A DNA stretch of 64,000 bases. Source: an uncultured delta proteobacterium (lineage in GTDB: Bacteria; Myxococcota_A; UBA9160; JAFDET01). Shown piece by piece: positions 1 to 64,000 of this stretch; positions within the stretch are counted from its first letter, which is position 1, and the number at the start of each line of letters is the position of its first letter. The notes below the pieces were generated by a model that saw only the letters and a list, made by a program, of their open reading frames with translations, was not told where the DNA came from and made no database searches. The DNA is taken from contig CAMYLJ010000012.1 in the NCBI GenBank assembly GCA_947259215.1, positions 15,589 to 79,588 on the forward strand, given 5' to 3'. A program made the position numbers and the translations under genes.

Positions 1-70
1 GTTCCTGGGAGGAGAGCACGCGGAACGGATCGAAGCGGCGCAGTTCTTCCGTGCGAGCCAGCCTCTTCAT
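1..70 (-). CDS. hypothetical protein, N-terminal fragment only (continues off the window)
   Basis: The ATG at 70-68 (minus) overlaps the TGA of the upstream amidohydrolase gene as ATGA. It reads MKRLARTEELRRFDPFRVLSSQE with G/C-rich third positions. Too short to assign a function. Confidence 0.3.
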   Translation of the reverse strand, partial: MKRLARTEELRRFDPFRVLSSQE

Positions 71-1467
71 GCGGACTCCTCGTAGGTGGCCTGCCCCAGC
101 GCTCCCTGCGTCTCGATGCGGTTGCGCAGCCGCGGGCCGTAGAAGTCCAGGGCGTTCTCGGAGAGCAGGCGCAACGCGTAGTCGGGATCGATCCCCGGCC
201 GTTCCGCCACCAGCCGCACGCAGTCGCGCAGCGTGGCGTCCCAGTGGCCGTAGTCCACCGCCATGCCGCAGAGACGCCGCGCGTCGTCGCCCAGCGCGGC
301 GGGCAGCCAGGCCGGAGCGGGATCGTCGGGCTCGATGGTGAAGAAGACCTGCCCGCTCCGGACGTACTCGCGGGGGTCGCGGGTCAGGCGCGGGTGCTCG
401 TAGAGGAAGGCCTCGCGCTCCTCGGCGCTCACCTCCTCCTCCGAGGGCAGGAAGAGCATGCCCAGCAGGGAGCGGGTCTTGCGCAGCAGGTCGCGGCTGC
501 CGCCGTGGCGCTCGCGGGCGAACTCCAGCAGGAACTCGGCCACACCCGGCTCCACGCTCGGGTCGAGGTCCCGGATCCGCTTCTCCCAGTGCTCGTGCAG
601 GCTGTGCACGAAGTCCGGCAGCCAGCCGACCCCCGCCTCCAGGAAGCCGAAGCGGAGCCGGGGGAAGGCCTCCATCACGCCGTCGAAGATCAGCTTGGCG
701 AGTGCCATCTGCTGCATCGCCCGGTTCGCGAAGACGTGCACGAGGGTGAAGCTGTCGAGCTGGTCCGACGTGCCACCGGCCAGCTGGACGCCCGGCGCGC
801 CGTGGATGCCCAGCGCCACGTCCAGCTCCTGGGCCGTCTCGTAGAGCGGGAAGAAGTCCGGGTGCGACAGCGGCTTCGGGACCCGGATGTCCGGGAAGCG
901 GTCCGGCGCGGCCGGGTGCGGCTGCGGGACGTTGGGCGCCATGCTCACCGAGGGCATGCCCAGCACCTCGACGCAGCGCCGCAGCTCGCGCTCGGCCTCC
1001 GCGGGCTCCTGCAGCGGCAGCACGCCGACCGGATGCAGCCGGCCCGAGTGCGCCGCGCAGTCCTCGTGGATGTAGTCGTTGTAAGCGCGGCACAGCGCCA
1101 CCGCGAGCTCGCCGTCGATGAGCGAGCTGAAGGCCAGGGTCACCGAGCCGTACACCACCTGGTGATCGATGCCCTCGCGGTCCATGTGCTCCAGGCGCAC
1201 CCGGTTGAAGAGGCCGCCGATCGTGGTCTCGGCGTGGTAGGGGCGATAGGTCCCCTTGCCGTAGCCGTCCGGCTGCAGGAAGACGCGCGCGAAGTCCGGA
1301 CGACCGGTCCGCGGGTCGCGATCCAGGATCTGGAAGCGCTGCTCGCCGTAGCGGTCCCGGACCACCGAGAAGCGCTGGCGGTAGGGCTCCGGGATGTAGT
1401 CGCCGAAGACGAGCGGGTTCTCGCACTTGTGACTGTCGGCGTCGATGACCGGATGACCGTGCAGCAT
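67..1467 (-). CDS. amidohydrolase-2 family metal-dependent hydrolase/decarboxylase-like protein
   Basis: 466 aa from the internal ATG at 1467; the upstream part of the 520-aa track ORF is Pro/Ser/Arg junk. The N-terminal HPVIDADSH metal-site-type motif and the overall pattern (VVYGS, HPVGVLP, GIHGA, FLEAGVGW) recall the ACMSD/LigW/LigJ-type amidohydrolase_2 family. Confidence 0.7.
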   Translation of the reverse strand: MLHGHPVIDADSHKCENPLVFGDYIPEPYRQRFSVVRDRYGEQRFQILDRDPRTGRPDFARVFLQPDGYGKGTYRPYHAETTIGGLFNRVRLEHMDREGIDHQVVYGSVTLAFSSLIDGELAVALCRAYNDYIHEDCAAHSGRLHPVGVLPLQEPAEAERELRRCVEVLGMPSVSMAPNVPQPHPAAPDRFPDIRVPKPLSHPDFFPLYETAQELDVALGIHGAPGVQLAGGTSDQLDSFTLVHVFANRAMQQMALAKLIFDGVMEAFPRLRFGFLEAGVGWLPDFVHSLHEHWEKRIRDLDPSVEPGVAEFLLEFARERHGGSRDLLRKTRSLLGMLFLPSEEEVSAEEREAFLYEHPRLTRDPREYVRSGQVFFTIEPDDPAPAWLPAALGDDARRLCGMAVDYGHWDATLRDCVRLVAERPGIDPDYALRLLSENALDFYGPRLRNRIETQGALGQATYEESA

Positions 1468-1530
1468 GGGAGCCCCCTGCCAGCTGTATCGCCTGCCGGC
1501 GGGTGGACTTGAGCTGCACATCCGAGAGGA

Positions 1531-1546
1531 TGCAAGCCAACTTGCA
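1531..1546. promoter_or_regulatory. operator-like inverted repeat TGCAAG-N4-CTTGCA between amrS and the amidohydrolase gene
   Basis: TGCAAGCCAACTTGCA is read directly. It lies about 64 nt upstream of the amidohydrolase ATG in a 103-nt spacer. No cognate regulator is identified. Confidence 0.2.
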
Positions 1547-1570
1547 CCCGGGAGGAGGGCTTCGGAGCGC

Positions 1571-2668
1571 CTAGCGGGCGGGAGCGGGGGTGTCGAACTC
1601 GGCCAGGCGCACGGGGCGGCGGCGCGCACCCCAGCTCCCAGGCGGGCCGTCGAAGACGCCGGGGCAGCGCACTCCGCAGGAGCGGCAGTGGCCGTCGTCG
1701 CTGAGGTTCCAGCCCGAGAGCACGTACCAGTCGCGCCCGATCAGGAGCTCGCCGCAGGCGTGGCACCAGGTGCTCTGGCCCTCGGGGTCGTGGACGTTTC
1801 CCGTGTAGACGTGGTGCACGCCCGCCTCGCGGGCGATCTCGCGGGCGCGCACGAGGGTTGCCGGCGGGGTGGCCGGAACGTCGCGCATGCGAAAGTCCGG
1901 GTGAAAGGCCGTGAAGTGGAGCGGCACGTCGGGCCCCAGATTCTCCATCACCCAGCGGCTGAGCTCGCGCAGCTCCTGGCTGGAATCGTTCTGGCCCGGG
2001 ATCAGCAGGGTGGTGATCTCGAACCAGACGTCGCTGTGGTGCTTCAGGTGCACCAGGGTGTCGAGCACCGGGGCCAGGTGGCCCGTGCAGAGCTTGCGGT
2101 AGAAGTGCTCCGTGAAGCCCTTCAGATCGATGTTGGCAGCGTCCATCCACTGGAAGAACTCGCGCCGCGGCTCTTCGCACACGTAGCCGGCCGTGACCGC
2201 GACGGAGCGGATGCCCCGCTCCCGGCACGCGCGCGCCGTGTCGATCGCGTACTCGAGGAAGATCACCGGGTCGTTGTAGGTGTAGGCCACGCTGCGGCAG
2301 CCGAGGGCCTCGGCTGCGCGCGCGATGCGCTCCGGCGGCGCCTCGTCCATCAGGGTGTCGAGCTCGCGCGACTTGCTGATGTCCCAGTTCTGGCAGAAGC
2401 GGCAGGTGAGGTTGCAGCCCGCGGTCCCGAAGGAGAGGACCGGCGTGCCGGGCAGGAAGTGGTTCAGGGGCTTCTTCTCGATGGGATCGACGCAGTAGCC
2501 GCTGGAGCGCCCCCAGGTGGTGAGCACCACCTCGCCGCCAATGTTGGCCCGCACGAAGCACAGGCCCCGCTGGTTGTCGTCCAGCTGACAGGCCCGCGGG
2601 CAGACGTCGCACTGCACGCGCCCATCGGGCAGCCGGTGCCAGTAGCGGGTGGAAACCTCCGACTCCAT
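1571..2668 (-). CDS. amrS: AmmeMemoRadiSam system radical SAM enzyme
   Basis: CNLTCRFCQNW is a CX3CX2C radical-SAM motif. The N-terminal Cys-rich YWHRLPDGRVQCDVCPRACQL and the C-terminal CHACG...CRSCG match the pyruvate-formate-lyase-activase-like AmmeMemoRadiSam partner. It lies divergent to the MEMO1-like and AMMECR1-like genes. Confidence 0.85.
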   Translation of the reverse strand: MESEVSTRYWHRLPDGRVQCDVCPRACQLDDNQRGLCFVRANIGGEVVLTTWGRSSGYCVDPIEKKPLNHFLPGTPVLSFGTAGCNLTCRFCQNWDISKSRELDTLMDEAPPERIARAAEALGCRSVAYTYNDPVIFLEYAIDTARACRERGIRSVAVTAGYVCEEPRREFFQWMDAANIDLKGFTEHFYRKLCTGHLAPVLDTLVHLKHHSDVWFEITTLLIPGQNDSSQELRELSRWVMENLGPDVPLHFTAFHPDFRMRDVPATPPATLVRAREIAREAGVHHVYTGNVHDPEGQSTWCHACGELLIGRDWYVLSGWNLSDDGHCRSCGVRCPGVFDGPPGSWGARRRPVRLAEFDTPAPAR

Positions 2669-2745
2669 GACCGGTCAGGATCGGTACGCGCCGGTGAAAG
2701 TCAACCAGGCCTTGCGTCGCCGGCGGCGGTGCCCATGCTATTAAC

Positions 2746-3540
2746 ATGCGCTGGAAGCGACCGCGCCGACCCGCCGTGGCCGGGCAATTCTACCCGGGCG
2801 ATCCGCGAGCGCTGGCGTCCGAGGTGCACGGATACCTGGACCAGGCGCGCGGCAACGAACATCCCGCTCCCAAGGCGATCATCGCTCCCCACGCGGGCTA
2901 CGTGTATTCGGGACCGGTGGCCGCCACGGCCTACGCACGCCTGGCGTCGGTCGCGGACGCCGTGGAGCGGGTGGTGCTGGTCGGGCCGTCGCACCGCGTG
3001 GCGTTTCGCGGTCTGGCGATCCCGTCCTCGGACGTCTTCACCACCCCGCTCGGCCCGATCCCCGTGGACCACGACGCCTTGCACGCCATCCGGTCGCTGC
3101 CCCAGGTGGTGGTCCGCGACGACGCCCACGAGAGCGAGCACAGCCTGGAGGTCCAGCTTCCCTTCCTGCAGGAGGTGCTGGGCGAGTTCGACCTCGTGCC
3201 CATCGCCGCCGGCGAGGCGAGCGCGGAGGAGGTGGCGGAGGTCCTCGACCGGCTCTGGGGCGGTCCGGAGACGTTGCTGGTGATCAGCAGCGACCTGTCC
3301 CACTACTACGACTACGAGACCGCGCGCCAGCTCGACGCCGTCACCACCCAGGCCATCGAGAAGCTGCGGCCCGAGGATCTCAACTGGGAGTCGGCCTGCG
3401 GGCGCGTCGGCGTGCGCGGCATGCTGGTGGCCGCCCGACGCCACGGGCTTCGCGCGCGCACCCTCGACGTCCGCAGCTCCGGCGATACGGCGGGCCCGCG
3501 GGACCAGGTGGTGGGCTACGGAGCCTATGAATTCGCCTGA
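2746..3540 (+). CDS. amrB: AmmeMemoRadiSam system protein B (MEMO1 family)
   Basis: The motifs AVAGQFYPGD, APHAGYVYSG, HSLEVQLPFLQ and ISSDLSHYY are characteristic of MEMO1/AmrB. Confidence 0.85.
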   Translation: MRWKRPRRPAVAGQFYPGDPRALASEVHGYLDQARGNEHPAPKAIIAPHAGYVYSGPVAATAYARLASVADAVERVVLVGPSHRVAFRGLAIPSSDVFTTPLGPIPVDHDALHAIRSLPQVVVRDDAHESEHSLEVQLPFLQEVLGEFDLVPIAAGEASAEEVAEVLDRLWGGPETLLVISSDLSHYYDYETARQLDAVTTQAIEKLRPEDLNWESACGRVGVRGMLVAARRHGLRARTLDVRSSGDTAGPRDQVVGYGAYEFA

Positions 3541-4078
3541 GCGCGAGACCCTGCTGCGGGTAGCGCGCGAGGCCGTGGTGGAGGGTGTCCGCCGGGGGAT
3601 ACCCTGGCTGCCCGATCCCCAGGAGTACCCGGCGAGCCTGCGCACTCCCGGCGCCAGCTTCGTGACCCTGCACGTGGACGGCCAGCTGCACGGCTGCGTC
3701 GGGAGCCTCGAGCCCGCGCGTCCGCTCGTGCTGGACGTCGCCCACAACGCCTTCGCAGCCGCCTTCCACGACCCGCGCTTCCCGTCGCTGGAGAAGGCGG
3801 AGCTCGAGGCGCTCGAGGTGCACATCGCGCTGCTGGGCCCGCTCCAGGCGCTCGAAGTGGGGTCGGAGGCGGAGCTGGTGGCCTGCCTGCGGCCGGGCGT
3901 GGACGGCCTGCTGCTCGAGGAAGGACGATATCGAGGCACCTTCCTGCCCGCGGTCTGGCAGAACCTCTCGGACCCGGAGGACTTCGTGCGCGCGCTCAAG
4001 CGCAAGGCCGGGCTGGCACCGGACCACTGGTCGGGCGCCGTGCGCGTCTGGCGCTACGAGGCGGAGTCGATTCCCTGA
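3527..4078 (+). CDS. amrA: AmmeMemoRadiSam system protein A (AMMECR1 domain)
   Basis: GASFVTLHVDGQLHGCVGSLEP, HDPRFP and GTFLPAVW are AMMECR1 hallmarks. It overlaps amrB by 14 nt. Confidence 0.85.
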   Translation: MNSPERETLLRVAREAVVEGVRRGIPWLPDPQEYPASLRTPGASFVTLHVDGQLHGCVGSLEPARPLVLDVAHNAFAAAFHDPRFPSLEKAELEALEVHIALLGPLQALEVGSEAELVACLRPGVDGLLLEEGRYRGTFLPAVWQNLSDPEDFVRALKRKAGLAPDHWSGAVRVWRYEAESIP

Positions 4079-4238
4079 GCCGACGCGCGGGCTCGCAAAC
4101 CCCCGTTGCGGCATCGGCTTTCCCGCCTGCGGCGATCGCGCAGGATGCAGGGCGCCACTCGAAGTTCAAGCTCCCGCTGCGGAATACCGATTCCGCCCTC
4201 GCTACTGCCAGGAGATCCCCCGGCGAGGATGCTGTCCC

Positions 4239-5366
4239 ATGCGCAAGGATTCGACGACGGCCGGCCGGCAGAGCGCCGGCGACGCAGCACTGGCCGACTG
4301 GACGAGCCCCGAGTGGCAGGGGCCCCACGCCCGCCTCCGCGACGATCTCTGCTATCGGACCATCTGGCTCGCTCGTGCCTTCGCCGGCCGTGAGCACCTG
4401 TTCGAGAAATGGGAGCGGCGGGTCCAGCGGCGCATCCTCGAGCAGTCCCGGGCGTCCGAGGAGGCGCCGGTGCGCGAGGTCGCGCACCTCTCCGTACGCG
4501 AGGCCGACGGCAGCACCGTCCGCCGCCTGATTGCCAATCACGTGCCCTTCGTGATCGACGGCTACCTGAAGGAGACCCAGGCGGTCCGGGATTGGTCCCT
4601 CGACACGCTGAACGAGCGCTGCGGAAAGGCCGCCGTCCATTCCTTCCAGGACGGTCTCGAGAGCGAGACGGATCGGCGCCCGTGGTACCACGAGCACACC
4701 TTCGAGTGGGCGACTTTCGGCGACGCGATCGACAGCATGCGCCGCGGCGAGCAGAACTACGTGACCGGCGTCTCCGCGATCTTCAAGCAGCACCCCGAGC
4801 TCATCCAGGAGGCGGGCCTGCCCGAGATCGAGCGCTTCGTCGGCCACGCGATCCGCAAGCCGGAGCTCTTCGTGGGCTCGACGCAGAACCAGACCTACTT
4901 CCACTGCGCGACCGCCGCCAACGTCTTCCTCCAGATCCACGGCCACAAGAAGTGGGTCCTCACGCACTCGCATCACTCGAACTGGATGTATCCGAGCTTC
5001 GGCTTCGGGCGTCTCGTGATGCGCTCGCCGATCATCAGCACGCGACCCGACGTCACCGACGACTATCCGCTCTTTGGCGCGATCCCCAGGTTCACGGTGC
5101 ACCTGGGGCCGGGCGACCTCTACTACAACCCGTCCTGGATCTGGCACGAGGTCTGGAACGTCACGGAGACGATCGGAATCGCCGCACGCATCATCCCGAG
5201 CGTGCGAACGCCGAATCCGTTCTTCGACTTCGTGCTCTACACGTCGGGGGTGTTCCTGAAGTACCTGCCGGCGATGGTGTGGGACTCGCTCACCGGCGGG
5301 CGCAAGTTCGCCTTCGACGACTCCATGGCCTCGGAAGCGTACCGGCACCGCTCCTCCCCGAGATAG
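4239..5366 (+). CDS. JmjC/cupin-8-like 2-oxoglutarate oxygenase-fold protein with an HxA variant metal site
   Basis: LFVGSTQNQTYFHCATAANVFLQIHGHKKWVL...GPGDLYYNPSWIWHEV matches the cupin_8/JmjC core (compare FIH [23 protein letters not shown]...YWWHHIES). The position of the carboxylate ligand is Ala224. A GAGGA motif lies about 8 nt before the ATG. Confidence 0.7.
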   Translation: MRKDSTTAGRQSAGDAALADWTSPEWQGPHARLRDDLCYRTIWLARAFAGREHLFEKWERRVQRRILEQSRASEEAPVREVAHLSVREADGSTVRRLIANHVPFVIDGYLKETQAVRDWSLDTLNERCGKAAVHSFQDGLESETDRRPWYHEHTFEWATFGDAIDSMRRGEQNYVTGVSAIFKQHPELIQEAGLPEIERFVGHAIRKPELFVGSTQNQTYFHCATAANVFLQIHGHKKWVLTHSHHSNWMYPSFGFGRLVMRSPIISTRPDVTDDYPLFGAIPRFTVHLGPGDLYYNPSWIWHEVWNVTETIGIAARIIPSVRTPNPFFDFVLYTSGVFLKYLPAMVWDSLTGGRKFAFDDSMASEAYRHRSSPR

Positions 5367-5411
5367 GCCTGGCTCGTGGCAGAGTCGACTCCCTGAGCCG
5401 GCGCCGCCCGG

Positions 5412-5834
5412 CTACAGGTCGCGCCGGAAGTGGAGGCTCGAGGCGCTGAAGCCCTCGCGCTCGTAGAAGCGGTGGGCCTCCGTGCGCTGGGTGCCGGAGT
5501 CCAGGTGCAGCTGGCGGCAGCCCTGGCTGCGCCCGTGGTCGGCGAGCCAGTCGAGCAGCGCCTTGCCGTGGCCGCGCGAGCGGGCCCCCGGGAGGGTCAC
5601 CAGGTCGTCCACGTAGAGGAAGCGCTCCCAGGCCAGGTTCTCACCGATGCGGAAGCCCGCGACGGCGACCACCCGGCCCGCATCGGCAACGCAGGCCAGC
5701 CGGTACCCCGTCTGCTCCTGGAGCCGCACGCGCGCCAGGAAGGCGTCCGCGTCGCTGCGATCCGTCCGCAAGCTCGCCATCACCGGGAAGCAGGCGCGGA
5801 TCTCCGCGTCGGTCTCGGCGATGCGAACCCCCAC
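5412..5834 (-). CDS. GNAT family N-acetyltransferase
   Basis: 140 aa with the acetyl-CoA loop PGARSRGHGKALLDW and the C-terminal AHRFYEREGF. It sits 10 nt downstream of purA on the same strand. Confidence 0.8.
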   Translation of the reverse strand: MGVRIAETDAEIRACFPVMASLRTDRSDADAFLARVRLQEQTGYRLACVADAGRVVAVAGFRIGENLAWERFLYVDDLVTLPGARSRGHGKALLDWLADHGRSQGCRQLHLDSGTQRTEAHRFYEREGFSASSLHFRRDL

Positions 5835-5844
5835 GGCCCCGCCG

Positions 5845-7119
5845 CTAGCCTCGGTCGATCAGCTGCGAGCGCTCCGGCCCCACCGAGACGTAGCGGATCC
5901 GGCAGCCGACCAGCTCCTCGATCCGCAGCACGTAGGCGCGCGCTGTCTCGGGCAGCGCGTCGAAGCTGCGGCAGCCCGTGACGTCCTCGTCCCAGCCCGG
6001 CCACTCCTCGTAGACCGGCCGCGCCTCGTCCAGGATCGGCGTCAGCGGGAAGCGGTCGCTGCGCCGGTCGCCGAACTGGTAGTGGGTGCAGATCTTGAGC
6101 GACGGCCGGCCGGACAGGCTGTCGAGCTTGGTGAGCGCCAGCTCGCTGGCTTCCTGGAGCTGCACGCCCCAGCGCGACGCCACCGCGTCGAAGTGCCCGA
6201 TGGTGCGCGCGCGCCCGGTGGTGGCGCCGTACTCCTCGGCGACCTCGCGCATGGCGTCGGCCTCGGAGTCGTCCATCATCGTCACGAAGGCGCCCTCGCC
6301 CACGCAGGTGGAGAACGCCTTCATCACGCCGAGCACCCGGTCGGGACGCACGCCGAAGAGCCCGCCGCCGATGGGCGCGAAGGCGGCGAGGCAGCAGCTC
6401 GAGGTGGTGAAGGGGTAGATCCCGAAGTGCACGTCGCGCAGGGCCCCGAGCTGGGCCTCGAAGAGCACGCGCTTGTCGGAGGCCACGGCCTCCTCCAGCA
6501 GCTGGCTGGTGTCGCAGATGCGGTCCTTCATGCGCTCGCCGAAGTGCCGCGACCACTCGAGCAGACGGTCGAAGGCGACGCCCTCCGCCTTTCCGTACAC
6601 GCGGCTCGCCACGATGTTCTTCCACTCCACCAGGTCGCGCAGCCGGCGCTCCAGGTAGTCCGGGAAGAGCAGGTCGCCCACGCGCACGGCCTTCTTGGCG
6701 TAGCGGTCGGCGTAGGCGGGCGCGATGCCGTTCTTGGTAGAGCCGTAGGCGCGGTCGCCCAGGCGCTCCTCCTCCCAGGCGTCCTCGTCGCGGTGGAACG
6801 GGAACAGGATCGTGGCGCGGTCGGAGACCACCAGGCGTGAGCAGTCGATCCCCGACCGCTCCAGGCCCTCGATCTCGTCCACCAGCGCCTCCAGGTTCAC
6901 CACCGTTCCCGGCCCCAGGACGCAGGTCACGTGGTCGTAGAAGACACCGGAGGGGATGAGGTGCAACGCGAACTTGCCGTGCTCGTTCACCACGGTGTGG
7001 CCCGCGTTGTTGCCGCCCTGGTAGCGGATGACGAAGTCCGCCTGGCGGGCCAGGTAGTCGACCATGCGACCCTTGCCCTCGTCGCCCCAATTGATGCCGC
7101 ACACGATCTCGACGCTCAT
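5845..7119 (-). CDS. purA: adenylosuccinate synthase
   Basis: WGDEGKGRMVDYL, RYQGGNNAGHTV and the full-length 424-aa pattern are typical of PurA. Confidence 0.9.
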   Translation of the reverse strand: MSVEIVCGINWGDEGKGRMVDYLARQADFVIRYQGGNNAGHTVVNEHGKFALHLIPSGVFYDHVTCVLGPGTVVNLEALVDEIEGLERSGIDCSRLVVSDRATILFPFHRDEDAWEEERLGDRAYGSTKNGIAPAYADRYAKKAVRVGDLLFPDYLERRLRDLVEWKNIVASRVYGKAEGVAFDRLLEWSRHFGERMKDRICDTSQLLEEAVASDKRVLFEAQLGALRDVHFGIYPFTTSSCCLAAFAPIGGGLFGVRPDRVLGVMKAFSTCVGEGAFVTMMDDSEADAMREVAEEYGATTGRARTIGHFDAVASRWGVQLQEASELALTKLDSLSGRPSLKICTHYQFGDRRSDRFPLTPILDEARPVYEEWPGWDEDVTGCRSFDALPETARAYVLRIEELVGCRIRYVSVGPERSQLIDRG

Positions 7120-7304
7120 GGCCCTCGCTCCCGGCCGCGCGGGAGCCCGGGGCGCACGTGCCCCGGGGATGCCGACGACCTGGTTTTGCTGGGGGAAGCC
7201 CGCCCTGGTGGAAGATCCGGGGCCGGGGTCCGAGGGCGAATGCTAGCAGCTCCCCTTCGGGGACGCCCCTCAAGGACCGATGCGCGGCATCCGATCCACC
7301 TCCC

Positions 7305-7613
7305 ATGCGAACCTTCATTGCGATCCTCGCCCTGGCCCTGACCCTCTCCGGATCCGCCGCGGCGGACTCGCTCGGGATCTCCTGCGACGGCGACCTGATC
7401 GGAAAGGGCGCCTCCAAGGCCGAGGTCCTGCTGCACTGCGGCGAGCCCCTGATCCGCGAGGAGGTCGGCGACATCCGACAGGACACGCCCGAAGGCCGCA
7501 GCAAGCTGCGGGTAGAGGAGTGGACCTACGACGTGGGCGAGGGCTCCTTCCTGCGCATCCTGACCTTCCACGGCGGGACCCTGGTCGAGATCGACATCGG
7601 CGAGCGGCGCTGA
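7305..7613 (+). CDS. DUF2845-like small secreted protein
   Basis: The ATG at 7305 gives the signal peptide MRTFIAILALALTLSGSAAA. This is followed by ISCDGDLIGKGASKAEVLLHCGEP...EEWTYDVGEGSFLRILTFHGGTLVEI, the two-Cys DUF2845 pattern. Confidence 0.7.
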   Translation: MRTFIAILALALTLSGSAAADSLGISCDGDLIGKGASKAEVLLHCGEPLIREEVGDIRQDTPEGRSKLRVEEWTYDVGEGSFLRILTFHGGTLVEIDIGERR

Positions 7614-7653
7614 CACGCCAGGAGGATCGCCAGCCGCTAGCCTCCAGCGCGCA

Positions 7654-10335
7654 ATGCCTCGGCGCGCCTCCGGCTGTCTCCTGCTGCTCCTCACCCTGCT
7701 GGCGACGCCCGCTGCGGCCGAGCTGCATGCGGAGCGGATCAGCGCGGCCAACGCCGCGGCCCGGCGCGTCGGCGGTCCCGACGCCATCGCCGGCGTGGGC
7801 GACTGGGCGCTCGGGAACGGCACGCTGTGCGCGGCCCTGGCCGATCCGAGCCGCGAGACGGTCCTCGCCACCAGCGGCGGCGTGCTCGTCGACCTGGGCC
7901 ACTGCGGTCGCGGCGACGATCGCTTCATCCAGCTCCAGCCGCTGCTGAACCTCTCCCGCGGCGAGACCCCCCCGGTGGCCGACGTGTGGGCGGAGCGCGA
8001 CGCCGAGGCGGCCCGTCTCGTCACCCGCGGCGAGGCGGAGGGCGCGCGCTTCGAGACCACCTACGAGCTGTCCCTGGCCCGCCCGACCGCCCTACGGGTG
8101 CGCACCCGGGTGGACGGCCGCGAGGGCGGCGCCCGGGTCTTCCTGTTCGGCGACGTGATCCTGAACGGGCGCGCCGCCCTGGCGCCCTTCACGCTGCACA
8201 CCGGTGACCTCGCGCAATCGTCCGGCCACACGCATCCGGACGTGGACCCCGACTCGTACCGCTCGCTCCTCCGCGGCCTGCGGAACAGCGATCTCCAGGT
8301 GCTCGTGGGGGCGGAGCGCGGGAGCCCGGGCATCGCCTACGGCGTGCGCCTGGTCGACGCCCACCACGTGGGGCGCGACGGGCGCGCCCGCGCCGTGCCC
8401 TCCCTGGCGCTCACGGGCGAGGACTTCTCGCTGCTCGGCGTCCTCGCCAACCCGCTCTGGCTCGGCAACCCGGACCGCATCGGCCTCGTGGCGTTGGCGC
8501 AGACCCTCTTCATGGACGTCGAGGAGGGCGAGCGGCTGGTCTTCGAACGCGAGGTGCTGGTGGGACGTCGGGGCGACGTGGCGTCGGTGACGGACCAGGT
8601 CTGGCCGGACGCCACCCGGGTCAGCGGGCGGGTGGACGACCCGGAGGCGCGGATCGAGGTGGCGCTCGTCGAGGGGGCGCCCTTCACCTGGCTGCGGCCC
8701 GGTCCCGACGGGCGCTTCGTGTTCCGCGCACCCCCGGGCGAGTACACCGTCACGGCCAGCACGCCCGACGGGCGCCGGGACGAGCAGCAGCGCCGGCTCG
8801 CGGACGCCGCCGCGAGTCTCGAGCCCTTCCGCCTGGGCGAGCCAGCGCGGGTGCGGCTGCCGCGCGGCCAGCCCATGCGTCTCGTCTTCCGCGGGCTGGA
8901 CGGCACGCCGGATCCCGAGCTCGGCGCCGACCGGCCGCGGCTGCGCTTCGGCGAGCGGGTGGTTCCGCCCCACCGCCAGGGACCCGACGTCTCGCTGGCG
9001 GGTCGCGCCGGGGATCCCGAGGCCGTCGTGCTGCGACCGGGACGCTATCGGGTCTACGCCACCCGGGGACCGGAGTTCGACGTGACCGTGGCGGAAGTCG
9101 CGCTCGAGGCCGGGAGCGACACGTTGCTCGAGATCGCGCCGCCGCCGCGGGCGCTCGAGACCCCGGGCTGGATCGCCGCCGACTTCCACGTCCACGCCGA
9201 GCCGTCGGACGACTCCGCCATGCCGATGCGGCAGCGGGTGGCGTCCTTCGTGGCCCAGGGCGGCGAGGTGCTGGTGGCCACGGACCACGACCGGGTCAGC
9301 GACTTCGCCCCGCTGCTGCGCGAGCTCGACCTGGCCGGCCAGGTGGCCAGCGTGGTCGGCACGGAGCTGACGGCCACCGTGCAGGGTCCGGAGAACCCCC
9401 ACACCTCCGGTCACTCGAACCTCTTCCCGGTCCCGCGCGATCCCGTCGGCTACCGCGACGGCACGCTCGACCACGAGGGCCGCCGCATCCGCAGCGTGAT
9501 CGCCGAGCTGCGCGCGCTGGGCGGGGAGCGCATCTGGCAGCTCAACCATCCGCGGAGCGGATCCGGTTCGCCGGGGAGCCTGCACTACTTCGAGCACCTC
9601 TCCGTGGCGGGAGAGCCCTTCGACCCGACCCGGCCGCTCGACGACGAGCGCAACCGCGCGCTCGTAGCGCCCGATCCGGAGACCGGCGTCCGCGACCTCG
9701 ACTTCGACGCGGTCGAGCTCATGAACGGCGCCCCCATGTCCTACTACCGCGCGGTGCGCGCGGACTGGTTCTCGCTGCTGCTCCAGGGCGAGCTGCGCAC
9801 TGCCACCGCCAACAGCGACACCCACGTGGCGCAGGAGATCGCCGCGCTGCCGCGTACCTACGTGCGCATGGCCGACGACGACCCGGGCGCGTTCGACGAG
9901 GCCGAGCTGGTGGCGGCGCTCCGTGCCGCCCGCGCCTGGGGCAGCACCGGGCCCATCCTCGACGCCCGCCTGGGCGAGGCCCGGCCCGGCGAGCGCCATG
10001 CCGGCGCGAGCGGCAGCCTGCGGGTGGAGGTGCGCGCGGCAGCCTGGGTCCCTGTGTCGCAGCTGCGCGTCTACGTGAACGGCGCGCTCGCCGACGCCCG
10101 CGAGATCGCCCCCGGCGGGAGCGCAGAGCTGGCGCTGCGCTTCGACGCCGACGCCTTCGTGACCGTCGAGGTCGAGGGCGAGCCCGGAGAGGTCTACGCC
10201 GCCGTCGCGCCCGGCTACACACCCTTCGCCTTCACGAACCCCATCTTCGTCGACGCGGACGGCGACGGCCGCTGGACGCCCCCGGGCCTGCCCGAGCCGC
10301 TCCCCATCACGATCACCCACCGCCGGGACCGGTGA
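7654..10335 (+). CDS. large secreted protein with a C-terminal PHP-fold (CehA/McbA-like) metallohydrolase domain
   Basis: Signal peptide CLLLLLTLLATPAAAE. The C-terminal half has ADFHVHAEPSDDS, VATDHD, TSGHSNLFPV, QLNHPRSG, VELMNG and ANSDTHV, a PHP-type His/Asp constellation. I do not recognise the N-terminal ~500 aa. Confidence 0.6.
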   Translation: MPRRASGCLLLLLTLLATPAAAELHAERISAANAAARRVGGPDAIAGVGDWALGNGTLCAALADPSRETVLATSGGVLVDLGHCGRGDDRFIQLQPLLNLSRGETPPVADVWAERDAEAARLVTRGEAEGARFETTYELSLARPTALRVRTRVDGREGGARVFLFGDVILNGRAALAPFTLHTGDLAQSSGHTHPDVDPDSYRSLLRGLRNSDLQVLVGAERGSPGIAYGVRLVDAHHVGRDGRARAVPSLALTGEDFSLLGVLANPLWLGNPDRIGLVALAQTLFMDVEEGERLVFEREVLVGRRGDVASVTDQVWPDATRVSGRVDDPEARIEVALVEGAPFTWLRPGPDGRFVFRAPPGEYTVTASTPDGRRDEQQRRLADAAASLEPFRLGEPARVRLPRGQPMRLVFRGLDGTPDPELGADRPRLRFGERVVPPHRQGPDVSLAGRAGDPEAVVLRPGRYRVYATRGPEFDVTVAEVALEAGSDTLLEIAPPPRALETPGWIAADFHVHAEPSDDSAMPMRQRVASFVAQGGEVLVATDHDRVSDFAPLLRELDLAGQVASVVGTELTATVQGPENPHTSGHSNLFPVPRDPVGYRDGTLDHEGRRIRSVIAELRALGGERIWQLNHPRSGSGSPGSLHYFEHLSVAGEPFDPTRPLDDERNRALVAPDPETGVRDLDFDAVELMNGAPMSYYRAVRADWFSLLLQGELRTATANSDTHVAQEIAALPRTYVRMADDDPGAFDEAELVAALRAARAWGSTGPILDARLGEARPGERHAGASGSLRVEVRAAAWVPVSQLRVYVNGALADAREIAPGGSAELALRFDADAFVTVEVEGEPGEVYAAVAPGYTPFAFTNPIFVDADGDGRWTPPGLPEPLPITITHRRDR

Positions 10336-10352
10336 TAGACTGTCCGCCAGCA

Positions 10353-10508
10353 ATGCCGGACCTCGACTACGGCCTCTTCGACGCCGACAACCACTACTAC
10401 GAGTCCCGCGACTGCTTTACCCGGCACCTGGATCCGTACCTGCGCGACGTGTTGCGCGAGAACGCGCGCCGGCTGATCTCCCCCGACTGGTCTCCGGCGG
10501 ACGCCTAG
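10353..10508 (+). pseudogene. 51-codon relic of an amidohydrolase-2 gene (N- and C-terminal ends joined)
   Basis: It reads MPDLDYGLFDADNHYYESRDCFTRHLDPYLRDVLRENARRLISPDWSPADA*. DADNHYYE is the N-terminal metal motif of this family and ENARRL is its usual C-terminal tail. About 350 internal codons are missing. Confidence 0.5.
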
Positions 10509-10512
10509 GCCC

Positions 10513-10929
10513 ATGCCCGACAACTGCATCTTCTGTCAGATCGTCGCGGAGCAGGCACCGGCCCATCGGGTGATCGAAGACGACCTGGCCGTGGCCTTCT
10601 GCGACATCTTTCCGATCGCGACTGGCCACACGCTCGTGATCCCGCGTCAGCACGCGGCCAACGTATTCGAGATCGACGAAGAGCCCATGCGCGCCACCGC
10701 GGCCCTGGCGCGGCGCGTATCCCACGCGCTGCGCGACGCGCTCGCCCCCGACGGGCTGGCCGTCTACCAGGCCAACGGCGCCGCCGCCGGCCAGACCGTC
10801 TGGCACTACCACGTCCACCTGATCCCGCGCAACGACGGCGAGCCCCTGGCCTTCCACGGCCGCACGCGCGCCGACGACGCGGAGCTGGCGGCGATGGCGA
10901 AGCGCATCGCCGGGCACCTGCCGGGCTAG
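10513..10929 (+). CDS. HIT family nucleotide hydrolase/transferase
   Basis: CIFCQI and the histidine triad VWHYHVHLIP. Confidence 0.85.
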   Translation: MPDNCIFCQIVAEQAPAHRVIEDDLAVAFCDIFPIATGHTLVIPRQHAANVFEIDEEPMRATAALARRVSHALRDALAPDGLAVYQANGAAAGQTVWHYHVHLIPRNDGEPLAFHGRTRADDAELAAMAKRIAGHLPG

Positions 10930-11468
10930 AGCCCCGGCAGACCATCGATGCTCTTCGCGTTGTGGGCGCGCCGGTAGGCCGCCACCCCCTCCTTGGCCTG
11001 CTTGCGCGCCACCCAGTCGGGAAGCTGGCTGCGCTCGCCCTGGTAGGCGTAGAGCGCCACGCCGTAGCCGCACGAATCCGAGATGCGGTCGAGCTCCAGC
11101 CGGATCACCGCTCGCGCGCCCGGATGCTCCGGAAAGCGCGCCGCCAGGTCGGGGTAATCCGGATGCTCGGGCTCGAGTGCCTCGCCGCGCCCGTGCAGGC
11201 GCACGATCAGCGGCGGACCCTCGAAGGCGCAGAACATCAGGACGATGCGGCCATTCTCGCGCAGATGCGCCACCGTCTCGACGCCGCTTCCCGTGAGGTC
11301 CAGGTACGCCACCGAGGTGGGGCCCAGGATCGCGAAGGTGTCGAGCCCCTTCGGCGACAGGTTCACGTGCCCGTCCGAAGCCAGGGGCGCCGTGGCCACG
11401 AAGAAGAGATTCTGGGCCAGCAGGAAGTGCTCGAGCCGCTCACTGATCGCGTCGTAGATCTTGCCCAT
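10926..11468 (-). CDS. pyridoxamine 5'-phosphate oxidase family protein
   Basis: FFVATAPLASDGHVNLSPKG, YLDLTGSGVETVAHL, GRIVLMFCAFEGPP and SCGYGV form the typical split-barrel FMN-binding family pattern. Confidence 0.7.
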   Translation of the reverse strand: MGKIYDAISERLEHFLLAQNLFFVATAPLASDGHVNLSPKGLDTFAILGPTSVAYLDLTGSGVETVAHLRENGRIVLMFCAFEGPPLIVRLHGRGEALEPEHPDYPDLAARFPEHPGARAVIRLELDRISDSCGYGVALYAYQGERSQLPDWVARKQAKEGVAAYRRAHNAKSIDGLPGL

Positions 11469-12300
11469 GCGTCAGCCACTCCAGGTCGTTGAATCCCGCT
11501 TGCGAGACGACCACGCGCTCCGGCGTGAGCTCCTCGCGGAAGATCGCGATCGATTCCTCGGCGTAGCCGGGCTCGGCCCAGTCGCCGAAACCGAGGGAGC
11601 GTAGGCGCTCCAGGGCCGCGCGGCTGCGGCGACCCCCGGCGCCGTCGCCGAGGAAGAAGTCGTCCACCACCACGCGGTCCACCACCGGCGCGAGCCTCCG
11701 CGCCAGCTGCCGGGGATCGCCGGGCAGGAGCGGCGCGACCGCCGCCTGGGTGCGCACGCCCGCCTCGCGCAGGCGGCCGAGAGCCTCGATCCGCAGCCCC
11801 GTTCCGGGCGCGTTCGGCTCGAGGGCGCGCCGCACCGCCTCGTCGCCCGTCGCCACCGTCATGCTCACCAGCGCCGACGGGATCCGCGCCAGCAGCTCCG
11901 CGTCGCGGACGACGAGCGGGCTCCGCGTCTGGAGCACCAGGGCCGCGGGCGGGCAGCGGGCCATCACCTCCAGGCAGCCGCGGGTGAGCCCCAGCCGCCG
12001 CTCGAGGGGCGTGTAGGGATCGGTGACCGACGAGCAGAAGATGCGCGCGGGGCCGAGCCGCCCGCGCTCCGCCTCGCGCGCCAGGAGCTCCGGCGCGTTG
12101 CGCTTGGGGGCGAGCCAGGTCGACCACGCCAGCCCCTCGGGCGCCGTCCTCTGGGGCGCCATCTGGCGCACGTAGCAGTAGGCGCAGGCGAACTCGCAGC
12201 CCGAGTAGGGCTGGAGCGTGTGGCTGAAGCCCGAGAGGTAGCCACCCGTCGGGGTCAGGATCGAACGCGCATCGCGGACGAACAAGCGCACGCGAGACAT
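11440..12300 (-). CDS. radical SAM protein, SplB/DNA-photolyase-like family
   Basis: SGCEFACAYCYV is a CX3CX2C motif. Its size and pattern resemble COG1533-type radical SAM enzymes. It overlaps the downstream gene by 29 nt. Confidence 0.65.
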   Translation of the reverse strand: MSRVRLFVRDARSILTPTGGYLSGFSHTLQPYSGCEFACAYCYVRQMAPQRTAPEGLAWSTWLAPKRNAPELLAREAERGRLGPARIFCSSVTDPYTPLERRLGLTRGCLEVMARCPPAALVLQTRSPLVVRDAELLARIPSALVSMTVATGDEAVRRALEPNAPGTGLRIEALGRLREAGVRTQAAVAPLLPGDPRQLARRLAPVVDRVVVDDFFLGDGAGGRRSRAALERLRSLGFGDWAEPGYAEESIAIFREELTPERVVVSQAGFNDLEWLTHGQDLRRDQ

Positions 12301-12314
12301 GGCCCGAAGGTAGC

Positions 12315-12377
12315 GGGGACGTTGGTTAAGAAGTTAAGAAACTGCAGCAGTTTCTTAACTTCTTAACCAACGTCCCC
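12315..12377. repeat. 63-nt perfect AT-rich palindrome (TAAGAAAC family, copy A)
   Basis: GGGGACGTTGGTTAAGAAGTTAAGAAACTGC-A-GCAGTTTCTTAACTTCTTAACCAACGTCCCC has 31-nt arms. It lies immediately downstream of the ilvE stop and is flanked by TAG and CTAG. It shares GGGGACG, TAAGAAAC and a central GC-A-GC with copy B at 57142. Confidence 0.85.
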
Positions 12378-12385
12378 TAGATCCC

Positions 12386-13306
12386 CTAGAGGTAGGTCAG
12401 CCAGTCCTCGTGCTTGCGGTCTTTGCCGCGCACGACCTCGAAGAACGCGGACTGGAGGGCCTTCGTGACGGGCCCGCGGGTGCCAGCGCCGATCGTGCGC
12501 CGATCCACCTCGCGGATGGGCGTCACCTCGGCGGCGGTGCCGGTGAGGAAGAGCTCGTCGGCGATGTAGAGCTCGTCGCGGCCCAGGGCCCGCTCCGTCA
12601 CGCCGATGCCCTTCTCGCGCGCCAGCTCGATCGCGGTGGCCCGGGTGATCCCGGCCAACACCGTCGGCAGGGGCGGCGTGATGATCTCCCCGTCGCGCAC
12701 CAGGAAGAGGTTCTCGCCGCTGGCTTCGGCGACGAACCCCTGGCTGTCGAGCATGATGGCCTCGTCGTAGCCGTCGAGCAGCGCCTCGCGCTTGGCCAGG
12801 ATCGAGTTCACGTAGTCACCGCAGGTCTTGCCCTTCGCCATCTTGGCGTTCACGTGGTGGCGCTGGAAGGTGGAGACCTTGGCGCGAATGCCCTGCTCCA
12901 TCCCCTCTTCCCCCAGGTAGGCGCCCCAGGCGTAGGCGATGATGGCCAGGCGGATCGGGTTGTCGCCCGGATTCAGCCCCATGGCGCCGTCGCCCACGAA
13001 GACCAGGGGCCGGATGTAGCCCTCGTCCAGGCCGTTGGCGCGCAGGGTCTCGCGGATCGCGGCCGACACCTCCTCCCGGGAGAACGGCACCTCCAGCAGG
13101 TTGATGTGTGCCGATTCGAACAGCCGCTGCACGTGCTCGGCGAGCCGGAAGACGGCGGAGCGCCCGTCGTCCGTCCGGTAGGAGCGGATCCCCTCGAAGA
13201 CGCCCAGGCCGTAGTGCAGGGTGTGGGTCAGGACGTGGACCCGGGCGGCGTCCCAGTCGACGAGCTCGCCGTCGAGCCAGATCTTCTCGCCGCTCACGCC
13301 GGACAT
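12386..13306 (-). CDS. ilvE: branched-chain amino acid aminotransferase
   Basis: IWLDGELV, HTLHYGLGVFEGIR and EASGENLF over 306 aa give a class IV aminotransferase pattern. Confidence 0.9.
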   Translation of the reverse strand: MSGVSGEKIWLDGELVDWDAARVHVLTHTLHYGLGVFEGIRSYRTDDGRSAVFRLAEHVQRLFESAHINLLEVPFSREEVSAAIRETLRANGLDEGYIRPLVFVGDGAMGLNPGDNPIRLAIIAYAWGAYLGEEGMEQGIRAKVSTFQRHHVNAKMAKGKTCGDYVNSILAKREALLDGYDEAIMLDSQGFVAEASGENLFLVRDGEIITPPLPTVLAGITRATAIELAREKGIGVTERALGRDELYIADELFLTGTAAEVTPIREVDRRTIGAGTRGPVTKALQSAFFEVVRGKDRKHEDWLTYL

Positions 13307-13316
13307 GCGGGGCAGG

Positions 13317-15248
13317 CTAGCGGCGCAGCAGCTTGCTCACCAGACCTCGCTGCTTCTCGCGTCGCAGGTTGATCAGGCGCAGCTCGCGGAGCGCCTCCAC
13401 GCAGTCGCTCTTCAGCTGGACCGCCTTCAGGAACATGCGCTCGGCCCGCTCCGGATCGCCCAGGGACTTGAAGATCTGGCCCAGCAGCAGGTAGGGCTTG
13501 TCGCTGTCCGGAGCCAGCTTGGCGGCCCGCTTCAGGGCCCGCAGCGCCTCGTCGCGCGCCGCGCTCTTGCCGTTCCCGGTCAGGAAGCGGGTCCAGCCCA
13601 GGTACGCCAGGTACTCGCCCTCCTCGGGGTAGAGCTCGACCGCCTGGAGGAACTCCTCGTGCGCCTGCTGGTTGAGCTTGTTGCGGAGCGCCACCTCGCC
13701 CTGCTGGAAGTGACGCTCGGCCTCGACGGCCCGGCGACTCTCCTCCAACGCCTCCGCGTCGCGCTCGCCCTTGGCGAGCTCCATGCGGTACGCCTCGCGG
13801 CTCTTGCGGTCGGCCAGATGTTCGTGGGCCTGGGACACGAGTCCGAAGATCTCCTCCGCCAGCCGCTTCACGGCGTCGCTGTAGCCGCTGAAGCGGTCCG
13901 GGTGGGTGCGCTTCGCCAGGTCGACGTACACGTCCCTCACCTCGTCGTCCTGACAGTTATTGGAGACACCGAGCACCTCGAAGAAGTTCCTGCCGCCCCG
14001 CATGCGCTCGGCCATCACGGCCAGCTCCTTGCGGATGCCCGCCTCCTTGGGGCTTCCCTGCGCCGGCTTGGCCGCGGCCAGGCGCGCCCGGGCGGCGGCC
14101 GCGGCGTCGGCCGCCGAGCCCGCGTCCGCCGCGGAGGAGGCCGTCTTCAGCTCCACCAGGCCGGCGGCCACCAGGCCGTAGAGCATGCGTCGCGTGGGCT
14201 CGTCCCGGCCCAGGACCTCGCTCACCGGGACCTCCCGGTCCGCGCTCTCCAGCATGGCCTGGGTGGTGTCGCCCAGGTCCACGTCCTGGAACTGGTAGAA
14301 GGGGATCTCGCCGGCGCGCACCACCTGGTCGGCGTGGCTGCGCAGGTAGGCGTCGATCCGCGCCAGCGGGAAGCGCCGCCGAACCCCCTCGGTGATCACG
14401 TTGGCCGGACTCTCGTCCAGGGGCAGCGAGCTCGCGCCCTTGAGCCGGCCGCCGCGCTTGAACTCGAAGGTGCCCTGGGTCCACTCGAAGACCTCGTTGA
14501 GCTTCTCCTCGGCCTGCACGCGCAGGGCGTTGGCGATCTCCTCTTCGGTCAGCACCTTCATCGCCACCAGGATCTCGCCCTGGAGGCCCTCGCCCTGCTC
14601 CATCCGCGAGCGCGACTCGCTGAGATCGGTGTCGCTGATCCGGCCCATGCGCACCAGGAGGTTTCCGAGGCACTCGCTCACCAGGTTCGACTTCACGGCG
14701 ACCGCACGGCCATCGCGGAGCTGGAGGCCCTTGCGCTTCTTGCCCGAGTGCACGAGCAGGGCCCCGCTGGCGCGCAGGCCGTGCAGCTGGTGCAGCAGCA
14801 TGGGGAAGTCCATCTCCTCGAGCGAGCCCGTCAGCTTGGGCGCCGCGGCGGAGGCCTGGGGCGCAGCCTTGCGCACCCGCGGCGCCGCCGAGAGGTGCTT
14901 GCGCACGTTCTCGAGCAGCACGTTCAGCGGCACGGGCTTCGTCAGGAAGGCGCCGGCGCCCAGGGCCTCGGCCCGCTCGAGGTACTCCGGGGTGCGCGAG
15001 CAACCGGTGATGAAGAGCGCCGGCACGTTGCCGCCCGAGGCACGGATCTGCTGGAGCACGCCGAATCCGTCGCGCTTCGGCAGCAAACAGTCGAGCAGCA
15101 CGAGGTCCGGACTGGCGGCGCTGAAGGCCGAGAGCGCTTCCTCGCCGTCGTGGGCGGTGCGCACCTCGTAGCCCTCACCCGCGAGGGCCTTGGCGATGAT
15201 CTGGCAGAGGGTTCGGTCGTCATCGACGCAGAGGACTGTGTGGGGCAT
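13317..15248 (-). CDS. multidomain response regulator: receiver, DUF4388, DnaJ (J) domain and TPR
   Basis: The N-terminal receiver has VLCVDDD...LVLLDCLLPKRDG. The DUF4388-like block runs from MDFPMLLHQLHGLRASGALLV to WTQGTFEF. The J domain has FFEVLGV...THPDRF. The C-terminus carries TPR-like repeats. Confidence 0.75.
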   Translation of the reverse strand: MPHTVLCVDDDRTLCQIIAKALAGEGYEVRTAHDGEEALSAFSAASPDLVLLDCLLPKRDGFGVLQQIRASGGNVPALFITGCSRTPEYLERAEALGAGAFLTKPVPLNVLLENVRKHLSAAPRVRKAAPQASAAAPKLTGSLEEMDFPMLLHQLHGLRASGALLVHSGKKRKGLQLRDGRAVAVKSNLVSECLGNLLVRMGRISDTDLSESRSRMEQGEGLQGEILVAMKVLTEEEIANALRVQAEEKLNEVFEWTQGTFEFKRGGRLKGASSLPLDESPANVITEGVRRRFPLARIDAYLRSHADQVVRAGEIPFYQFQDVDLGDTTQAMLESADREVPVSEVLGRDEPTRRMLYGLVAAGLVELKTASSAADAGSAADAAAAARARLAAAKPAQGSPKEAGIRKELAVMAERMRGGRNFFEVLGVSNNCQDDEVRDVYVDLAKRTHPDRFSGYSDAVKRLAEEIFGLVSQAHEHLADRKSREAYRMELAKGERDAEALEESRRAVEAERHFQQGEVALRNKLNQQAHEEFLQAVELYPEEGEYLAYLGWTRFLTGNGKSAARDEALRALKRAAKLAPDSDKPYLLLGQIFKSLGDPERAERMFLKAVQLKSDCVEALRELRLINLRREKQRGLVSKLLRR

Positions 15249-15296
15249 GGGCCCCGCTTATCGTCCGTCCGGGGGGGGTTGCATGAGTGAGCAGTG

Positions 15297-16351
<1,055 letters not shown>

Positions 16352-16355
<4 letters not shown>

Positions 16356-18439
16356 TTCTTCAGGATCCCTTCCAGCACGTCCGTGACGGTCTTGCCCGAG
16401 CCCTCGCCCAGGCGCTCGTCGATCTCGCGCGAGATGTCTTCGCGCTTGCGGTAGAACTCCTCGCGCGCACCGAGGGACGCCAGGGCCTGGGGAGAGATGT
16501 CCACCCGCGGCGAGTCGACGCTGCCGGTCACGCGGGTCAGGGGAATCACCTTCACGCGGGTTTCGTCGGCCGCTTCCTTCAGCAGCGTGATCTCGCCGGT
16601 CATGTCGAGGCTGCGGTCCTCGAGCCCCATGGAGCCGCGCAGGTCCACGGTGTAGTCGCGGTAGACCAGACGCAGGTCCTTCGTGTGCGCGCGCCCACTC
16701 TTCACGTCCACGCTGCCCGAGATGGACTCGAACTCGTCGGACTCGAGCCGCGCCAGGCGGTCGGAGCCGCGCAGGCGGTTCGCCACCAGGGCGGTCTCGG
16801 CCACCGCGCCGATCGCGGCGAGGCTCTGCTTCAGCAGGGACACCCCGTGCAGCCGCCCGCGGCCGACGTCGAAGGCCAGCTTGCCCGCGAGGCGCTGGGC
16901 CAGCCGGCCGTCGCCGCCGAGGTCGCCCGCCAGCTTCGCGTCCAGGTTGAGCGGCCCCTCGATGAAGTCCTTGCCCGCGTAGGCGCGAGCCAGGGCTCCG
17001 AGGTCCAGGCCCTTGCCGATCGCATGGGCCTGGAAGAACTGCTCGCCGGCGAGGTCCAGGGAGCCCGCCAGGCCGATCGGCTGCCCCGCGGCCACGAGCA
17101 CTAGGTCACGCGTGGCGACGGATCCGCCTCGACCCTCCAGCGCCCCGCGCAGCACGTAGGCGGGACTCCCGGGCGGCGTGAGGGAGACGTCGTCCAGCAC
17201 GAGCGCGCCCTTCAGCGAGAGGGGCTCGGTCTCGAGCACGAGTCCGTCCAGGCCCAGCCGGCCTGCCGGCTGGTAGCCGCGCAGCGCCACCAGCGACGCG
17301 TCCCAGCCCGCCAGCTCGAAGGCCGGCGCCGAGAGCGCGGCCCGGAAGCGTGGCGCGGTGCGAACACTTCCCTGGGCGTCGAGATTCTGGAGCTCGACGC
17401 GCACGTCCTCGACGTCGTAGCCGCCGCCCTCCAGCGGCACCACGCGGCCGGTGGCCGTCGCCGCCTGCCCGGCCGGCTTGGAGAAGGCGCGCCCGTAGTC
17501 GAGGGTGGCCTGGGTGGCGTCGATCGTGAACGGCCCTCCCGGGCCGGGCTGCGAGAGGTTGGCCTCGAGCGCGATCCGGCCGGCCAGCGCCAGCTCGTCC
17601 AGCGCCAGCTCGCCGCCTTCCAGGACCAGCTTGGCCTTCACGTCCTGCACGCGGCCGTCGTCGCGGCGCAGGCGCAGGTCGCCGGTCAGCGGACCCGCGA
17701 GCTTCCAGTCCGAAGCCAGGTAGGGGCGCGCCGCACCGGTCTCGACGCCGTCCAGGCGCAGCGCGGCCTCGAGCGCGCCGGCCAGGGTGAAGCTGCCGGC
17801 GACGCGCAGGTCACCTCCGCTCCCGAGGCGCCCCTCTGCCGCGAACTCCAGCGGGGAATCGAGATCGGTGGCGTGCACGCGGCCCTCGAGGCCCGAGAGA
17901 TCCCAGATGACGGGCGGCGTCACCGTCACGTCCTCCAGCAGCACCCGCGCGTCCTTCAGGTCGAAGCTCCGGACGGCGAGGGCGAAGCCCTCGTCCTTCT
18001 CCTCCTGCGGCTCGCGCCGCTCCCCGGGCGGCCGCGGCTTGCGCTCCTTTTCGGGCGGTCGCGGCAGCTCGATCCCGTCCTCGGTGCGGCGCAAGCGCAG
18101 GGTGGCGCCCTCCACCACCAGCGAGTCCACCACGACGGCGCGGGCCAGCAGCGGCATCAGCGCCAGCTCGAGCGCGACGGAGCCGGCTTCGGCGAAGGGC
18201 GGCGACTCCGGCGAGGCGCCCGCCATGGACGGGCCGCTCACCACGAGCCGCGGCGGCAGCAGGCCCACGCGCAGCTCGCTCCAGCTGACGTCGCGACCCG
18301 TGGCGTCCCGCGCCGCGTCCTGGAGCCGCGCGCGCATCTCCTCGCCTTCGACGAGTCGCGGCAGGTAGAGCGCCAGGCCGCCCAGCAGCGCGGCACCGAG
18401 CAACGCCAGGCCGACGAGAATGCGTACGACCACGCTCAT
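16352..18439 (-). CDS. AsmA family outer-membrane biogenesis protein
   Basis: An N-terminal TM anchor [24 protein letters not shown] is followed by a long beta-rich repetitive body with an AsmA-like C-terminus. It has 4-nt overlaps with both neighbours. Confidence 0.65.
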
Positions 18440-19872
18440 CCCTCCAGTCTGCGGGCCAGGATCTCGCGCACCAGGCCGGGGCTGGCCTTGCCCCCGGTGC
18501 GCCGCATGACCTGACCCATCAGGAAGTTCAGCACCTTTGCCTCGCCGGCGCGGAACCGCTCCACGTCGTCCGGGTGCGCCGCCAGCACCTCGTCCACGGC
18601 CGCCTCCAGGGCCCCGGTGTCGGACACCGCCTCCAGGCCTCGCTCGCCGACCAGGGACTCGGGGTCGCCCCCTTCGTCCATCAGCACGCCCAGCACCTCG
18701 CGGGCGCTCCTGGGTGTGACGCGTCCGGAGTCCACCAGCTTCAACAGGGCCGACAGGGCCGGGGCCGTGAGGGCGGTCTCCTCCAGGTCGCGCTCCCGCT
18801 CCTTCAGGGCCCCCCGCACGTCGCGGCCGATCCAGTTGGCGACCGTCTTGGCGTCGCCGTGGGCGCGCGTCACGGCCTCGAAGAAGTCCGCCAGGGGGCG
18901 GGTGGCCACCAGCAGGCGTGCGTCGTACTCCGACAGGCCGTGCTCCACCTCGAAGCGGGCGCGCTTCTCCGCGGGCAGCTCGGGCAGCGCGGCACGCACC
19001 TCCGCGATCCGGGCGGCGTCGAGCGCCAGGGGCACCAGGTCCGGATCCGGGAAGTAGCGGTAGTCGTCCGCATTCTCCTTCACCCGCATCACGCTGGTGG
19101 TGCGGCGCTCGGGATCGAACTGCATGGTGGCCTGGATGATCTCGCCGCCTTCCTCGAGCACCCCCGTCTGGCGCTGGATTTCGGCCTCGATCGCGGCCTC
19201 CACGTAGCGGAAGGAGTTCAGGTTCTTCACCTCGGTGCGCGTGCCGAGCACGTCGCTGCCCGTCGGGCGCAGCGACAGGTTCACGTCGCAGCGTAGCTGC
19301 CCCTTCTCCATGTCCGCATCGGAGACGTCGATGTAGCGCAGGATCCGGCGCAGGGCGCGCAGATAGGCGCTCGCCTCCGCCGCCGAACGCAGCTCCGGCT
19401 CCGAGACGATCTCGAGCAGCGGCGTCCCTGCGCGGTTCAGGTCCATGTGCGACTCGTCCTCGCGCTCCTCCTCCCCGTGGACCGACTTCCCCGCGTCCTC
19501 CTCCATGTGGATGCGCGTCAGCGGGATCCGGCGCACCTCGCCGTCCACCTCGATCTCGACCCCGCCCCCGGTGATGACGGGCTCCTCGAACTGGGAGATC
19601 TGGTAGCCCTTGGGCAGGTCCGGGTAGAAGTAATTCTTGCGCGCGAAGACCGAGCGGGAATGGACCTCGCCGCCGACCGCCAGGCCCGCACGCACCGCCA
19701 GCGCGATCGCCTCGCGGTTCGGCACGGGAAGCGCACCCGGGAGCGCCAGGCAGACAGGGCAGACCTGGTGGTTGGGCTCGCCGCCGTAGTGCACCGCACA
19801 GCCGCAGAACATCTTCGAGGCCGTCTTCATGTGGACGTGCACCTCGAGACCGATCACGGGCTCGAAGCTCAT
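18436..19872 (-). CDS. gatB: Asp-tRNA(Asn)/Glu-tRNA(Gln) amidotransferase subunit B
   Basis: [26 protein letters not shown] and a C-terminal YqeY-like tail. Confidence 0.9.
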
Positions 19873-21329
19873 GCGGCCTCCGGCGGACGCCGCTCGTGCC
19901 AGTCGCTGCGGCGCTGGTAGGCGTCGGCCACCCGCAAGAGGCTGGCCTCGTCGAGGGCGCGCCCCATGAGCTGGAGACCGACGGGCAGGCCGTCCACGAA
20001 GCCGCAGGGGACCGACAGGGCCGGGATTCCGGCCAGCGGAGCCGACACGGTAAAGACGTCCGAGAGGTACATGCGCAGGGGATCCGCGGCGCGCTCGCCG
20101 AGGCGGAAGGCGGTCTCCGGCGCCGTCGGCGTGGCGATCACGTCGCAGGCCGCGAAGGCCTCCTCGAAGTCCCGGCGCAGGAGCGTCCGCACCTGCTGGG
20201 CCTTCCGGTAGTACGCGTCGTAGTAGCCGGCGGAGAGCACGTAGGTCCCGAGCAGGATGCGCCGCTTCACCTCCGCGCCGAAGCCCTCGGAGCGCGTGCG
20301 ACGGTACATGTCGAGGAGGTCGCCAACGCGCTCGGCGCGGCGGCCGTAGCGCACGCCGTCGTAGCGCGCGAGGTTGCTCGAAGCCTCGGCCGTCGCGACC
20401 AGGTAGTACGTGGCCACCGCGTAGGGTGTATGCGGCAGCGACACCTCGCGGGTCTTGGCGCCCGCCTGCTCGAGCTCCGCCACCGCGGTTCGCACCGCGG
20501 CCAGCACCTCGGGATCCGCGCCGTCGCTGGCGAAGTACTCACGCGGCAGACCGATCACGAGGCCGGAGACGTCGCCCGACAGGGCGCCCGCCAGCGCGGG
20601 AGCCGGCTCCGGAATGGACGTGGCGTCGCAGGGGTCGTGGCCCGCGATCGCTTCCAGCACCAGCGTCGCGTCCTCGACCGTGCGTGCGAAGGGACCGATC
20701 TGGTCCAGGGAGGACGCGAAGGCCACGAGGCCGTAGCGCGACACGCGACCGTAGGTGGGCTTCATCCCGACGACGCCGCAGAAGGACGCCGGCTGGCGGA
20801 TCGAGCCGCCGGTGTCGCTTCCCAGCGCGGCCGGCACGACTCCCGCGGCCACCGCGACCGCCGAGCCTCCCGAGGAGCCACCCGGCGCGCACTCCGGGTC
20901 CCAGGGATTCCGCGCCGGTCCGTGCACGGAGTTCTCGGTGGAAGAGCCCATGGCGAACTCGTCCATGTTCGTGCGCCCCACCACGATCGCGCCCGCCGCG
21001 CGCAGGCGCGCCACCGCGGTGGCGTCGTAGGGCGACTTCCAGCCCTCGAGGATCCGCGACGCGCACTGCGCGGGCTCGCCCGCCTGGCACACGTTGTCCT
21101 TCAGCGCGACGGGAATCCCCTCGAGCGGCGAGCGCGCCTCGCCGCGCGCGCGCCGCGCGTCGGAGTCCTCGGCCTCGGCCAGGGCCGCCTCCTCGCGCAG
21201 GTGCGTGAAGGCGTTCAGGTCGAGCGCGCGGGCCCGCGCGCAGGCCGCGCGCACCAGCTCCACGGCCGACACGCGCCGGTCGTCGAGCGCGCCGCGGAGC
21301 TCCGCGACGCCGCCCAGGGGGTCGCTCAC
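19869..21329 (-). CDS. gatA: Asp-tRNA(Asn)/Glu-tRNA(Gln) amidotransferase subunit A
   Basis: The amidase signature [14 protein letters not shown]...[12 protein letters not shown]. Confidence 0.9.
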
Positions 21330-21333
21330 GGGG

Positions 21334-21636
21334 CTAGCCCTCCTCGCCCTCGATCACCTTGGGCACGACGAAGGCCGTGCCTTCGGCGTGCGGCGCGCCG
21401 GCGACGGCCACCTCGGCCGCGAGCCCGGGCCGGACGCGGTCGTCCCGCAGGGGCGTCTCCAGGGGAACCGGGTTCGCCGTGGGCTCGACGTCGGAGGTGT
21501 CGAGCGCCTGGAGCGCCTCCACGTAGTCCAGGATCGTGGCCAGGTCGCCCGCCATGCGCTCGGCCTCGCCCTCCGAGAGCTCGAGACGCGCCAGCCCGGC
21601 GATGCGCTCGACCTCGTCTCGGGTGATGGCCGACAT
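21334..21636 (-). CDS. gatC: Asp-tRNA(Asn)/Glu-tRNA(Gln) amidotransferase subunit C
   Basis: 100 aa with [21 protein letters not shown] and [12 protein letters not shown]. It sits directly upstream of gatA. Confidence 0.85.
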
Positions 21637-21704
21637 GGCGCAAACCCTAGCATCTCGGCAAGTTGCGGCCCCGGAGGGGGAGGGATAGCTTCCGCCCTTC
21701 CCCG

Positions 21705-23168
21705 ATGGACGAGTCTTCCTTCCGCGACCTTCCCGATGACATCCAGGCCGGCATCCAGGTGCTCGGCTGGTCGGAGCCGATGCCGGTGCAGGCCCGGGTG
21801 ATCCCGCTCATGCGGGGCGGCACCGACCTGATCGTCCAGGCCCAGACCGGGAGCGGCAAGACCGGTGCCTTCGGCATCCCCATCGCGATGGGCGTCGACA
21901 CCGAGCTGGCCGCGACCCAGGCCCTGGTGATGGCCCCGACCCGCGAGCTGGCGATCCAGGTCGCCCAGGAGGTGCTGCAGATCGGCAAGCCCCGAGGCGT
22001 GCGCACCCTGCCCATCTACGGCGGCGTCGGCTACGGCCCCCAGAACGAGGGCCTGAAGGAAGGCGCCCACGTCGTGGTGGGGACGCCGGGCCGGCTGCTC
22101 GACCACATGAACTCCGGGCGACTGAACCTCGACGCCCTGAAGTTCCTGGTGCTGGACGAGGCGGACGAGCTGCTCTCGCTGGGCTTCTGGCCCGACATGC
22201 GCGAGATCGAGAGCTTCATGCCCAAGAAGCGCCAGTCGTGCCTGTTCTCGGCCACGATCCCCGAGAAGGTGCGCTCGCTGTCGCGGGTCTTCCTGACGGA
22301 CCCCGAGTTCGTGTCGCTCTCCGAGGGGCAGCAAGGGCCGGCGGAGATCGAGCACTACTTCGTGGTCACCACCGCCCAGGAGAAGGACCAGAACCTGATC
22401 CGGATCATCGAGCACGAGGATCCGGAGAGCGCCATCATCTTCTGCAACACCAAGGACGACGTCCGCTACGTCACGAGCCACCTCCAACGCCACGGCTTCG
22501 ACGCCGACCAGATCCAGGGCGACCTCACCCAGGCGGCGCGCGAAGAGGTGATGGGCCGCATCAAGGCCGAGGAGCTGCGCTTCCTGGTGGCCACCGACGT
22601 GGCGGCCCGCGGCATCGACATCAGCCAGCTGACCCACGTGATCAGCTACTCGTCGCCGGACTCGCCGGAGGTCTACGTGCACCGCACCGGGCGCACCGGG
22701 CGTGCCGGCAGGGCGGGCGTGGCCATCTCGCTGGTGTCGGGACTCGACATCGGCAACTTCAAGTACCTCCAGAACGTGAACAAGATCGTGGTGAAGGAGC
22801 GCAAGCTCCCCGACGAGAAGCACCTGCGCGGGCTCCTGCGCGAGCGCCTGATGGTGAAGGTGGAGCAGGAGCTGCGCGCCATGCCCAAGGGCGAGCGCGC
22901 CTACAAGATCGACCGCTTCGTGCCCATCGCCAAGGAGATGGCCGCCTCGGAGGAGAGCCTGCGCGACCTGGCGGCGATCCTGGCCACCTACCTGCGCGAG
23001 CACCGGCGCGAGACCGGCCCCCGCGAGACGTCGGCCGAGCCCGCGCGCGAGGCGAGGGCCAGCGCGCCCGCCGAAGACCGCGACCGGCCGCGGGACGACG
23101 GCGGCCCGCGCCGGGGCGGCCGTGGGCGCGGTCGCGGACGCGGTCGCGGTCGCGGCCCCCGCTCCTAG
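21705..23168 (+). CDS. DEAD-box ATP-dependent RNA helicase with an RG-repeat tail
   Basis: Q-motif region, AQTGSGKT, PTRELA, VLDEADE (DEAD box), SAT, HRTGRTGRAG and a C-terminal GGRGRGRGRGRGRG. The ATG at 21705 is preferred over the TTG at 21663. Confidence 0.85.
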   Translation: MDESSFRDLPDDIQAGIQVLGWSEPMPVQARVIPLMRGGTDLIVQAQTGSGKTGAFGIPIAMGVDTELAATQALVMAPTRELAIQVAQEVLQIGKPRGVRTLPIYGGVGYGPQNEGLKEGAHVVVGTPGRLLDHMNSGRLNLDALKFLVLDEADELLSLGFWPDMREIESFMPKKRQSCLFSATIPEKVRSLSRVFLTDPEFVSLSEGQQGPAEIEHYFVVTTAQEKDQNLIRIIEHEDPESAIIFCNTKDDVRYVTSHLQRHGFDADQIQGDLTQAAREEVMGRIKAEELRFLVATDVAARGIDISQLTHVISYSSPDSPEVYVHRTGRTGRAGRAGVAISLVSGLDIGNFKYLQNVNKIVVKERKLPDEKHLRGLLRERLMVKVEQELRAMPKGERAYKIDRFVPIAKEMAASEESLRDLAAILATYLREHRRETGPRETSAEPAREARASAPAEDRDRPRDDGGPRRGGRGRGRGRGRGRGPRS

Positions 23169-23173
23169 GGCCG

Positions 23174-23743
23174 GTGCGCATCACCGTCTACTGCGGCTCG
23201 AGCCGGAGCTCCGGCGAGCCCTACCTCTCTGCGGCGCGCGCCCTGGGTGACGAGATCGCCCGCCGCGGCCACGTGCTCGTCTACGGCGGCGCCAAGATCG
23301 GCCTGATGGGCGCCGTGGCGGACGCGGCGCTCGCGGCCGGCGGCCCTGTGCGCGGCGTGATCCTCCAGGACTTCATCGACCGCGGCGACGTCCACCATCC
23401 CGACGTGGAGATGGAGAGCGTCGACGACATGCGCGCCCGCAAGGCCGGGCTCGACGGCGACGCCGACGCCTTCGTGACCCTGCCCGGAGGGCTCGGCACC
23501 CTGGAGGAGCTGACCGAGATCCTCTCCTTCCGCCAGCTCGGCCTGCACCACCGGCCGGTGGTGCTGCTAAACACGGCGGACTTCTTCGCGCCGCTGCTGG
23601 CGCAGATCGAGCGCGCCATCGCCGAAGGCTTCGTGCGGCCGGAGCACCGGGAGCTGCTGGCCGTGACCGACGACCCGGCGCGAGCGGTGGCGCTCTGCGA
23701 AGCGAAGGTCGACCCGGGCGCCGCCTCGAAGTTCGGGGGCTAG
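23174..23743 (+). CDS. LOG family (TIGR00730-type) nucleotide phosphoribohydrolase
   Basis: ITVYCGSS, VYGGAKIGLMG and PGGLGTLEEL. The GTG start lies 5 nt after the helicase stop. Confidence 0.8.
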   Translation: MRITVYCGSSRSSGEPYLSAARALGDEIARRGHVLVYGGAKIGLMGAVADAALAAGGPVRGVILQDFIDRGDVHHPDVEMESVDDMRARKAGLDGDADAFVTLPGGLGTLEELTEILSFRQLGLHHRPVVLLNTADFFAPLLAQIERAIAEGFVRPEHRELLAVTDDPARAVALCEAKVDPGAASKFGG

Positions 23744-23814
23744 CTGACGGAGCCCGAAGGGCTCCGTTTGCGGCGCAGGCCGACCCAAGACTTCGTCTTG
23801 GGTCGGCCTGCTAG
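23741..23814 (+). repeat. 74-nt two-hairpin intergenic element, copy 1 (includes a terminator-like hairpin)
   Basis: TAGCTGACGGAGCCCGAAGGGCTCCGTTTGCGGCGCAGGCCGACCCAAGACTTCGTCTTGGGTCGGCCTGCTAG. Its first TAG is the LOG stop, and its last CTAG contains the stop of the convergent gene. It is nearly identical to 30572..30646. Confidence 0.9.
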
Positions 23815-24491
23815 CGGGCCCTGTCCGGAGAGACGATTCCCTCCAGGCTCGGCGGGACGACCGTCTCCCGCCCGCGCTTGTAGCGCAGCGCGCAACGCTC
23901 GCAGCCGAGTCCGATGGTCTCGCTGGCGTCCACGCCCATGCCCATGAGCCGGCTGTAGGTCACGTCGGCGAAGTTGCAGTACGGCTTCAGCTCGCGCACG
24001 TCCTGGGCGTCGTACCACTTGTTGACGGCGCACTCGTCGAAGACGAGCGACAGCTCGCCATCCGGTCCACGCTCGACCCTCCACACGAAGTCCTCGGCGT
24101 GGCGCCGCTCCTGGGAGCGCCGCGCCTGCCGCTCGAAGTAGCGGCGCATGGGGGCGGAGAGGAGCACCCGTCCGATGCCGCGCAGGACGGCGTCGGGCAG
24201 CCGCTGCAGCCAGCCGTCGAAGACCTCCTGGCACACCCGGATCGAGTCGCCGGCCTGCTTCCCGCGCGCGCTCATCGCGCGGTGCAGCGCCACGATCCAG
24301 CCGTTCAACGTCATCACGGGCTGGAAGACGTTCCGCGCGCCCCCGATGTCCGGGACCTGGGGAAGGACGCGCTCGTACTCGGCGCGGGTGGCGAAGACGA
24401 CCGCGTCCGCGAAGTCCTGGCCGTGGTGGCGGGCGAGGACCGGACCCGCGCTGCGGAGGAAGAACTCGAACGTGCGATAACGGGTCGTCAC
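23811..24491 (-). CDS. L-2-amino-thiazoline-4-carboxylic acid hydrolase-like (ATC hydrolase family) protein
   Basis: The C-terminal YCNFADVTYSRLMGMGVDASETIGLGCERCALRY resembles the ATC_hydrolase Cys pattern. A GTG start at 24491 was chosen; the longer track ORF N-terminus is Arg/Pro junk. Confidence 0.5.
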   Translation of the reverse strand: MTTRYRTFEFFLRSAGPVLARHHGQDFADAVVFATRAEYERVLPQVPDIGGARNVFQPVMTLNGWIVALHRAMSARGKQAGDSIRVCQEVFDGWLQRLPDAVLRGIGRVLLSAPMRRYFERQARRSQERRHAEDFVWRVERGPDGELSLVFDECAVNKWYDAQDVRELKPYCNFADVTYSRLMGMGVDASETIGLGCERCALRYKRGRETVVPPSLEGIVSPDRAR

Positions 24492-24658
24492 GCGCAGTCC
24501 CCCGGCCAAGCCCTCGGCCCCGTTCGGGATCGTAGCGCGGTCCGCTGGCGAGCTGGAACGCGTCCACGGACTCCGACGTTGACAGCCCCCCGTCCGGGCG
24601 CGGATCCTAGCTGGACGGCGACGGAGGGGGACGACGCGGAGCCGTGGAGGAACCCCGA

Positions 24659-26743
24659 ATGAGCGAACGCGAGGCGACCGGCACCCGGAGCCGACGGCAC
24701 GCAGCACGAGCGACCCTGGCCCTCGCCTCGCTCGCCCTCGTGCTGACCGCGCAATCGTGTCCCGAAGAGACCGGGCTTCCCTTCGAGCGGACGGAGCTGC
24801 GCGACGATTGCGAGGAGTTCAACCGGCTGCGCAACCCGTACTTCGGCGAGACGCACGCCCACACGGGCTACTCCTTCGACGCCATCGTGAACGGTACCCG
24901 GACCGAGCCGCGCGACGCCTACGCCTTCGCGCGCGGGGAGCCCCTGGGGCTCCCGCCCTTCGATGCCGCCGGCAACCCGGGACGCGTCGCGGAGCTGCGG
25001 CGCCCCCTGGACTTCGCCATCGTGACGGACCACGCCGAGACCTTCGGCGAGGTGGACATCTGCACCAACCCCGAGCTCCAGCTCCCCGGCTTCGACTCGG
25101 ACGAGTGCGAGCGCATGCGGGGCGCCATCGGCACCGCCGTGCCGAACGCCGGAGATGCTACGGGGGCGACCGCCTTCTTCGGTCTGCTCTACGGCTTCAT
25201 CCTCGACCCCCAGCACATCGAGAGCATCTGCGGCGTCGATGGGGAGGACTGCCGCCAGCGGGCGTCCCTGGTGTGGCGCGCCACCCAGGCCCAGGCCGAG
25301 GAATTCTACGACCGCAGCGCGGCGTGCAGCTTCACCACGTTCGTGGGGTACGAATGGACCGCGACACCCTACGTCGCCAATCTCCACCGCAACGTGATCT
25401 TCCGCAACGCGCGCGTACCCGACCTCCCCACCTCCTACGTGGAGGCCACGGTCGTCGAGGACCTGTGGCAGGCCCTGGAGCAGGACTGCCTCGCGGAGAT
25501 CGAGGGCTGCGACGTGCTCACGATCCCCCACAACTCGAACGTCAGCCTCGGCTGGATGTTCGCCCCCGAGTCCCGCGTGCTGCCCGACCCGCCGGCGCCG
25601 ATCTTCCCGCCGCCGCCCCCGTCGCTCCCCCTCACCGCGGAGGCCGCCGCCCAGCGCGCCGCGCTGGAGCCCCTGGTCGAAATCACGCAGCACAAGGGCG
25701 ACTCGGAGTGCGCGCCGGGCATCCTCTCGAACGACGAGCAGTGCGGGTACGAGAAGCTGAGCCGGCTCGACCTCCGGAACACGATCCCCGTCAGCCGCTT
25801 CCCTTCCCTGCCCTTCGGACCCCTCGCCTTCGTCCGCAACGCGCTGAAGGAAGGCCTGGTGCAGGAGGAGCGCCTCGGGGTGAACCCCTTCCAGCTCGGG
25901 CTGATCGGCAGCACCGACACCCACAACGGCACGCCCGGCGCCGTCCGGGAGGACGACTACACCGGGCTCGGGCACCTGGGAACCGCGGACGCCACGCCGG
26001 CCTTCCAGCTCACCCCGCTCCCGATCGGCGGCGTCGAGGCCAACCCGGGCGGCCTGGCGGTGGTCTGGGCCGAGGAGAACTCCCGCGACGCGCTGTTCGA
26101 GGCCATGCGACGCCGCGAAGTGTACGGCACCAGCGGGACGCGCCCGATCGTCCGCTTCTTCGGCGGCTTCGGCTACTCGAGCGATCTGTGCCAGCTCCCG
26201 GACTTCGTCGAGCACGCCGATCGCGACGGAGTCCCCATGGGCGGCGTCCTCACCCCCGCGGACGCCGCGGTTCCCGAGCCGGGGGGGCCCGCGGAGAAAC
26301 CCCGCTTCGCCGCCCTGGCGCTCATGGACCCGGGGGCGCCGGGCGCACCCGGAACGCCGCTGCAGCGGATCCAGATCGTGAAGGGCTGGCTCGACGCGAA
26401 CGGCGACACCCAGGAGCAGGTCTTCGACGTGGCGGGGAATCCGCTGAACGGCGCGAACGTCGACCTCGCCACCTGCGAGCCCCAGGGCTCCGGCTTCGAG
26501 CTGCTGTGCAGCGTGTGGGAAGACGCGGCCTTCGATCCCGACCAGCGCGCCTTCTACTACGCGCGCGTGCTCGAGAACCCGACCTGCCGCTGGAGCACGC
26601 GCCTGTGCAACGAGCTCCAGGTGGACTGCAGCGACCCGGCCTCGGTGCCGTCCGAGTACACGACCTGCTGCGACGGCTCCGTCCCCAAGACGATCCAGGA
26701 GCGGGCCTGGACGTCGCCGATCTGGTATCGGCCCGATGGGTAG
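24659..26743 (+). CDS. DUF3604 domain protein (secreted PHP-like metal-dependent enzyme)
   Basis: The ATG at 24659 follows a GGAGG motif. It has a signal-like ATLALASLALVLTAQSC. YFGETHAHTGYSFDA, IVTDHAE and TIPHNSN match DUF3604 as I recall it. Confidence 0.7.
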   Translation: MSEREATGTRSRRHAARATLALASLALVLTAQSCPEETGLPFERTELRDDCEEFNRLRNPYFGETHAHTGYSFDAIVNGTRTEPRDAYAFARGEPLGLPPFDAAGNPGRVAELRRPLDFAIVTDHAETFGEVDICTNPELQLPGFDSDECERMRGAIGTAVPNAGDATGATAFFGLLYGFILDPQHIESICGVDGEDCRQRASLVWRATQAQAEEFYDRSAACSFTTFVGYEWTATPYVANLHRNVIFRNARVPDLPTSYVEATVVEDLWQALEQDCLAEIEGCDVLTIPHNSNVSLGWMFAPESRVLPDPPAPIFPPPPPSLPLTAEAAAQRAALEPLVEITQHKGDSECAPGILSNDEQCGYEKLSRLDLRNTIPVSRFPSLPFGPLAFVRNALKEGLVQEERLGVNPFQLGLIGSTDTHNGTPGAVREDDYTGLGHLGTADATPAFQLTPLPIGGVEANPGGLAVVWAEENSRDALFEAMRRREVYGTSGTRPIVRFFGGFGYSSDLCQLPDFVEHADRDGVPMGGVLTPADAAVPEPGGPAEKPRFAALALMDPGAPGAPGTPLQRIQIVKGWLDANGDTQEQVFDVAGNPLNGANVDLATCEPQGSGFELLCSVWEDAAFDPDQRAFYYARVLENPTCRWSTRLCNELQVDCSDPASVPSEYTTCCDGSVPKTIQERAWTSPIWYRPDG

Positions 26744-27722
26744 TCCGCCGCGCACGCATCGCTGGCTTCGGGCGCCGGCACTCCACTTCCTGCTGATCGG
26801 TGCGGTCCTCTACGCGTTCGACCCGGCGGCCCGGATCGGCTGGGGCGAGGAGCGCGAGCCCGTGGTGATCGCGGCGGACCGCATCGAGGGCGCCCTGCGC
26901 GAGATCGAGGGTCAGACCGGCCGCGCCGCCACGCCGGGGGAGGTCTCCTTCCTGATCGACCGGCTGATCGACGAAGAGCTGCTGCTGCGCGAGGCGCGGG
27001 CACGGGGCCTCGACCGGGGCGATCGCAGCATCCGCTTCCGCCTGGCCGAGAACGTGCGCTTCCTGGGCGTCGCGGAGGACGACGACCCGGCGGCCCTCGA
27101 GCGCCTGGCCCTGGAACTCGGTCTCGACCGCAGCGACCCGGTGGTCCGGCGCATCCTGATGGAGAAGATGCGCCTGCTGACGATGACGGCTCCGCCCGAG
27201 GAGGCGCCCAGCGAGGCCGAGCTGCGGTCCTTCTTCGAGCGCACCGCCGAGACGTACCGCCAGCCGGCGCGCGTCACGCTGCAGCACGTCTTCTTCGCCG
27301 CTGGGACGCGACGCGGCTCGCTCGCGGAGGACGCAGCGCAGGCACTCGCCCAGCTCGAGTCGGCCGATGCGCCGCCGCCTGCCCAGGCTTGGCGGCTCGG
27401 CGATCCCTTCCCGCCCGGATACCGCGTCCGACTGGCCTCGCGACGCAGCCTGGAGACGCGCTTTGGCACGGACTTCGCCGAGGCCGCCCTGGCGGCGGAG
27501 CCCGGCCGCTGGACGGGCCCCGTGCGCTCGGCCTATGGGCTCCACCTGGTGCAGGTCGAGGAGCAAAGACCGTCGCACCTGCCCGCCTTCGAGAGCGTGC
27601 GCTCCACCCTGAAGGCGCGCCTCGAGGCCGAGCGCGGCAAGGCGCGCCTCCAGCAGGCGCTCCGCGAGCTCCGCGTCCGCTACGACGTGCGCGTCGAGCA
27701 CCCCGCGTGGAGAGCCGGCTGA
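26736..27722 (+). CDS. parvulin-type peptidyl-prolyl isomerase-like protein (PpiC domain) with an N-terminal TM segment
   Basis: A TM segment LHFLLIGAVLYAF and a C-terminal FGTDFAEAALAAEPGRWTGPVRSAYGLHLVQVEE rotamase-like block. It overlaps the DUF3604 gene by 8 nt. Confidence 0.6.
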   Translation: MGSPPRTHRWLRAPALHFLLIGAVLYAFDPAARIGWGEEREPVVIAADRIEGALREIEGQTGRAATPGEVSFLIDRLIDEELLLREARARGLDRGDRSIRFRLAENVRFLGVAEDDDPAALERLALELGLDRSDPVVRRILMEKMRLLTMTAPPEEAPSEAELRSFFERTAETYRQPARVTLQHVFFAAGTRRGSLAEDAAQALAQLESADAPPPAQAWRLGDPFPPGYRVRLASRRSLETRFGTDFAEAALAAEPGRWTGPVRSAYGLHLVQVEEQRPSHLPAFESVRSTLKARLEAERGKARLQQALRELRVRYDVRVEHPAWRAG

Positions 27723-27730
27723 CGACCCTC

Positions 27731-28561
27731 TCAATCCGCGAGGGCGAGCGTCTGCGGCGCGCCGCCGTCCCGGAGCAGGAGGCGTCGGCCTGCGGGCTCG
27801 AGGCGGACCGCGCGATCGGGCAGTGCGTCGGTCCAGGCCGCGCCCTCGCGCAGCGCCTTCGCGAGCGCCTCGCGCGGGCCCTGCGCTCCGCCGGCCACGA
27901 GGATCTCGCTCTCCGGAACGCGGAGGCGCTCGTCGCCGTCGATCTCCACCGCGAGCGTCGCGCCCGTCGCGTCCACCGCCACGATGGCGCCGCGCCCGCC
28001 GGCCGGCCGGCGGCAGCACCACTCGATGGCGCCCTCGGCCGCGGCGAAACGCGAGAGGCAGTCCTGCACCAGCGCGAAGCCCGGGGTCGCCGCGCCCGAC
28101 GCCGCCGGGCCGAAGCCCGAGGCCGCCACCGCCAGGCCCTCGGCATTCACGCCGGCCAGCGCCGGCGCCAGCCAGGCGCGCGTCAGCTCCAGGGCGGGGA
28201 TCCCCGCCTCGGGCTCGGAGCGGCGCACGATCCAGCCGTCCCCGGAGAGCGGCCGCAGCACGGCCGGCCCACCCGCCGCTCCCGCCGCGAGGCCGGCCAC
28301 GGGCTCGATCTCCGCCGCCGCCTCGCGCCCGAGCGCCAGGAAGAGGCCCGGGCCGGACGCCTTCGCGCCGACCGCGATGCCGCCGGTCCGCTCCGCAAGC
28401 TGCGGGTGGTGCCGCCAGAGATGCGTCTCCAGCGGCGTGCGGCCCGCCACGGCGTCCAGGAGCTGCGCCGCGCCGGCGGCGCCGCGCACGGCCTCGGCCC
28501 AGGCGCGCCCCTGGGCCACGCCCAGGTCGCGGGGAACGCCCGCGCAGGCCACCGGCTCCAC
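27731..28561 (-). CDS. hypothetical protein, possibly a degenerate C45/Ntn-hydrolase-like (acyl-CoA:6-APA acyltransferase family) protein
   Basis: A 276-aa frame with very high GC3, with a GTG start 5 nt after the larE stop. GVNAEGLAVAASGF and IVAVDATGATLAVE resemble C45 blocks, but I see no clear nucleophile Cys. Confidence 0.4.
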   Translation of the reverse strand: MEPVACAGVPRDLGVAQGRAWAEAVRGAAGAAQLLDAVAGRTPLETHLWRHHPQLAERTGGIAVGAKASGPGLFLALGREAAAEIEPVAGLAAGAAGGPAVLRPLSGDGWIVRRSEPEAGIPALELTRAWLAPALAGVNAEGLAVAASGFGPAASGAATPGFALVQDCLSRFAAAEGAIEWCCRRPAGGRGAIVAVDATGATLAVEIDGDERLRVPESEILVAGGAQGPREALAKALREGAAWTDALPDRAVRLEPAGRRLLLRDGGAPQTLALAD

Positions 28562-28566
28562 GCCGC

Positions 28567-29409
28567 TCAGTTCCTGGGCTTCGACTGGACGAAGAGCACT
28601 TCGTTGAGCGAGCCGGTGCGGTAGCCCTCGAGGTCCAGCGAGACGTAGCGGAAGCCGAGGGGGCGGATCGCCGCCACGAGGCGCGCCGCCATGGCGGGAT
28701 CGAGGGCGCGGGGCAGCTCGTCGGGGGCGATCTCGAGTCGCGCCAGCTCGCCGTGGTGGCGCAGGCGCACCTGACGGAAGCCGAGCGCGCGCAGCGCGTC
28801 CTCGCCCTTCTCCACCTGCTCGAGCCGCTCGGGCGTCACCTCCGTCCCGTACGGAAGCCGCGACGACAAGCAGGCCGATGCCGGCAGCTCCGCCGTCGGG
28901 AGCCCGGCCTCGCGCGAGAGCGCGCGGATCTCCGCCTTGGAGAGCGCCGCGTCGAGGAAGGGCGAGAGCACCGCGTGCTCGTCGGCGGCGCGGTGTCCGG
29001 GTCGGAAGTCGCCGGTGTCGTCGGTGTTCACGCCGTACGCCACGGCGTCGAAGCCGAGCTCGCGGCGCAAGGAGCCCAGCACCGTGAAGAGCTCGTCCTT
29101 GCAGTGGTAGCAGCGGTCCGGGCGGTTGGCGCGGTAGTCCGGGTTCTCCATCTCGCGCGTCTCGACGAAGCGGTGGGGAATCCCGAAGTCGCGCACGATC
29201 TCCTCGGCCATGGCGCGGTGGCTGGCCGGGTAGGAAGGCGAAACCGCCGTCACGGCGAGCACGCCGTCGCCGAGCGCGCGGTGCGCGGCGAGGGCCAGGT
29301 AGCTCGAGTCCACCCCCCCCGAGAAGGCCACCAGCAGACGCCCGGCGCGCCGCAGCGCGTCGCCGAGCTCGCCCGCTTTCTGTTGCAGTTCCGGAGACAT
29401 GGAGGACAC
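28567..29409 (-). CDS. larE: LarE-family ATP-dependent sulfur transferase (PP-loop ATPase)
   Basis: The PP-loop VAFSGGVDSSYLA, then RCYHCK, GVNTDDTGDFRPG, ACLSSRLPYG and VRLRHHGELARLE fit the TIGR00268/LarE pattern. Confidence 0.75.
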   Translation of the reverse strand: MSSMSPELQQKAGELGDALRRAGRLLVAFSGGVDSSYLALAAHRALGDGVLAVTAVSPSYPASHRAMAEEIVRDFGIPHRFVETREMENPDYRANRPDRCYHCKDELFTVLGSLRRELGFDAVAYGVNTDDTGDFRPGHRAADEHAVLSPFLDAALSKAEIRALSREAGLPTAELPASACLSSRLPYGTEVTPERLEQVEKGEDALRALGFRQVRLRHHGELARLEIAPDELPRALDPAMAARLVAAIRPLGFRYVSLDLEGYRTGSLNEVLFVQSKPRN

Positions 29410-29491
29410 GGGGGAAGGGTAGGAGGCCCCCGCGAGCGGTCAAGCGCGGCCGCTGACGGGAGAGTATCCTCCCTCGGCAGGGGGGGAACGC

Positions 29492-30574
29492 ATGCCCAAG
29501 CTGCGCGTCGGGCTGCTCTTCGGCGGGCGCTCCGTCGAGCACGAAGTCTCGGTCGCCTCGGCGGGGTCCATCATGGGAGCCCTCGATCCCTCGCGCTACG
29601 AGGTGCTCCCGATCTGCGTGGAGCAGTCGGGCTCGTGGCGGATCGGCCGTACGGGCATGCTGCCGGAAGAGGTGGCGCGCCCCGAGCGCAGCGACCTCCC
29701 TGCCCTGGCCGGCACCGCCGCCATCCAGCGCATGAACGCGGCTGCCAGCGAAGGCCGGGTGGACGTGATCTTCCCCATCGTGCACGGCACTGGCGGCGAG
29801 GACGGCAGCCTCCAGGGCTTCCTCGAGCTGGCCGGCGTGCCCTACGTGGGCGCGGGGGTCCTCGGCTCCGCCGTCGGCATGGACAAGGAGGTCTCGAAGC
29901 GTCTGCTCCAGCATGCGGGGCTCCCGGTGGTGCCGTCGGTGCTGGTGCGCAGCGCGGAGCTGTCGGATCCCGACGCCGTCGTCCGGGCCGCCTTCGCGGA
30001 GCTGGCGCCTCCGGTCTTCGTGAAGCCCGCGAGCCTGGGCTCGTCGGTGGGCACCAGCAAGGTCAAGACCCCGGAAGAGCTCCTCCCCGCCCTGCGCGAG
30101 GCGGCGCGCTACGACACGAAGATCCTGGTGGAGCGCGCCATCGACGGCCGCGAGATCGAGGTGGCGGTCCTCGGGGGCGACCCGCCCCAGGCCTCCGTGC
30201 CCGGCGAGATCCGGCCGAAGAGCGAGTTCTACGACTACGAGTCGAAGTACGTGGACGAAGCCACGGAGCTGCTGGTGCCGGCGCCCCTCGACGAGGAGCG
30301 CGTCGCGGAGGTGCGGGCGCTGGCGCTGCGCGCCTTCACGCTGCTCGAGGGCGCGGGCATGGCGCGGGTGGACTTCTTCCTGGAGCGCGGCGCCGAACGC
30401 TTCTACGTGAACGAGCTGAACACGCTCCCCGGCTTCACGGAGGGCTCCATGTACCCGAAGCTCTGGGAGTACTCGGGCCTCCCGTACCCGGCCCTCCTCG
30501 ACCGCCTGATCGAGCTGGCCCTCGACCGCCACCGCCAGCGCGAAACCCTCGAAACCACCTACCGCCGCGGCTAG
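29492..30574 (+). CDS. ddl: D-alanine--D-alanine ligase
   Basis: VGLLFGGRSVEHEVS, HGTGGEDGSLQGFLE, FVKPASLGSSVG and ELNTLPGFT. Confidence 0.9.
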   Translation: MPKLRVGLLFGGRSVEHEVSVASAGSIMGALDPSRYEVLPICVEQSGSWRIGRTGMLPEEVARPERSDLPALAGTAAIQRMNAAASEGRVDVIFPIVHGTGGEDGSLQGFLELAGVPYVGAGVLGSAVGMDKEVSKRLLQHAGLPVVPSVLVRSAELSDPDAVVRAAFAELAPPVFVKPASLGSSVGTSKVKTPEELLPALREAARYDTKILVERAIDGREIEVAVLGGDPPQASVPGEIRPKSEFYDYESKYVDEATELLVPAPLDEERVAEVRALALRAFTLLEGAGMARVDFFLERGAERFYVNELNTLPGFTEGSMYPKLWEYSGLPYPALLDRLIELALDRHRQRETLETTYRRG

Positions 30575-30646
30575 CTGACGGAGCCCAAAGGGCTCCGTTT
30601 GCGGCGCAAGCCGACTCAAGACTTCGTCTTGGGTCGGCCTGGCTAG
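30572..30646 (+). repeat. 75-nt two-hairpin intergenic element, copy 2
   Basis: TAGCTGACGGAGCCCAAAGGGCTCCGTTTGCGGCGCAAGCCGACTCAAGACTTCGTCTTGGGTCGGCCTGGCTAG. It starts at the ddl TAG stop. It differs from copy 1 by 3 substitutions and 1 indel. Confidence 0.9.
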
Positions 30647-30668
30647 GGGCGCGCGGTAGAATGCCGCC

Positions 30669-31082
30669 ATGAGCGCCATCGGGATCCGGGGCATCGACCA
30701 TGTGGTGCTTCGGGTGGTGGATCTGGAGCGAGCGCTGGGGTTCTACCGCGATGCGCTCGGCTGCTCGCTGGAGCGGCGGATCGACGAGCTGGGGCTCGTG
30801 CAGCTTCGTGCCGGGGCCGGGCTGATCGACCTGGTGCCGGTGGATTCGCCGCTCGGTAAGGCAGGAGGGGGCGCGCCCGCGCCCGACGGGCGCAACCTGG
30901 ACCACGTGGCGCTGCGCTTGGAGACGTTCGACGAGCCGGCCCTGCGCGAGCACCTGGAGAAGCACGGCATCGCGCCCGGCGACGTCGCCACGCGCTACGG
31001 TGCCGAGGGCAACGGACCTTCGATGTACGTGAAGGACCCGGACGGCAACACCGTCGAGCTGAAGGGACCTCCGGACGCATGA
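30669..31082 (+). CDS. VOC (glyoxalase/bleomycin resistance/dioxygenase) family protein
   Basis: IDHVVLRVVDLERALGFY and DHVALR...GPSMYVKDPDGNTVEL. Confidence 0.8.
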   Translation: MSAIGIRGIDHVVLRVVDLERALGFYRDALGCSLERRIDELGLVQLRAGAGLIDLVPVDSPLGKAGGGAPAPDGRNLDHVALRLETFDEPALREHLEKHGIAPGDVATRYGAEGNGPSMYVKDPDGNTVELKGPPDA

Positions 31083-31927
31083 ACCGCTGGCTGCGCAACG
31101 GGCTGCTGGTAGTGGCCGGAATCGCCGGAACGCTCGTCGTCGGTGGCTACGGCCGCGTCTACCAGGGCTGGTTCGTGGACGCGCGGGAGCCCGAGGCGAT
31201 CTCGGCGCTGCTCCGCCCTCACGACGAGGTCCTGCGCCCGGACGGCGCGGGGCCGTTTCCCGCCGCCCTCCTCTTCCACGGCTGCGGCGGCATCCGGAGC
31301 TTCACCCACGACTGGGCCGCGCGGCTGCGCGACCAGGGCTTCCTCAGCGTGATCGTGGACAGCTACGCCGGCCGCAACCTCGCCTGGGAGGACGTCTGCA
31401 GCGGCCGGGCGCTGCTCGGTGCCGAGCGCGCCGGCGACGTGCTGGTGAGCCTGGACGACGTGCGCCTGCGGCCGGACGTGGACCCGGATCGGATCGTGCT
31501 GATCGGCTGGTCCCACGGCTCCTGGGCCGTGATGGATCTCCTGGCCCTCGACCCGCCGCAGAACCTGCCCTGGAACCTGTCGCGCGCCCCCGCCGACGGG
31601 CTCGCCGGCGTGTCCGCCACGGTCCTCTTCTATCCCTACTGCGGCGTCGCAGCGCACTCGCCGGGAGACTGGTCGAGCGACGCGCGCAGCCTGATCCTGC
31701 TCGCGGACCGGGACAGCATCGCGCCCGCGGAGGACTGCCGCGCGGTGGCGGAGGCGCTGCGCGAGCAGGGGCGACCGGTCGACCTCCACAGCTACGACGT
31801 CGAGCACGGCTTCGACGCGCCGGACTACTCCACGGGCCCCAACGAGCACTACGACAGCGAGGCCACGGCGGACGCGCGCGCGCGGGTGGCGGCCTTCCTG
31901 GCGCCCCTGGTGGACGCGACGCCCTAG
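31079..31927 (+). CDS. dienelactone hydrolase family alpha/beta hydrolase (membrane-anchored or secreted)
   Basis: N-terminal TM segment. FPAALLFHGCGG, the nucleophile-elbow-like LIGWSHGSW and a C-terminal HGF. ATGA overlap with the VOC gene. Confidence 0.65.
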   Translation: MNRWLRNGLLVVAGIAGTLVVGGYGRVYQGWFVDAREPEAISALLRPHDEVLRPDGAGPFPAALLFHGCGGIRSFTHDWAARLRDQGFLSVIVDSYAGRNLAWEDVCSGRALLGAERAGDVLVSLDDVRLRPDVDPDRIVLIGWSHGSWAVMDLLALDPPQNLPWNLSRAPADGLAGVSATVLFYPYCGVAAHSPGDWSSDARSLILLADRDSIAPAEDCRAVAEALREQGRPVDLHSYDVEHGFDAPDYSTGPNEHYDSEATADARARVAAFLAPLVDATP

Positions 31928-34113
31928 ACGAGCTCCAGGTTCGCGAAGCGCAGCAGCACCGTCTTCACGCCCACGCGATCGAAGCGGATGCGGAGCTTCT
32001 GGCCGGGCCCGGCGCCACTCACCTGCATCACTTCGCCCTCGCCGAAGATGGGATGGCGCACGCGCAGGCCCGCCTGGATGCCCGCCGCCTCGCCGCCCTC
32101 GTACTGCCCGTACGAGTAGTCCACGGTGTAGTCGCCCCCACCGCCACGGCGCGCCGACGGACCGCCCCCCGGCAGCGTGCCTTCCAGCAGATCCTCCGGG
32201 ATCTCCGACAGGAAGCGCGAGGGCGCCTGGTAGCTGCGCGAGCCGTAGCGGCGCCGCTCCTCGGCGGTGGTCAGCACCAGCCGCTCCATGGCGCGGGTCA
32301 TGCCCACGTAGCAGAGCCGGCGCTCCTCCTCGATGCCGGACTCGTCGCGGGCGGACGCCGCGTGCGGGAAGATCCCCTCCTCCAGGCCGACGAGGAAGAC
32401 GACTGGAAACTCGAGGCCCTTGGCCGAGTGGGCGGTCATGAGCGAGATCCGGTCCTGGCGGTCGTCCCACTGGTCCAGGTCGGCGACGAGGGCCACCTCC
32501 TCCAGGAAGAGCTCCAGAGGCGAGCGCTCGTCACCGTCCAGTCCGGCATTGGCAGCCGCGAAGTCGTCGGCACCGGTCAGGAGCTCGCGCAGGTTCTCGA
32601 GCCGCCCCTCGGCCTCGATGGTCCCCTGGCCCTCCAGGTGGCGCAGGTAGCCGCTGCGGTCGAGCGCGCGGGCGATGGCCTCGCCCGGGCCGAGCTGCGG
32701 CAGCTCGCTCGCCAGCTCGTCGGCCAGCGCCAGGAACGCCGCCACCTTGGCACCCGACCGGCCACCCTGGGCGGCGAACTCGCGCAAGCCCTCCAGCAGC
32801 GGCACGGCCCGTGCCTCGGCCAGGACCGCGGCCTTCTCGACGCTGGCCTTGCCGATCCCGCGCGGCGGGTTGTTCACGATGCGGCGCAGGGCCACCGAGT
32901 CCGCGGGGTTCGTCGCCAGCCTCAGATACGCCAGCGCGTCCTTCACCTCCGCCCGCGCGTAGAAGCGCACCCCCCCGACGACGGCGTAGGGCACGTCGTA
33001 CTTGAGGAGCTCCTCCTCGAAGGGCCGCGACTGGGCGTTGGTGCGGTAGAAGATCGCGAAGTCCCGGTAGGGCCGGCCGCTCTCCCGCACCGCCTCGATC
33101 ACCTCGCGCACCACGAACTGCGCCTCGTCGCGATCGTCGAGGGCGGTGTAGAGGCGGATCTTGTCGCCTTCCTCGCGATCGGTCCAGAGGCGCTTCTCGT
33201 GGCGCTCCAGGTTGTTCGACACCACCGCGGTGGCGCCTGCGAGGATGGGCTGGGTGGAGCGGTAGTTGCGCTCGAGCTTCACGACCCGGGTGTCGGGAAA
33301 GTCGCGCTCGAACTCGAGGATGTTGCGGATGTCGGCGCCGCGCCAGCCGTAGATCGACTGGTCGCCGTCACCCACGGCACACAGGTTCCGATGCCCTCCG
33401 GCCAGCTGCCGGACGAGCTGGTACTGCACCCGGTTCGTGTCCTGGTACTCGTCCACCAGCACGTACTGCCAGCGCCGCCGGTAGTGCTCCAGCACCTCCG
33501 GGAAGCGTTCGAAGAGCACCGTCGTCTGGAGCAGCAGGTCACCGAAGTCGAGCGCCTGGTTCTCCGCCAGGATGCGCTGGTAGCCGGCGTAGACCTCCGC
33601 CGTCACCTCGGCATCGAGGTCCAGCGCCGCCTCCACCGCGCTCGCCGGCAGCATCCCGGCGTTCTTGTACTGGTCGATCCGCCAGCGCAGGCGCCGCGGG
33701 TCGTGGGTCTTCGGGTCGAGGTTCAGGCGCCGCAGCGCCTCCTTGATGGCCTGGAGCGTGTCGTCGTCGTCGTAGATCGCGAAGCCGCGGGAGAGATTCA
33801 GGTGCCCGGCCTCGCGCCGCAGGATCCGCACGCAGGCCGAGTGGAAGGTGGAGCACCAGACGTCCCCCGCCTCCGGCCCGAGGAGCTTCTCCACCCGCTC
33901 CCGCATCTCGCCCGCGGCCTTGTTGGTGAAGGTCACCGCGAAGATGCCCTCCGGCGGGATCCCGCAGGCCCCGATCAGGTAGGCGATGCGGTGCACCAGG
34001 ACCCGGGTCTTCCCGCTCCCGGCGCCGGCCAGCACCAGCAGCGGCCCCTCGGTGGCCTCGACGGCCTCCCGCTGCTCGGGGTTCAGGCCCTCGAGGATGG
34101 CTTCGGCGCGCAA
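31924..34113 (-). CDS. uvrD: ATP-dependent DNA helicase, UvrD/PcrA family
   Basis: LNPEQREAV, AGAGSGKT, VDEYQDTN, NYRST and TAHSAKGLEF over 729 aa. Confidence 0.9.
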   Translation of the reverse strand: MRAEAILEGLNPEQREAVEATEGPLLVLAGAGSGKTRVLVHRIAYLIGACGIPPEGIFAVTFTNKAAGEMRERVEKLLGPEAGDVWCSTFHSACVRILRREAGHLNLSRGFAIYDDDDTLQAIKEALRRLNLDPKTHDPRRLRWRIDQYKNAGMLPASAVEAALDLDAEVTAEVYAGYQRILAENQALDFGDLLLQTTVLFERFPEVLEHYRRRWQYVLVDEYQDTNRVQYQLVRQLAGGHRNLCAVGDGDQSIYGWRGADIRNILEFERDFPDTRVVKLERNYRSTQPILAGATAVVSNNLERHEKRLWTDREEGDKIRLYTALDDRDEAQFVVREVIEAVRESGRPYRDFAIFYRTNAQSRPFEEELLKYDVPYAVVGGVRFYARAEVKDALAYLRLATNPADSVALRRIVNNPPRGIGKASVEKAAVLAEARAVPLLEGLREFAAQGGRSGAKVAAFLALADELASELPQLGPGEAIARALDRSGYLRHLEGQGTIEAEGRLENLRELLTGADDFAAANAGLDGDERSPLELFLEEVALVADLDQWDDRQDRISLMTAHSAKGLEFPVVFLVGLEEGIFPHAASARDESGIEEERRLCYVGMTRAMERLVLTTAEERRRYGSRSYQAPSRFLSEIPEDLLEGTLPGGGPSARRGGGGDYTVDYSYGQYEGGEAAGIQAGLRVRHPIFGEGEVMQVSGAGPGQKLRIRFDRVGVKTVLLRFANLELV

Positions 34114-34256
34114 CGGCGTCTCCCGGAGGTTTTCGTGGGGTCAGGGGGAGCGGAATGCTAGCGAAGCTACGGGTCGGAAGAGAGGCGGCCAGGAATGCAG
34201 CGGGAGGCCAGGTCGACTCCGGGCCCGACGGGCGCGCCGGAAAGCCGGGGGACGCG

Positions 34257-35141
34257 TCACACCGGCCGCTCTCCGGCGATCATGTAGCGCCAGAACCGAC
34301 GCGGCTCGCCGACCTGGAAGTTACCGCCCGCCTTGTGCTGCACGGAAGCATTGTCCCACACCAGGACGTCGTGGTCCTGCCAGGCGTGCTCGCAGCCCGG
34401 CGCCTTGGCCTCGGCGTGGTCCTGGAGCTCCTGGAGGAGAGCCCGCCCTTCGGCGATCGGCATTCCCTCCACGTGCGTCGCCCGATCCAGGTCCAGGTAG
34501 ATGGCGCGCGTGCCCGCCACCGGATGCGTCCGCAGCAACGGGTGGGAGACCTCCACGAGCACCTCCGCCGGTCCGCGGGCCGCGCGCCGCGGCGGGAAGG
34601 CGTCCTCGTTGTTGTAGGCGTACACGACCCGCAGCCCCTCGATCCGCTTCCGGGTCGCGGCGTCGAGCGAGGCGTAGGCGGCGCGCATGTCGATGAAGCA
34701 GGTGGGGCCGCCGCCGCTCGGCGGGAGCTGCCGCGCATGCAGCACCGTCGCCATCGCTGGCTCCTCGGTGTACGTATCGTCGCAGTGGAAGGTCTCGAAG
34801 AGCCCGGGGCGTTCGTCGTCCAGGCCGCCGAAGGAGAGGTCGCCCAGCTTCTCGCGGATCTCGTCCGTCATGACGAAGCCGGAGTCGATGATCTGGCGCG
34901 GCTCGCTGTAGCGGAACGTGCTCCCGTCCTTCGCGCGAGCAACGGGATCCTTGATCGGGCCGAAGAGCCACGCCACGGACTGGAGCTCCGCGTCCTCCAG
35001 CGGGCGATCCATCCGCAGGCAGACGACGCCGTGCTCGGCCAGCTCCGCCCGCAGGGCGGCGGCGTGCTCATCCCCGCTGGTGGGCCCTGCACCCAGGACC
35101 TCGGCCACGCCGAAGTCCTCCCGGCTCTCGTGGATCTCCAT
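34257..35141 (-). CDS. TauD/TfdA family Fe(II)/2-oxoglutarate dioxygenase
   Basis: The FHCDDTY (HxD) triad and the distal VLVWDNASVQHKA are the typical TauD-like pattern. Confidence 0.75.
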   Translation of the reverse strand: MEIHESREDFGVAEVLGAGPTSGDEHAAALRAELAEHGVVCLRMDRPLEDAELQSVAWLFGPIKDPVARAKDGSTFRYSEPRQIIDSGFVMTDEIREKLGDLSFGGLDDERPGLFETFHCDDTYTEEPAMATVLHARQLPPSGGGPTCFIDMRAAYASLDAATRKRIEGLRVVYAYNNEDAFPPRRAARGPAEVLVEVSHPLLRTHPVAGTRAIYLDLDRATHVEGMPIAEGRALLQELQDHAEAKAPGCEHAWQDHDVLVWDNASVQHKAGGNFQVGEPRRFWRYMIAGERPV

Positions 35142-35153
35142 CGGGGCGTCAGC

Positions 35154-36020
35154 CTAGCAGCGTCGCCGACCGGAGATCGCCCGGAGCAGCCAGAGGCCCG
35201 TCGCCAGCAGGACGATCGCCGTCGGCTCCGGCACGAACTCCGGCAGACCGCCGCCGTCGCTGAACTGGATCGTCAGGAACGCGAAGACGGGAAGCTGGTT
35301 GCCGAGCGCCTGGATGTAGGTGGGCGTCACCAGGGTGATCCGGCTGGCGGCGGGGTCGACGCTGCCGACCGCGGGCTCGAGGGCGGAGCCGAAGATGGTG
35401 TAGAGCGAGCCCACCGCGGCCGTGGTCCAGGGCGCCCCGTCGAAGAAGAAGCCCGACGGGGTCACGGTGGTCCCCCCGCGCCCGACCAGTTCCGGCTGGA
35501 ACACCAGCGGAAGCACCACGACGTTGGGAACGACCTGGATGTTCAGCGTCCCGGACAATCCCATGGTGCCGCCGAAGCCGCCGCCGGGGACGCAGCCGCC
35601 GGTGGGCACGCCGGTGCAGGGAGCCTCGCCGACCGGCGCGCGGGCCGTGGCGCCGCCGAGGCTGAAGACCCCGGACAGGTTGCGGAGGTTGAACATGCTG
35701 ACCGACGCGATGGCGGTGGTGTTGTCCACGATGACCCCCGTCGCGCTCGGAAGCGACAGCGCCCCCGCCGCCACGCCCAGCTGGCCCGCGCCCGGGTCCA
35801 CGCTCACCGAACCAGACGCCCGCGCGACGAAACCCCGCACGTAATCCCCAAACGGAAGCACCCGAAGGGCGGGAAACGGCGGGACCACGGTCAGCGTCAG
35901 GTCGGCCGGCCGCAGAACGGGTGCCGCCGCGGCCGGGCCGACCCCAGCCAGAGCGGCCAGCAGCAGGAGCCCGCTGAGGGGGCGCGTGCCAAGCCGTCGC
36001 AAGGAACCCTCCGGTGGCAT
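35154..36020 (-). CDS. PEP-CTERM sorting-domain secreted protein
   Basis: The C-terminal VPEPTAIVLLATGLWLLRAISGRRRC is a PEP motif followed by a TM segment and an Arg cluster. The N-terminal signal is LSGLLLLAALAGVGPAAAA. An alternative ATG lies at 36062. Confidence 0.75.
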   Translation of the reverse strand: MPPEGSLRRLGTRPLSGLLLLAALAGVGPAAAAPVLRPADLTLTVVPPFPALRVLPFGDYVRGFVARASGSVSVDPGAGQLGVAAGALSLPSATGVIVDNTTAIASVSMFNLRNLSGVFSLGGATARAPVGEAPCTGVPTGGCVPGGGFGGTMGLSGTLNIQVVPNVVVLPLVFQPELVGRGGTTVTPSGFFFDGAPWTTAAVGSLYTIFGSALEPAVGSVDPAASRITLVTPTYIQALGNQLPVFAFLTIQFSDGGGLPEFVPEPTAIVLLATGLWLLRAISGRRRC

Positions 36021-36091
36021 CCACGGACCGGTAGGTGGCTCCCGGCTACCCGATGTGTCCATCCCGCGGGGCGAATGCCCGGCGTCTCGCT

Positions 36092-36577
36092 TCAGGCCGC
36101 GGGGCCGGATGGCAGCACGGGGAGAAGAGCGAAGTGCCAGAACGGCTGGAAGCTCAGCACGCCGACTCCGAGTCCCCGAACGATGTCGCGCCTGGAGAGC
36201 GCCGAGCGGGCCCGCCAGAGCGTCGCGACCGCAAGCGGCGTGCACAGGACGAGTCCCGTGATCAGACCCGGCGCGATCGTGCCGGTCCACAGGGAGGTCG
36301 GCACACGGCCCAGGCCGTGGAGCAGCAGATGGATCGCGAGGGCGACGACCAGCCACTGCGGCCAGGAGCCCCGCGCGACGAGGAAGCTCACGAGGCTGAG
36401 CAGGATCAGGGAGGGCACGTTCACCGCCCACCAGACCGCGTCCGTGAAGGGCATGCCGAGATACCGGGTCGCGAAGTCGGCGGTCCCGATCCAGAAGCAG
36501 CGCTCGTCGATCAGGTGGGCGAGGTAGACCGCGGGGAAGAGCGCGAGGAAGGCGCTGGAGTAGACCCGCGGCTCCAT
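36092..36577 (-). CDS. small polytopic membrane protein, HXXEE-domain-like
   Basis: 161 aa with 4-5 hydrophobic spans. AHLIDE in the first span resembles the HXXEE motif. Confidence 0.45.
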   Translation of the reverse strand: MEPRVYSSAFLALFPAVYLAHLIDERCFWIGTADFATRYLGMPFTDAVWWAVNVPSLILLSLVSFLVARGSWPQWLVVALAIHLLLHGLGRVPTSLWTGTIAPGLITGLVLCTPLAVATLWRARSALSRRDIVRGLGVGVLSFQPFWHFALLPVLPSGPAA

Positions 36578-36589
36578 CGGCCTCCCGGG

Positions 36590-37378
36590 CTAGCCCCCGC
36601 CCTGGCAGGGGATGATGTGTCCGGCCATGGGGATCGCGACGACTCCCTCGGCCTTCAGGTACGGCTTCAGCCTCTCGCGCGCTCGGGGAAGGAGCGCATC
36701 CACGTCGACCCGGCCCTTGAGCACCCAGCCCTCGATCTCCGTGCGCAGAAAGGCCTCGAGCGAGGCGAACCGTACCGGCACGTCGTAGGTCTGCACCTCG
36801 GGCGAGCCGAAGCCCGTCTCCCGCAGGAGGTCCCGGGCCTGGCTCGGATCCGCCAGCGAGAAAGGCGCGCGGAAGACATCCGCCACGTCGCGGCCGGCGA
36901 ACTCCTCCAGGAGCTCCGCCGTCGCGTCGTACCCCTGACTCGTGCCCCACACCTGGACCACGAGCCGACCGCCCGGGCGCAGGACGCGGCGCATCTCGCC
37001 CAGTGCGGCGACGGGGTCCGGGAAGAACATGAGGCCCGCCTGGCACAGGACGACGTCGAAGCTCGCGTCCGGAAACGACATGCGGCTGGCGTCGCCCTCG
37101 CGCCAATCGACGCTCGGCCGGAGCCCGCGCGCCACCCGGAGCATGCTCGCATTCAGGTCGACGCCGGCGATCTCGACCCGTCCCGCGAGACGCCCGGCGA
37201 CCTCGCGGGCCACGACGCCGGTGCCGCAGGCCACGTCCAGGACACGCTGACCCGGGCGGACCTCCGCCACGTCCGCCATGAGCGTCGCCCAGGGGGCGAA
37301 GAGCGGCGGCACGAAGTGGGCTTCGTAGTACTCGGCCGCGGCGTCGTCCAGGCGCCACTCGCCGGGCTCGCTCGCCAT
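36590..37378 (-). CDS. class I SAM-dependent methyltransferase
   Basis: VLDVACGTGVVA (motif I), DVVLCQAGLMFF and LRPGGRLVV. Confidence 0.8.
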   Translation of the reverse strand: MASEPGEWRLDDAAAEYYEAHFVPPLFAPWATLMADVAEVRPGQRVLDVACGTGVVAREVAGRLAGRVEIAGVDLNASMLRVARGLRPSVDWREGDASRMSFPDASFDVVLCQAGLMFFPDPVAALGEMRRVLRPGGRLVVQVWGTSQGYDATAELLEEFAGRDVADVFRAPFSLADPSQARDLLRETGFGSPEVQTYDVPVRFASLEAFLRTEIEGWVLKGRVDVDALLPRARERLKPYLKAEGVVAIPMAGHIIPCQGGG

Positions 37379-37531
37379 GCGTCTCGCCTCCAGCTGTTGC
37401 GGCCCGGAACGGGCAACCGTCAGCGTACCATGAAGCGGGCCCGGTCAGCTGCAGACGCTTGTCGGTCGGCCATCCGGATCGGATACTGCCGGTCTGGCGG
37501 AGGCAGGACTTCCGCGAACAGGGAGAGGCCC

Positions 37532-38059
37532 GTGCGAGAACCGAGGGCGGGGAGAGGCGTTCTGCGGCTGCTCCTTCTGGCGGGAGCAGCCCTGGGCGTC
37601 GGTTGTCAGAATGCTTCCACGCAAGCTGGCGGATGGCTGCCGCGGGAACCAGCAGCGAGGTGGGATGCCGTCTCGGATCACTTTCGCGGGCTGGACGTTG
37701 CCATGATCGAGATCGGCTACCGCTATGGGGAATTGCATTGGAGCGGATCGGATCAGAACTGGAGCTATGCCCACTACCAGGTCCAGAAGATCGAGCTCGC
37801 GCTGGAGAATGCACTCGAACGGCGCCCGAAGCGCCGAGGGTCGACCGAGGCGACGTTCATTCCAGCGTTGAATGAAATGGCTCGAGTCGTTCGGGAGCAC
37901 GACGCAGCACGATTCGGCGAAGCGTTCGAACGGATGACCGCGGCGTGCAATGCGTGCCACGCAGCCGAGCAGGTTCCCAGCTTCTACGTCGTGGCTCCCG
38001 AGGCACGCTATTCGCCGATCCGAAGCATGCCCGACGAAATGGTGCCTGATCCGCAATAG
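37532..38059 (+). CDS. hypothetical lipoprotein with a C-terminal CNACH motif (possible four-helix c-type cytochrome)
   Basis: A GTG start after GGGAGAGG. The lipobox is LLLAGAALGVGC and a C-terminal TAACNACHAAE is present. GC is visibly lower than in the neighbouring genes. Confidence 0.5.
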   Translation: MREPRAGRGVLRLLLLAGAALGVGCQNASTQAGGWLPREPAARWDAVSDHFRGLDVAMIEIGYRYGELHWSGSDQNWSYAHYQVQKIELALENALERRPKRRGSTEATFIPALNEMARVVREHDAARFGEAFERMTAACNACHAAEQVPSFYVVAPEARYSPIRSMPDEMVPDPQ

Positions 38060-38071
38060 GCAGCGGTCCGC

Positions 38072-39907
<1,836 letters not shown>

Positions 39908-39921
39908 GCTGCGACTCCCCG

Positions 39922-41253
39922 CTACTTCTTGCCGGGCCGGCGCTCGCGCCAGCCCTCCACGTTGCGCTGCTTGCCCCTCGCCACCGCCAGCGCGCCCTCG
40001 GGCACGTCGCCGGTGACCGTCGATCCGGCCGCCACCGCCGCGTCCTTCTCCACCGTGACCGGCGCGATCAGGTTGGCGTTGCAGCCGATGGTGGCGCCCG
40101 CGCCCACCCGCGTGCGGTGCTTGGCCTGCCAGTCGTAGTTCACCGTGATGGCGCCGCAGCCGAAGGCCGCGCCGGCCCCGACGTCGGCGTCGCCGATGTA
40201 GGCCAGGTGGTCTGCCTTCACGCCCTCGCCCAGGTGGCTGTTCTTCACCTCGACGAAGTTCCCGATCCGCACGCCCTGCTCGAGCACGCTGTCCGGCCGC
40301 AGGTGCGCCATGGGACCGAGCACGCAATCGTCACCCACGCGGCTCGACTCGATCACGCAGTGGGCCTTCACGCGCACGCGCTCGCCCAGGACGGAGTCGC
40401 CGCTGATGACGCAGCCGGGCTCGAGCACGGAGTCGCGGCCGATCGTGACGCCGGCGTCCACGTAGGTGGTGGCGGGATCGATCAAGGTCACGCCCTCGGC
40501 CATCAGGCGCTCGTTCGTGCGCCGGCGTACGGCGGCGGACGCCTGGGCCAGCTCGGCGCGCGTGTTGACCCCCATGGCCTCCTCCGGATCCTCCATCACC
40601 AGCGCTTCCACCGGGCGGCCGTGGGCGATGGCGTAGCCCACGACGTCGGTGATGTAGATCTCGCCCTGGGCGTTGCGGTCGTCCACCTGGGCCAGCCCCT
40701 TCCACAGGAGCTCGGCGTCCACGAGGTAGACGCCGGTGTTGCCCTCTTCGATCTGCTGCTCCTCGGGCGTGGCGTCGGTCATCTCCACGATCCGCTCCAC
40801 ACGGCCGCCGGGGCCGCGCACGATGCGGCCGGGGAGCGGCCAGTGCCCGGTCAGGATCACCAGCTCGGCGCCGGTCGTGGTCTTGTGGGCCGCCAGCCGC
40901 TCCAGCGTCTCGCCGCGCAGCAGCGGCGTGTCGCCGTAGAGCACCAGCACGTCGCCGCGGAAATCGGCCAGGAAGTCCTGAGCCTGGAGCACCGCGTGTC
41001 CCGTGCCGCGGCGCTCGGCCTGGAGCAGGAAGGTCGCGCGGCGGGCGAAGGCCTCGCGCACCTCGTCGGCGTCGTTCCCCACCACCACGGCCAGGCGGCT
41101 CGGCTCGAGGGACTCCGCGGCGGCCAGGACGTGGCCGAGCATGGGGCGGCCCGCGACCTCGTGCAGGACCTTGTTGCGGTCCGACTTCATGCGGGTGCCC
41201 TGGCCGGCGGCCAGGACCACCACGGCCAGCTCGCGGGACGCGGCGCCCATCAC
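39922..41253 (-). CDS. glmU: bifunctional UDP-N-acetylglucosamine diphosphorylase / glucosamine-1-phosphate N-acetyltransferase
   Basis: VVLAAGQGTRMKS and C-terminal left-handed beta-helix hexapeptide repeats. It lies immediately upstream of glmS. Confidence 0.9.
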   Translation of the reverse strand: MMGAASRELAVVVLAAGQGTRMKSDRNKVLHEVAGRPMLGHVLAAAESLEPSRLAVVVGNDADEVREAFARRATFLLQAERRGTGHAVLQAQDFLADFRGDVLVLYGDTPLLRGETLERLAAHKTTTGAELVILTGHWPLPGRIVRGPGGRVERIVEMTDATPEEQQIEEGNTGVYLVDAELLWKGLAQVDDRNAQGEIYITDVVGYAIAHGRPVEALVMEDPEEAMGVNTRAELAQASAAVRRRTNERLMAEGVTLIDPATTYVDAGVTIGRDSVLEPGCVISGDSVLGERVRVKAHCVIESSRVGDDCVLGPMAHLRPDSVLEQGVRIGNFVEVKNSHLGEGVKADHLAYIGDADVGAGAAFGCGAITVNYDWQAKHRTRVGAGATIGCNANLIAPVTVEKDAAVAAGSTVTGDVPEGALAVARGKQRNVEGWRERRPGKK

Positions 41254-41321
41254 TCTCCCTTCGGCACGTTCGACGGGGGGCTGACGCCTTCCACGGCGAA
41301 CCGGTCAAGGTACCCTCCTTC

Positions 41322-43115
41322 GTGCGTGCCCCCCACGCCGCAGAGGTGTTGGGTGATCCCCCGCGGGGGAAGGCCACTTCGGCTATCCTCCGCGCGCGGC
41401 CCACAGCCCATCCACGGCAGGGGGAATCCATCCGCGTCTTCGGCAACACCCAGGGTCTGAAGGCCCACCAGGTCCGACAGCTCGAACGCCTCTACCGCCG
41501 CAGGCTCCCGGCCGAGCGGCTGGTCACCCAGGAGCTCGCCCGCGAGCTGGCCGGGCTCACGGCCGAGACCGGCCGGCGCGTCGGCGTGCTGGTGGACCGG
41601 CGCGGCCAGGTCGAGCACGTGATGGTGGGCGACGCCCGCGTGATCGAGCTGCCGGACTGGGGACGCATGCGCGCGGGCCGCGGCCGCCTGCGCGGCCTGC
41701 GCCTGCTGCACACGCATCTCGGCGACGAGCCGCTGACGGCGGACGACCTGACCGACCTGGCGCTCCTGCGCCTCGACGCCACGGTGGCCATCTCCACCGA
41801 CGAGGACGGCCTTCCGGGCCTCGCCTACACCGCGGCGCTGCGCGCCGCCAACGACGCCGGCGATCCCATCGAGCACTTCGAGCCCGTGCCGCCGGCGCGG
41901 CTCGACCTCGACTTCCCGGCCTGGATCCGCGAGCGTGAGGAGGACATCGCCCGCGCCGCCAGCACCCGAGCCGTGGGCGAGGGCGAGCGGGCGGTGCTGG
42001 TGTCCGTCACCCAGGGCCGCCGCAACGAGGACGAGCGCGAGATGCAGGTGGCCGAGCTGCGCGAGCTGGCTCGAGCCGCGGGCGTCGAGGTGGTGGACGA
42101 GGTGACGCAGCACCGGGCGCGGATCGACCCCAAGACCGTCGTCGGCGCCGGCAAGCTCCAGGACCTGGTGGTGCGCGCCCTGTGGAACGACGCGGACCTG
42201 GTGATCTTCGACCAGAACCTCTCGCCCACCCAGGCGCGCAACCTCGGCGAGCGGCTGGAGCTGCGCGTCATCGACCGCACCCAGCTGATCCTCGACATCT
42301 TCGCCCAGCGCGCGAGCTCGCGGGACGGCAAGCTCCAGGTGGAGCTGGCCCAGCTGCGCTACCGCACGCCGCGCCTGGCGCAGCGCGACAGCTCGCTCTC
42401 GCGCCTGGCCGGCGGCATCGGCGGGCGCGGCCCGGGCGAGACGAAGCTCGAGGTGGACCGCCGCCGCGTGCGCGATCGCATCGCCCGGCTCGAGCGCGAG
42501 CTGAAGCAGCTCCGCCGCGGCCGAGAGGGACGCCGCAAGCGCCGCGATCGCCAGGGACTCCCGGTGCTCTCGATCGTCGGCTACACGAACGCCGGCAAGA
42601 GCACCCTGCTGCGCGCGCTCACCCGGAGCGAGGTAGTGGTGAAGGACGAGATGTTCGCCACCCTCGACCCGGCGTCGCGGCGCCTGCGCTTCCCCCACGA
42701 GCGCGACGTCATCATCACCGACACCGTCGGCTTCATCCGCGACCTGCCCCAGGACCTGGTCGAGGCCTTCCGCGCCACCCTGGAGGAGCTCCGCGACGCC
42801 GATCTCTTCCTGCACGTGGTGGACGCCGCCACGCCCGACTGCGAGCGGCGCATCGAGGCCGTGCGCAAGGTGCTGTCCGACATCGGGCTCGCGGACACGC
42901 CCGAGGTGCTGGTCTTCAACCAGACGGACCGCCTCCCCCCGGGAGTGGGCGAAGCGATCGCCCAACGACACGACGGCGTCGCCGTCTCGGCCCTGCGGGG
43001 CGAAGGTCTGGCGGAGCTGCTGGAGCGGGTTGCAAAGCAGCTCTGGCGAGAGGACATTCCGGCATTGCGCCGACGGCGCCTGTCGGCGCTGACAGCGGGG
43101 GGACGGCAGCAATGA
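41322..43115 (+). CDS. hflX: GTPase HflX
   Basis: The HflX N-domain, G1 [16 protein letters not shown] and NQTD. The start is uncertain (GTG 41322, or GTG/TTG at 41346/41349). Confidence 0.85.
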
Positions 43116-44116
43116 CGACGCGCGCGCGGATCGCGGGGGCGGGCTTCTTCGTGCCCGAGCGCGTGGTCAGCAATCACGACCTCGAGCAGCTGATGGACAC
43201 CAACGACGAGTGGATCCGCCAGCGCTCGGGGATCGAGGAGCGCCGTTACATCACGCCGGGCGAGACGCCCGCGGACCTGGCGCAGCGCGCCAGCCAGCGC
43301 GCCCTGGCGGCGGCGGGACTGGAGCCGCGCGACGTCGACCTGATCGTGCTGGCCACGCTCTCGTCGCAGCACGAGTTCCCGGGAACCTCCTTCTTCCTCC
43401 AGCGCCAGCTCGGCCTGGACGACACCCCCTGCATGGACCTGCGGGCCCAGTGCACGGGCTTCCTCTACGCCCTCACCACGGCCAACGCCATGGTGCGCTC
43501 GGGGCAGTTCCAGCGGGTGCTGGCGGTGGGCTGCGAGGTCCACTCGACGGGGATCGACCTCACGACCGAGGGCCGCGACGTGGCGGTCCTCTTCGGTGAC
43601 GGCGCCGGCGCGGTGGTGGTCGAAGCCGCGGATGCCGGGGAGGCCGCGGGCATCCTCGAGTGCCGGCTGCACGCCCAGGGCGCGAACGCCGAAAAGCTGT
43701 GGCTCGAGTTCCCGAGTTCCGGCCACACCCCCGTGCGCATCGATCACGAGGCCATCGACCAGAAGCGCCACTTCCCGCGCATGGAGGGCCGCCAGGTCTT
43801 CAAGCACGCCGTGACGCGCTTGCCGGAGGTGCTGCTCGAGGCCCTCTCGGCCGCCAGCCTGAAGCTCGAGGACGTGGACCTCTTCCTCTTCCACCAGGCC
43901 AACCTGCGGATCAACGAGTACGTGGCCAACCAGCTCGGGATCCCGCCGGAGAAGTGCCTCTCCAACATCCAGCGCTACGGCAACTGCTCGGCGGCCTCGA
44001 TCCCGATCCTGCTGGCAGAGGCCTGGGAGGCGGGACGCCTCACGCCGGGCACCACGGTCGCCATGACCGCCTTCGGCTCCGGCTTCTCCTGGGGCAGTGC
44101 GATCGCCCGCTTCTGA
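43112..44116 (+). CDS. fabH: 3-oxoacyl-ACP synthase III
   Basis: AQCTGFLYAL (active-site Cys), FLFHQANLRI and GNCSAASIP. ATGA overlap with hflX. Confidence 0.9.
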   Translation: MTTRARIAGAGFFVPERVVSNHDLEQLMDTNDEWIRQRSGIEERRYITPGETPADLAQRASQRALAAAGLEPRDVDLIVLATLSSQHEFPGTSFFLQRQLGLDDTPCMDLRAQCTGFLYALTTANAMVRSGQFQRVLAVGCEVHSTGIDLTTEGRDVAVLFGDGAGAVVVEAADAGEAAGILECRLHAQGANAEKLWLEFPSSGHTPVRIDHEAIDQKRHFPRMEGRQVFKHAVTRLPEVLLEALSAASLKLEDVDLFLFHQANLRINEYVANQLGIPPEKCLSNIQRYGNCSAASIPILLAEAWEAGRLTPGTTVAMTAFGSGFSWGSAIARF

Positions 44117-44225
44117 GCTCTCGTTCCTGACTCGGAGTCGACTTGCTGCGGCGCGTCGATCCGCAAGCAGAGCGACACAGCAAACCTCCGAATTAATTGA
44201 TATTTCATATTCAGGAGGGGCCGTC

Positions 44226-44253
44226 TTGACGCCGTGACGCGGCGAGTTATTTT
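44226..44253 (+). promoter_or_regulatory. possible sigma-70-type promoter of the phasin gene
   Basis: TTGACG-N16-TATTTT about 38 nt upstream of the ATG at 44291. An unusually AT-rich tract (44191..44213) lies just upstream. Confidence 0.3.
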
Positions 44254-44290
44254 GCTCGCCCTCTGCGAACGCCCATCAGGAGACACAGTC

Positions 44291-44680
44291 ATGGCCCAGA
44301 ACGGCAAGAACCCCGTCGAGAACGCTCTCTCCGGTCTCGAAAAGGAGTTCGACAAGGTCCGCAAGCAGATCGAGACCCGAACCCGCGACATCGAGAAGCG
44401 CCTCTCCAAGGGCCGCAAGCAGATCGAGACCCGGAGCCGCAAGCAGCTCCGGAGCATCGCCAGCGAGGTGCGCAAGAACCCCGTGGTGAAGCGCGCCGAG
44501 GCCCTGCGCAAGGACGCGGAGAAGCAGCTGGAGACCGGCGTCGAGAACGTTCTCGGCTTCTTCCAGATCGCGAGCAAGAGCGACGTGGACGACATCGACC
44601 GCAAGCTGAAGTCGCTGGGCAAGAAGCTCTCGAGCCTGGAGAAGGACGAGATCCCGAGGCGGCGCCCGGCCCAGATCTGA
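44291..44680 (+). CDS. phasin (polyhydroxyalkanoate granule-associated protein) family
   Basis: The ATG at 44291 follows AGGAGA. KNPVVKRAEALRKDAEKQLETGVENVLGFFQIASKSDVDDIDRKLKSL matches the PHA-granule phasin pattern. There is an internal RKQIETR duplication. Confidence 0.7.
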   Translation: MAQNGKNPVENALSGLEKEFDKVRKQIETRTRDIEKRLSKGRKQIETRSRKQLRSIASEVRKNPVVKRAEALRKDAEKQLETGVENVLGFFQIASKSDVDDIDRKLKSLGKKLSSLEKDEIPRRRPAQI

Positions 44681-44716
44681 TCCAGGCGGCCCGAGCCGCG
44701 AGCGGTGAGAGGATGC

Positions 44717-44748
44717 CCGGCGGGGACCCGCCGCCGGACACTTTTTTT
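44717..44748 (+). terminator. intrinsic terminator downstream of the phasin gene
   Basis: A 7-bp GC stem (CCGGCGG and CCGCCGG) with a 7-nt loop is followed by ACAC and a T7 run. A T7 run is rare in this GC-rich DNA. Confidence 0.45.
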
Positions 44749-44811
44749 GCCTGAGAGCTGCCACCTACCCCCTCCCCTGGGCCACTACCAGGAGGGGGAC
44801 TGGAGGCCGTT

Positions 44812-45264
44812 CTGGGTCCGTCGCTGCACATCGCCCGCTCCGCGCTGCTCGTCCTGGCTCTGGGGCTCTCCCCGGCGGCCGGCGCGCTGCCGCTGGAGAA
44901 GGACGCGGCCGAGGCGCCTCCCGCTGTCCGCGAGCCGGTCGCAGCGCCGACCGCGCCGCCGGCGTCCCCGGTGCGCAGCGCCCTGGTGGCGTCCCACCTC
45001 GACGAGCTGGCCGAGCAGGTGGCCCGGGCCGCGAGGGCCGCGGAAGCCGCCAAGGCCGCGCCGCCCCCGGCGGCCCCGATCGCCGACGAGCGGGTGCGCA
45101 TCCGGTTCGAGGGCATGCGGCCGTTGTCGATCCGCCTGGACGTCGGCATGATGACCGGCGTCGCCAACGGCCTCCTGAAGCCGCCGCCGGACTTCCTGGT
45201 GCCGCGCGTCGCCGCCCCGGCAGACGACGGCGTCGAGCGCCTGCGCCCGCTCGCCCAGCGCTAG
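44812..45264 (+). CDS. hypothetical secreted protein with no canonical start codon upstream of its signal-peptide-like region
   Basis: The open frame runs 44755..45264 with high GC3. It reads (L)GPSLHIARSALLVLALGLSPAAGA-LPLEK..., and GGAGGGGGA lies 12 nt before the CTG at 44812. The first ATG/GTG/TTG in frame is the GTG at 44971. Confidence 0.35.
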   Translation: MGPSLHIARSALLVLALGLSPAAGALPLEKDAAEAPPAVREPVAAPTAPPASPVRSALVASHLDELAEQVARAARAAEAAKAAPPPAAPIADERVRIRFEGMRPLSIRLDVGMMTGVANGLLKPPPDFLVPRVAAPADDGVERLRPLAQR

Positions 45265-45353
45265 CGACGCGCGAAGCTCCGCAGCCAGCGCCGCGCTGGC
45301 GGGCCGGGGTGGATGTGGGACCCTCTCGGCGCCCCAGCCCCAGGAGAACCCCC

Positions 45354-46520
45354 GTGGCCGACTTCCAGGGCGTCGACTTCCTCCGCCTCGACGAGCTCCT
45401 GTCCGAGGAGGAGAAGCTCGCCCGCGAGAGCGTGCGCGAGTTCGTCTCGAAGGAGTTCCTGCCGCGCATCCAGGAGCACGTGCGCCAGGACGGCTCCTTC
45501 CCCATGGAGCTGGTGGCGCCCATGGCCGAGCTCGGCCTCTTCGGCGCCAACCTCCACGGCTGGGGCTGCGCCGGCATGAACAACGTGGCCTACGGGCTCG
45601 TGATGCAGGAGCTCGAGCGCGGCGACTCCGGCCTGCGCTCGTTCGCCTCGGTCCAGGGCTCGCTCGTCATGTACCCGATCCACAGCTACGGGTCGGACGC
45701 CCAGAAGGACCGCTGGCTCCCGGCCCTCCAGAGCGGCCAGGCCATCGGCTGCTTCGGATTGACCGAGCCCGACTTCGGCAGCCACATCACCGCCATGCGC
45801 ACCAAGGCCGAGCGCCGCGGCGACACCTGGCTGCTGAACGGCACCAAGCGCTGGATCACCAACGGCACCCTGGCGGAGGTGGCGGTGATCTGGGCCTCGA
45901 CCGACGACGGGATCCGCGGCTTCCTGGTGGAGCGGGGCACGCCGGGCTTCGAGGCGCGGGACATCAAGGGCAAGTTCTCGCTGCGCGCCTCGGTCACCTC
46001 CGAGCTCTTCCTGCGCGACGTGGAGGTTCCGGAGTCGAGCCGCCTGCCGAAGGCCGAGGGCATGCGGGGCCCGCTCTCGTGCCTCACCCAGGCGCGCTAC
46101 GGCATCGCCTGGGGCGCGCTCGGCGCCGCCATGGCCTGCTACGACGAGGCGCTCGAGTACAGCAAGGAGCGCATCGTCGCCGGCGGCCCGCTGGCCGGAA
46201 AGCAGCTCACCCAGCAGAAGCTGGTGGAGATGCTGGCGGAGATCACCAAGGGCCAGCTGGTGGCCTGGCGCGTCGGGCGCATCAAGGACGAGGGCAACCT
46301 GGACTTCGCCATGGTCTCCCTGGCCAAGCGCAACAACGTGGACGTGGCGCTGCGCATTGCGCGCGAGGCGCGGGACCTGCTCGGGGCCAACGGCATCGTC
46401 GACGACTACCAGTCCATGCGCCACATGATGAACCTCGAGACCGTGCGCACCTACGAGGGGACGCACGACGTCCACACGCTCATCCTGGGCGAGAAGATCA
46501 CGGGTCTGCGGGCGCTCTAA
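45354..46520 (+). CDS. gcdH: glutaryl-CoA dehydrogenase-like acyl-CoA dehydrogenase
   Basis: CFGLTEPDFGS, RWITNG, ARYGIAWGALGAA and TYEGTHDVHTLI. The GTG start at 45354 follows AGGAGA. Confidence 0.75.
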   Translation: MADFQGVDFLRLDELLSEEEKLARESVREFVSKEFLPRIQEHVRQDGSFPMELVAPMAELGLFGANLHGWGCAGMNNVAYGLVMQELERGDSGLRSFASVQGSLVMYPIHSYGSDAQKDRWLPALQSGQAIGCFGLTEPDFGSHITAMRTKAERRGDTWLLNGTKRWITNGTLAEVAVIWASTDDGIRGFLVERGTPGFEARDIKGKFSLRASVTSELFLRDVEVPESSRLPKAEGMRGPLSCLTQARYGIAWGALGAAMACYDEALEYSKERIVAGGPLAGKQLTQQKLVEMLAEITKGQLVAWRVGRIKDEGNLDFAMVSLAKRNNVDVALRIAREARDLLGANGIVDDYQSMRHMMNLETVRTYEGTHDVHTLILGEKITGLRAL

Positions 46521-46604
46521 CTAGGAGCCTGACCCAAGATGGGGCACACCGTCCGGACGCCGAGACGCCCGGACGGCGCACCCCATCTTGGGTCATGCTC
46601 CTAG
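46521..46604. repeat. 84-nt imperfect palindromic intergenic element bounded by CTAG
   Basis: CTAGGAGCCTGACCCAAGATGGGGCACACCGTCCGG...CCGGACGGCGCACCCCATCTTGGGTCATGCTCCTAG. It fills the gap between convergent genes, and the right CTAG holds the stop of the OmpA-like gene. It shares GACCCAAGA/TCTTGGGTC with the 74-nt element. Confidence 0.85.
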
Positions 46605-47674
46605 AGCGGCTCCGGCACGCCCCGCGGATAGGTCACCACGATCACGCTCTGGTTGATGCGCTGCGCCCCCTGGCTGCGCCAGGTGTCCTCGAGCCCGTAT
46701 TCCTTCGCCACGCGTTGGTCGATCTGGGGCGGCTCCCAGCCGAGCCACAGGGCCTCGATGCGGTTCCCCGCCACGCCCTTCGCCACCAGCGCGTCGCGCA
46801 CCGCCAGGGCCCGCTGGCCCGAGAGGCGCCGGTTGTAGCGCAGGTCGCCGATCTTGCTGGCGCGCCCGATCAGGAGGACCTTGTCCTCGGGGCGCGCGTC
46901 GAGCCGCTCCGCCACGTCGGCCAGGATTCCGCTCTCGAAGCCGGCGTCGACGTCGGCGCTGTCCAGCTCGAAGCCCACGATGCCGTGGGGCAGCCGTGCC
47001 ACCGAGAGCACGTGGCAGCGCACGAGGGTCGCGACCAGCGGCGCGCAGAAGCTGCGGCACTCCGCGATCTGCTTCAGGTAGTCGGCGTAGGACACGGAGT
47101 TCGCGCGGATGAAGTCGCGGTGCTCCTGCATGTGGGCAGCGGCGGCTTCCATCACCGCCGCGTCCTCGACGCCCGTCGCCCGCTGGAGCGTCTCCACCGA
47201 GAGGTTCATCGCCTCGGCCTTGCACTCCCGCTCCAGCAGCGGGTTCGCGTCCTTGGTGACCGCCAGGGCCTGGAACCAGCCGGGCCGCCCCGGCGGGCCC
47301 GGGAAGTCGACCTTCTCCTCGCCGCCCGGGCGGCCGCGCACGGCGTCGCCCGTCTCGAGGAACTCGTCGATCAGCGACTCCACCTCGGGCGCCTGCTGCA
47401 CGCCTGCGCCACAGGGGTTGCACGGATTGCACGGGTTGGCGCCGCGCTTGCCGCACGGGTTGCAGGGGTTCGCCTTCCCGCGCGCGCAGGGGTTGCACGG
47501 ATTCGCCTTGCCCGCGCACGGGTTCGTCTTGCCGGCACACGGATTGGCCTTCGCCGCACAGGGATTGCGGGGCTGCTCCCAGGGCGCCCGCGGCGCCTGG
47601 GCGTGGCTGGTGGAGATGGCCAGCAGGACCCCGAGGAGACCTGCCAGCACCGCGGCGCGTTCACTCTTCCACAT
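46601..47674 (-). CDS. secreted OmpA-C-like peptidoglycan-binding protein with an N-terminal NPC cysteine-repeat region
   Basis: Signal peptide ending SHA-QA. Ten NPC triplets occupy aa 37-88. The C-terminal GRASKIGDLRYNRRLSGQRALAVRDALVAKGV is an OmpA-like motif. Confidence 0.75.
   Translation of the reverse strand: MWKSERAAVLAGLLGVLLAISTSHAQAPRAPWEQPRNPCAAKANPCAGKTNPCAGKANPCNPCARGKANPCNPCGKRGANPCNPCNPCGAGVQQAPEVESLIDEFLETGDAVRGRPGGEEKVDFPGPPGRPGWFQALAVTKDANPLLERECKAEAMNLSVETLQRATGVEDAAVMEAAAAHMQEHRDFIRANSVSYADYLKQIAECRSFCAPLVATLVRCHVLSVARLPHGIVGFELDSADVDAGFESGILADVAERLDARPEDKVLLIGRASKIGDLRYNRRLSGQRALAVRDALVAKGVAGNRIEALWLGWEPPQIDQRVAKEYGLEDTWRSQGAQRINQSVIVVTYPRGVPEPL
47411..47566 (-). repeat. 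coding tandem repeat (NPCAxKx / NPCNPC units)
   Basis: It encodes NPCAAKANPCAGKTNPCAGKANPCNPCARGKANPCNPCGKRGANPCNPCNPC. Reiterated GGGTTGCA(C/G)GG units are visible on the plus strand. Confidence 0.9.
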
Positions 47675-48152
47675 GGTTCTCGAACCTCTCTCGCAGGGCA
47701 GGACTCTGCCAGTCCTGCTCGCCGAACAGGCGGTCCACCACCCGACCGTCGCGCCCCAGGATCGCGGTCCCGGGAACGCCCAGGATCGCGAGCCGGTCGC
47801 GCAGCTTCGCGTAGGGATCGAAGTAGACCGGGAACGGGAGCTCGTGCTCCCTCAGGAAGTCGCGCAGGTCGCTCTCGCGCACGTCGTTGCTCACCGTCAG
47901 GAGGGTCAGCCCCTTCTCGCGCAGGGCCGGGTAGGCCTCGCGATGGAACGCCACCAGCGAGGGCAGCTCCCGCGTGCAGGGGTCGCACCAGGTGGCCCAG
48001 AAGTGCACCAGGACGACGCGCCCCGCATGGCTCTCGAGCGCAGGCAGCCCGTCCTCGTAGGCAGACTCCGCCCGAGCCGCGCCGGTTCCGGCCAGCAGCA
48101 GGCACGCCGTCCACGCGAGGCTGCGGGCGAGGCGTGCGCCGTGGCCGGCCAT
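47661..48152 (-). CDS. TlpA/ResA-family periplasmic thiol-disulfide oxidoreductase
   Basis: Signal peptide, a thioredoxin fold with the WCDPC active site, and VPGTAILGRDG. It overlaps the downstream NPC-repeat gene by 14 nt. Confidence 0.8.
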   Translation of the reverse strand: MAGHGARLARSLAWTACLLLAGTGAARAESAYEDGLPALESHAGRVVLVHFWATWCDPCTRELPSLVAFHREAYPALREKGLTLLTVSNDVRESDLRDFLREHELPFPVYFDPYAKLRDRLAILGVPGTAILGRDGRVVDRLFGEQDWQSPALRERFENHVEE

Positions 48153-48203
48153 CGGGCGGGTCCTCCGTGCAGCCCCTCACTGCGGGCGCTGGCGGGGTCG
48201 GAG

Positions 48204-48788
48204 CTAGCGCGAGCCCGACGCATCGGGGACGCGGTAGACGCGCGGCCCCTCCAGCTCGCGGGTCGTCGGGTCTTCATGGGACTCCTCGGCGGGAGCCGCT
48301 GCCAGAGGGTAGATGATCACCTCCTGGCGCGGTTGCGGCGGGGGCGGAGCGGACACCGGGGGCGTGGGCGGCGGCGCCTCGGCCTCGCGGGACTGCTGGT
48401 CGTGGAGCCGAAGCTGCTCCTCGAGGTCGCGCTCGCGCGCGTCTTCGGCGCCGACGCTGCGGGGATCGGGCTCGTCGCACCAGGGGATCGCCACGATCAC
48501 GTTACCGATGCGGCGCATCACGCGCGTGGACGTGGGGTACGGGCAGCCCGCGCCGGAGAGGGCCTGCCGGATGGCGGCCCGGCGTTGGATCCGGGCCACC
48601 GCGCTGCGCCTGATCTGGGCACTCCTGATCTGGGAGCGGCTGATCTGGGAGCGCGCGACGCTGGGCCCGGCGAGGTAGGAGCGAGTGTACGAGGCCGTGA
48701 CGGGTGGCGAGGGCAGGCGGAACGCGCAGCCGGTGGCGGTCGTGAAGGTCAGCAGCAGGATCAGGGACGCCCAGGAGCCGGGGGGCAT
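48204..48788 (-). CDS. hypothetical lipoprotein (Pro-rich)
   Basis: The lipobox is LLLTFTTATGC. An SQISRSQIRSAQIR repeat and a PPPTPPVSAPPPPQP tract are present. No recognisable domain. Confidence 0.5.
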   Translation of the reverse strand: MPPGSWASLILLLTFTTATGCAFRLPSPPVTASYTRSYLAGPSVARSQISRSQIRSAQIRRSAVARIQRRAAIRQALSGAGCPYPTSTRVMRRIGNVIVAIPWCDEPDPRSVGAEDARERDLEEQLRLHDQQSREAEAPPPTPPVSAPPPPQPRQEVIIYPLAAAPAEESHEDPTTRELEGPRVYRVPDASGSR

Positions 48789-48815
48789 CGGACTCCCTCC
48801 CGACCCGAGTCTAGC

Positions 48816-49646
48816 TCACTCGCGCCGGCCGCCGCGCGCCGCCGCCACCGCGTCCTGGACGCTCCCGCGGTGCTCGTCGAGAAGCCGCTCGGCCACGGAC
48901 GCGTCCACGCTGGCGAGCTGTGCCACCAGCCCGATCGCCCGGCCGCGGAGCTTGCGGGAGACCGGAATCAGGTGGGTCATCAGGTTCCCCTCGACGCGCC
49001 CGAGCTTCACCATCGTGGAGGTGGAGAGGAGGTGCAGCACCATCTTCTGCGCCAGCCCGCCCTTCATGCGGGTCGAGCCGGCGATCACCTCGGGGCCGAC
49101 CACCGGCGTGATGGCCACCTCGGCGGCGCGGGCCAGGGGCGCGCGCGGGTCGCAGGTGATGGCGATGCGGCGGGCCCCGGTCTCCTGCGCCTCCTGCAGG
49201 GCCGCCAGCGCGAAGGGCGTGCGGCCGCTGGCCGAGAGCGCCACCACCGCGTCTCCCGGCATCAGCTCGCGCCGGCGCAGCTCGGCGCGCGCGGCGTCGC
49301 CGTCGTCCTCGGCTCCTTCGACGGAGCGGCGCAGGGCCTCGGGACCGCCGGCCACCACGGCCTGCACCCGCTCCGGCGGATAGCCGAAGGTCGGGGGGAT
49401 CTCGGCGGCATCGAGCGCGCCCATGCGGCCGCTCGTGCCCGCGCCCACGTTGAACCAACGACCGCCCCCCGAGAGCACCAGCACCAGGATGTCCACGGCG
49501 TCCGCCACCGCGGGCAGCACCTTCCCCACGGCCTGAAGCGCCTGGCGGTCCTCGGCGTGGATCGCCGCCAGGATCTCGGCCACGGGCCGCGTATCCAGAT
49601 CACGCGAGGCCTCGAGCACCTCCTCGGTCAGCACCTCGTCCGCCAT
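48816..49646 (-). CDS. murQ: N-acetylmuramic acid 6-phosphate etherase
   Basis: The SIS domain has GAGTSGRMG, SASGRTPF and GSTRMKGGLAQK. The ATG at 49646 was chosen. Confidence 0.8.
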   Translation of the reverse strand: MADEVLTEEVLEASRDLDTRPVAEILAAIHAEDRQALQAVGKVLPAVADAVDILVLVLSGGGRWFNVGAGTSGRMGALDAAEIPPTFGYPPERVQAVVAGGPEALRRSVEGAEDDGDAARAELRRRELMPGDAVVALSASGRTPFALAALQEAQETGARRIAITCDPRAPLARAAEVAITPVVGPEVIAGSTRMKGGLAQKMVLHLLSTSTMVKLGRVEGNLMTHLIPVSRKLRGRAIGLVAQLASVDASVAERLLDEHRGSVQDAVAAARGGRRE

Positions 49647-49708
49647 CTCCGGGTCCTTCGGTCGATCGGGAGCGGGGGATGAAACCCGCACGCCGCTAGA
49701 ATCCCGGC

Positions 49709-52138
49709 GTGCCCTTCAGCGTATCGCAACGAACGCTGCAACAGCTCGACTGGCAAGCGGTGGTGGCCCGTCTGGTCGCCCACGCCGCGACGCCCCGGGG
49801 CCGCGCCCGGCTCGCGAGCGACGGAGACGGCGAGGACGGGGAGGCCGGGACGGCGCTCTTCGCCGCCAGCGCCGGTGAGGCCCGCCGGCGCATGGCCGAG
49901 ACCGGGGAGGCCCGGGCGCTGCTCGACGCCGGCGACGCGCCGCCCCTGGGCGGCGTGTCGGAGCTGACGCCGGCCCTGCGCAGGCTGGCAGCCGGGGGCG
50001 TGCTCGCGGCGCGCGAGCTGCTCGAACTGAGCCACGCCCTGGCCGCCCTGCGCGACACCCGCCGCTTTCTCCACGCGCGGCGTGAGACGGCGCCGGGCCT
50101 GGCCTCCCGGGCCGACACCATCGAGGACCAGCCGGCCCTGGCCGAGGAGATCGAGTGGTGCCTGGATCCCGAGGGCGAGGTGCGCGACGCGGCCTCGCCA
50201 GCGCTGGCGGAGGCGCGCTCGCTCTCGCGCAGCCTGGGCTCGGAGCTCCAGCGGCGCCTGACCCGCTACCTGCACGACCCGGACATCGCCGAGTGCCTGT
50301 CGGATTCGTTCGTGACCGTGCGCAGCGACCGCTACGTGCTGCCGGTGCGGGCCGACGCACGCGGGCGCGTGCGCGGCATCGTGCACGACGCCTCGGGCTC
50401 CGGCACCACGCTCTTCATCGAGCCCGAGGCGGTGGTCGAGACGAACAACCGCCTGAAGCAGGCGGAACTCGAGGTGGAGCGCGAGACCCTGCGCGTGCTG
50501 CGGCGTCTGTCGGAGCAGGCGGCGGCGGGCCTGCCCGCCCTCGACGCCGGGCTCGAGGCCCTGGCCGCCATCGACCTGGCCTTCGCGCGCGGGTGCCTGT
50601 CCGTCGAGATGCAGGCCTGCGAGCCGGAGATCGGGGACGAGGGCATCTTCGTCCTGCCCCAGCTCCGGCATCCGCTCCTCGACCCGGCGCGCGTGGTCCC
50701 GAACGACCTGCGCCTCGGCGAAGGTGCGCACGTGCTCGTGATCTCGGGACCCAACGCCGGTGGCAAGACCGTGGCCATGAAGGCGCTGGCACTGGCCGCG
50801 CTCTTCGCCCGCGCGGGCCTGCACGTGCCGGCCGATCCCGGCGCGCGGGTGGACCAGGTGGACGCGGTGCTGGCCGACATCGGCGACGCCCAGAGCCTGC
50901 GCGAGAGTCTCTCCACCTTCTCGGCCCACATGGCCAACCTGGCGCGCATCGTCGAGCGGGCGGGGCCGCGCAGCCTGGTGGTCCTGGACGAGCTCGGCGT
51001 GGGCACGGACCCGGGCGAGGGCGCGGCGCTGGCGCAGTCGGCCCTCGAGGCGCTGGCGGACGCGGGCGCGCGGGTCGTGGCCACGACCCACTACAACCTG
51101 CTGAAGGAGATGGCCGACGTGGACGCGCGCTTCGAGAACGCGTGCGTCGAGTTCGAGGCGGAGACGCTGGCGCCCACCTATCGCCTGCGGCTCGGCGCGG
51201 CGGGCGCCTCGTCCGCCACCGCCGTGGCGGCGCGCATGGGACTGCGCGGCGACGTGATCGAGCGCGCGAACGCGCTGCTGGAGCGCGAGGACCGGCGCCT
51301 CGACAAGCTGCTGTCGGAGCTCGGGGCGAGCCGCGCCGCCCTGGAACGCGAGCGCTCGGAGGCGGAGCGGCTGCGTGCCGAGGGCGAGGACGTCCGCGCG
51401 CGCTACCGCAGCAAGCTCGAGCGCCTGCAGCAGCGCCGCGACGACCTCTTCCGCGAGATGCGCGGTGGTCTCGACCGCGCCTTCCGGGACGCCCACGGCG
51501 AGGTCGCGGCCGTGATCCGCGGGCTCCAGCGCGGCGACACCAGCGCCCAGGAAGCGGCCCGGGCTCGCGAGCGGCTGCTGCGCCTGCAGGAGCGGCAGCG
51601 CGAGAGCGAGTCCGCAGTCGCCCCCTCCTCCGAGGAGCAGGCGGACCTCCCCGCCGTGGACTGGCGCTTCGCGAAGCCCGGCGACCCGGTGCGGGTGGTG
51701 GGCGGCGGTGAAGGCGCGCTGCTGGCGCTCCCCGACAAGCGCGGCCGCGTGGCCGTGCGGGTGGGCGGCGCCCGCGTAGTCGTGCCGGCAGACCGCGTGG
51801 CGCCCGCGCGCGACGCCGCGGAGACGCCGGCGCGACGGGCGCCGCCGCGGGTCCGGGTCGAGACCCGCCCGACCGAGCCGATCCCGGGACACGGCACGAG
51901 CGAACGCGTCGACTTCCACGGGCTGCGGGTGGACGACGCCCTCGAGCGCCTGCCGCGGGTCCTGGATCGCGCCGCCCGCGCCGGCTGCGATCGCGTGGTG
52001 ATCGTGCACGGCCGCGGCACCGGTGCGCTGCGCGAGGCCGTGCGCGAGTGGCTGCGCGAATGCCCCTACGTGGCACGCTTCGCCGGCGGCACTCCGGAGG
52101 AAGGCGGCGACGGCGCCACCGTAGCGCACCTGGCCTAG
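49709..52138 (+). CDS. mutS2: endonuclease MutS2 (MutS ATPase plus C-terminal Smr domain)
   Basis: Walker A ISGPNAGGKT, VLDELGVGTDP and the C-terminal Smr block VDFHGLRVDDALERL...VHGRGTGALR. Confidence 0.9.
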   Translation: MPFSVSQRTLQQLDWQAVVARLVAHAATPRGRARLASDGDGEDGEAGTALFAASAGEARRRMAETGEARALLDAGDAPPLGGVSELTPALRRLAAGGVLAARELLELSHALAALRDTRRFLHARRETAPGLASRADTIEDQPALAEEIEWCLDPEGEVRDAASPALAEARSLSRSLGSELQRRLTRYLHDPDIAECLSDSFVTVRSDRYVLPVRADARGRVRGIVHDASGSGTTLFIEPEAVVETNNRLKQAELEVERETLRVLRRLSEQAAAGLPALDAGLEALAAIDLAFARGCLSVEMQACEPEIGDEGIFVLPQLRHPLLDPARVVPNDLRLGEGAHVLVISGPNAGGKTVAMKALALAALFARAGLHVPADPGARVDQVDAVLADIGDAQSLRESLSTFSAHMANLARIVERAGPRSLVVLDELGVGTDPGEGAALAQSALEALADAGARVVATTHYNLLKEMADVDARFENACVEFEAETLAPTYRLRLGAAGASSATAVAARMGLRGDVIERANALLEREDRRLDKLLSELGASRAALERERSEAERLRAEGEDVRARYRSKLERLQQRRDDLFREMRGGLDRAFRDAHGEVAAVIRGLQRGDTSAQEAARARERLLRLQERQRESESAVAPSSEEQADLPAVDWRFAKPGDPVRVVGGGEGALLALPDKRGRVAVRVGGARVVVPADRVAPARDAAETPARRAPPRVRVETRPTEPIPGHGTSERVDFHGLRVDDALERLPRVLDRAARAGCDRVVIVHGRGTGALREAVREWLRECPYVARFAGGTPEEGGDGATVAHLA

Positions 52139-54234
52139 GGCTCGGATCTCCGCTTGGACTGGTCACGCTTCTCCAGCACGTCCAGGCAGGCGTCGGCCCC
52201 GTTGACGCTGTCCGCCAGGCTGATGATCCAGCGCGGCAGGAAGGTGACCGGGCTGACCGCGAACTGGATCACGGTGCCGACCAGGTCCTGAGGTGCCACG
52301 CCGACCCCGAAGTCGTCGAAGTGCCCGTTCACCCGCACGGGAGTCTTGAGGGCGAAGAACTGCGGCTGCTTCGGGTTGGGCACGAGCTCCGCACGCACCG
52401 TCTGCTCGCGGAAGTCCACCTCCAGGTCGCCGGTCACCCGCACGCGCGTCACGTCCACCAGCAGGTCCCGTTCGGTCAGCACGCCGTCGTTCAGGTCGAA
52501 GAGGCCGATGGCGCAGTTCACCTCCGAGGGCTCGCTCGAGCCCAGGAAGGGCAGGACGTTCGTGAAGAGGTTCAGCGCCCAGAGGTCGAAGACCCCCGCC
52601 TCGAACTCCTCCGGGAAGACCGCGAAGTCGAAGTACCCGGTCGCGTGCTCCATCAGCCGCGACGCGTCCGCGGCGCGCGACTCCAGCTCGACCTCCATTG
52701 CGAAGAGGCCGCGCATCTTCGTCTCCGGATCGATCCGGCGCGCGAGAATCCCGTAGTCGAAGTCGTGCACCTCGATTCCCAGCTCTGTCGCGACGCCTTC
52801 GGGCGCCGGCGCGATGTCGCTGGTCATGCGCAGCTTGCCGCCCGGCACCTGGAGCTCCAGGGGATCGAGCCGGAAGCGGCCTGCCTTGGTCTCGGCGACG
52901 AGCCGCCCCGCACCGAGCCGGTCCTTGCCCGAGTTCACCTGCTTCACGTCGATCGAGAGCCGCACGTCGGCCGCGGCGAGCCCCTCGACGCTGAGGATCG
53001 CCGCGCGCGGGGTGTCGGGTTCGAGATCCGCAGGCTCGGCAACCTCCTGCTGGGCCTCCGGCTCGGGAGTCGTCTCCTCCTGGGGCGGCGGAGCTTCTTC
53101 GCCCGTAAGCGACCAGCCCTCCGTGCGAAAGTCGTCCAGCTGGATCTGATCCGCCGTGAGCTCGATCGCGAGCCGCGGCGGCTTGGTCCGCTGGTGGAAC
53201 GCGAAGGTCCCGTCCAGGTCGCTGCCGCCGACGCGCACGCGCGCGTCGGATTCGAAGCGCCGCCCCTCGAAGGCGCGCACGTCGCCGTGGAACGAGTAGG
53301 GACCGAGCGGCGGCAGCGAGACCCCGGCAAAGACGTCCAGGTCGTCCAGGCGCTCCCCGCGAATGTCGAGGTCGAAGCGCCCGATCCGGCGCCCGGGAGG
53401 CAGCAGCGGAACCTCTGAGTCATCCGCCGGGTTCGGGATCGGAATCGGCTCGTCGATCACGGTCTCGAGCTCGACCGTGGTGCGCGCGGCCTCGAGCGTG
53501 ATCGCGAGTGGCCACGGGTTCTCCGAGCTGAAGAGGTCGACCGGCGGGCCCCCTTTGACAGACAGCGTCACGATCTCGTTCAACAGGTTGGCGCGGGCCT
53601 CGAGCGTCAGCGGCTCGTCCGTCGCGACGGAGCCGGTGAGCGATTCGAGCTCGTCGCTGACGTCGAGGCCCGTCACCGCGTTGCGGCTCGAGACGCGCAG
53701 CCGCTCGACGGCCAGCTCTTGGAGCTCGAATCCCTGGATCTTGTAGTCCTCCAGCAGGACCTCCCACCAAGGCTGTTCCGGCTCCGCAGCGGGCTCGGCG
53801 TCGGGCTCCGGCTCTACGTCGCGGCCCCGGTCTTCGAAGTGCCAGTTCACACGGCCGTCCGCCAGGCGTTCGAACAGGACCTCCGCGCCCTCGGCGCGCA
53901 GCTCCTCCACCTGGATGCGCCGCGACGTGAGCGTCGGCCAGAGGTCGATCCGCAGGCGCGCCCGCTCGAGCCGCACGAAGTCGGGCTCGGGCCAGCCCGG
54001 CGGATTCCCGATCCGGAAGCCTCGCACCTCGAGCAGGGGCCGCAGGCTCCCGATCAGGAACGCGCTCTCGATCTCGACCTCGCGCCCCAGGGCTTCCTTC
54101 GCCGCGCGCACCACCAGGGGCTTCACGCGGTGGAGATCCGCCGTGACGCCGGCCAGGAGGACGTACGCGAGGGCGACCGCCAGCAGGACCGCGATCGCCA
54201 GGAAGCCCAGCGCGATGACTCGGAGAACTCTCAA
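52135..54234 (-). CDS. AsmA family protein (second copy)
   Basis: A TTG start and an N-terminal TM segment VIALGFLAIAVLLAVALAYVLL. The AsmA N-domain pattern (VEIESAFLIG...RARLRIDLWPTL) and a long beta-rich body follow. Confidence 0.65.
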   Translation of the reverse strand: MRVLRVIALGFLAIAVLLAVALAYVLLAGVTADLHRVKPLVVRAAKEALGREVEIESAFLIGSLRPLLEVRGFRIGNPPGWPEPDFVRLERARLRIDLWPTLTSRRIQVEELRAEGAEVLFERLADGRVNWHFEDRGRDVEPEPDAEPAAEPEQPWWEVLLEDYKIQGFELQELAVERLRVSSRNAVTGLDVSDELESLTGSVATDEPLTLEARANLLNEIVTLSVKGGPPVDLFSSENPWPLAITLEAARTTVELETVIDEPIPIPNPADDSEVPLLPPGRRIGRFDLDIRGERLDDLDVFAGVSLPPLGPYSFHGDVRAFEGRRFESDARVRVGGSDLDGTFAFHQRTKPPRLAIELTADQIQLDDFRTEGWSLTGEEAPPPQEETTPEPEAQQEVAEPADLEPDTPRAAILSVEGLAAADVRLSIDVKQVNSGKDRLGAGRLVAETKAGRFRLDPLELQVPGGKLRMTSDIAPAPEGVATELGIEVHDFDYGILARRIDPETKMRGLFAMEVELESRAADASRLMEHATGYFDFAVFPEEFEAGVFDLWALNLFTNVLPFLGSSEPSEVNCAIGLFDLNDGVLTERDLLVDVTRVRVTGDLEVDFREQTVRAELVPNPKQPQFFALKTPVRVNGHFDDFGVGVAPQDLVGTVIQFAVSPVTFLPRWIISLADSVNGADACLDVLEKRDQSKRRSEP

Positions 54235-54284
54235 CGCCGCTAGATGCTACTGGCGCCCGCGCAAGAGGGCGAGCGCTACGGGCC

Positions 54285-55628
54285 TCAGAGTCCGAGGTCG
54301 GCGCGCACGGCGGCCGCCGCGCGGAATCCCGACGCCACGGCCCCCTCCACCCGGGGCCCCGCGAGGTAATCGCCCGCGAAGTAGACGCGACGCCCCCGCG
54401 CGGCCACGTCCCGCTGCACGGGGGCGAAGCGCGCCAACGCGCGATAGGCGCCCACCTCGAAGCGCGGCAGCGCCAGCGGCCAGCGCGCCACGCGCGTGAA
54501 GCGCACCCGCTCGGCGGCCAGCGGATAGAGGCGCGCCAGCTCGTGCAGGAGCGCGCGCTCGATCACGTGATCGCTCGCCTCCAGGTGGGCGTGGCTCCAG
54601 TCGGGCCGGGCGACGAGCCTGGCCGCCGCGCAGCCGTCGGGCACCCGATCCCCGCGCCGCCCCGGCTCGAGCAGCAGGGATGCCAACGGCCCGGGCTCTG
54701 CAGGCGGGATCCGGACCCGGACCGCGCGCGGGACGATCGGGTCGCCGAGGGCCACCTCCAGGGTCACGGCCGGCGCGTAGCGGACCTGGGAGAAGAAGTC
54801 GCGCTCGGCCGGTGTGAGCAGCGAGTGGGCCAGCTCGGCCGCGACCGGCGCCGGCGTCGCGATCACGACGGCGTCCGCGCCCGCGGTCCCCTCGAGCTCG
54901 TCGGCCCGGAAGCGCACGAGCGCGCCGCCGGCCCCGGCGGACTCCACGGCCTCGGCCGCGGCGCCGAGGCGCACGTCGAGCCCGTCCGCCAGCCGCGGAC
55001 CGACGCTGCCGGCGCCCCCGCGGAAGAGGGCGGGAACGGCGTCGGGCGGAGCCGCCAGGCCGAGCAGGAAGAGCACGCGGCTCGCCTGCTCGGGATCCGC
55101 GAGCGCGTCGCAGGCCACCAGCGGGGCGGCCCAGCGCGCGTAGAGCGCCTCGCCCAGGTAGAGCCGGGCGAAGTCGGCCACGCTGCGGTCGTCGTGGGGC
55201 GCCGCGCGCTCCGGCGCCTCGCGGTCGAGGTTCGGCGCGTAGCGGCGCAGCAGGCGGGGCAGGCGCAGCAGGCGGCGCGTCTGCCAGAAGCCCACCCCCG
55301 GCAGCCGCGCCAGGGCGCGCCAGCCGGAGCCCCGCCCCTCGTGTACCCAGCCGCCGCGGAGCTGGCACTCGGCGGCGGAGCGCAGCGGAAGCAGGGCGTC
55401 CGGAGCGCCGGCCTCGGACAGGAGCTGCGCCAGCCGCACGTCGGCGCTCGACAGCAGGTGGGCCCCGGGCTCGCAGGGGAAGCCTTCCTTGTCCTCGCCG
55501 GCCACCCGGCCCCCGGCCCGTCGCTGGCGTTCCAGCACCCGGACCTCGCAGCCGGCGGCCACCAGGCGCCGGGCCACGGCCAGCCCGGCCGGGCCGGCGC
55601 CGACCACCACCACCCGTCGCGCGGACAT
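54285..55628 (-). CDS. FAD-dependent oxidoreductase (amine oxidase / protoporphyrinogen oxidase-like fold)
   Basis: VVVVGAGPAGLAVARRL...VLERQRRAGGR is a dinucleotide-binding motif. The C-terminal FAGDY follows. A GGAGGA motif precedes the ATG. Confidence 0.7.
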   Translation of the reverse strand: MSARRVVVVGAGPAGLAVARRLVAAGCEVRVLERQRRAGGRVAGEDKEGFPCEPGAHLLSSADVRLAQLLSEAGAPDALLPLRSAAECQLRGGWVHEGRGSGWRALARLPGVGFWQTRRLLRLPRLLRRYAPNLDREAPERAAPHDDRSVADFARLYLGEALYARWAAPLVACDALADPEQASRVLFLLGLAAPPDAVPALFRGGAGSVGPRLADGLDVRLGAAAEAVESAGAGGALVRFRADELEGTAGADAVVIATPAPVAAELAHSLLTPAERDFFSQVRYAPAVTLEVALGDPIVPRAVRVRIPPAEPGPLASLLLEPGRRGDRVPDGCAAARLVARPDWSHAHLEASDHVIERALLHELARLYPLAAERVRFTRVARWPLALPRFEVGAYRALARFAPVQRDVAARGRRVYFAGDYLAGPRVEGAVASGFRAAAAVRADLGL

Positions 55629-55684
55629 GAAAATCCTCCGGAACTCGGGACTTTAGCAGGCGGGGGCGCCGGGCGGTGGGGCCT

Positions 55685-55710
55685 TGAACCGCGGGCGGGC
55701 TCCGGGCGTA
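55685..55710 (+). promoter_or_regulatory. possible ECF-type promoter upstream of the ECF sigma gene
   Basis: TGAACC-N16-CGTA resembles the GGAAC-N16/17-CGTC autoregulated ECF promoter pattern. It lies in the divergent intergenic region. Confidence 0.35.
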
Positions 55711-55759
55711 CTACGCGGTGTGGCCAGTGCGGAGCGACACTCGGGTACCGTGCGAGGCG

Positions 55760-56290
55760 GTGGATTCGGACGAGCAGCTGATGATCCGCGTGCAGGCGGG
55801 GGACGAGGACGCCGTCACGGAGCTCGTCACGCGCTGGCGGGCGCGGCTCTACGGCTTCCTGGTGCGACGCGCCCCGGACGTGGCCGACGACCTCTTTCAG
55901 GAGACGTGGATCCGGGTGGTGCGGGCGGCGGAGCGCTTCGACCCGAGCCGTCGCTTCTCCACCTGGCTCTTCCAGATCGCGAACAACCTGTGCCGCGACC
56001 GCGCCCGCCGGCGCGCCGTGGAGGAGAGCTACCGACACAGCGTGCGTGAGGAGATCCGGCACGACGCCGGGCGGCTCGATCCGCCGCCCCTGGACCTGCG
56101 ACTGGACATGCACCGCCGCGTGCACGCCCTGCCGGAGCGCCTGCGCGAGGTGCTGCTGCTGCGCTACTACCACCGCCTGTCGGAGGCGGAGATCGCGGAC
56201 ACGGTGGGCATTCCGCGCGGCACGGTGAAGAGCCGGCTACACCACGCCGTGCGCGCGCTGCGCCAGCAGATGGCGGAGGCGGACGCATGA
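55760..56290 (+). CDS. ECF-type RNA polymerase sigma-70 family factor
   Basis: Region 2 has DLFQETWIRV and FSTWLFQIANNLCRD. Region 4 has LLLRYYHRLSEAEIADTVGIPRGTVKSRL. The start is uncertain (GTG at 55760 after GAGG, or GTG at 55718). Confidence 0.8.
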   Translation: MDSDEQLMIRVQAGDEDAVTELVTRWRARLYGFLVRRAPDVADDLFQETWIRVVRAAERFDPSRRFSTWLFQIANNLCRDRARRRAVEESYRHSVREEIRHDAGRLDPPPLDLRLDMHRRVHALPERLREVLLLRYYHRLSEAEIADTVGIPRGTVKSRLHHAVRALRQQMAEADA

Positions 56291-56802
56291 GCGCGAACAC
56301 TCCCTGTGTCGGCGTCCAGGAACGCCTGATCGAAGCGCTGCTCGCCCACGACGAGGCGGCGGCGCCGGACCTGGCCCACAGCGAGAGCTGCGACGCGTGC
56401 CGGACCTTGCGCGACGACCTGCTGCACGTGCGTGCCGGCCTCGGAACGGACGCGGAGCAGGAGCCGGCGCCGGCCATGGTGCAGCGCACCCTGCTCGCGA
56501 CGCGCTCGGCCCTGCGGCGCCGCGCGCCGGCGCGTGCGCCGCTCCCCGTCGGATTCAAGCGCGAGCTGGCGCGGCTCCTGGCCGCGCCGCTCGCGGTCCT
56601 TCCCCTGGTGCTGCTGTGGAACTGGACCGTGCTCGCTTTCGGCGGCGAGCTCCTGGCCGCCTGGCTGCCGACCGCGGCGATCGTGGCCCTGGGGGCGGCC
56701 TACGCCCTGGCCGCCGGCGGCTCGCTGGCGGCCGTCTTCGGGTCGCTGCCGGTGGTGGCCCACGGCCGCACCCAGCAGCGCCTGCGTGAGGTAACGGCAT
56801 GA
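56287..56802 (+). CDS. membrane anti-sigma factor with a zf-HC2 (HX3CX2C) motif
   Basis: HSESCDAC is an HX3CX2C motif and C-terminal TM segments follow. ATGA overlap with the sigma gene. Confidence 0.7.
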   Translation: MSANTPCVGVQERLIEALLAHDEAAAPDLAHSESCDACRTLRDDLLHVRAGLGTDAEQEPAPAMVQRTLLATRSALRRRAPARAPLPVGFKRELARLLAAPLAVLPLVLLWNWTVLAFGGELLAAWLPTAAIVALGAAYALAAGGSLAAVFGSLPVVAHGRTQQRLREVTA

Positions 56803-57134
56803 GCGAGAAGAAGACGTGTCCCTACTGCGCGGAGGAGATCCGCGCCGAAGCCATCAAGTGCCGCTGGTGCGGCTCCGTGCTCGAGGTCGGCGGGGTCGGC
56901 GCCTCCCTGAGCGAGCCGTGGCTGCGTAGCAGCCGCGGTGCCATGGTGGCCGGCGTCTGCGCCGGCCTGGCCGAGCGCTTCGAGATCTCCGTCACGGTGA
57001 TCCGGCTGATCTTCGTGGTGTCGTTCCTGTTCGGCTTCGGCACGAGCCTGCTGATCTACGTGGTGCTCTGGGTCGTGATGCCGCGCGAGGAAGACGTGCC
57101 GCGTCGTCTCGAGAGCGGCAACCCCTACGAGTAG
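56799..57134 (+). CDS. PspC-domain membrane protein with an N-terminal zinc ribbon
   Basis: The four-Cys ribbon CPYC...CRWC. MVAGVCAGLAERFEISVTVIRLIFVV is a PspC domain. ATGA overlap with the anti-sigma gene. Confidence 0.75.
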   Translation: MSEKKTCPYCAEEIRAEAIKCRWCGSVLEVGGVGASLSEPWLRSSRGAMVAGVCAGLAERFEISVTVIRLIFVVSFLFGFGTSLLIYVVLWVVMPREEDVPRRLESGNPYE

Positions 57135-57141
57135 CCCTCCG

Positions 57142-57214
57142 GTCCTAAGAAACGGGGACGGTCCTAAGAAACTCCGCAGCGGAGTTTCTTAGGACCGTCC
57201 CCGTTTCTTAGGAC
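57142..57214. repeat. 73-nt AT-rich palindrome (TAAGAAAC family, copy B)
   Basis: GTCCTAAGAAACGGGGACGGTCCTAAGAAACTCCGC-A-GCGGAGTTTCTTAGGACCGTCCCCGTTTCTTAGGAC lies between two convergent stop codons. Its inner part, GGGGACG-N4-TAAGAAAC-stem-A-stem, parallels copy A. Confidence 0.85.
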
Positions 57215-57229
57215 TGCCCACGTGGTCTT

Positions 57230-59785
57230 CTAGCCGTCCCAGATGCGGTCCAGGCTGCGGACCACGTCGTGGAGGGTCTCGAAGGGCTCGTAGCGGGCGC
57301 CGCGGCGCCAGAGCTCTTCGGCGAGGCTGTCCTTGGCGAAGGCCACGTCGGCGGCCAGCGCGCCGCACAGGTCCGAGACGCGCCCGTTGCCGACGTGCGC
57401 CACCACGGCCCCGGGGTTCGCCACGCGCAAGGCGTCGATGCGGCCGGCCTTGCAGCAGCCCGTGCCGCAGGTGCAGCCCGGGTTCGGGTGGCTGGCCGCG
57501 ATGCGCCAGACCCCGCCCTCGTAGCGCAGCTGGTTGGCCTCGTAGTCGAAGCGCACGCCGTGGATCTCCATCAGGCGATCGATGTTGCGGTCGAACCCGT
57601 CGGAGAGCACGCGGAAGGGGACGTCGCGCTTCTCGCACCAGGCCATCAGCGCCGTGGCGCCGGGATCGAGGCCGATGGTCTGGAGGAAGGCCTCGAGCTC
57701 GTCCTCGGGAACCGCCAGGCCGTCGAGGATCTCCAGGTTGTAGTCCCAGGCCGTGAGCTCGCCGCGCTCGTAGCGCGCCCAGGCGGCCGGGCGCAGCGGG
57801 CCGGCGTAGCGCTGGGCCAGGGTGGCGCCCACGTCCTGGTCGATCAGCGTGCCGTCCATGTCGCAGAAGACCGCCAGCCGTCGGCCGCCCGGGAGGTGCC
57901 GCCACGCACCCTCGTGGGCGTCGAGGTCGAAGGCGAGCTCCGGCCCGTCGGGTCCGTCGGGGAGACCCCAGTCGGCCAGCTCGATCCGCCGCGTGCCCGG
58001 CTCGTCGTCGGTGTTGATCCCCGCCACCACGCCACCCGCAAGGGTACGCGCGGCGACGCCGGAGGGAATCGGCCGGGTCAGGAAGTCCATCACGCGCGCC
58101 GTGCCGCGCGCACCGCCTGCGTCCACGCGACGCGCCGTCGTGAGGGTCTCCGCCACGAGCTCGCGGCTCTCGGGCGAGAGCTCCGGCAGGTCGTCGGAGA
58201 AGATCGCCATGCCGCCGGTGGCCGCCACCGCCGTCGCCAGGGCGCGCGCCTCGAGGGGGGTCAGCTGGGTCCGGTCGCTGCGGGTCATCAGGCAGTCGGG
58301 ATCGTTCTGCCACAGGCGGCGGTGCATCCAGGCGCGGTTCAGCACGTTGCGGATGGCGCTTCGGGTGGAGGGCGCCGTCGGTTCGAGCCCCGGGATGGGA
58401 AGCGCCAGCACCGGCTCCCAGGAGGGCGCCACGTCGGGTCCGATGCGCATGCCGTCCACGATGCCGACGGCTGCTCCCAGGGGACAGCCACAGCCCAGCA
58501 GGAAGGCCTCATCGCCGCAGCCGCGGCGCACGGCCTCGAGGCCACGCCGCAGGCGTGCCGCGCGGGAGAGCGTGGGATCCATGCCCTCGGCCTGCATCGC
58601 CTGGGCGTACAGGAAGTCGAGCTTCTGGTAGTGGAAGCCCATCTCGACCAGGGCGCGGAAGGTCTCCTCGAGGTGCGCCGTCACCGGCTCGAGGCTCGCG
58701 TCCAGCACGTACACCGCGTGGTCCGCCGCCCAGACCGGGTGCAGCAGCCCGCGGAAGAGCGTGTCGCCCTCGCGCAGCAGCCACTCGGGGTGCGCATCGA
58801 AGAGCCGGCTCTCGGCCGTGACGCAGAAGGGCGCCGTCCACAGCCCCGCCTCGAAGCCGGCGTCGCGGATGGCCTGGGCCACGGGGGCCAGACCGCGCGG
58901 GAACTTCTCGTTGGTCTCGAGCCAGTCGCCGATGGCCCGCTGATAGCCGTCGTCGAGCTGCACCACGTCCACGGGCAGCTCGTCTCGCGCGGCCGCCAGG
59001 GCATCGAGGTTGCGCAACAGGTCGTCCTCGCCGACCTCGTGGAAGAAATGGTACCAGGTGCACCAGCCCGTGCGGAAGGGCGCCGCGGTGCGGGCCTCGG
59101 CCACGCGTCCGTGCTCGTCGGTGTGCTCCTCCAGCAGGACCTGGGGATCGGCTCCCAGCGCCACGCGCGCGCGCTCGTGGACGCGTGTCTCGCCCGGCGC
59201 CAGCGGGACCTGCGACCAGAGCTCGAGCTCCACCCGCACGCCTTCGCTGTCGCGGCGCAGGAAGACCACGCCGAAGTCACGGCCGCGCTCGAGGGCGCCG
59301 GCGACGAGCGCCGCGTCGTCTCCCGCCCGGGCGGCGGCGACGAGATCCGACTCGTGCCAGCCGGCGCGGTCGGCCGGGGGCTCGCCGAGGGCGTGCCACA
59401 TCCCACGCAGCCAGGGACCGGACGGAAACGCAGGCTCGCCTGCGTCGTCGAGCTCGCGTCCCTCGCTGGTGGACCACGACTGCCAGCCGTGGCGCAGGAA
59501 GCGAAGCGAAGTCGTGTCGATGCCGCGCCAGCGGAAGCCCAGCACGATCGCATCGAGGTCCAGACGCGCGTCGCCGGCGTTCTGGATCTCGACGTCGAAG
59601 CTGGCTACGTCGCCCTCGGCATCGACCGCGACGGCCGCGTGCCAGGGACCCACGGCCACGCGCCCGGCCGCGAGCCGCGCCTCGCCGAAGAGCGGTGCGC
59701 CGCTCTCGCGCCAGCGCACCCCCAGGCGCACGGGCTCGAGCAGGCCGGCGCCTTCGCGGCGGACGACGGGGGTGGGACGGGTCAT
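57230..59785 (-). CDS. fusion protein: GH36-like glycoside hydrolase/transglycosidase domain plus C-terminal MtnX-like HAD phosphatase domain
   Basis: GH36-type blocks are WCTWYHF, VVQLDDGYQ, YQKLDFLY and MRIGPDV. The C-terminal ~230 aa has FCDMDGTLI, VLSDGFD, CTCGTGCCKAGRI and VGNGRVSDLCGA...AFAKDSL. These parallel B. subtilis MtnX (CDFDGTIT, ISGGMDF, CGCCKPSVI, IGDSVTD...FARDYL). Confidence 0.7.
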   Translation of the reverse strand: MTRPTPVVRREGAGLLEPVRLGVRWRESGAPLFGEARLAAGRVAVGPWHAAVAVDAEGDVASFDVEIQNAGDARLDLDAIVLGFRWRGIDTTSLRFLRHGWQSWSTSEGRELDDAGEPAFPSGPWLRGMWHALGEPPADRAGWHESDLVAAARAGDDAALVAGALERGRDFGVVFLRRDSEGVRVELELWSQVPLAPGETRVHERARVALGADPQVLLEEHTDEHGRVAEARTAAPFRTGWCTWYHFFHEVGEDDLLRNLDALAAARDELPVDVVQLDDGYQRAIGDWLETNEKFPRGLAPVAQAIRDAGFEAGLWTAPFCVTAESRLFDAHPEWLLREGDTLFRGLLHPVWAADHAVYVLDASLEPVTAHLEETFRALVEMGFHYQKLDFLYAQAMQAEGMDPTLSRAARLRRGLEAVRRGCGDEAFLLGCGCPLGAAVGIVDGMRIGPDVAPSWEPVLALPIPGLEPTAPSTRSAIRNVLNRAWMHRRLWQNDPDCLMTRSDRTQLTPLEARALATAVAATGGMAIFSDDLPELSPESRELVAETLTTARRVDAGGARGTARVMDFLTRPIPSGVAARTLAGGVVAGINTDDEPGTRRIELADWGLPDGPDGPELAFDLDAHEGAWRHLPGGRRLAVFCDMDGTLIDQDVGATLAQRYAGPLRPAAWARYERGELTAWDYNLEILDGLAVPEDELEAFLQTIGLDPGATALMAWCEKRDVPFRVLSDGFDRNIDRLMEIHGVRFDYEANQLRYEGGVWRIAASHPNPGCTCGTGCCKAGRIDALRVANPGAVVAHVGNGRVSDLCGALAADVAFAKDSLAEELWRRGARYEPFETLHDVVRSLDRIWDG

Positions 59786-59808
59786 CGGCGGCAGAGTATA
59801 ACGGGGAC

Positions 59809-60684
59809 ATGCACGGATCCGACTCCGGTCTCGAAGCGCGCCTGGCGGAGGAGCGCCCGCTCGTCCTCGATGGCGCCACCGGGACCGAGCTCGAGCGTCG
59901 GGGCGTGCGCTCGACCCTTCCCCTCTGGTCCAGCCACGCGCTGCTCGAGGCCCCGGACGTGCTGGCGGAGATCCACGCCGACTACGTCCGCGCCGGGGTG
60001 GACGCGCTCACGGCCGCCAGCTTCCGCACCCAGCGCCGCACCCTGGCGCGGGCGGGGCTGGCAGAGCGAGCGGCCGAGCTCACGGCCCGGGCGGTCGCCC
60101 TGGCGCGGGCCGCGGGCGACGTGCTGGTGCTGGGCTCGGCGCCGCCGCTCGAGGACTGCTACCGACCGGACCTCGTCCCCGACGACGCGACCCTCGCGCG
60201 CGAGCACCTCGAGCACGCGCAGAACCTGGCGCGGGCAGGAGTCGACGGCCTGCTCGTCGAGACTCACAACACGACGCGCGAAGCCGTGGCCGCGCTGCGT
60301 GCCGCCGCGGAAGTGGGGCTGCCCGCCATCGTGTCGTTCGTCTGCGACGCGGGGGCGCGCCTGCTCTCGGGCGAGCCGCTGATCGCCGCGTTGGCGGCCG
60401 TCGTCCCCGAAGGTCCGGCGGCGGTGGGCGTGAACTGCCTGCCGCCCGACGCCGTCCCGGCGAGCCTCGCCGTCCTCTCCGGCACGAACCTGTGCTTCGG
60501 CGTCTACGCCAACCTCGGCGCGCCGGGAGCGACTCCCGACGCGCCGCGCAGCGACGACTGCTCGCCCCGCGCCTACGCAGAACACGTGCAGCACTGGGTC
60601 GCGACGGGAGCCACGCTCGTCGGGGGTTGCTGCGGAACCACGCCCGAGCACCTCCGCTTCGCCGTGCGGCAGCTCCGCGGCTGA
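59809..60684 (+). CDS. homocysteine S-methyltransferase family protein
   Basis: VLDGATGTELERRG, the zinc ligand context GVNC and GGCCGTTPEH. Confidence 0.8.
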   Translation: MHGSDSGLEARLAEERPLVLDGATGTELERRGVRSTLPLWSSHALLEAPDVLAEIHADYVRAGVDALTAASFRTQRRTLARAGLAERAAELTARAVALARAAGDVLVLGSAPPLEDCYRPDLVPDDATLAREHLEHAQNLARAGVDGLLVETHNTTREAVAALRAAAEVGLPAIVSFVCDAGARLLSGEPLIAALAAVVPEGPAAVGVNCLPPDAVPASLAVLSGTNLCFGVYANLGAPGATPDAPRSDDCSPRAYAEHVQHWVATGATLVGGCCGTTPEHLRFAVRQLRG

Positions 60685-60768
60685 TCGACACAATTTGCGT
60701 CACTCCCCCGCGCGGCGGCTCGCAGCTCGACCGCAGCCGGGCGGCGCTTTCTGTGACGGCTCTTACGA

Positions 60769-60781
60769 AATCAAGGGGTTA
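60769..60781 (+). promoter_or_regulatory. IHF-binding-site consensus match
   Basis: AATCAAGGGGTTA fits WATCAANNNNTTR at every specified position. It is centred about 25 nt upstream of the sigma-54 -24 element. Confidence 0.45.
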
Positions 60782-60798
60782 GCCGGAGCCGGATTCCC

Positions 60799-60814
60799 TG
60801 GCACGACCCTTGCT
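60799..60814 (+). promoter_or_regulatory. sigma-54 (RpoN) -24/-12 promoter
   Basis: TGGCACGACCCTTGCT matches TGGCACG-N4-TTGCW exactly. It lies 129 nt upstream of the GH20-like gene ATG in a 258-nt intergenic region. Confidence 0.6.
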
Positions 60815-60942
60815 CTTCTCCCTGTCACAGGGAAGGGCGATCGCTCTATGCGCCCGGGCTGGCTACCCCTCCCCTCGCACTGTGCGAGGAGCCGGCCCGG
60901 GCGTTCTCTTTTGCGGGAGCAAGCCTAGACTCTTCGGCGGCC

Positions 60943-62898
60943 ATGTCGCAGCGCCTGCCGCCCCTTCTGCCCGAGCCTCGGCGTGTCGATCTCCGCGCCG
61001 GGCATCTCGGCGTGTCCGCGCAGACGCCCGTCGTGTTGGCGGCGGGATCGGACGACGGCGACCTGGCCACGGCCCGGCTGCTGGCCGACGGGCTGGCGGC
61101 GCGCGCCGGAGGCAGGCCCCCCATCGAGTCCCACGCCCGCAGCGCGGACCTGGGCCCGCGCCTCGAGTTGCGGCGCGCCGGGAGAAGCGGCGACGGCTAC
61201 CGCATCGACGCGTCCGCCGAGAAGGTGGTGCTGGAGGGGGACGGGCCTGCGGGCCTCCGCTACGCGGTGCAGACCCTGCTCCAGCTGGCCGACGCGCGCG
61301 GGCGGATCCCCGCCTGTCGCATCGAGGACGCCCCCGACTTCCCGCTGCGCGGCCTGATGCTCGACGTCTCGCGCGGCAAGGTCCCGACGCTCGCCTGCCT
61401 GGAGGAGCTGGTAGATCGCTGCGCGCTGCTGAAGCTGAACGTCCTGATGCTCTACGTGGAGCATCCGTTCCGCTTCCGCCGGCACCCGGAGATCGGGGCG
61501 GACGCCTCCCCGCTCGACGCCGAGACCCTGCGCCAGCTCGACGCCTACGCCGCCGCCCGGCACGTGCAACTCGTGCCCTCGCTCCAGTCCCTGGGACACA
61601 TGGAGCACGTCCTCGCGCTGCCCCGCTACGCCGGCCTGGCGGAGAGCGACGCCCGCTGGAGCCTCGCCCCGGTGGACCCTGGCAGCTACGCGCTGCTCGA
61701 GGACCTCTACGACGAGTATCTGCCCAACTTCCGATCCGCCTGGTTCAACGCGAACTGCGACGAGCCCTGGGACCTGGGCTACGGCCGCTCCAAGGAGCGG
61801 GCGCAGGAGATCGGGCGCGGCGGTGTCTTCCTCGAGCACGTGCGCAAGGTGCGCGACCTGGCGGCGAAACACGGCCGGCGCACGCTCGTGTGGGCCGACG
61901 TCGTGCACACGCACCCGGACCGCGTGCCCGAGATCGACCGCGACCTGGTGCTGCTCGACTGGTGGTACGAGGCCGATCACGACTACGACCGGGTGAAGGT
62001 CTTTGCGGAGAACGGGCTCGACTTCTGGGTCTGCCCGGGAACGTCGAGCTGGAACTGCCTCTTCCCGCGCATGGAGAACGCCCTCGCCAACATCTCGGGC
62101 TACGCCGACGCGGGCCGCCGCCACGGCGCGGGCGGCTTCCTGGTCACGGACTGGGGCGACTTCGGCCACTACAACCTGCTCGGGAACTCCTGGCTCGGCT
62201 TTGCGTGGGCCGGACAGCATGCCTGGTCCGGAGACGCGCCCGCGGCGCGCTTCGATCGCGCGTTCACGCGCCTCTTCTTCGGCGACGCGAGCGGCGAGGC
62301 CGCGCGCCTCTTCCGCCGGCTGGGCGCCGTCCACGACGCGGGCTTCTCGGTGCCCAACGCCTCGGCGCTCCAGTTCCTGTACTTCGACGACCTGGACGAC
62401 GCCCGCTTCCTGGAGGCGGCCCGGGAGGGCGCGCTCACCCGCAGCGAGCGCCGGCTGGAGCGCGTGCGCGCCGAGCTGGCCGACACGCGCGCGCGCTTCG
62501 GCGACGACGGCCTGACCTGGGAGGAGCTCGTCTACGCCGCCGATGCATCGCTCCTGGCCGTGCGCAAGGCCCGCGCCGCACGCACCTGGATGGCGTGGCG
62601 GCGGGGCCGGACGAAGCTGGCGGCCCCGGCCCGTCGCGGTCTCGCCCGCAGCCTGCGCGTCCTGGCCGACGAGCAGGCCGCGCTGGGCCGGACCCTGCGG
62701 CGCCTCTGGCTGCGCCGCAGCCGCCCGTCGAACTTCGAGCTGACGCGCCGGCGCCTGGACGCGTCGCTCCGCAGCCTGCGCCGCGCGGCGCGCGCCCTCG
62801 AGCGCAACCGGCCGCCCGCCCCGCCGCCCAACGAGCGCGGCGTCGACGTGGGCGCCGCCTTTCGCGCGCTGGCCGCCGTGGCGCGCGGCGAGAGCTAG
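60943..62898 (+). CDS. GH20-like beta-N-acetylhexosaminidase family protein
   Basis: The N-terminal LLPEPRRVDL and IEDAPDFPLRGLMLDVSRG give the (beta/alpha)8 entry motif. NVLMLYVEH and NANCDEPWD (D-E pair) follow. There is a long Arg-rich C-terminal tail. Confidence 0.65.
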   Translation: MSQRLPPLLPEPRRVDLRAGHLGVSAQTPVVLAAGSDDGDLATARLLADGLAARAGGRPPIESHARSADLGPRLELRRAGRSGDGYRIDASAEKVVLEGDGPAGLRYAVQTLLQLADARGRIPACRIEDAPDFPLRGLMLDVSRGKVPTLACLEELVDRCALLKLNVLMLYVEHPFRFRRHPEIGADASPLDAETLRQLDAYAAARHVQLVPSLQSLGHMEHVLALPRYAGLAESDARWSLAPVDPGSYALLEDLYDEYLPNFRSAWFNANCDEPWDLGYGRSKERAQEIGRGGVFLEHVRKVRDLAAKHGRRTLVWADVVHTHPDRVPEIDRDLVLLDWWYEADHDYDRVKVFAENGLDFWVCPGTSSWNCLFPRMENALANISGYADAGRRHGAGGFLVTDWGDFGHYNLLGNSWLGFAWAGQHAWSGDAPAARFDRAFTRLFFGDASGEAARLFRRLGAVHDAGFSVPNASALQFLYFDDLDDARFLEAAREGALTRSERRLERVRAELADTRARFGDDGLTWEELVYAADASLLAVRKARAARTWMAWRRGRTKLAAPARRGLARSLRVLADEQAALGRTLRRLWLRRSRPSNFELTRRRLDASLRSLRRAARALERNRPPAPPPNERGVDVGAAFRALAAVARGES

Positions 62899-64000
62899 CC
62901 AACCGCGCGCACCCGCCGCCGCGGCTCGGAGACCCGGGTCAGCATGATCGCGAAGGCGAGCGCCTGGCAGGCGATCGCAATCGCGAAGACCGGGGTGTAC
63001 GAGACGCCGTCGGCCAGCAGTCCCGCCGCGATGGGTCCCACCACGCCGACGGCCTCGGAGGTGGTGTTGGCGACGGCGATCCGCAGCGGCAGGTTCTCGC
63101 GGCTCCCGAACTCGAGCACCAGGTTCTGGCTCGACAGCATGAACCCGCCCTGCCCCGCGCCGAGGGCGGCGAAGACCACCAGCAGCCAGCCGAAGTCCGC
63201 GGTGGCCAGCAGCAGCACGGTGGACGCGGCCCAGGTTGCCAGGGCCACCAGGAAGGTGGCCCGGAACCCGGTGCGGTCGGCCACCACACCCCACACGAAC
63301 TGGAAGCCGGCCATGGACAGGGCGAAGGCCGCCGTCAGCCAGCCCAGCTCCGCGCCCGACACCTCCAGCCTGGTCTTGGCGTAGATCAGGTAGAAGGGCA
63401 CGGCCATGCGCCCGGCGACGCCCAGCGCCCGCGCCACGAAGTACCACGTGAAGTTCCGGTCGGCGCGCAGCAGCGCCGGCACGTCGCGCAGGCGCTCGTG
63501 CGCGCGGACCTTTTTCCGGACCGTCGGCGATTCCGGCTCGCGCACGATGAGCAGCATCGAGAGCCCGGCCATGGTCAGGACGAACGCCAGGCCGAAGGTG
63601 GCGGCGTAGCCGTTGCCGAGAGCGTCGGTCTCGACCAGCCAGCCGCCGAAGCCGCCGACGACCGCTGCGGTGATGCCCGCCAGCGTGTTGCGCAGACCCA
63701 CGAGGAGTCCCCGGCGCTCGACCGGAATCACCTTGGAGACGAGGGTGTTGAAGATCACCCCTTGCATGCCCAGGAAGAAGCCGAACAGGCCGAGGAAGCC
63801 GCACACCGCCAGCGCGTTCCACTCGCGCGGCAGCAGGAAGCCGGCCAGGGCGATGCCGAGCACCTGCACCCGCATGGCGCCGCCGACCAGGAAGCCCGTC
63901 GGCAAGACCTTGCGGCGGTGCTCCACCACGCTCGCGGCGAAGAGCGGCGTGAGCGCCATCCCCAGGGCCTGGAGCCCGCGCGCGAGACCGACGACGAGGT
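62895..64000 (-). CDS. MFS transporter (N-terminus probably beyond the window end)
   Basis: Multiple TM spans with a loop VIPVERRGLLVGLRN. The frame stays open past the ATG at 63959 to the window edge. Confidence 0.7.
   Translation of the reverse strand, partial: LVVGLARGLQALGMALTPLFAASVVEHRRKVLPTGFLVGGAMRVQVLGIALAGFLLPREWNALAVCGFLGLFGFFLGMQGVIFNTLVSKVIPVERRGLLVGLRNTLAGITAAVVGGFGGWLVETDALGNGYAATFGLAFVLTMAGLSMLLIVREPESPTVRKKVRAHERLRDVPALLRADRNFTWYFVARALGVAGRMAVPFYLIYAKTRLEVSGAELGWLTAAFALSMAGFQFVWGVVADRTGFRATFLVALATWAASTVLLLATADFGWLLVVFAALGAGQGGFMLSSQNLVLEFGSRENLPLRIAVANTTSEAVGVVGPIAAGLLADGVSYTPVFAIAIACQALAFAIMLTRVSEPRRRVRAVG

Follow-up and report, generated by a model that had tools for sequence, protein, structure and literature searches.

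The open reading frame at positions 4239-5366 of the window, the 64-kb stretch of DNA analyzed here, appears to combine the fold of a JmjC-type Fe(II)/2-oxoglutarate (2OG) oxygenase with an iron site from which the usual carboxylate ligand is missing. The locus therefore raises the question of what such a protein does: whether it halogenates a substrate, as the original prediction suggested, hydroxylates or desaturates one, serves the AmmeMemoRadiSam genes beside which it lies, or has lost catalysis altogether.

The Gene and Its Neighborhood

The 375-aa product is encoded by ORF 4239-5366(+), which has a GC3 of 0.92, matching that of neighboring real genes. Its position relative to the AmmeMemoRadiSam genes is as follows:

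amrS, upstream and divergent; TIGR04337
2746-3540, + strand, amrB; TIGR04336
3527-4078, + strand, amrA; TIGR04335, separated from the cupin gene by a 160-bp gap
4239-5366, + strand, gene for an OocP-like protein that combines the Cupin_8/JmjC-type Fe(II)/2OG oxygenase fold and a two-His site (H-C-A...H); identified from the ORF, Pfam, AlphaFold2 and Foldseek

On the downstream side are a convergent GNAT gene and purA. The window resembles housekeeping chromosome, containing purA, gatCAB and a TauD-family gene among others; a DUF4388 response regulator is also encoded in it, which like the high GC agrees with an origin in Myxococcota without proving it. Within the 64 kb, no oxidosqualene cyclase, squalene epoxidase, SdmA or P450 gene was found, nor any PKS gene or OocQ-like partner.

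A JmjC-Type Fold With a Two-Histidine Site

The codons and predicted roles of the active-site residues are:

4893-4895, + strand, Thr219 (ACC), predicted contact to the C5-carboxylate of 2OG; equivalent to FIH Thr196 by alignment
4902-4904, + strand, His222 (CAC), predicted proximal iron ligand; opens the motif that corresponds to HxD
4905-4907, + strand, Cys223 (TGC), the "x" of the motif; Cys in 113/152 relatives, Gln in OocP and JMJD5
4908-4910, + strand, Ala224 (GCG), at the Asp/Glu iron-ligand position; predicted to vacate one coordination site
4920-4922, + strand, Asn228 (AAC), predicted 2OG contact in an HxxxN motif; equivalent to FIH Asn205, Ser in OocP
4947-4949, + strand, Lys237 (AAG), predicted salt bridge to the C5-carboxylate of 2OG; equivalent to FIH Lys214, Lys in OocP, JMJD5 and FIH
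5145-5147, + strand, His303 (CAC), predicted distal iron ligand in an N-P-x-W-W-W-H motif; aligns with FIH His279
5157-5159, + strand, Asn307, candidate second-sphere residue; four residues past His303 and on the same strand of the protein
5187-5189, + strand, Arg317, candidate for contact with 2OG or substrate; does not vary within the family and is found in OocP too

The assignment of the product to the Cupin_8/JmjC fold is far above chance. The profile search that had been proposed with the original prediction matched Cupin_8 (PF13621) over residues 95-308 with an E-value of 2.2e-23 and a score of 83.9 bits against a cut-off of 27.4 bits, and Pfam returned weak echoes of JmjC_2 and Cupin_2 as well; among the NCBIfam models there was no match for the 375-aa protein. 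When the PDB was searched with phmmer, the matches were to OocP (7e-11), FIH (about 1e-5) and JMJD5 (about 1e-4). An AlphaFold2 model built from a 50-sequence alignment had a pLDDT of 91.2 and a pTM of 0.91, and the first-ranked Foldseek match to it in the PDB was again OocP (8a82_A; E-value 5e-20, TM-scores 0.71/0.75 over 362 columns), with FIH, JMJD5, JMJD7 and TYW5 ranking after it at E-values of about 1e-15. Pfam, phmmer and Foldseek thus agree on the fold that the original prediction had read from the letters.

The same searches bear on the iron site. In the phmmer alignment, H222/A224/H303 pair with FIH H199/D201/H279, and the alanine of the FIH D201A mutant (2ilm) pairs with Ala224; in the 50-sequence family profile, H-C-A pairs both with H-Q-D of JMJD5, where D is Asp323, and with H-Q-G of OocP. 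Three independent alignments accordingly put Ala224 in the position of the carboxylate ligand, facing FIH Asp201, JMJD5 Asp323 and the OocP glycine, as had been proposed. The canonical HxD/E...H facial triad is absent, H-C-A standing at 222-224, while the 2OG-binding Thr/Asn/Lys set of the canonical JmjC hydroxylases is present in full as Thr219, Asn228 and Lys237, which bears out the claim that these residues are kept; the 2OG contact made by the FIH threonine equivalent to Thr219 is established. Three acidic residues were considered as substitute ligands, and none was convincing. Asp293 sits in a PGD turn that FIH also has; Glu304 adjoins His303 and faces the opposite way, and is Ala in many clades; Asp361, in the C-terminal helix, is conserved, yet is found in the halogenase OocP too.

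The codons for His222, Ala224 and His303 are CAC, GCG and CAC at the positions originally claimed. The accompanying argument, that GCG lies two changes from an Asp codon, is correct, but a single change would turn GCG into the Glu codon GAG, and HxE occurs as a normal variant among JmjC proteins. Its nearness to Glu is immaterial because HxA is also carried by P0153 (a member of the same 90% cluster), by the 65%-identical P0002 and by 139/152 relatives, so that the conclusion drawn from the codon, that Ala224 is not a sequencing error, holds on other grounds.

FIH and JMJD5, both of which act on proteins, share with the window protein the Cupin_8/JmjC fold and matching positions of the His ligands and of the 2OG-binding Thr, Asn and Lys, and FIH shares the W-W-H motif besides. 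They differ from it in their HxD motifs (Asp201 in FIH, HQD in JMJD5), in place of which the window protein has Ala; JMJD5 also lacks the N- and C-terminal extensions and any equivalent of Asn307 or Arg317.

Conservation of the Missing Carboxylate

A word-indexed protein search with the single sequence returned three proteins, namely the query itself, the orthologue P0002 and one distant relative, all with HxA, and the same search with the 50-sequence profile again returned three. Among 1.84 billion representatives searched exhaustively with HMMER, 1156 relatives passed E<=1e-3, and 329 of these passed E<=1e-10. Conservation was counted in a MAFFT alignment of the best 152 of these 1156 relatives. 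His222, Lys237 and His303 are invariant (152/152), position 228 is Asn in 141/152 and position 219 is Thr or Ser in 139/152. At position 224, Ala is found in 139/152, Gly in 4/152 and Asp or Glu in 6/152, and the full H-C-A motif occurs in 113/152. Orthologues had been singled out as the place where the prediction might fail, and they are far from uniformly HxD.

Other samples give the same picture. Ala occupies position 224 in 94% of sampled members, and the carboxylate is absent from 52/54 cupins encoded at the loci that were fetched, the two HxD copies being the most distant. Asn307 is invariant in the sampled HxA family, whereas JMJD5 has Ala and the HxD relative L015 has Thr at this position; Arg317 is likewise invariant in the sampled family but corresponds to a gap in JMJD5 and to Trp in the HxD relative. 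That the window gene is a single degenerate copy is excluded by conservation of the motif in P0002, in P0153, both of which keep H-C-A, and in the 152 relatives. Because HxA prevails across these relatives and across the cupins of the fetched loci, the missing carboxylate is read as a long-standing trait maintained by selection, within a family whose predicted 2OG-binding residues are all retained, and the conservation of these putative cofactor residues argues for an active enzyme under selection.

OocP, the Closest Studied Relative

OocP is the nearest solved and characterized relative of the window protein by both sequence and fold. Its identity was taken from the title of PDB entry 8A82, "Fe(II)/aKG-dependent halogenase OocPQ" (released 2023-03-08), together with the published description, in which OocP serves the oocydin trans-AT PKS as a trans-acting Fe(II)/aKG halogenase and forms a heterodimer with OocQ (PMC11260071). 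The family profile aligned with 8a82_A at an E-value of 2.6e-50, with profile positions 15-346 matching OocP 25-375, whereas its match to JMJD5 (4e-37) covered the core only. The window protein and OocP have in common the Cupin_8 core, an N-terminal helical extension and C-terminal helices, and homology beyond the cupin core, extensions included, is seen in the profile, the Foldseek match and the tree alike. The two also share a two-His site in which a small residue replaces the carboxylate, and equivalents of Lys237, Asn307 and Arg317.

The differences are nonetheless considerable. Identity between the two proteins is only about 21%, OocP has H-Q-G where the window protein has H-C-A, Ser in place of Asn228, and W-P-H in place of W-W-H. 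OocP works with its partner OocQ on a PKS-bound chain, and the oocQ-containing trans-AT PKS cluster that typifies it has no counterpart in the 64-kb window, where the cupin gene stands without PKS or partner nearby. In a Kimura-distance neighbor-joining tree rooted on JMJD5 (200 bootstraps; deep nodes weakly supported), OocP fell outside the HxA/G family in 0/200 bootstraps. The window protein grouped with P0002 in 200/200 and with the close relative L017 in 125/200, while its grouping with the sterol-linked clade described below was weak (73/200).

The original prediction knew of no halogenase built on the JmjC-type fold. The HxG enzyme OocPQ (8A82) is one, and the window gene would not be the first JmjC-fold halogenase even if its product does halogenate.

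Genomic Context of the Relatives

The genome scan used an alignment of eight close sequences, and the loci surveyed comprised 13 from genomes, 73 from metagenomes and several contigs found by exact protein, 94 related loci being covered. Those closest relatives that have usable flanks lie mostly within sterol-type clusters:

L007 (Calothrix rhizosoleniae), before the cupin gene: squalene epoxidase-cyclase fusion, ERG2/Sigma1R and a Rieske KshA-like gene; after it: EBP, a geranylgeranyl-reductase-like FAD protein, NAD epimerase/3beta-HSD, P450 and a second Rieske gene
L004 (Coleofasciculus): epoxidase, cyclase, cupin, three P450s and a squalene synthase-like gene
L018/L019: P450, cyclase, epoxidase, SQS, Rieske KshA_C, two tandem H-C-A cupins and polyprenyl synthase
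L021: cupin, P450, cyclase and Rieske KshA_C
L023, L024 and L005 (Byssovorax): homologues of those sterol-cluster genes

A sterol-cluster location is thus found for L004, L005, L007, L018, L021, L023 and L024 but not in the window. The gene content of these clusters agrees with the published bacterial sterol toolkit of SdmA (Rieske), SdmB (reductase) and CYP51; in the sterol literature searched, no mention was found of a cupin in bacterial sterol synthesis. The small group to which the window protein itself belongs (P0002 and L017) is without sterol context, and the close relatives L017 and L020 have unrelated neighbors. The absence of clustering in the window is not decisive, because the sterol genes of Enhygromyxa salina are scattered rather than clustered (PMC10202945).

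More distant members occur in trans-AT PKS clusters with KS, KR, ACP, a RhiE-like linker and a stand-alone AT (L027, L034, L052, L063, L072), and about 10 loci of distant members have acyl-AMP ligase or AMP-binding neighbors. At L012 and L013 the neighbors are a glycosyltransferase, a Rieske/PaO oxygenase and an RND pump. The common theme of these contexts is the tailoring of hydrophobic small molecules, not the modification of proteins.

Proposed Function and Alternatives

The best reading of the gene, as far as comparison of sequences can take it, is that it would encode an active, free-standing, OocP-like two-His Fe/2OG enzyme with a hydrophobic small-molecule substrate. In the proposed mechanism, iron would be held by two protein ligands only, His222 and His303, with Ala224 at the Asp/Glu position, and would be chelated by 2OG that is anchored, judging from the alignment, by Thr219, Asn228 and Lys237 as in FIH. 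An exogenous ligand would enter the site vacated by Ala224; by analogy with the homologue OocP, this would most likely be chloride or bromide. Activation of O2 and decarboxylation of 2OG would then generate a (halo)ferryl species able to abstract hydrogen from an unactivated aliphatic C-H of its small, hydrophobic substrate, whose radical would rebound onto the halide. The substrate is probably lipid-like and probably not a protein side chain; by analogy with the relatives in sterol clusters, the foremost guess is a sterol or triterpenoid, although for the window copy, a sterol substrate is offered as a hypothesis only.

Halogenation as the reaction is a tentative assignment, standing a little short of an even chance. 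Most known natural HxA/G 2OG enzymes are halogenases, and before OocP every known Fe/2OG halogenase was built on a classical 2OG-oxygenase scaffold. The two-His site with a conserved Ala or Gly that marks this class is found in the family at large (HxA in 139/152 and HxG in 4/152 of the best relatives). In halogenases of the SyrB2, CytC3, WelO5 and AmbO5 type, a His-X-Ala...His motif allows halide to bind the iron (PMC6817910; PMC2938197). These enzymes differ from the window protein in having a classical 2OGFeDO (PhyH/clavaminate-type) scaffold rather than that of JmjC/Cupin_8, and the PDB searches returned neither a sequence match to them (phmmer) nor a top fold match (Foldseek). The halogenase idea put forward originally from the motif does gain support from the fact that the closest characterized relative, OocP, is a halogenase.

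The motif by itself falls short as proof of halogenation, because AspH hydroxylates without halogenase activity. AspH is a eukaryotic enzyme of the ER, where its substrate is protein (EGF domains). It belongs to a separate 2OG-oxygenase subfamily with no detectable sequence match to the window protein or the family profile, and shares with the window protein an iron held by two His and the replacement of the carboxylate by a small residue. It is a natural two-His 2OG hydroxylase in which chloride gave no halogenase activity, and the FIH variant D201G is catalytically viable and hydroxylates (PMC6817910; PMC13168262). It is clear from AspH that a site of this kind is able to hydroxylate.

An enzyme with the same fold and two-His site might accordingly keep water in the open position and hydroxylate or desaturate a hydrophobic substrate with no part for halide, for example by oxidizing a sterol side chain or ring in the manner of AspH and FIH D201G. 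We regard this as only slightly less likely than halogenation. Consistent with it, the closest relatives with genomic context occupy sterol clusters of a kind that makes oxygenated sterols: the reported bacterial products are cholesterol, 25-hydroxycholesterol and other oxysterols, the last two without an assigned enzyme, and the Calothrix cluster has several unassigned genes (PMC10202945). No mention of halogenated bacterial sterols was found in the sterol literature searched, PMC10202945 included, and the lack of a PKS or OocQ-like partner in the window fits hydroxylation as well. Against it stand the prevalence of halogenases among known natural HxA/G enzymes, the place of the halogenase OocP inside the family in the tree, and the predominance of Ala at position 224, which suggests selection for an open, anion-sized site. 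Sequence alone cannot choose between halogenation and two-His hydroxylation or desaturation.

The neighboring genes suggested a further role, in which the cupin would be an AmmeMemoRadiSam partner, co-transcribed with amrB-amrA and modifying the same substrate, possibly a protein in the manner of FIH and JMJD5. The gene does follow amrA on the same strand, and simple scans found no promoter- or terminator-like site in the intervening 160 bp. The link implied by the original prediction did not extend to the relatives, however: tblastn with the window AmrA, AmrB and AmrS gave 0 matches in the 94 related loci, so that within flanks of 8-10 kb the cupin gene is not accompanied by amrA, amrB or amrS homologues. 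Upstream of the 65%-identical orthologue P0002 lies the end of an ABC transporter gene, not amrA, and downstream of it the start of a gene resembling a flavin monooxygenase (weak PDB match to 5mq6, E-value 2.6e-4). The relatives, moreover, occur in small-molecule biosynthetic contexts, and the NCBIfam AmmeMemoRadiSam models cover only the A, B and radical-SAM components. The locus survey largely refutes a partnership with the Amr proteins, which we consider highly improbable, and the location next to amrB-amrA is taken to be incidental.

A pseudoenzyme, JmjC-like but non-catalytic or metal-free after loss of the facial triad, would explain the absence of one of three canonical metal ligands but is equally improbable. 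Both His and the 2OG-binding Lys show no variation among 152 diverged relatives, in which Asn228 and Thr/Ser219 are also highly conserved, and the homologue OocP is enzymatically active with the same set of ligands. The remainder of the probability belongs to readings other than halogenation, hydroxylation or desaturation, an Amr role and a pseudoenzyme.

The reading of the gene as that of an OocP-like two-His enzyme can be narrowed to a more specific proposal, in which the window protein, together with its nearest clade, would be a free-standing JmjC-fold halogenase, or an anion-transfer enzyme of another kind, with sterols or triterpenoids as substrates. This is unlikely as it stands. Halogenation of sterols could be overt or cryptic, for example in a functionalization of the tertiary C-25 that leads to the 25-hydroxy or conjugated sterols of Enhygromyxa and Calothrix.

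Concluding Remarks

JmjC-fold two-His Fe/2OG enzymes have been known since OocP. What we found no description of in the literature is the large free-standing H-C-A family and its recurrent location in sterol clusters. For the window alone the gain is modest, consisting of a well-founded annotation as an OocP-like two-His Fe/2OG enzyme rather than a component of AmmeMemoRadiSam. For the family it is larger. OocP, a PKS-bound specialist, is the sole studied member of a family with more than 1000 sequence clusters, of which nearly all sampled members keep the two-His H-C-A...H site and most are free-standing. If part of this family halogenates, it would offer a large new pool of catalysts for C-H functionalization of lipid-like substrates.

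The cupin genes recur in sterol clusters of cyanobacteria, of a myxobacterial genome and of unassigned metagenomic contigs, and this recurrence provides a concrete candidate for those steps of bacterial sterol tailoring that are without an assigned enzyme. Should their products prove to be sterol halogenases, bacterial sterol tailoring would gain its first assigned 2OG enzymes and its first assigned halogenases. The question of these steps bears on the reading of sterol biomarkers and of the origin of eukaryotic sterol synthesis.

The Metal Site and Its Neighborhood

Cysteine is strongly conserved at the central position of the H-x-A motif, occurring there in 113 of the 152 best-scoring relatives in the alignment; in the window protein it is Cys223 (window 4905-4907), whereas both OocP, the JmjC-fold halogenase of oocydin synthesis, and the protein hydroxylase JMJD5 have glutamine. 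If this residue lies in a beta-strand, its side chain should be oriented away from the metal.

The full set of three AmmeMemoRadiSam genes lies within window 1571-4078, with amrB and amrA overlapping by 14 nt and diverging from amrS. The window has a GC content of approximately 70% and encodes a response regulator that carries DUF4388, DnaJ, and TPR domains as fusions, features that fit a Myxococcota-like genome. It also encodes a second Fe/2OG enzyme, with a methyltransferase gene nearby, and a stand-alone radical SAM protein that has no relationship to amrS.

Genes of the window
1571-2668, minus strand, amrS (TIGR04337, E 1e-193)
2746-3540, opposite orientation to amrS, amrB
3527-4078, opposite orientation to amrS, amrA
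7654-10335, plus strand, protein of 893 aa whose N-terminus resembles a signal peptide; no Pfam match at E<=1e-5
10926-11468, PNPOx-like gene, its end overlapping the radical SAM gene by 29 nt
11440-12300, minus strand, radical SAM gene, CxxxCxxC near the N-terminus
13317-15248, minus strand, response regulator fusion
34257-35141, minus strand, TauD/TfdA family (E 1e-46)
36590-37378, class I methyltransferase

Biosynthetic Settings of the Relatives

Members of one family subgroup, recognizable by the motif FHCANELN...WWWHA, are encoded between giant trans-AT PKS genes (locus L027, 3692-20879; also L034, L052, L063, and L072), and a stand-alone acyltransferase is present at L052. OocP has a genomic setting of this type as well, but the PKS-embedded proteins carry H-C-A where OocP has H-Q-G. 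Downstream of P0002, the 65%-identical orthologue of the window protein, lies a gene (L001 1785-2045) with a start resembling a flavin monooxygenase of the Baeyer-Villiger type; the sole PDB match of its product is a weak one (E 2.6e-4) to 5mq6, a polycyclic-ketone monooxygenase.

H-C-A cupins also occur repeatedly in bacterial sterol-type clusters, from cyanobacteria, one Byssovorax MAG, and unassigned metagenome contigs. The gene types in these clusters include squalene epoxidase, oxidosqualene cyclase, SdmA-like Rieske protein, SdmB-like reductase, P450s, ERG2, and EBP. A literature search found no published link between a cupin and bacterial sterol synthesis.

Sterol-type clusters with an H-C-A cupin
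L004, 2687-15380
L005, 6657-10218
L007, 957-12768
L018, 3117-13217
L021, 1983-8189
L023 and L024

The L018 cluster contains two tandem H-x-A cupin genes (10001-11146 and 11177-12187), and such pairs are likewise found within single loci at L014, L038, L042, and L057, which suggests paralogues that work one after the other.
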